Shown: one piece after another, positions 1 to 38,145 of the stretch
How positions within the stretch are numbered: the stretch's first letter is position 1
Layout: each line of letters opens with the position of its first letter
From: Callorhinchus milii
Taxonomy: Eukaryota
Direction of reading: 5' to 3'
Assembly: GCF_018977255.1 (NCBI RefSeq)
Contig: NW_024704801.1
Coordinates: forward strand, 211,856 to 250,000
DNA length: 38,145 bases
Program-made: the position numbers and the translations under genes
The notes under the pieces: model-generated
Told to the model about the DNA's origin: nothing
The model's input: the letters and a program-made list of their open reading frames with translations, nothing else
Databases searched by the model: none

Positions 1-11569: not shown

Positions 11570-12450
11570 GAGTGTTCCAAAAGCTCCCGAGTTGCGTTGA
11601 ATCCTATCGGCAGGTCGTGGTGTTTGTCTTGCGGGTTGTAGATGAGTTTCAATGTGGGGAAATGTGAGGTAATGCATTTTGTTAGAAAGAATGAGGGGCA
11701 ATATAGGCGATAATACAATCTTAAGGGGGTGAAGGAACAGAGAGACCTGAGGGGGGCAGGTAACTGAATCCTTGAAGGTGGAGGGACAGGGAGATAAGGC
11801 TGTAAAAAGGGCATATGGGATACTGGGCTTTATAAATAGGGGATAGAGTACAAGAGTCAGGAGGTGATGATTAACCCATAGAAACACTGGTTAGACCTCA
11901 GTTAGAACACTGCCCCAGTTCGGGGCCCCACACTATAGGAAGGATGTTAAGGTATTGGAAAGGGTATAGAGGAGATTTACGAGGATGGTACCAGGAATGA
12001 GGGACCGTGATGGTGAGGAAAGGCTGGAGAGGTTAGGATTATTCTCATTGGAGCAGAGAAGGTTACGAGGACCTGATAGAGGTCTTCAAAATCATGAGGG
12101 GATTTGATGGGATAGAAAGGGACAAACTGTTCCCACTGGTGGGTGTGTCGGGGACTTGAGGTCATAGATTCAAAATAGTCTCTAAAAGAAGCCGAGTGGA
12201 GGGGAGAAGACATGTTTTCACGCAGCGAGTTGTTGGAATCTGGAACATTGCCTGAAAGGGCGGTCGAGGCCGATTCCATAACTACTTTTAAAACTGCGGT
12301 GGACGGGTATTTGCGGAGGACGGGTTTGCAGGTTATGGGGAAAGGGCCGGGAGTGGGACTGACGTTATTTGCTCCATTCAGAGAGCGGCACAGACTCGAT
12401 GGGCCGAATGGCCTTTTTTGTGCTGTACAATTCTATGATTCTATGATCAA
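11570..12450 (+). mobile_element. CR1 LINE 3' fragment (degenerate ORF2 C-terminus + 3' UTR)
   Basis: gatgagtttcaatgtggggaaatgtgaggtaatgcattttg (MxFNVxKCxVMHF motif), gatgggccgaatggcc hairpin, (TTCTATGA)n tail. Confidence 0.88.
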
Positions 12451-12601
12451 AGGTTGAACTGTACTTTCTGATGATTCATGTAGATCATTTAGCAGGATTT
12501 GCTCAATCAGTGACCCACCAATAGGTGGACGTTTTAGAAGCAATTGGGCATTGCTGAGTTTAGATTGAGGTTGGTTAAGGAAGTTGGAAATTGATATGGT
12601 T

Positions 12602-12931
12602 ATAATAATAATAATAATCCTTGCATTCGATACTGCGCCTTATATCTTTTAGACATCTGAAAGCAAAATATACCGTGAACTGAATTGACTGTATATTTTG
12701 TGGACAAACTTAGGGTCAACTTCCCACAAACAGTCGTCAATTGAGTGACCACATTATTTTCTTTTTTGGAGGGATTATAACCCCCAGAAAAGCGATCCAC
12801 TAATTGACAGAGGCGTGTGTGGGGTGTAAGGAAACTTGCCTAATGTTTTGCCCTGACCTGACCCGTCCGGGAATCAAACCCAGGGCCTCTCGCTTACGAG
12901 GCGAGCGCTCTAACCACTGAGCTACAGGACT
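12602..12931 (-). mobile_element. tRNA-SINE
   Basis: Ends ctctcgcttacgaggcgagcgctctaaccactgagctacaggac, the reverse complement of the head. Confidence 0.9.
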
Positions 12932-13439
12932 TGTAGAAATAAATCAGAACCAACAAAGAAACAGTTCATCATTAGGACCTGATTAAGGTTTGACTATCCG
13001 GATGGTGTCATCCTCTATTGCACCACAGCTCGAATTTATCTTTTGTTTGGCAGAGGACTGTGTTTACAAGTCATTGCTTGACATCAATATCAAATGAGGG
13101 CAGCCCTTGCGGTATAGAGACCATGTGACTGATCTTTACCTTTGTGCCTAATGATAAGAATCTCGGTACAGGAGGAAGGGCAGTGAGCGCCGAAGCACTG
13201 CCACGGAACTATAAATCCTGAATAATCTTTGCGTTTTATACAGTGCCTTTGACATCGGGAGGAAGTCGCAAAGATTTGATTTGGGCTGGAGATTATATTC
13301 AGTCGAAATAGCTCCACACACTCTTGTTTCTATCGACAGCGACGTGCTGAGACCTGGCTGCCAGAGTAGGTAGAATGGGTGAAAGTTTGCCATTTGTATT
13401 CACAGTCCTGGCCTCAGGTGTATACCTGATAAGATCCTG

Positions 13440-13928
13440 ATATTTATCAGGATGGTACCAGGAATGGGGGACCTCAGTTATCAGGAGAGGCAGAGAAGCC
13501 GGGATTATTCTCCTTGGAGCAGAGAAGGTTAAGATGGGACTCAATAAAAGTTTTAAAAATGATGAGGGGATTCGATAGGGTGAACAAGAAGAACCTATCC
13601 CCACTGGTGGGTGGGTCGGTAACCCGAGGACACTGATTTAAAATAGCTGTTGAAAGAAACAGAGGGGAGGAGAGGAGAAATGTTTTCACACAGCGAGTTG
13701 TTGGGATCTGGAATGCATTGCCTGAAAGGCCGGTGGAAGGCGATTCCATCACAACTTTTGTTGTTATCGACAAGAAGTAGATAATTATTTGGGATGGACA
13801 AGTTTGTAGGGGTGTGGGGAGAGCGCGGGGGAGTGGGATTGATTTGGAAAACCTCTTTTCAAAGAGCCGGTACAGATACGATGGGCCGCACGGCCTCCTT
13901 CTGTGCTGTATAATTCTATGATTGTATG
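13440..13928 (+). mobile_element. CR1 LINE 3' fragment
   Basis: Similar to 11975-12450, with ttctatgattgtatga tail. Confidence 0.85.
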
Positions 13929-13984
13929 ACAAAGGGTGAGGCAGTTGTTATGCAACTTTCCGGTGTAGTTTCATGTCTACACAT

Positions 13985-14355
13985 TTCACATAGGAATAGG
14001 AGGCGGCCATTCAGCCCCTCGAGCCTATTCCACCATTCTATAAGATCGTGGCTGAACTGTACCTCAGCTCCATTTACTTGCTTTTGCCGCATATCCCCTG
14101 ATACACTGACCTAACAAATGTCTGTCCACCTCAGTCTGGACAATGTGAGTGGATCCAGTCATAATCCATAACCTTTTGGGAGAGGGAGAGAGAGGTCCAG
14201 CTTTCCACTACCTTTTGAATGTGGGTGAAAAACTACCTCCTGATTGTCACTCCTAAATGCCCGGGCTCTAATTTTAAGATGATGCCCCCCTTGTTCTGGA
14301 TCCCCTCCCACCCACCGGAGGAAATAGTTTCTCTCTATCTACTCTATCGAACTCC
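13985..14355 (-). mobile_element. CR1 LINE 3' fragment, reverse
   Basis: ggaataggaggcggccattcagcccctcgagcct... is the reverse complement of a CR1 3' end. Confidence 0.7.
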
Positions 14356-14429
14356 ACAATGGGTGGGTCATATCAGTAGGAAGTAGTAGCTATGTTACAT
14401 TTACACAAGTTACAACTCACTCCTCGTCT

Positions 14430-14700
14430 GTGTCCTGTTCAGTTGGACATTAAAGATCTCCTGCAGCGCTGTTGGGAAAAGCGGAGGGCGTCTCCCAGTG
14501 TCCTGGCCATCAACCCCCAGATAAAATTGACCACGGCTGTTTGTGGGTCATCGCTGTGTGGAAATTGGTTGCTGCGTTTCGCCCACAAAAAATCAGTCAC
14601 TACAACTTACAGTAAGATTCTGTGAAATGCTTTGAGAAATCTCTACACATCAAATGCACCAAATCAAATGCAAAGATTATTATTGATTATAATAATAATT
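14430..14700 (+). mobile_element. Older DeuSINE (SacSINE1/AmnSINE-like) fragment
   Basis: ggacattaaagatctcctgcagcgc...cccagtgtcctggcca...gctgtttgtggg..gctgtgtggaaattggttgctgcg resembles the Deu domain as I recall it. Confidence 0.6.
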
Positions 14701-15068
14701 AACGACTGCATTAGGGTGATCAGAAAGAGTGGCTGAAGCCAACTCTAACCCTAACCCAATCTTCAGCTGCCTGAACCTTCCCTTCCCCACGCCTGAGTCA
14801 CTAGTGATTATATCACCACCCTGATTTACAATGCAAACTATCCTCGATTCCAAATTGATTTGTTTCTCAGGAATGTTTTTAAGCAATAGTGGAATTGATT
14901 ATAAACAGCCGCACCCCGACTGTTACTAGCCAGGGTTGTGCACTTACAGGATTTCGTAAAAACACCAATGATTCATTTGTTTCATGAGAGAATTATTGCT
15001 GTTATCTTAAGTCCAAATCCCTTTCTGCATTCAGATGGATGTGCTGAGGAAGGTTTGATTGCCCCATC

Positions 15069-15390
15069 TGGAGTCCTGGAGCTCAGTGGTTAGAGCACTG
15101 CCTCGCAAGCGAGAGAACCTGGGTTCGATGCCCAAGCAGGTTAGGTCAGGGCGAAACATTGGGCGAGTTTCCTTACTCCATACGGGGGTAATAATCCCTT
15201 TAAAAATAAATAATAATTTGGTTATTCAATCCAAGACTGTTTGTGGGACACTACTGTGCGCAATTGACTGCTGCATTTCGCTCACAAAACACAAAACATT
15301 ACACTTTGCAGTATATTCTGTGAAGCTCTTTGAGACATCTCAAAGACGTGATATGGCGTTGTATCAAATGTAAATATTATTATTATTATC
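15069..15390 (+). mobile_element. tRNA-SINE
   Basis: ggagtcctggagctcagtggttagagcac head through tattattattat tail. Confidence 0.88.
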
Positions 15391-15534
15391 ATCTTGTGAC
15401 ATAGGAGGGTTGTGTCGTGTAGAAGCTGTGCTCACTGCAATCCAACTGATACATTACGAAACAGCCATCAACTCATAAACTTTAAAAAAAAAGGTAATTA
15501 GGCTGGAATCAGTCCACACCTATAATTTACATAC

Positions 15535-15985
15535 AGAAATTTACAAGAATCAGACCAGAGATGAGGAACTAGAATTATACAGAGCGACAAGAGAGGCTGG
15601 GATTGCTCTCCTTAGGGCAGAGAAGGTTGAGAGGAGATTTAATAGAGGTGTTCAAAAGTATGAGGGGTTTTGATGGGAGTAGATGGGGAGAAACTGTGTC
15701 CTCTGGCGGGTGGGTCGGTAAGCAGAGGACACAGATGGAAAAAGAACCCGGAGGGGAGACGAGGACTCAATTTTACCCAGAGAGCTGTTACGGTCTGGAA
15801 TGCACTGCCTGAAAGAGTGGTGGAAGCAGATTCGATAATAGCTTTCAAAAGGGAATTGGATAAGCACTTAAAAAGGAACGATGTGCAGGACTATGGGGAG
15901 AGAGAGTAGGCAAGCGGGACTAGTTGGTCGCTCTTTCAAAGATGAGCCGAATGGCCTCCTTCTGTGCTATAGGTTTCTATGAATT
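15535..15985 (+). mobile_element. CR1 LINE 3' fragment
   Basis: LSLGQRRLRGDLIEVFK and RAVTVWNALPERVVEADSIIAFKRELDKHL peptides, frameshifted. Confidence 0.88.
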
Positions 15986-16059
15986 TACGTTCTTATAGCA
16001 GAAGCTGGGAAGGCAGGGTAAGGGGCAGGAAGTGGCTCACGGCTGGGTTGAGAGATAAT

Positions 16060-17420
16060 GTAATAATAATCCTTGCATTTGACATAGCATCCTATCATAT
16101 CTTCAAGACGTCTCAAAGCCCTTCACGCAATGTACTGTAAAGTGAATTGACTATATTTTTGTGGGCGAAACCTGGCAGCCGATGGCGCACAGCAGCGTCC
16201 CACAAACAGTCGTGGATTGAGTGACCAAATTATTATTATTATGTCATAGCTATGAGATATGGGCCGCTGTTGTCATACTCCCGACACCCTAAATCCCCCC
16301 TCAATGCCTCCAAATGCAGTACATTTCCTACCCTTTTTATTGGTAAGGAAACACCTTGTCCCACTCACTGAAATGATTCAAACTGAGAAAATGACCTTTA
16401 TCACTTGGTCCAGTTAAAACACTGGGAGGGTGTGGATCAAATAAATGTTAAAATAAAAGCTCACGCACGCTCAGCTGTATACGTGGACAACAATGTTCAG
16501 GGAAATAAAACAATTTATTACTGGTGAACAAAAAAGGAGAGAATGGGTGTGCGTATACTGAAGTTTTTATGGCTGAATGTGACAGTTTCCAAGGCAATAA
16601 TGTTCACTGCAAAAACACTCTTCTAAACAGGGCAGAGAGCACAGTAAGATACGAGGCTTCACCACATCAACATGTATTTGCAATAATAATAATGCCTGCG
16701 TTTTATCGCGTCTTTGAGGCGTTTCAAAGCGCTTCACAGAATATCCTGTAAAGTGAACTGACTGTATATTTGTGGGCGAACGCGGCAGCCAATTGCGCAC
16801 AGCAATGTCCCACAAACAGTCGTAGATTGAAAATGACCAATTTATTATTGTTTTGTTTTTTTGGAGGGATTATTATTATGGCTCTGTGTGGAGTAAGGAA
16901 ACTTGCCCGAGGTTTCGCCCTCTGCCTGGGATTGAACTCAGGTCTCTCGCTTGCAAAGCGAGTGCTCTAACCACTGAGCTACAGGACTCGCATGAGCTAC
17001 GTGCGAAGGGGGTAATTACAATTTATATAACAAAGTGCATCAGGATTCAGAGACCATTTATTACAGAGTTCCCAGTGTTCAGAAATCACCAATATCAGGG
17101 CATCTTTGCAGAATATATTGTAAAATAGGTTGACTGTATTTTGTGGGTGAAACGCAGCAGCCAATTGAGAACAGCAGTGCCCCACAAACAGTCGTGGATT
17201 GAGTGACCAAACTAGTATTAATTTTTCTGAGATGGATTATTACTCCCGCAAAGCAATCAGAGGGAGAGGGAATTTTCTGAAGTTGTGGTTTCACCTTTGA
17301 TTCTTAATAGTAATAAAAATAATAATAATAATCCTTGCATTTGATTAAGCGGCCTATCACGTATTCGAGACGTCTCAAAGCGCTTCACAGAATATTGTAC
17401 ATTTTGTGGGCGAAACCTTA
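16060..17420 (-). mobile_element. Cluster of minus-strand SINE copies/fragments (~16060-16240, 16683-16990, 17110-17250, 17320-17420)
   Basis: Repeated tccttgcatttga...aagcgcttcac...cccacaaacagtcgtggattgagtgacc. Confidence 0.85.
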
Positions 17421-17469
17421 ACAGGTTCTGACTTTCCAATACAGGCTCTTTGACTTGTGTCCCTGATTA

Positions 17470-17714
17470 CCAAATACCCTATTGAGATATCTAGTTCACC
17501 CAAAATACCCTTTGAGATAAGAGCTTTTTTTTTTAATATGTCTTTTTAACTGACACGCCTCGAGCTTGCAATTTACCTCCAGCAAACGTCATAGAGGCCA
17601 ACCACCGCAATCAACCTTTGATCAAGTATCCCCCCTTTGCCTATATATGCAGAAACAACTGTCACCATTTCCCATCTAGCTCCTAGCAGCGCACTGATTA
17701 GGATATATTTAATT
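17470..17714 (+). promoter_or_regulatory. Proximal promoter/5' UTR of the ZAN-like gene
   Basis: TATATAT 17642-17648 about 70 nt before ATG 17715, CCTTTGATC (TCF/LEF consensus) 17615-17623, AGATAA 17515-17520. Confidence 0.45.
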
Positions 17715-17794
17715 ATGAGGAGCTTAAAGTATTATAAATCAGAAATTATTATCACAGTTGCTCTATGTGTTATTGGACTTTCATCGGGAGCCAG
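17715..17794 (+). CDS. ZAN: ZAN-like exon 1, signal peptide
   Basis: [26 protein letters not shown], donor CCAG|gtaagt, phase 2. Confidence 0.85.
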
Positions 17795-20700
17795 GTAAGT
17801 GTACTCCTGCATTGAATTTTTTTTATCGTTGTTTGTGAGAGCTGTAGATTTATATGAAATTTGGTCTGATTTTAATAATAATAATAATAATAATAATCCT
17901 TGCAATTGAGACATCTCAAAGCGATTCACAGAGTAAAGCGAATCGACTGTACATTTTTGTGGGCGAAGCACAGCAGCCAATTGCGCACAGCAGTGTCCCA
18001 CAAACAGTCGTGGATTGAGTGACCAAATTATTATTTTATTTATTTTTTGGAGGGATTATTACCCCCGGAAAAGCGATCGGGGTCCTACTTACTGCTCGGT
18101 GAGCAGAGGAGTGTGGAGTCAGGAACTTTCCTAAAGTTTCACCCTACCTGGTAATCGAACCCATATCCTTCGCTTGCGAGGCGAGTGCTCTAACAAATAA
18201 GCTACAGGAATCCACACTGGGCTTGTAAATACATATCGGTGCAGTTTTATTGAAGTCAAATTGGAATATGCCCTTCAATGATTAATTTGGAGATAAAGAT
18301 TCTGAATCCAGTCTGTAAAATAAATAGCAAAATTCTCTGTTAAATGGCCACAGACTGTCTTTGAGATTAATTGAATGAATAATAATAATAATACTTGCGT
18401 TAACTCGGTTGTTGAAGGTATATTTTGTGTACTATTGTAAGTGCCATATTAAATGTAACAATTATTATTAATGATCACGTCAAATAGTTTGTCATAAAAT
18501 TTTAAGGCAGTTGAAATCATAAGATTTGCTGCTAATAACTAGATGTATTTCTTTTTGTTGGATGACTTGGTTATATAATGCACTCTTTCCCACAAAGAGT
18601 ACAGTTAATTCATTTTACAGTATATTCTGTGAAGCGCTTTAAGACGTCTCGAAGATGTGATAAGGTGCTATGTCAAATACAAGGACTATTATTATTATTG
18701 CCCGACAACACTACTATGTAAAACGCTAATAGTGTGGGCTACATAAAACACTGAAGCTTAGGATAAAAACACTTGCAATTCTTTGGAGGTGATAAGGGTA
18801 TTAGTAAGCTCACCTCGTCGGGCCAGTGAAGAACCCACGTTTACCAGAATCAAAGTTTGTCTGTAGGTCCAACAAAGCAGTTTAATCACATATTGACAAG
18901 TGTCTGAATATCATGATTCATACATTTGATATAGTGCCTCATCACATCATTGACACGGCTCAAAGCGCTTCACAGAATATGTGTTGGTCGATTCGCTTTC
19001 CAGGATAATAATTCCTTCATATAAAAAAAATTTGGTCACTCAATCTAAGACTGTTTGTGGGACAGTGCTGTGCACAATTGGATGCCGCATTTCGTCCACA
19101 AAATATAGTCAATTCACATTACAATATATTCTGTGAAGCACTTTGAGGAGTCTCGAGGTTATTATTATTTTTACTTACCTTAAGGGATTATAGATAATCA
19201 CTGTTGTTTTCTCCACAGACCAAGAAAACCACCAGACAGAAATTCACATGGGAAAGTAAACGTTTCAGAGCTCTCCAGTACTAACTCAGGTCAGTACAGT
19301 ACAGGCTTGGAAATATAGAGGAGCGATCAGATAAACTGGGCATGTTCAAGCTGAAGAGAAGTGGTGATATGATTACGGTCTTTAAGATTCTGAAGGGACG
19401 ATAATGTAGACCTTGATAAGCTGTTTTATCGTGTACTGAACAGTAGAACCTGAGGACATGGGTTGCAATTGAAGGGGGGGTAAATACAGAACAAATCTGC
19501 GGGAACACTACTTCTGTGAGTGAGTAGTAAGAGTGTGGAACAGGTTCCCGGGTGGAAGCAGGAAGTGTTGTTTGTTTCAAGAACAAATGAGATAGATTTC
19601 TGCTAGAAAATAATACCCGGGGGAGACAGTATTATAGTTTGGGACACAACATGTCAAGTGACTGCCAGGATGGTGGAAGGCGAACTAGATGGAACTTTTA
19701 GTCTTCTTCGCCTAGCAAATTCTTATATTCTTATATGACCGAAGGTCCTAAGGGAAATATTTCAACATGGAGGGGAGCATTGAGAGTTTTGGGAAGGGCT
19801 GGGTGGTGCATATTAGACTCTGGACTTACACCCAACCTTGGATGAATGCTCCATCTTTGTGATATCTGTTAAAGGTCACAACCTGATCTCCACCACATAA
19901 CCAAATTGCCCACAGCTTTACTACAGCCAATCTGACTCATCAGTAGAGTAGCGTAGACAGGGAGAAACTGTTTCCTCTGCGGGTGGGTCGGTAACCAGAG
20001 GACACAGATTTAAGATAATTGGCAAAAAAATCAGAGAGGAGTCAATGAGACATTTTTTTACCCAGAGAGTTGTTAGCTCTTTCAAAGGGCCAGCACAGGC
20101 ACGATGGGCCGAATGGCCTCCTCCTGTGCAGTAAGATTCTATGATTCTATGATTAACCCAGAATTTCAATCCTGAAATACTTTTGCCTTGATTCTGTAAT
20201 GACTTGATAAACGGTAAACTTGCAGCCCAATTGCAAACCGATCCCAATACATAACTTGTTTTAGTTTCTGCCGTACGTGTTGGTATATTGAACCACTCCT
20301 ATAGTTAATGGCGGGTAAAATTCAGAACAAATCTATTCACCCAGCAAATTTTTATGTTCTTATCTTATAGATATTCTAACGTTCTGTGATTTCAATGACA
20401 ATTCAAAGCCACTCTGTGAGTGGTCTCAAGCAACGAATGATCAAGGAGATTGGAAACGAATTTCTGGCTCAACCCCAACTGAAATCACAGGTCCTGAGGG
20501 AGATTATCCAGATGGAAGTAAGTGACTAACGCTAATTGAGAAGATATTCTGAATATAATCCTAACAACCCAGTGATTCATTTGATTTTATGAGTCCTGTA
20601 AGATAGTGGTTAGAGCACTCGCCAAGCAAGCCAGAGGACTTGGGTTCAATTGCCGGGCGGATCAACGTGAAACCTTAGGCAAATTTCCTTATTCCACACA

Positions 20701-23700
20701 CAAGCCTCTGTTTACCTAGCGGTAAGTAGGAACCCAGGTGTTCGTCGATTGGCGGATCGCTTTTCCAGAACTAATAATCCCTTCAAAAAAAAAAAAAATT
20801 TGGTCACTCAACCCCGACTGTTTGTGGGACACTGCTGCCGCGTTTTGCCCACAAAATATAGTCGATTCACTTCACAGTGTATTCTGTGAAGCGCTTTGAG
20901 ACATCTTGAATATGCGATAAGGCGCTGTGTCAAATGTAAGGATTATTATTATTATTGATGATGAGCAGAAAAGAAGTGAAATGATCCAATAAATGAACGG
21001 TTGGAGTGAGTGACCAGACATCATTGTGTTTGAATTGCAGCTGGTTATTATATCTACCAAGAGGCTGATGATTTCACTGACGGCCAGGCTGCCAAGCTGA
21101 ACAGCCCATCTGTGACAGTATCGGGAGATGTGTGTGTACAGTTCCGATATTTCATGTATGGAATTGATTCAACCAATGCTCTGAATGTCTACGTGGAAAC
21201 GTCGACCATCGAGAAGAAATGGAGTTCAAAAGGAATACAGAGTAATGTTTGGTTACTTGGAACAATCGATCTCAACTACATGACGTCAACTAGTATAAAA
21301 GTAAGGCAGTTTGAATTAACTATTTCTTAGTTGCTTTATTTTTTTTATACCACCATTGGCGGTCAGGCCTTCAGCCTCTCTGCCCCCCACCTTTTGGAAC
21401 TCAATCCCACAGTCCTTTCGCCTCACTCCCCCTCTTGCCTCCTTCAAGGCACATCTCAAGACCCTCCTCTTCGGTCGTGCCTTCCACCACTCTCCTACCC
21501 CTACCCTCCCTGCACTCTACCCTTCTTGATTCAACCCCCCACTCGGGTCCAAATCTCTGACTGTCCAGCGTCTTGGGACAAAATGAAAGATGCTGCGTAA
21601 ATGTCATTTGTCGCTGTTACTACTTTGTGTGAACTGCCTTACTTGTGTGTAACACTCTGCCTAATACAACAGGTGATTTTTGAATCTGTTCGAGGGGCCA
21701 CGAATTCAGCTGACAGTGCTTTGGACAATATTTTGATCCGGAGAGGAACCTGCTCCGGTAAGTTTTGTTTCTGGAACTGGCTTGAGTTGCTGATTCTTAT
21801 CGTGTTATTTAAGAATTGGGATGTTGGAATGAGGAAAGGGCACTCAGCTCACCAGCACGTAGATTCTGACCAGACCAGTTTTCATGCTTCCCTTAACCTG
21901 AACCCATATCCGCTTGTGAGGTACTTGCGTGGAGTCCTGTCGTGTAGTGGTTAGAGCACTCACCTCGCAAGCAAGAGGAGCTGGGTTCGATTCCCGGGTG
22001 GGTCAGGGCAAAACCTTAGGCAAGTTTCCTTACTGCACACACACGCGCGCCTGATCACCTAGCAGTAAGTAGGAACCCGCTTGTTAGTCAATTGGCGGAT
22101 CGCTTTTCCAGCGGAAATAATTCCTTCAAAAAACATAATAATTTGGTCACTCAATCTATGACTCTCATTGACGGCAAAATAGCATGTGTGGAGTACATGT
22201 TTTTCTTCCAACAGGTTGCATCCACAGCTGTGGGTTTGATGAAATGGACAATCTGTGTGGCTGGACTAATGAGGGTTTGGCATTGTGGGAACAATGGTCA
22301 GGGGAGACTGAGACTGACGGCACTGGGCCAGATGATGACCACTCTAAACCAGGCCGTAAGTACCATTTATTCCACTCCATCTTCTCCTCTTTCGTTTGTC
22401 TTCGAGTCTTGTAACTTATTGGTTAGAGCGCTCATCTCGCAAGTGAGAGGACCTGGGTTTGATTCCCGGGTGGGTTGGGGTGAAACTTTCAGCAAGTTTC
22501 CTTACTCCACGCACACGCCTGTTTCCCAGCAGTAAGTAGGAACTTGCTTATTAGTTGATTGGCAGATTGCTTTCCGGGGATAATAATCCTTTAAAAAAAT
22601 TATAATAATTTGATCACACAATCCACGATTGTTTGTGGGACACTGCTGGGCACAATTGGCTGCCACTTTTCACCCACAAAATATACAGTCGCATTTTACA
22701 GTCTACCTGTGAAGCGTCAATTCAGTTTACAGCATATTCTGTGAAGCGCTTTGAGACGTCTGGAAGACGTGAAAAGCGCTATATCAAATCCAAGGATTAT
22801 TATTATTATTATGAAGTGCTTTGCGATGTCTCTGGGATACTATCCCACATGAAGGGTGCTATATAAATGCAAGTTGTTGCTGCTGCGTCGTCTCAAAGAC
22901 GTGATAAGGCGCTATATCAAATGCAAGGATTATTATTATTCAGTACTTTACATTTGATTCTATTTTATTGCCTGTTTCTTGCAGTTGGTAAATATTTGTT
23001 GCTGGACTCCGCCTGGACGAATCCCGGGGACATCAGCCTACTAAAGAGTACAACCTTCACTTCAAGCGAGTGCCTGACATTGTCATTCTATTACTACATG
23101 TTTGGCACTGCTACTCAAATGAAGCTGAATGTGTATGCACAGAAACAAGGCAAGTACGGAGTGGAGGACAGTTGTATGTACATGTCCTCAGTTTGTAACA
23201 GCTCAGCCGAAGGATGGCAACTCCAGCACTACATTGTGGAGCCCTGCAGCTTAGTGTCTTGGGACGTCCTCCTGACATAAAAGGCGCTATGCAAATGTAA
23301 TCTTGTTGTTGTTGCAGTGGTTAGAGCACTCACCTCGCAATCGAGAAGACCTGGGTTCGATTCCCGGGAGGGGCGAAATGTTACACAAGTTTCCTTACTC
23401 CCCGCACACGCCTATTTTTACCTAGCAGTAAGTAGGAACCCAGTTGTTTGGCGGGTCACTTTTCTGGGGGGAATAATCCCTCCAAAAAATTGTAAAAATA
23501 CATGTTAAAAAATAATAATAAGTTAGTCTCCCAATCCACGGCTGTTTGTGGGACACTGCTGGGTGCAATTGGCAGCCACGTTTTGCCCACAAAATATATA
23601 CAGTCAATTCACTTTACAGTATATTCTGTAGCGCTTTGAGGTGTCTTGAAGATGTGCTAAGGCCCTGTATCAAATGCAAGGATTATGATTATCATTATTT

Positions 23701-26700
23701 CCACCAATAGGAGACGGTCTGGGCCAACCCTTGTTCAGCCTGGTTGGAGACCAGAAGCAAGGCTGGAAGAAGGCAGAAGCCATCTATAGAGGAAACGCAG
23801 ATATTCAGGTAGGCTGAAGTTCAGCTACATGTTTCTGATTAAAGGTCTGGTCAAGGGGAAGAGGTGCTTTCTTACGGGATGAGCAGGAGCCTTCAAGATC
23901 AGTACCTCTGTTAGTTGGCGCTTTGCAAATGTAATTTTGTATTTATTAGTTCACGGCAAAATTACAGCAACTGCTGACTGGAAAGCAATGACTTGGACTT
24001 CAAGGATCCTCTGGCACCTAAAATCTGGTGGTCGGCACATGGTTTCATCCCCACTATTGATAGACACGACTTCACTGGATATATTTTGTCCGTTTCCCGG
24101 TTGTGTTATTTGTGGAGTCCTGCAGCTTAGTGGTTAGAGCGCTCGCCTTACAATCCAGATGACTGGGTTTGATTCACGGGCAGGGCGAAACTTTGGGCAA
24201 GTTTCCTTGGGGGTAACAGGACTTTGTGGGACCCTTGTACATACATCTAAAGCACCTGAATCCCTTGTTTACATTCCAGCCTGTAATTCAATCATATTAT
24301 TCTAAATATAACTTTACATTGTATCCTGTGAAGCGCTTTGAGATGTCTCAAAGACATGAAAAGCGCTATACCAAATGCAAGGATTATTATTATTATTAGC
24401 GGAAAGTTGACCACCTTTACTGCTAACCGTCTGTTTCAAAGAGTTTCAGTGATTTTGAAATGATCCGCTATTTTCCAGTTCATAATTGAAGGTATCCGAG
24501 GTGAGACCCCAAAATCAGACATCGCCTTGGACAGTTTCTGTGTGGAAAAGTGCCAACCAGGTAAGATATTCCTCTCTATCAAGCGTCAGACTGCCTTTTA
24601 GATATGATCCTAATTTAAGTGTGTTATTTACAAATAACTGGGATTATGCTGCAAAACACGTGGATTATGTACACTATAATACTGCAAAGGCTGATAAGGG
24701 TCATGTGTAATAGAGCATGATCCCAGTTATTAATATTAACTCACTCCCAGCGATCCGTTATTCTATAAATAATCTCTAACCCTAAATTAAATTCCGGCCT
24801 GTTCGATTGGTAGTCTATAATTCACTCCGAGGAATGTTATTTTACAATAAAATATTGTTGTTACGATGCAGGATCCACAAGCACCACAACATCACCACCA
24901 ACTGGACCGACCACCACCAAAAATCCAGGTAGGAGCAACGATTGGATACTTAATTATATTCCAAGATGAGGTTATGTGACATTCTTCTGCACATGTAAAC
25001 CACCTGAATCCCTCAATTACACTCCAGTTTGTAACTCACTGTCAGGGAACTATTAATCTATATATGTAATCCCTAATAATGACATTCTGTCCGGTTGAGA
25101 GGTCTGTAATTCACTCCTAGGAATTGACATGTTATTTTATAATATTGTCTTTACGATGCAGGATCCACAAGCACCACAACATCACCAACAACTGGACCGA
25201 CCACCACCAAAAAACCAGGTCAGAGCAACGATTTGATACTTAATTATATCCCAGGATGAGGTTACGTGACATTCTTCTGTGCATCGAAACCGCCTGAATC
25301 CCCTGCCTCTCCCTTCAGGCCGCCCAAACCCTCATCCGCGCATTTGTTACATCTAGGCTCGACTATGCCAACTCCTTGCTTTGCGGCCTTCCCAACTCCT
25401 CCCTCCACAAGTCGCAGAAGATCCAGAACTCTGCAGCTCGTGTCCTCTCCTGCATCAGGCTCCGTGACCGCACCCTCACCAAACTCCAGCGGCTCCCCTT
25501 TCCTCAGAGGATAGAGTTCCCTGCCCGGCTCACCCCACTATCGGCGGTCAGGCCTTCAGCCTCTCTGCCCCCACCCCTTGTCATTTCATCCCACAGTCCC
25601 TTCACCTTGCTCTCTCTCTTGCCTCCTTCAAGGCACATCTGAAGACCGTCCTTTTCGTCCGTGCCTTCGGCCACCCTCCTTAGCCCTGCCCTCCACCCCT
25701 CCTGATCCCAACCCCCAGCTCGGGTCAAATCCCTCACTGTCCAGCAACTTGGGACATCCTCCTGACGTGAAAGGCCCTGTGTAAATGTAATTTGTTGTTG
25801 TTGTTGAATCCCTTGCTTACATTCCAGCCTGTAATATTGTCTTTACGATGCAGGAGTCACAACCACCACAAAATCACCACCAACTGGGCCGACCACCACC
25901 AAAAAACCAGGTAAGAGCAACGATTTGATACTTAATTATATCCCAGGATGAGGTTACGTGACATTCTTCTGTGCATCGAAACCGCCTGAATCCCTCAATC
26001 ACACTCCAGTTTGTAACTCACTGCTAGGGATCTGTTATTCTACACACATACCCATGTAACCAACTTGATAACGATTAGCCTATAAACCGTTTCAAGCACC
26101 AGTTGCTGAATATTGACTCATACATTCACTAAGACACTGCGTCTTTCTTTATTCGTGGAGTCCTGTTGTATAGTGGTTAGAGCACTCGCTTCGTAGCACA
26201 ACCGAGGACTAGGGTTCAATTCCTGGCCAGAGCAAAACATTGGGTAAGTTTTCTTACTCCACAAACCTGTTTACGTAGCAGTAATTCGGAACCCAGTTGT
26301 GAGTTGATTGGCAGATCACTTTTTTGGGGCATAATAACCCCTCCCCCAAAAAATAAAACAATAACTTGGTCACTCAATCCACAAATGTTTGTAGGACACT
26401 GCTGTGTGCAATTGGCTGCTGCGTTTTGCCCACAAAATAAGAGTTAATTCATTTTACAGTATATCCTCTGAAGCACTTAAGACACGTGTCGAAGACGTGA
26501 TAAGGCGCTGTATTTAATGCAACGATTATATATTATTGTAATTTCCTTTGTTGTGTGTTTCAGATTCCTGCCCACCCAATTCTCACTACGACCCCTGTGG
26601 TCCCACCTGTCCTCCCACCTGTGATAACCCAAAACCGAATTGTACAGCAAGTTGCGTGGCCGGCTGTTTCTGTGACCCTGGCTTCTTCCAAAATGGACAA

Positions 26701-29700
26701 GCATGTGTTCCTCAGGAGCAATGTGGTTGTAACTACGGAGGCAATTATTATGAGGTGAGGATGTCATCAGACCATTGATAAAAACTGTCTCCTATATCTG
26801 AATATCCAGCTGGAAAGAAGAATTTTTCTCCATCAACTTTCTCCCCTCCTCTCCTCATTGTGGAGTCCTGTCGTTCAGTGGTTAGAGCACTCGCCTCGCA
26901 AGTGAGAGGACCCAGGTTTGATTCCTGGGCGGGTCAGGTTAGGGCGAAACCTTAGGCAAGTTTCCTTACTCCACACACATCCCTCTGCTTACCTAGCAGT
27001 AAGTAGGAACCCAGTTGGTAGTTGATTGGCGGATTGCTTTTCGGGGGCAATAATCCCTAAAAAAAAATGATAATTTGGTCACTCAATCCATGACTGTTTG
27101 TAGAACACAGTTGTGTGCAATTGGCTGCCGCGTTTTGCCCACAAAATATACAGTCAATTCACTTTCCAGTATATACTGTATATAATGTGAAGCGCTTTGA
27201 GATATCCCGAAAACGTGATAAGGCTCTATACCAAATGCAAGGATTATTATCATTATTTCAGGCTCAGGCAATGTAATTTGTATGCCACTAATTGTAGGAA
27301 GTTATTCTTATTTGTTTTCCTGCTTCTAGCCTGGAGAAGTCATCTGGTCAGATGCCTGTACGTCTGTTTGCCATTGTCTTGGAAACTTCAGCATTCGCTG
27401 CACCAACACGAGCTGCGCCCCAGATGAATACTGTGGAGACAAAGATGGAGTCTATGGATGTCACCTCAAAGGTACAGTGAGATTTTGCTATTTCCTTCTT
27501 GGTGTTAAGTACTGAAATACATTACATCCCCGTCTCACTGGACTCCAGATATCTGGAAATAAAGAACATCCAGTTTGACTTCCACCATCCTGGCAGTTGT
27601 TTGACTGTTGTGTCCCAAACTATATACTATATCCTGAGATATTATTTATGGTACTTAGCCAGACATATTGGCAAAACATCCAATGTGTATGTTTCATTTC
27701 GATCCTGTTTCTTTCCTTTGTTATTGAGGACGTAACAAGAAGTGAAAAGCTAAACAGTGTGAACTTCCCCGTTACCTCCTCAGGGTCATCCACATGTACA
27801 GCATCTGGGGATCCCCACTACACCTCCTTTGATAAGAAGAAGTTTAATTTCCATGGAAACTGTACGTACGTCATGTCCCAGACCTGCAACTCCACGCAAA
27901 CTCCATTCTCTGTGTACGCATCCAATGAGCACAGGAACGGGAAAAAAACTGTGTCGTACGTGAAAGCCGTCTATGTGCAGGTGTACGGGATCACAGTGTC
28001 CATACTCAAGAAGAAAGTTGTCCAGGTGAGAAAAAGCTCCTCATCCACTACGATACCTGATCTCAGCTACTGACAGCACAACACAACACAGTATTTCAAT
28101 GCCCGACATTCAGTAGTCCGAGTGACTTTGAGAAACATTCCAACTGTCGTGCCCACCATCTGTTCATACGAATAATTTAAATGGAAACCGACTCTGTGTT
28201 AAACAGCACTGAGACTATTTACTGCAGCAACAATACTGACTGCCTTTGTTAATCAATGTTTGATTTCAGGTGAACGGAAAAACTGTGACTGTCCCAATCA
28301 ACCCGGTCCGTGAGGTCACCATCAAACCATCTGGCAAACATGTCGTCGTACAGACTGACTTTGGTCTGATCGTTAGATACGATGGCAAACATCATATGGA
28401 CATCAAGGTTCCCAGCAAGTAAGTCACTTCAGGACTCTTTGCTAATAACAATGACACTCTGAAGTTGCATATGCTTTCTGTTCTGTGCATATTTCACGTC
28501 TGTATGAATCACAGCTAAAGGCGTTATGTTATCTCTGTGCAGCTACGCTGACGAGCTGTGTGGCCTGTGCGGTGACTACAATGGAAGCCCCAGTGATGAC
28601 TTCAGGACTCCTGAGGGAAAGCTGGTGAAGGGCGTCAATGACTTTGGGAACAGCTGGAACGTGGACGACAAGTAAGTTTAAAAGCTTTGAAGACGATACT
28701 GGTTTCTTTGGTCTGTGAAGTACATGAATAAGTTGGTTAATATGTTCAGTTAAAGAATGTCTTGTCCCTCTGGACAACATCAAGCAGGATTGGCTAAAGA
28801 GATGAACATACAACCTTCTGTGTTGGCTAATGTTGGCTTAAAATGTTTGCCTTACTACCCAGCTGCACCAAGACTGACAGTGATGTGGACCCAGAGTGTA
28901 CTGAGGAAGAGACAGACAAATATGAAGGACCTGCCTACTGTGGGATATTGGTGGATCCATTCGGCCCCTTCGCTGCCTGTCACTACAAAATTGACCCCAT
29001 GGTATGTCCACTTCCTTATCTTAGCTCCTTTTCTTTCATTGCTTCATTTCCTCCCGTTCACCTCACCACCCAAACTTGTCACATAAAGAGCTTGTGATTA
29101 TCACCAAGAGACTCATGTGTCTTCACTATGAGAAGCATCAACATCTGAAGCTCCAATCTATTTTCTTCCAACAGTCCTTCTTCAACGACTGTGTGTACGA
29201 CATGTGTGAGCTGGACGGCAGTAAGACGGAGCTGTGCGACGCTTTGGAGGCCTATGTCAATGAGTGTCAGCAACGCAACATCACCATCGATTCCTGGAGA
29301 AACAGCACCTTCTGCCGTACGTACCAATGAGAGTGATTATCAGTGTAAACGCCAAATCAATTTTAAAACAGCGATTCTTCACATGCTTCTCTGTGCCTGT
29401 TCTCTCCAGCTCTCACATGCCCACCTAACAGCCACTACGAACCCTGTACGTCAGCCTGTCCAGCCACCTGCCTTAACCCTACACCTCCTTCCTGCGACCT
29501 CCCCTGTGTGGAAGGCTGTCAGTGCGATAAAGGATTTGTACTGAGCGGAGACCAGTGTGTGCCCAAAAAACAATGTGGCTGTTTTTACAACGGAACCGAA
29601 TATCAGGTAATGTCACAAGGAATTCTTGCAAATCTGAGCAGTCAAATTCAGGCATTAAGCACTAGACATTGCATCGGTTTTGTTGCAGGTTTTTGCATTT

Positions 29701-32700
29701 AGTTTTTTCTTTCCAGTCATTGTAGTCACTCTCCCTCAATCCCTCCGCTTTGCCTTCTCCTTCCCCATCTTCACATCGCTCCAGAAGACATTCCTCTTCG
29801 ACCGTGCCTACAGTCACCTCCCCCCAGTTCGGCATCGTGCTCCGCCACTGTCAAGCGCTCTGGGACGCTACCCTGCATGAGGGGTGCTATATAAATGCAA
29901 GTTGGTGGTGGTGGTGTAATTCTGATTGATTTCTCCGTTTGCAGCCAGGTGAGGTGATCTGGTCTAAGGCCTGTGACCAAGTGTGTAAGTGTCAGTCGAG
30001 CAATAACATTGAGTGCAAAGATACAAGCTGTGATCCGGACGAGTACTGCGGCAGTGAAGGTGGTGTTCAGGGCTGTTACCCTAAAGGTAAACGGGGCCAA
30101 CACTTTAACCGTCATTAACTTCCTTTCCAATGTTCCATCATTTCATTCCTGCTTCTTTCCTTTGCAATTGGGAGAGAAATCACCAAGAAATGTAAAGCTA
30201 AACAGTGTGAACTTCACCCTCAGGTTCATCCACATGTACAGCATCTGGAGATCCCCACTACACCTCCTTTGACAAGAAGAAGTTTAATTTCCATGGAAAC
30301 TGTACGTACGTCATGTCCCAGACCTGCAACTCCACACAAACCCCATTCGCTGTGTACGCATCCAACGAGCACAGGAATAAGAAAAAGACTGTGACGTACG
30401 TGAAAGCCGTCTATGTGGAGGTGTACGGCATCACAGTGTCCATACTCAAGAAGAAGGTTGTCCAGGTGAGACAAGAGCTCCTCATCCACAATACCTAATC
30501 TCAGCTACTGACAGCAGTTACACAACACCTACAGTAGTCCAATACCCCACATTCAGTATTCCGAGTGACTTTGAGAAAGATTACAACTGTCCTGTCCTCT
30601 AACTGTTCATACGATTAATTCAAATAGGAAACCAACTCTGTGTTAAACAGCATTGAGGCTATTTACTGCAGCAACGGCAGCAATAATATTGATTACCTGT
30701 GTTAATCAATGTTTTGATTTCAGGTGAACGGAAAAACTGTGACTGTCCCAATCAACCCAGTCCGTGAGGTCACCATCAAACCATCCGGCAAACATGTCGT
30801 CGTACAGACTGACTTTGGTCTGATCGTTAGATACGATGGCAATCATCACATGGACATCAAGGTTCCCAGCGAGTAAGTCACTACAGGACTCGTTGCTAAT
30901 AACAATGACACTCTGAAGTTGCATCTGCTTTCTGTTCTGTGCATATTTCTCGTCTGTATGAATCACAGCTAAAGGCGTTATGTTATCTCTGTGCAGCTAC
31001 GCTGACGAGCTGTGTGGCCTGTGCGGTGACTACAATGGAAGCCCCAGTGATGACTTCAGGACTCGTGAGGGAAAGCTGGTGAAGGGCGTCAATGACTTTG
31101 GGAACAGCTGGAACGTGGACGACAAGTAAGTTTAAAAGCTTTGAAGACGATACTGGTTTCTTTGGTCTGTGAAGTACACGAATATGTTGGTTAATATGTT
31201 CAGTTAAAGAATGTCTTGTCCCTCTGGACAACATCAAGCAGGATTGGCGAAAGAGATGAACGTACAACCTTCTGTGTGTTGGCTAATGTTGGCTTAAAAT
31301 GTTTGCCTTACTACCCAGCTGCACCAAGACTGACAGTGATGTGGACCCAGAGTGTACTGAGGAAGAGACAGACAAATATGAAGGACCTGCCTACTGTGGG
31401 ATATTGGTGGATCCATTCGGCCCCTTCGCTGCCTGTCACTACAAAATTGACCCCATGGTATGTCCACTTCCTTGTCTTAGCTCCTTTTCTTTCATTGCTT
31501 CATTTCCTCCCGTTCACCTCACCACCCAAACTTGTGACATAAAGGGCTTGTGGTTATCACCAAGAGACTCATGTGTCTTCACTATGAGAAGCATCAACAT
31601 CTGAAGCTCCAATCTATTTTCTTCCAACAGTCCTTCTTCAACGACTGTGTGTACGACATGTGTGAGCTGGACGGCAGTAAGACGGAGCTGTGCGACGCTT
31701 TGGAGGCCTATGTCAATGAGTGTCAGCAACGCAACATCACCATCGATTCCTGGAGAAACAGCACCTTCTGCCGTACGTACCAATGAGAGTGATTATCAGT
31801 GTAAACGCCAAATCAATTTTAAAACAGCGATTCTTCACATGCTTCTCTGTGCCTGTTCTCTCCAGCTCTCACATGCCCACCTAACAGCCACTACGAACCC
31901 TGTACGTCAGCCTGTCCAGCCACCTGCCTTAACCCTACACCTCCTTCCTGCGACCTCCCCTGTGTGGAAGGCTGTCAGTGCGATAAAGGATTTGTACTGA
32001 GCGGAGACCAGTGTGTGCCCAAAAAACAATGTGGCTGTTTTTACAACGGAACCGAATATCAGGTAATGTCACAAGGAATTCTTGCAAATCTGAGCAGTCA
32101 AATTCAGGCATTAAGCGCTGGACATTGCATCGGTTTTGTTGAAGGTTTTTGCATTTAGTTTTTTCTTTCCAGTCATTGTAGTCACTCTCCCTCAATCCCT
32201 CCGCTTTGCCTTCTCCTTCCCCATCTTCACATCGCTCCAGAGGACATTCCTCTTCGACCGTGCCTACAGTCACCTCCCCCCAGTTTGGCATCGTGCTCCG
32301 CCATTGTCAAGCACTCTGGGACGCTACCCTGCATGAGGGGTGCTATATAAATGCAAGTTGTTGGTGGTGGTGTAATTCTGATTGATTTCTCCGTTTGCAG
32401 CCAGGAGAGGTGATCTGGTCTAAGGCCTGTGACCAAGTGTGTAAGTGTCAGTCGAGCAATAACATTGAGTGCAAAGATACAAGCTGTGATCCGGACGAGT
32501 ACTGCGGCAGTGAAGGTGGTGTTCAGGGCTGTTACCCTAAAGGTAAACGGGGCCAACACTTTAACCGTCATTAACTTCCTTTCCAATGTTCCATCATTTC
32601 ATTCCTGCTTCTTTCCTTTGTCATTGGGAGAGAATTCACCAAGAAATGTAAAGCTAAACAGTGTGAACTTCACCCTCAGGTTCATCCACATGTACAGCAT

Positions 32701-35700
32701 CTGGAGATCCCCACTACACCTCCTTTGATAAGAAGAAGTTTAATTTCCATGGAAACTGTACGTACGTCATGTCCCAGACCTGCAACTCCACACAAACCCC
32801 ATTCGCTGTGTACGCATCCAACGAGCACAGGAATAAGAAAAAGACTGTGACGTACGTGAAAGCCGTCTATGTCGAGGTGTACGGCATCACAGTGTCCATA
32901 CTCAAGAAGAAGGTTGTCCAGGTGAGACAAGAGCTCCTCATCCACAATACCTAATCTCAGCTACTGACAGCAGTTACACAACACCTACAGTAGTCCAATA
33001 CCCCACATTCAGTATTCCGAGTGACTTTGAGAAAGATTACAACTGTCCTGCCCTCTAACTGTTCAAACGATTAATTCAAATAGGAAACCAACTCTGTGTT
33101 AAACAGCATTGAGGCTGTTTACTGCAGCAACGGCAGCAATAATATTAATTACCTGTGTTAATCAATGTTTTGATTTCAGGTGAACGGAAAAACTGTGACT
33201 GTCCCAATCAACCCAGTCCGTGAGGTCACCATCAAACCATCCGGCAAACATGTCGTCGTACAGACTGACTTTGGTCTGATCGTTAGATACGATGGCAATC
33301 ATCACATGGACATCAAGGTTCCCAGCGAGTAAGTCACTTCAGGACTCGTTGCTAATAACAATGACACTCTGAAGTTGCATCTGCTTTCTGTTCTGTGCAT
33401 ATTTCACGTCTGTATGAATCACAGCTAAAGGCGTTATGTTATCTCTGTGCAGCTACGCTGACGAGCTGTGTGGCCTGTGCGGTGACTACAATGGAAGCCC
33501 CAGTGATGACTTCAGGACTCGTGAGGGAAAGCTGGTGAAGGGCGTCAATGACTTTGGGAACAGCTGGAACGTGGACGACAAGTAAGTTTAAAAGCTTTGA
33601 AGACGATACTGGTTTCTTTGGTCTGTGAAGTACACGTATAAGTTGGTTAATATGTTCAGTTAAAGAATGTCTTGTCCCTCTGGACAACATCAAGCAGGAT
33701 TGGCGAAAGAGATGAACATACAACCTTCTCTGTGTTGGCTAATGTTGGCTTAAAATGTTTGCCTTACTACCCAGCTGCACCAAGACTGACAGTGATGTGG
33801 ACCCAGAGTGTACTGAGGAAGAGACAGACAAATATGAAGGACCTGCCTACTGTGGGATATTGGTGGATCCATTCGGCCCCTTCGCTGCCTGTCACTACAA
33901 AATTGACCCCATGGTATGTCCACTTCCTTATCTTAGCTCCATTTCTTTCATTGCTTCATTTCCTCCCGTTCACCTCACCGCCCAAACTTGTGACATAAAG
34001 AGCTTGTGATTATCACCAAGAGACTCATGTGTCTTCACTATGAGAAGCATCAACATCTGAAGCTCCAATCTATTTTCTTCCAACAGTCCTTCTTCAACGA
34101 CTGTGTGTACGACATGTGTGAGCTGGACGGCAGTAAGACGGAGCTGTGCGACGCTTTGGAGGCCTATGTCAATGAGTGTCAGCAACGCAACATCACCATC
34201 GATTCCTGGAGAAACAGCACCTTCTGCCGTACGTACCAATGAGAGTGATTATCAGCGTAAACGCCAAATCAATTTTAAAACAGCGATTCTTCACATGCTT
34301 CTCTGTGCCTGTTCTCTCCAGCTCTCACATGCCCACCTAACAGCCACTACGAACCCTGTACGTCAGCCTGTCCAGCCACCTGCCTTAACCCTACACCTCC
34401 TTCCTGCGACCTCCCCTGTGTGGAAGGCTGTCAGTGCGATAAAGGATTTGTACTGAGCGGAGACCAGTGTGTGCCCAAAAAACAATGTGGCTGTTTTTAC
34501 AACGGAACCGAATATCAGGTAATGTCACAAGGAATTCTTGCAAATCTGAGCAGTCAAATTCAGGCATTAAGCGCTGGACATTGCATCGGTTTTGTTGCAG
34601 GTTTTTGCATTTAGTTTTTTCTTTCCAGTCATTGTAGTCACTCTCCCTCAATCCCTCCGCTTTGCCTTCTCCTTCCCCATCTTCACATCGCTCCAGAAGA
34701 CATTCCTCTTCGACCGTGCCTACAGTCACCTCCCCCCAGTTTGGCATCGTGCTCCGCCACTGTCAAGCGCTCTGGGACGCTACCCTGCATGAGGGGTGCT
34801 ATATAAATGCAAGTTGGTGGTGGTGGTGTAATTCTGATTGATTTCTCCGTTTGCAGCCAGGAGAGGTGATCTGGTCTAAGGCCTGTGACCAAGTGTGTAA
34901 GTGTCAGTCGAGCAATAACATTGAGTGCAAAGATACAAGCTGTGATCCGGACGAGTACTGCGGCAGTGAAGGTGGTGTTCAGGGCTGTTACCCTAAAGGT
35001 AAACGGGGCCAACACTTTAACCGTCATTAACTTCCTTTCCAATGTTCCATCATTTCATTCCTGCTTCTTTCCTTTGTCATTGGGAGAGAATTCACCAAGA
35101 AATGTAAAGCTAAACAGTGTGAACTTCACCCTCAGGTTCATCCACATGTACAGCATCTGGAGATCCCCACTACACCTCCTTTGACAAGAAGAAGTTTAAT
35201 TTCCATGGAAACTGTACGTACGTCATGTCCCAGACCTGCAACTCCACACAAACCCCATTCGCTGTGTACGCATCCAACGAGCACAGGAATAAGAAAAAGA
35301 CTGTGACGTACGTGAAAGCCGTCTATGTGGAGGTGTACGGCATCACAGTGTCCATACTCAAGAAGAAGGTTGTCCAGGTGAGACAAGAGCTCCTCATCCA
35401 CAATACCTAATCTCAGCTACTGACAGCAGTTACACAACACCTACAGTATTCCAATACCCCACATTCAGTATTCCGAGTGACTTTGAGAAAGATTACAACT
35501 GTCCTGCCCTCTAACTGTTCATACGATTAATTCAAATAGGAAACCAACTCTGTGTTAAACAGCATTGAGGCTATTTACTGCAGCAACGGCAGCAATAATA
35601 TTGATTACCTGTGTTAATCAATGTTTTGATTTCAGGTGAACGGAAAAACTGTGACTGTCCCAATCAACCCAGTCCGTGAGGTCACCATCAAACCATCCGG

Positions 35701-37597
35701 CAAACATGTCGTCGTACAGACTGACTTTGGTCTGATCGTTAGATACGATGGCAATCATCACATGGACATCAAGGTTCCCAGCGAGTAAGTCACTTCAGGA
35801 CTCGTTGCTAATAACAATGACACTCTGAAGTTGCATCTGCTTTCTGTTCTGTGCATATTTCACGTCTGTATGAATCACAGCTAAAGGCGTTATGTTATCT
35901 CTGTGCAGCTACGCTGACGAGCTGTGTGGCCTGTGCGGTGACTACAATGGAAGCCCCAGTGATGACTTCAGGACTCGTGAGGGAAAGCTGGTGAAGGGCG
36001 TCAATGACTTTGGGAACAGCTGGAACGTGGACGACAAGTAAGTTTAAAAGCTTTGAAGACGATACTGGTTTCTTTGGTCTGTGAAGTACACGAATAAGTT
36101 GGTTAATATGTTCAGTTAAAGAATGTCTTGTCCCTCTGGACAACATCAAGCAGGATTGGCGAAAGAGATGAACATACAACCTTCTCTGTGTTGGCTAATG
36201 TTGGCTTAAAATGTTTGCCTTACTACCCAGCTGCACCAAGACTGACAGTGATGTGGACCCAGAGTGTACTGAGGAAGAGACAGACAAATATGAAGGACCT
36301 GCCTACTGTGGGATATTGGTGGATCCATTCGGCCCCTTCGCTGCCTGTCACTACAAAATTGACCCCACGGTATGTCCACTTCCTTGTCTTAGCTCCTTTT
36401 CTTTCATTCCTTCATTCATTTCCTCCCGTTCACCTCACCGCCCAAACTTGTGACATAAAGAGCTTGTGATTATCACCAAGAGACTCATGTGTCTTCACTA
36501 TGAGAAGCATCAACATCTGAAGCTCCAATCTATTTTCTTCCAACAGTCCTTCTTCAACGACTGTGTGTACGACATGTGTGAGCTGGACGGCAGTAAGACG
36601 GAGCTGTGCGACGCTTTGGAGGCCTATGTCAATGAGTGTCAGCAACGCAACATCACCATCGATTCCTGGAGAAACAGCACCTTCTGCCGTACGTACCAAT
36701 GAGAGTGATTATCAGCGTAAACGCCAAATCAATTTTAAAACAGCGATTCTTCACATGCTTCTCTGTGCCTGTTCTCTCCAGCTCTCACATGCCCACCTAA
36801 CAGCCACTACGAACCCTGTACGTCAGCCTGTCCAGCCACCTGCCTTAACCCTACACCTCCTTCCTGCGACCTCCCCTGTGTGGAAGGCTGTCAGTGCGAT
36901 AAAGGATTTGTACTGAGCGGAGACCAGTGTGTGCCCAAAAAACAATGTGGCTGTTTTTACAACGGAACCGAATATCAGGTAATGTCACAAGGAATTCTTG
37001 CAAATCTGAGAAATTAATTTCAGGCGCCAAGTACATTGTATTTCTGATTGAATTCTCCTTGTTCTAGCCAGGTGAGGTGATCTGGTCTAAGGCCTGTGAC
37101 CAAGTATGTACTTGTCAGTCAAGCAACAACATCAAGTGCAAAGATACAAGCTGTGATCCGGACGAGTACTGTGGCAGTGAAGGTGGTGTTCAGGGCTGTT
37201 ACCCTAAAGGTAAAGAGGGCCAACACTTTAACCGTCATTAACATCCTTTCGAACATTCCATCAAATTCGCTGCTGCTTCTTTCCTTTGTCCCTGGGAGAG
37301 AATTCAACAAGAAGACAAACGCTAAACAGTGTGAACTTCCCCGTTACCTCCTTAGGTTCATCCACATGTACTGCATCTGGAGATCCCCACTACACCTCCT
37401 TTGACAAGAAGAAGTTTAATTTCCATGGAAACTGTACGTACGTCATGTCCCAGACCTGCAACTCCACACAGACCCCATTCGCTGTGTACGCATCCAACGA
37501 GCATAGGAACGGGAAAAAAACTGTGTCGTATGTGAAAGCCGTCTATGTGCAGGTGTACGGGATCACCGTGTCCATACTCAAGAAGAAAGTTGTCCAG
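17715..37597 (+). CDS. ZAN: Zonadhesin-like gene, 43 exons in window, 3'-incomplete (SP-MAM-MAM-mucin-TIL-[VWD-C8-TIL-VWC-like]x4-VWD...)
   Basis: All exon junctions are phase-compatible, 6435 nt = 2145 codons, no stops seen. N-terminus RPRKPPDRN...[19 protein letters not shown] parallels mammalian ZAN (RKEKPPDQK...LTQCDFEDDAKPLCDWSQ, from memory). MAM-mucin-D domain order is diagnostic. Confidence 0.9.
17875..18213 (-). mobile_element. tRNA-SINE in ZAN-like intron 1
   Basis: Same family, reverse orientation. Confidence 0.88.
19219..19289 (+). CDS. ZAN: ZAN-like exon 2
   Basis: ctccacag|A CCA AGA... [24 protein letters not shown], donor CAG|gtcagt. Phase 2 to 1 bridges exons 1 and 3. Confidence 0.78.
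19300..20152 (+). mobile_element. Two CR1-like 3' fragments (~19300-19737 and 19955-20152)
   Basis: Degenerate ORF2 end, tails ttcttatattcttatat and attctatgattctatga. Confidence 0.7.
20371..20517 (+). CDS. ZAN: ZAN-like exon 3, MAM1
   Basis: [49 protein letters not shown], canonical ag/gtaagt. Confidence 0.92.
21041..21300 (+). CDS. ZAN: ZAN-like exon 4, MAM1
   Basis: [40 protein letters not shown]...TSIK, donor gtaagg. Confidence 0.92.
21350..21620 (+). mobile_element. L2-clade LINE 3' fragment
   Basis: Collinear with 25535-25800 (ggcggtcaggccttcagcctctctgccccc...). Confidence 0.8.
21673..21757 (+). CDS. ZAN: ZAN-like exon 5, MAM1 end
   Basis: [28 protein letters not shown], donor gtaagt. 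Confidence 0.92.
22215..22355 (+). CDS. ZAN: ZAN-like exon 6, MAM2
   Basis: [47 protein letters not shown], donor gtaagt. Confidence 0.92.
22985..23149 (+). CDS. ZAN: ZAN-like exon 7, MAM2 (GC donor)
   Basis: [22 protein letters not shown]...[12 protein letters not shown]...VYAQKQ, donor AAG|gcaagt gives the required phase 1. Confidence 0.85.
23711..23808 (+). CDS. ZAN: ZAN-like exon 8, MAM2
   Basis: [33 protein letters not shown], donor gtaggc. Confidence 0.88.
24479..24560 (+). CDS. ZAN: ZAN-like exon 9, MAM2 end
   Basis: [27 protein letters not shown] (DIALD MAM motif), donor gtaaga. Confidence 0.92.
24872..24928 (+). CDS. ZAN: ZAN-like exon 10, mucin cassette 1
   Basis: 57 nt, phase 1-1, [19 protein letters not shown]. 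Confidence 0.85.
25162..25218 (+). CDS. ZAN: ZAN-like exon 11, mucin cassette 2
   Basis: 57 nt, phase 1-1, [19 protein letters not shown], weaker donor gtcaga. Confidence 0.8.
25303..25804 (+). mobile_element. L2-clade LINE 3' fragment with 8-bp target-site duplication
   Basis: Encodes [35 protein letters not shown] (L2 ORF2 C-terminus), (TTG)n tail, flanked by TGAATCCC at 25295-25302 and 25805-25812. Confidence 0.88.
25854..25910 (+). CDS. ZAN: ZAN-like exon 12, mucin cassette 3
   Basis: 57 nt, phase 1-1, [19 protein letters not shown], donor gtaaga. Confidence 0.85.
26157..26540 (+). mobile_element. tRNA-SINE
   Basis: Full head-core-tail. Confidence 0.85.
26564..26754 (+). CDS. ZAN: ZAN-like exon 13, TIL domain (partial D0)
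   Basis: [41 protein letters not shown]...[11 protein letters not shown]. Confidence 0.93.
26861..27258 (+). mobile_element. Full-length tRNA-derived SINE (Deu-domain type), reference copy
   Basis: Head GGAGTCCTG..CAGTGGTTAGAGCACTCGCCTCGCAAGTGAGAGGACCCAGGTTTGATTCC with A/B boxes, core TGTGCAATTGGCTGCCGCG, LINE-like tail TGTGAAGCGCTTTGAG...AAATGCAAGG(ATT)n. Confidence 0.9.
27330..27471 (+). CDS. ZAN: ZAN-like exon 14, VWC/TILa-like
   Basis: [47 protein letters not shown]. Confidence 0.92.
27784..28025 (+). CDS. ZAN: ZAN-like exon 15, VWD1 start (GDPH)
   Basis: [35 protein letters not shown]...KKKVVQ. Confidence 0.94.
28270..28418 (+). CDS. ZAN: ZAN-like exon 16, VWD1
   Basis: [49 protein letters not shown]. 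Confidence 0.93.
28543..28671 (+). CDS. ZAN: ZAN-like exon 17, VWD1 end (CGLCG)
   Basis: [42 protein letters not shown]. Confidence 0.94.
28863..29001 (+). CDS. ZAN: ZAN-like exon 18, C8 start
   Basis: [46 protein letters not shown]. Confidence 0.93.
29175..29316 (+). CDS. ZAN: ZAN-like exon 19, C8
   Basis: [47 protein letters not shown]. Confidence 0.93.
29410..29606 (+). CDS. ZAN: ZAN-like exon 20, TIL
   Basis: [66 protein letters not shown]. Confidence 0.93.
29720..29916 (+). mobile_element. L2-like 3' fragment inside the repeat unit (also ~32176-32372 and 34632-34828)
   Basis: cctcttcgaccgtgcc...aagcgctctgggacg...gctatataaatgcaagttg tail. Confidence 0.7.
29945..30086 (+). CDS. ZAN: ZAN-like exon 21, VWC/TILa-like
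   Basis: [47 protein letters not shown]. Confidence 0.93.
30224..32542 (+). CDS. ZAN: ZAN-like D unit 2, exons 22-28
   Basis: Exons 30224-30465, 30724-30872, 30997-31125, 31319-31457, 31631-31772, 31866-32062, 32401-32542. Same lengths and phases as exons 15-21. Confidence 0.92.
32680..34998 (+). CDS. ZAN: ZAN-like D unit 3, exons 29-35
   Basis: Exons 32680-32921, 33180-33328, 33453-33581, 33775-33913, 34087-34228, 34322-34518, 34857-34998. Exactly +2456 from unit 2. Confidence 0.92.
35136..37209 (+). CDS. ZAN: ZAN-like D unit 4, exons 36-42
   Basis: Exons 35136-35377, 35636-35784, 35909-36037, 36231-36369, 36547-36688, 36782-36978, 37068-37209. Confidence 0.92.
37356..37597 (+). CDS. ZAN: ZAN-like exon 43, VWD5 start (GDPH); gene continues beyond the window
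   Basis: cttag|GT TCA TCC ACA TGT... [13 protein letters not shown]...KKKVVQ|gtgaga. Confidence 0.92.
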
Positions 37598-37734
37598 GTG
37601 AGAAAAGAGCGCCCCTCCCTTCCTGTCTGGGAGACGTCTAATGTTCAATGTGACCCACTTTCTGCTGACTGATGAGGAGTGTCGTTAAAGTAAGCTGAGG
37701 GAAATGTGCTGTGTACTTTTATTTCTGTCTGTGA

Positions 37735-37952
37735 AGTCTTGTGGCTTAGTGGTTAGAGCACTTGCCTAACACACAAGCAAGAGGACCTGGGTTCAATTCC
37801 CAAGCAGGGCGAAATGTTGGGCAATTTTCCTTTGCTCTCCATACCCACACACCTCTGTTTACCTAGCAGTCAGTAGGAACTCCATTGTCAGTCAATTGAC
37901 GAATTGCTTTTTTTTCTGGGGATGATAATCCCTTCAAAAAAGTATTATTAAT
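37735..37952 (+). mobile_element. tRNA-SINE 5' half
   Basis: ggcttagtggttagagcacttgcc...gaggacctgggttcaattcc. Confidence 0.8.
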
Positions 37953-38145
37953 ATTCTAGAGGTTAGTGAATGACTTTCTAATTGTCTATCTGATACAGTA
38001 TAGTATTGAGGTCTCGCCATCATTTCCTGTGGTCATTCCAGATGTCATTGAGGGCTAGTTCACATCTGTGCTTGTTATTGAAGGCAAAGTGATTGAGGAG
38101 GTGGCAGGCAGTCAATGCTGAAATCTGATGAGTGATGTGCTTTGT

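Follow-up and report, generated by a model that had tools for sequence, protein, structure and literature searches.

A uniform array of D-assembly cassettes in a zonadhesin-like gene of Callorhinchus milii, probably ancient and under concerted evolution

The window analysed here, 38,145 nucleotides of Callorhinchus milii contig NW_024704801.1, holds the 5' part of a zonadhesin-like gene, upstream of which only a TSC22-family gene is seen. The reading frame that begins with the ATG at 17715 stays open to the window end, over 2144 aa. The features of the gene are as follows.

17715..19289, + strand: start exon (17715-17794), with a predicted signal peptide, and small second exon (19219-19289)
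20371..21757, + strand: MAM domain 1; exons 20371-20517, 21041-21300, 21673-21757; Pfam MAM on 3/3 exons
22215..24560, + strand: MAM domain 2; exons 22215-22355, 22985-23149, 23711-23808, 24479-24560; Pfam MAM on 2/4 exons, and frame continuity
24872..25910, + strand: short mucin-like (Pro/Thr/Ser, PTS) stalk; three 57-nt phase 1-1 exons, from translations
26564..27471, + strand: partial D0 module; TIL exon 26564-26754, TILa exon 27330-27471 (Pfam TIL, TILa)
27784..30223, + strand: cassette U1; exons A-G at 27784-28025, 28270-28418, 28543-28671, 28863-29001, 29175-29316, 29410-29606, 29945-30086; U1-type variants in exon A, intron A and exon B
30224..32679, + strand: cassette U2, 2456 bp; U2-4-type exon A letters in 4/4 compared runs
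32680..35135, + strand: cassette U3, 2456 bp; protein identical to U2
35136..37355, + strand: cassette U4, 2220 bp; homogenised as far as the start of intron F
37356..37597, + strand: exon A of a fifth unit, U5, whose remaining exons lie past the window end

The description of the gene as zonadhesin-like in the initial annotation is borne out by its MAM-MAM-PTS-D0 head. The N-terminus agrees with the C. milii zonadhesin-like protein XP_007910285 (P0001), to which the middle exon of MAM 1 is 100% identical, and MAM domains 1 and 2 of that protein share 59.6% identity with those of Mustelus. A Pfam scan of seven N-terminal exons, which left out the first two exons and the PTS exons, places MAM on five and no other family on any. 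The MAM 2 exon at 22985-23149 has a GC donor, and the D0 TIL and TILa exons are joined in contig 20 of run X6. The domain order by which Roberts et al. (2022) define zonadhesin, MAM, mucin and tandem VWD, is present; the gene is filed as ZanL rather than authentic Zan.

Downstream of D0 the same cassette recurs, with exon A starting at 27784, 30224, 32680, 35136 and 37356. The 2456-bp cassette length first proposed applies to two of the four periods (spacings 2440, 2456, 2456 and 2220 bp), while the count of four full cassettes and a partial fifth, seen as its exon A, is confirmed. Units U1-U4 each comprise seven exons of 242, 149, 129, 139, 142, 197 and 142 nt (1140 nt), stop-free, bounded by AG/GT throughout, running from phase 1 to phase 1 and encoding 32 Cys. 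Pfam assigns VWD to exons A-C, C8 to D-E, TIL to F and TILa to G, so that whole D assemblies are repeated, as had been suggested. Pfam and PDB sequence matches, the best of the latter being human FCGBP, already fix the predicted fold, and all five exon A copies carry the GDPH motif, also a feature of FCGBP D assemblies. There is no N within the array; the 147 N of the window sit near 4540-4690.

The copies are nearly but not wholly uniform. Each 200 nt of a tract from about 28200 to 36900 finds a best match of 95-100%, and the U2 and U3 proteins are identical, in keeping with the recent homogenisation proposed earlier. Few residues differ, as the initial annotation had it, but the variation goes beyond the three differences it named: across U1-U4, 10 of 379 residues are variable, seven private to U1 and three to U4. 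Its claim that introns are as conserved as exons is wrong. U2 and U3 differ at 2/1140 exon positions, both synonymous, and at 21/1316 intron positions (Fisher p = 0.0002); the introns are indistinguishable from synonymous sites (2/236, p = 0.56) and differ from nonsynonymous sites (0/901, p = 2e-5). Introns less conserved than exons indicate purifying selection acting on recently homogenised copies. The array has at least two age layers and mosaic edges, its core matching at 98-100% and its edges, around 27900 and 37200, at 85-90%. Intron F of U4 measures 89 nt against 338, and intron F, exon G and intron G of that unit are older sequence. Exon A of U5 has three of the four residue variants of U1's exon A and is followed by a diverging intron; by analogy with the diverged last units of Mustelus and Latimeria, U5 is probably the terminal unit and more diverged than the rest. 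Of the 25 core sites that vary, one is shared by U1 and U3, against two by U1 and U2, a thin signal of exchange between copies.

A VWD-C8 tree of 66 rows, a quick tree with SH-aLRT support only in which six multi-unit proteins are represented by some of their units, identifies the repeated unit. The chimaera units (support 99) are sister to the Mustelus units (99; joint 93), with Latimeria next and then teleost first units, and the whole clade, which includes the first unit of Limanda, Cirrhinus, Oreochromis, Alosa, Latimeria and Mustelus, has support 100. Judged by these sequences, what is repeated is the additional D unit that comes first in fish zonadhesin. Its identity with one of the mammalian D1-D4 was considered and rejected, as rabbit and Mastomys D1, D2 and D4 group with fish units 2, 3 and 5; their D3 lies unplaced on a long branch outside the repeated-unit clade. 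Turtle FCGBP units fall apart from those of the chimaera in this tree. One-to-one grouping with the units of other species, which the initial annotation had raised as a check, is not seen: units group by species. Mammalian D0 TILa, compared as a possible remnant of the last unit, shows 25-44% identity to all others on long branches (Oreochromis and Pristiophorus rows, being mucin sequence, were disregarded).

The closest counterpart is Mustelus asterias XP_078061500, in which MAM-MAM-mucin-D0 is followed by ten units at 380-aa spacing and then D1 and D2. Nine of these units differ from one another by 0-9 residues and the tenth by 104-108. Copies are more alike within than between species: at most 10/379 residues vary in chimaera and 11/379 in Mustelus U1-9, against 67.5% identity between a Mustelus and a chimaera unit. 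In both, the variable residues fall in one short stretch, unit positions 52-57. The coelacanth Latimeria apparently carries the unit at least three times, across two separate partial models; C-terminal D1-D4, EGF and membrane anchor are present in Latimeria P0006. The array is visible in one shark model only; the Pristiophorus model has only D1-D4, and those of Rhincodon and Cetorhinus begin at D1.

The linker between units bears on the age of the array. Linker TILa is 81% identical between chimaera and shark, versus 60% and 62% to their own D0; the coelacanth linker is 65-69% identical to those of chimaera and shark, versus 54% to its own D0. AU tests on 47 columns and 12 rows, with groups named after the identity table was seen, reject a clade of linker and own D0 in chimaera (p = 0.0009), shark (0.003) and coelacanth (0.01). 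A clade uniting the linkers of the three species is not rejected (p = 0.25). Nor is a chondrichthyan-only clade of both D0s and both linkers (p = 0.064), which makes an origin in the common ancestor of chimaera and shark better supported than one in the ancestor of jawed vertebrates. This small alignment thus points to an array that predates the species splits, firmly for chimaera and shark and more weakly for coelacanth.

The locus is probably an ancient array under concerted evolution, in which one D assembly is repeated at least four times, rather than a recent chimaera novelty. The recent chimaera amplification proposed in the initial annotation gives way to an array that is most likely old, since the unit, with a linker of the same type, occurs in Mustelus and Latimeria as well. 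The array likely predates the divergence of chimaeras and sharks and has likely stayed uniform through unequal crossing-over or gene conversion, together with purifying selection. A duplication-prone, phase-symmetric cassette might instead have been amplified recently and independently in each lineage, the likeness of linkers reflecting convergence or a briefly homogenised two-unit ancestor. Repeated independent expansion does happen: among the matches listed, several teleosts repeat the unit in other registers (blocks of D0, first unit and D1 in Cirrhinus, Garra and Maylandia; linkers of another kind in Alosa), and the first unit occurs just once in five flatfish proteins. The family often expands in this way: of 138 representatives with at least two VWD hits, 22 have a twin at >=95%. 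The star-like private variants of the core also suit a recent burst. We nonetheless find this account unlikely, because linker TILa groups across species and the AU tests reject an origin from each species' own D0, the chimaera array has more than one age layer and Mustelus and Latimeria have diverged last units, and the 380-aa register is common to chimaera, shark and coelacanth. Far less probable still is an assembly artefact, in which the true number of cassettes would be one or two and the assembly would have over-expanded them or set two haplotypes in tandem. Two older C. milii models, P0004 and P0005, end after exon C of the first unit, indicating a region hard to assemble, and no contig or read of the compared runs spans the array; the exact copy number is provisional. 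Against an artefact, the copies differ mainly in introns, unlike random error, there are three distinct exon A types, and the shark carries the same array. Further evidence comes from separate public runs, compared over U1 and its 5' flank (26540-30230) in 4 of 24 listed runs. Contig 11 of run X2 (DNA-like) passes from exon G through an intron into a U2-4-type exon A, a head-to-tail junction, and U1-type and U2-4-type letters both occur in separate runs. Spliced U1 contigs occur in X5 and X6, and contig 17 of X5 joins spliced E-F-G to exon A again; these two runs, from the same study, are presumed RNA, although no listed run is recorded as RNA and tissue is not given. Contig depth is about 2.9x (X1) and 3.8x (X2) that of single-copy bins (from 4 single-copy and 11 repeat bins in each run, with bins dominated by SINEs or lying in exon A/intron A excluded), a ratio that is not a copy number.

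Under concerted evolution of an old array, an ancestral tandem duplication would have created a hybrid linker, its TIL like that of the last unit and its TILa like that of D0, which chimaera, shark and coelacanth would have retained while each lineage turned over its inner copies and left the edge copies more diverged. The phase 1-1 symmetry means that any whole-cassette gain or loss keeps the frame. The predicted product has a signal peptide, two MAM domains, a short mucin, D0 and about five D units of identical type, followed, by analogy with relatives, by D1-D4, EGF and a membrane anchor. Each unit would putatively self-cleave at GDPH, with disulfides holding the pieces together, and the resulting protease-resistant, length-adjustable stalk would keep the MAM head at a distance from a mucosal surface, likely that of the gut. 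The 'polymeric' stalk first envisaged is unsupported, as an even 32 Cys per unit implies a tandem single chain. By comparison with fish relatives, the array is likely the stalk of a mucosal protein. It could also be real and old but serve reproduction, its uniform repeats offering a multivalent surface for recognition and not a spacer at a mucosa. Chimaeras have internal fertilisation. The variable residues of chimaera and shark lie in the same stretch, and mammalian ZAN D domains bind the egg coat (PMC9275260). However, zebrafish zan is expressed in gut and not testis (PMC1325057), and, in contrast to gamete proteins that evolve rapidly, the unit is slow-evolving (67-70% identity among chimaera, shark and coelacanth versus 49-60% for MAM) and constrained by purifying selection; we regard a reproductive role as improbable.

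Comparison with known systems indicates that this is not a new mechanism, since full-D expansion in zebrafish zan and near-identical D repeats in human FCGBP are already known. Zebrafish and pufferfish zan or ZanL likewise have two MAM domains, mucin and tandem VWD (PMC1325057; PMC9275260), share the extra first D unit, with five D units in pufferfish, and show recent tandem full-D duplication in exon blocks that are phase-1 symmetric. The zebrafish expansion was described by Hunt et al. (2005; PMC1325057), who suggest copy-number variation, assembly collapse or population variation being possible in fish zan. The zebrafish block, however, spans 17 exons and about 5 kb, with two D units at 85-87%, in contrast to one 7-exon unit at 95-100% in chimaera. 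Human FCGBP is likewise a chain of VWD-C8-TIL-E assemblies with GDPH (PMC10880436, PMC11796319), and cleavage stabilises its D assembly (PMC10880436). Its three almost identical repeats each consist of three different assemblies, it has its own N-terminal domain, not found in the seven chimaera N-terminal exons scanned, in place of a MAM-mucin head, and it dimerises through disulfides of its last VWD. Mammalian ZAN shares the MAM-mucin-D0-D order but is sperm-specific and, in rabbit and Mastomys, has no counterpart of the repeated unit; what has expanded in muroids is a partial D3 domain of two exons (PMC9275260). Mustelus XP_078061500, a database model automatically annotated 'IgGFc-binding protein-like', matches the chimaera in architecture, 380-aa unit, linker type and diverged last copy, and differs in its ten copies and much longer mucin stalk. 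The available text of PMC1325057 and PMC9275260 does not treat a shared ancient array or chondrichthyans ('shark' and 'chondrichthyes' have no hits in that of PMC9275260), and in mostly open-access literature, supplements excluded, no report was found of the array in chondrichthyans or of the unit's deep conservation as an array.

These comparisons would recast the zonadhesin progenitor as bearing an expandable, self-homogenising stalk that mammals lack, rather than as a pufferfish-like five-D protein. Whether the history runs still deeper is evenly balanced: the jawed-vertebrate zonadhesin ancestor may have had the array, which concerted evolution would have kept uniform within chimaeras, sharks and coelacanths for more than 400 million years; teleosts would have re-expanded the unit in new registers, and placental mammals would have deleted it once their zonadhesin turned into a sperm protein. 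The array may also account for database models often being split here or named IgGFc-binding protein-like. It offers a clear multi-exon example of concerted evolution sustained over a long time within a single gene, and a natural polymer of identical D assemblies in which GDPH cleavage and the packing of one unit against the next could be studied structurally.

The window holds a tandem array of zonadhesin-like D-domain cassettes, as the initial annotation had proposed, with four full seven-exon units (U1-U4, exons A-G) and a fifth (U5) represented by exon A. The copies of exon A begin at the following positions:

27784 (+), exon A of U1
30224 (+), exon A of U2
32680 (+), exon A of U3
35136 (+), exon A of U4
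37356 (+), exon A of U5

The distances between these starts are 2440, 2456, 2456 and 2220 bp, so the 2456-bp period claimed initially describes two of the four spacings. The exons of each full unit are all bounded by AG/GT, sum to 1140 nt entered and left in phase 1, and encode 32 cysteines with no stop codon. By Pfam, exons A-C encode VWD, D-E C8, F TIL and G TILa.

From an ATG at 17715 to the end of U5 exon A the reading frame stays open for 2144 codons; ahead of the array it takes in a pair of MAM domains, a Pro/Thr/Ser stretch of three 57-nt exons and a partial TIL-TILa module (D0). The MAM exon matches C. milii zonadhesin-like XP_007910285 at 100% identity. The frame requires one GC donor at 23149, where this NCBI model (P0001) departs from it, a possible reason for the piecemeal annotation of the gene; of the fragmentary C. 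milii models available, one stops in MAM2 and two go no further than exon C of the first unit. The mucin stalk (24872-25910) consists of just the three 57-nt exons, in a duplicated intron context, compared with ~500 residues of repeats in Mustelus asterias, and may be collapsed in assembly or genuinely short. Upstream lies a TSC22-family gene at 5260-7183 (+), with an exon at 6959-7180 (Pfam TSC22, E 5e-27); human TSC22D4 is close to ZAN, at 7q22.1. A 250-bp repeat pair of 78% identity (8347-8594 and 10129-10385) follows the TSC22 exon.

The array is a real feature, and its multi-copy nature is well supported by public sequencing runs, four of 24 listed (X1, X2, X5 and X6) having been compared with region 26540-30230. 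A contig from X2 reads from exon G across intron G into an exon A with 14 different letters, an unspliced head-to-tail junction, while one from X5 lacks introns E and F and continues from exon G into exon A again, a spliced one. X5 and X6 come from one study with no tissue recorded, and their status as RNA is a guess. Letters of both the U1 and U2-4 types are present in the runs examined. Contig depth in the repeat relative to single-copy bins is ~2.9x (X1) and ~3.8x (X2), a ratio that is no copy number, and none of the four runs yielded a contig spanning the whole array.

Across U1-U4, 10 of 379 residues vary, and the U2 and U3 proteins are identical. The initial view of equal conservation in introns and exons is wrong: between U2 and U3 there are 21 differences in 1316 nt of intron, against 2 in 1140 nt of exon, both of them synonymous (p = 0.0002). 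Intron divergence is statistically indistinguishable from that of synonymous sites (p = 0.56), while nonsynonymous differences are depleted (0/901, p = 2e-5); the copies are therefore young as DNA, with purifying selection acting on them. The stretch of uniform sequence spans ~28200-36900, with older sequence at both edges. Its core variable sites comprise 22 private and 3 shared, one of which conflicts with the other two, and direct evidence of exchange between chimaera copies is thin.

Intron F of U1-U3 contains a fragment of an abundant interspersed element (~29700-29920, 32156-32376 and 34612-34832) that U4 lacks (89 nt vs 338 nt), the mark of a single indel that the most recent round of homogenisation spread. 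Unit position 52 (~27939, 30379, 32835, 35291 and 37511) is Gly in U1 and U5 and Lys in U2-4; in Mustelus it is Gly in units 1, 8 and 9 and Arg in 2-7, so that both species place Gly at edge units and a basic residue at inner ones. Several of the few variable sites fall at unit positions 52-57 in both. The first 130 residues of each unit carry a net charge of +7 to +8 and the next 136 one of -14 to -19, a split maintained in chimaera, shark and coelacanth that could be relevant to unit packing.

The repeated unit was placed with a quick 66-row VWD-C8 tree with SH-aLRT support, with which a second tree agrees. Rather than pairing one-to-one with units of distant species, the chimaera units are monophyletic (support 99), and are joined in turn by Mustelus units as sister, Latimeria and the first D unit of teleost zonadhesin (whole clade 100). 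FCGBP and tectorin units fall outside. Rabbit and Mastomys D1, D2 and D4 cluster with fish units 2, 3 and 5, and their D3 has no placement; the repeated unit has no counterpart in these two mammalian proteins. By these groupings, the repeat is the extra first D unit that gives pufferfish and flatfish zonadhesin five Ds.

The species comparison rests on automatic protein models, in which some repeats could be assembly errors. The Mustelus protein (XP_078061500) reads MAM-MAM-mucin-D0, ten units, D1, D2; its units are spaced exactly 380 residues apart, nine differing by 0-9 residues and the tenth by 104-108. One Latimeria model has a full unit followed by an exon A identical at 78/81, and another a diverged last unit (76%) ahead of D1-D4. 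Two to seven near-identical copies of the first unit occur in Oreochromis, Osmerus, Alosa, Cirrhinus, Garra and Maylandia proteins, and a single one in five flatfish proteins. It is absent from the Pristiophorus model, and the Rhincodon and Cetorhinus models begin at D1. Near-identical D repeats are common across the wider family, where 22 of 138 representatives with at least two VWD hits have a twin (at least 95%). Repeats that are 95-100% identical inside a species also occur in a paralogous family built from MAM-D-D-D blocks in series (P0051, P0048, P0054, P0207; Stegostoma, Rhinatrema, Paroedura, Xenopus), and rabbit zonadhesin models P0063 and P0205 contain D1-D3 twice at 94-100%, a real duplication or an assembly error.

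The TIL-TILa linker joining neighbouring units is a hybrid, with a TIL like the last unit's and a TILa like D0. In TILa, the chimaera and shark linkers match each other at 81%, and the D0 of their own species at 60% and 62%; the linker of coelacanth matches theirs at 65-69% and its own D0 at 54%. In AU tests on 47 alignment columns, with groups defined after the identities had been seen, a clade uniting linker and own D0 is rejected for each of the three species (chimaera, p = 0.0009; shark, p = 0.003; coelacanth, p = 0.01), while neither a single three-species linker clade (p = 0.25) nor a chondrichthyan-only clade (p = 0.064) is rejected. Judged from these linkers, the array duplication is most likely older than the divergence of chimaeras and sharks, ~420 million years ago, and perhaps older than the split from bony vertebrates, the units most likely having been homogenised within each lineage since. 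Teleost repeats, whose registers differ from those of chimaera and shark, look like separate re-expansions. The refuting checks set out with the initial annotation did not overturn it, but cross-species comparison shifts its reading of recent amplification or homogenisation, of which the recent homogenisation of the copies holds, to what is most likely an old array under concerted evolution.

Whole-D expansion was already known. Hunt et al. (2005) describe nine VWD domains in zebrafish zan, attributed to recent duplication of phase-1 blocks with possible collapse or population variation (PMC1325057); these blocks have 17 exons and 85-87% identity, whereas the chimaera cassette has 7 exons. Platypus ZanL has a doubled full VWD count (PMC9275260), and human FCGBP has a three-unit repeat in three almost identical copies (PMC10880436, PMC11796319). 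A literature search of partial coverage, excluding supplements, found no report of a chondrichthyan array of the first unit or its shared origin.

Each unit contains the GDPH motif and seven N-glycosylation sequons, its number of Cys is even, and its best PDB match is FCGBP. FCGBP cuts itself at GDPH, retains the first strand through a disulfide, and is more resistant to proteases once cleaved (PMC10880436). Zebrafish zan is reported to be expressed in gut, with none in testis (PMC1325057), and Roberts et al. suggest a gut-mucin role for fish ZanL (PMC9275260). Phase-symmetric cassettes would be gained, lost and homogenised through unequal crossing-over or conversion, with purifying selection filtering this turnover. 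The best guess for the chimaera product, whose tissue, GDPH cleavage and anchor are all presumed, is a glycoprotein of mucosal surfaces that would be tethered to the membrane and carry a tough stalk able to vary in length.
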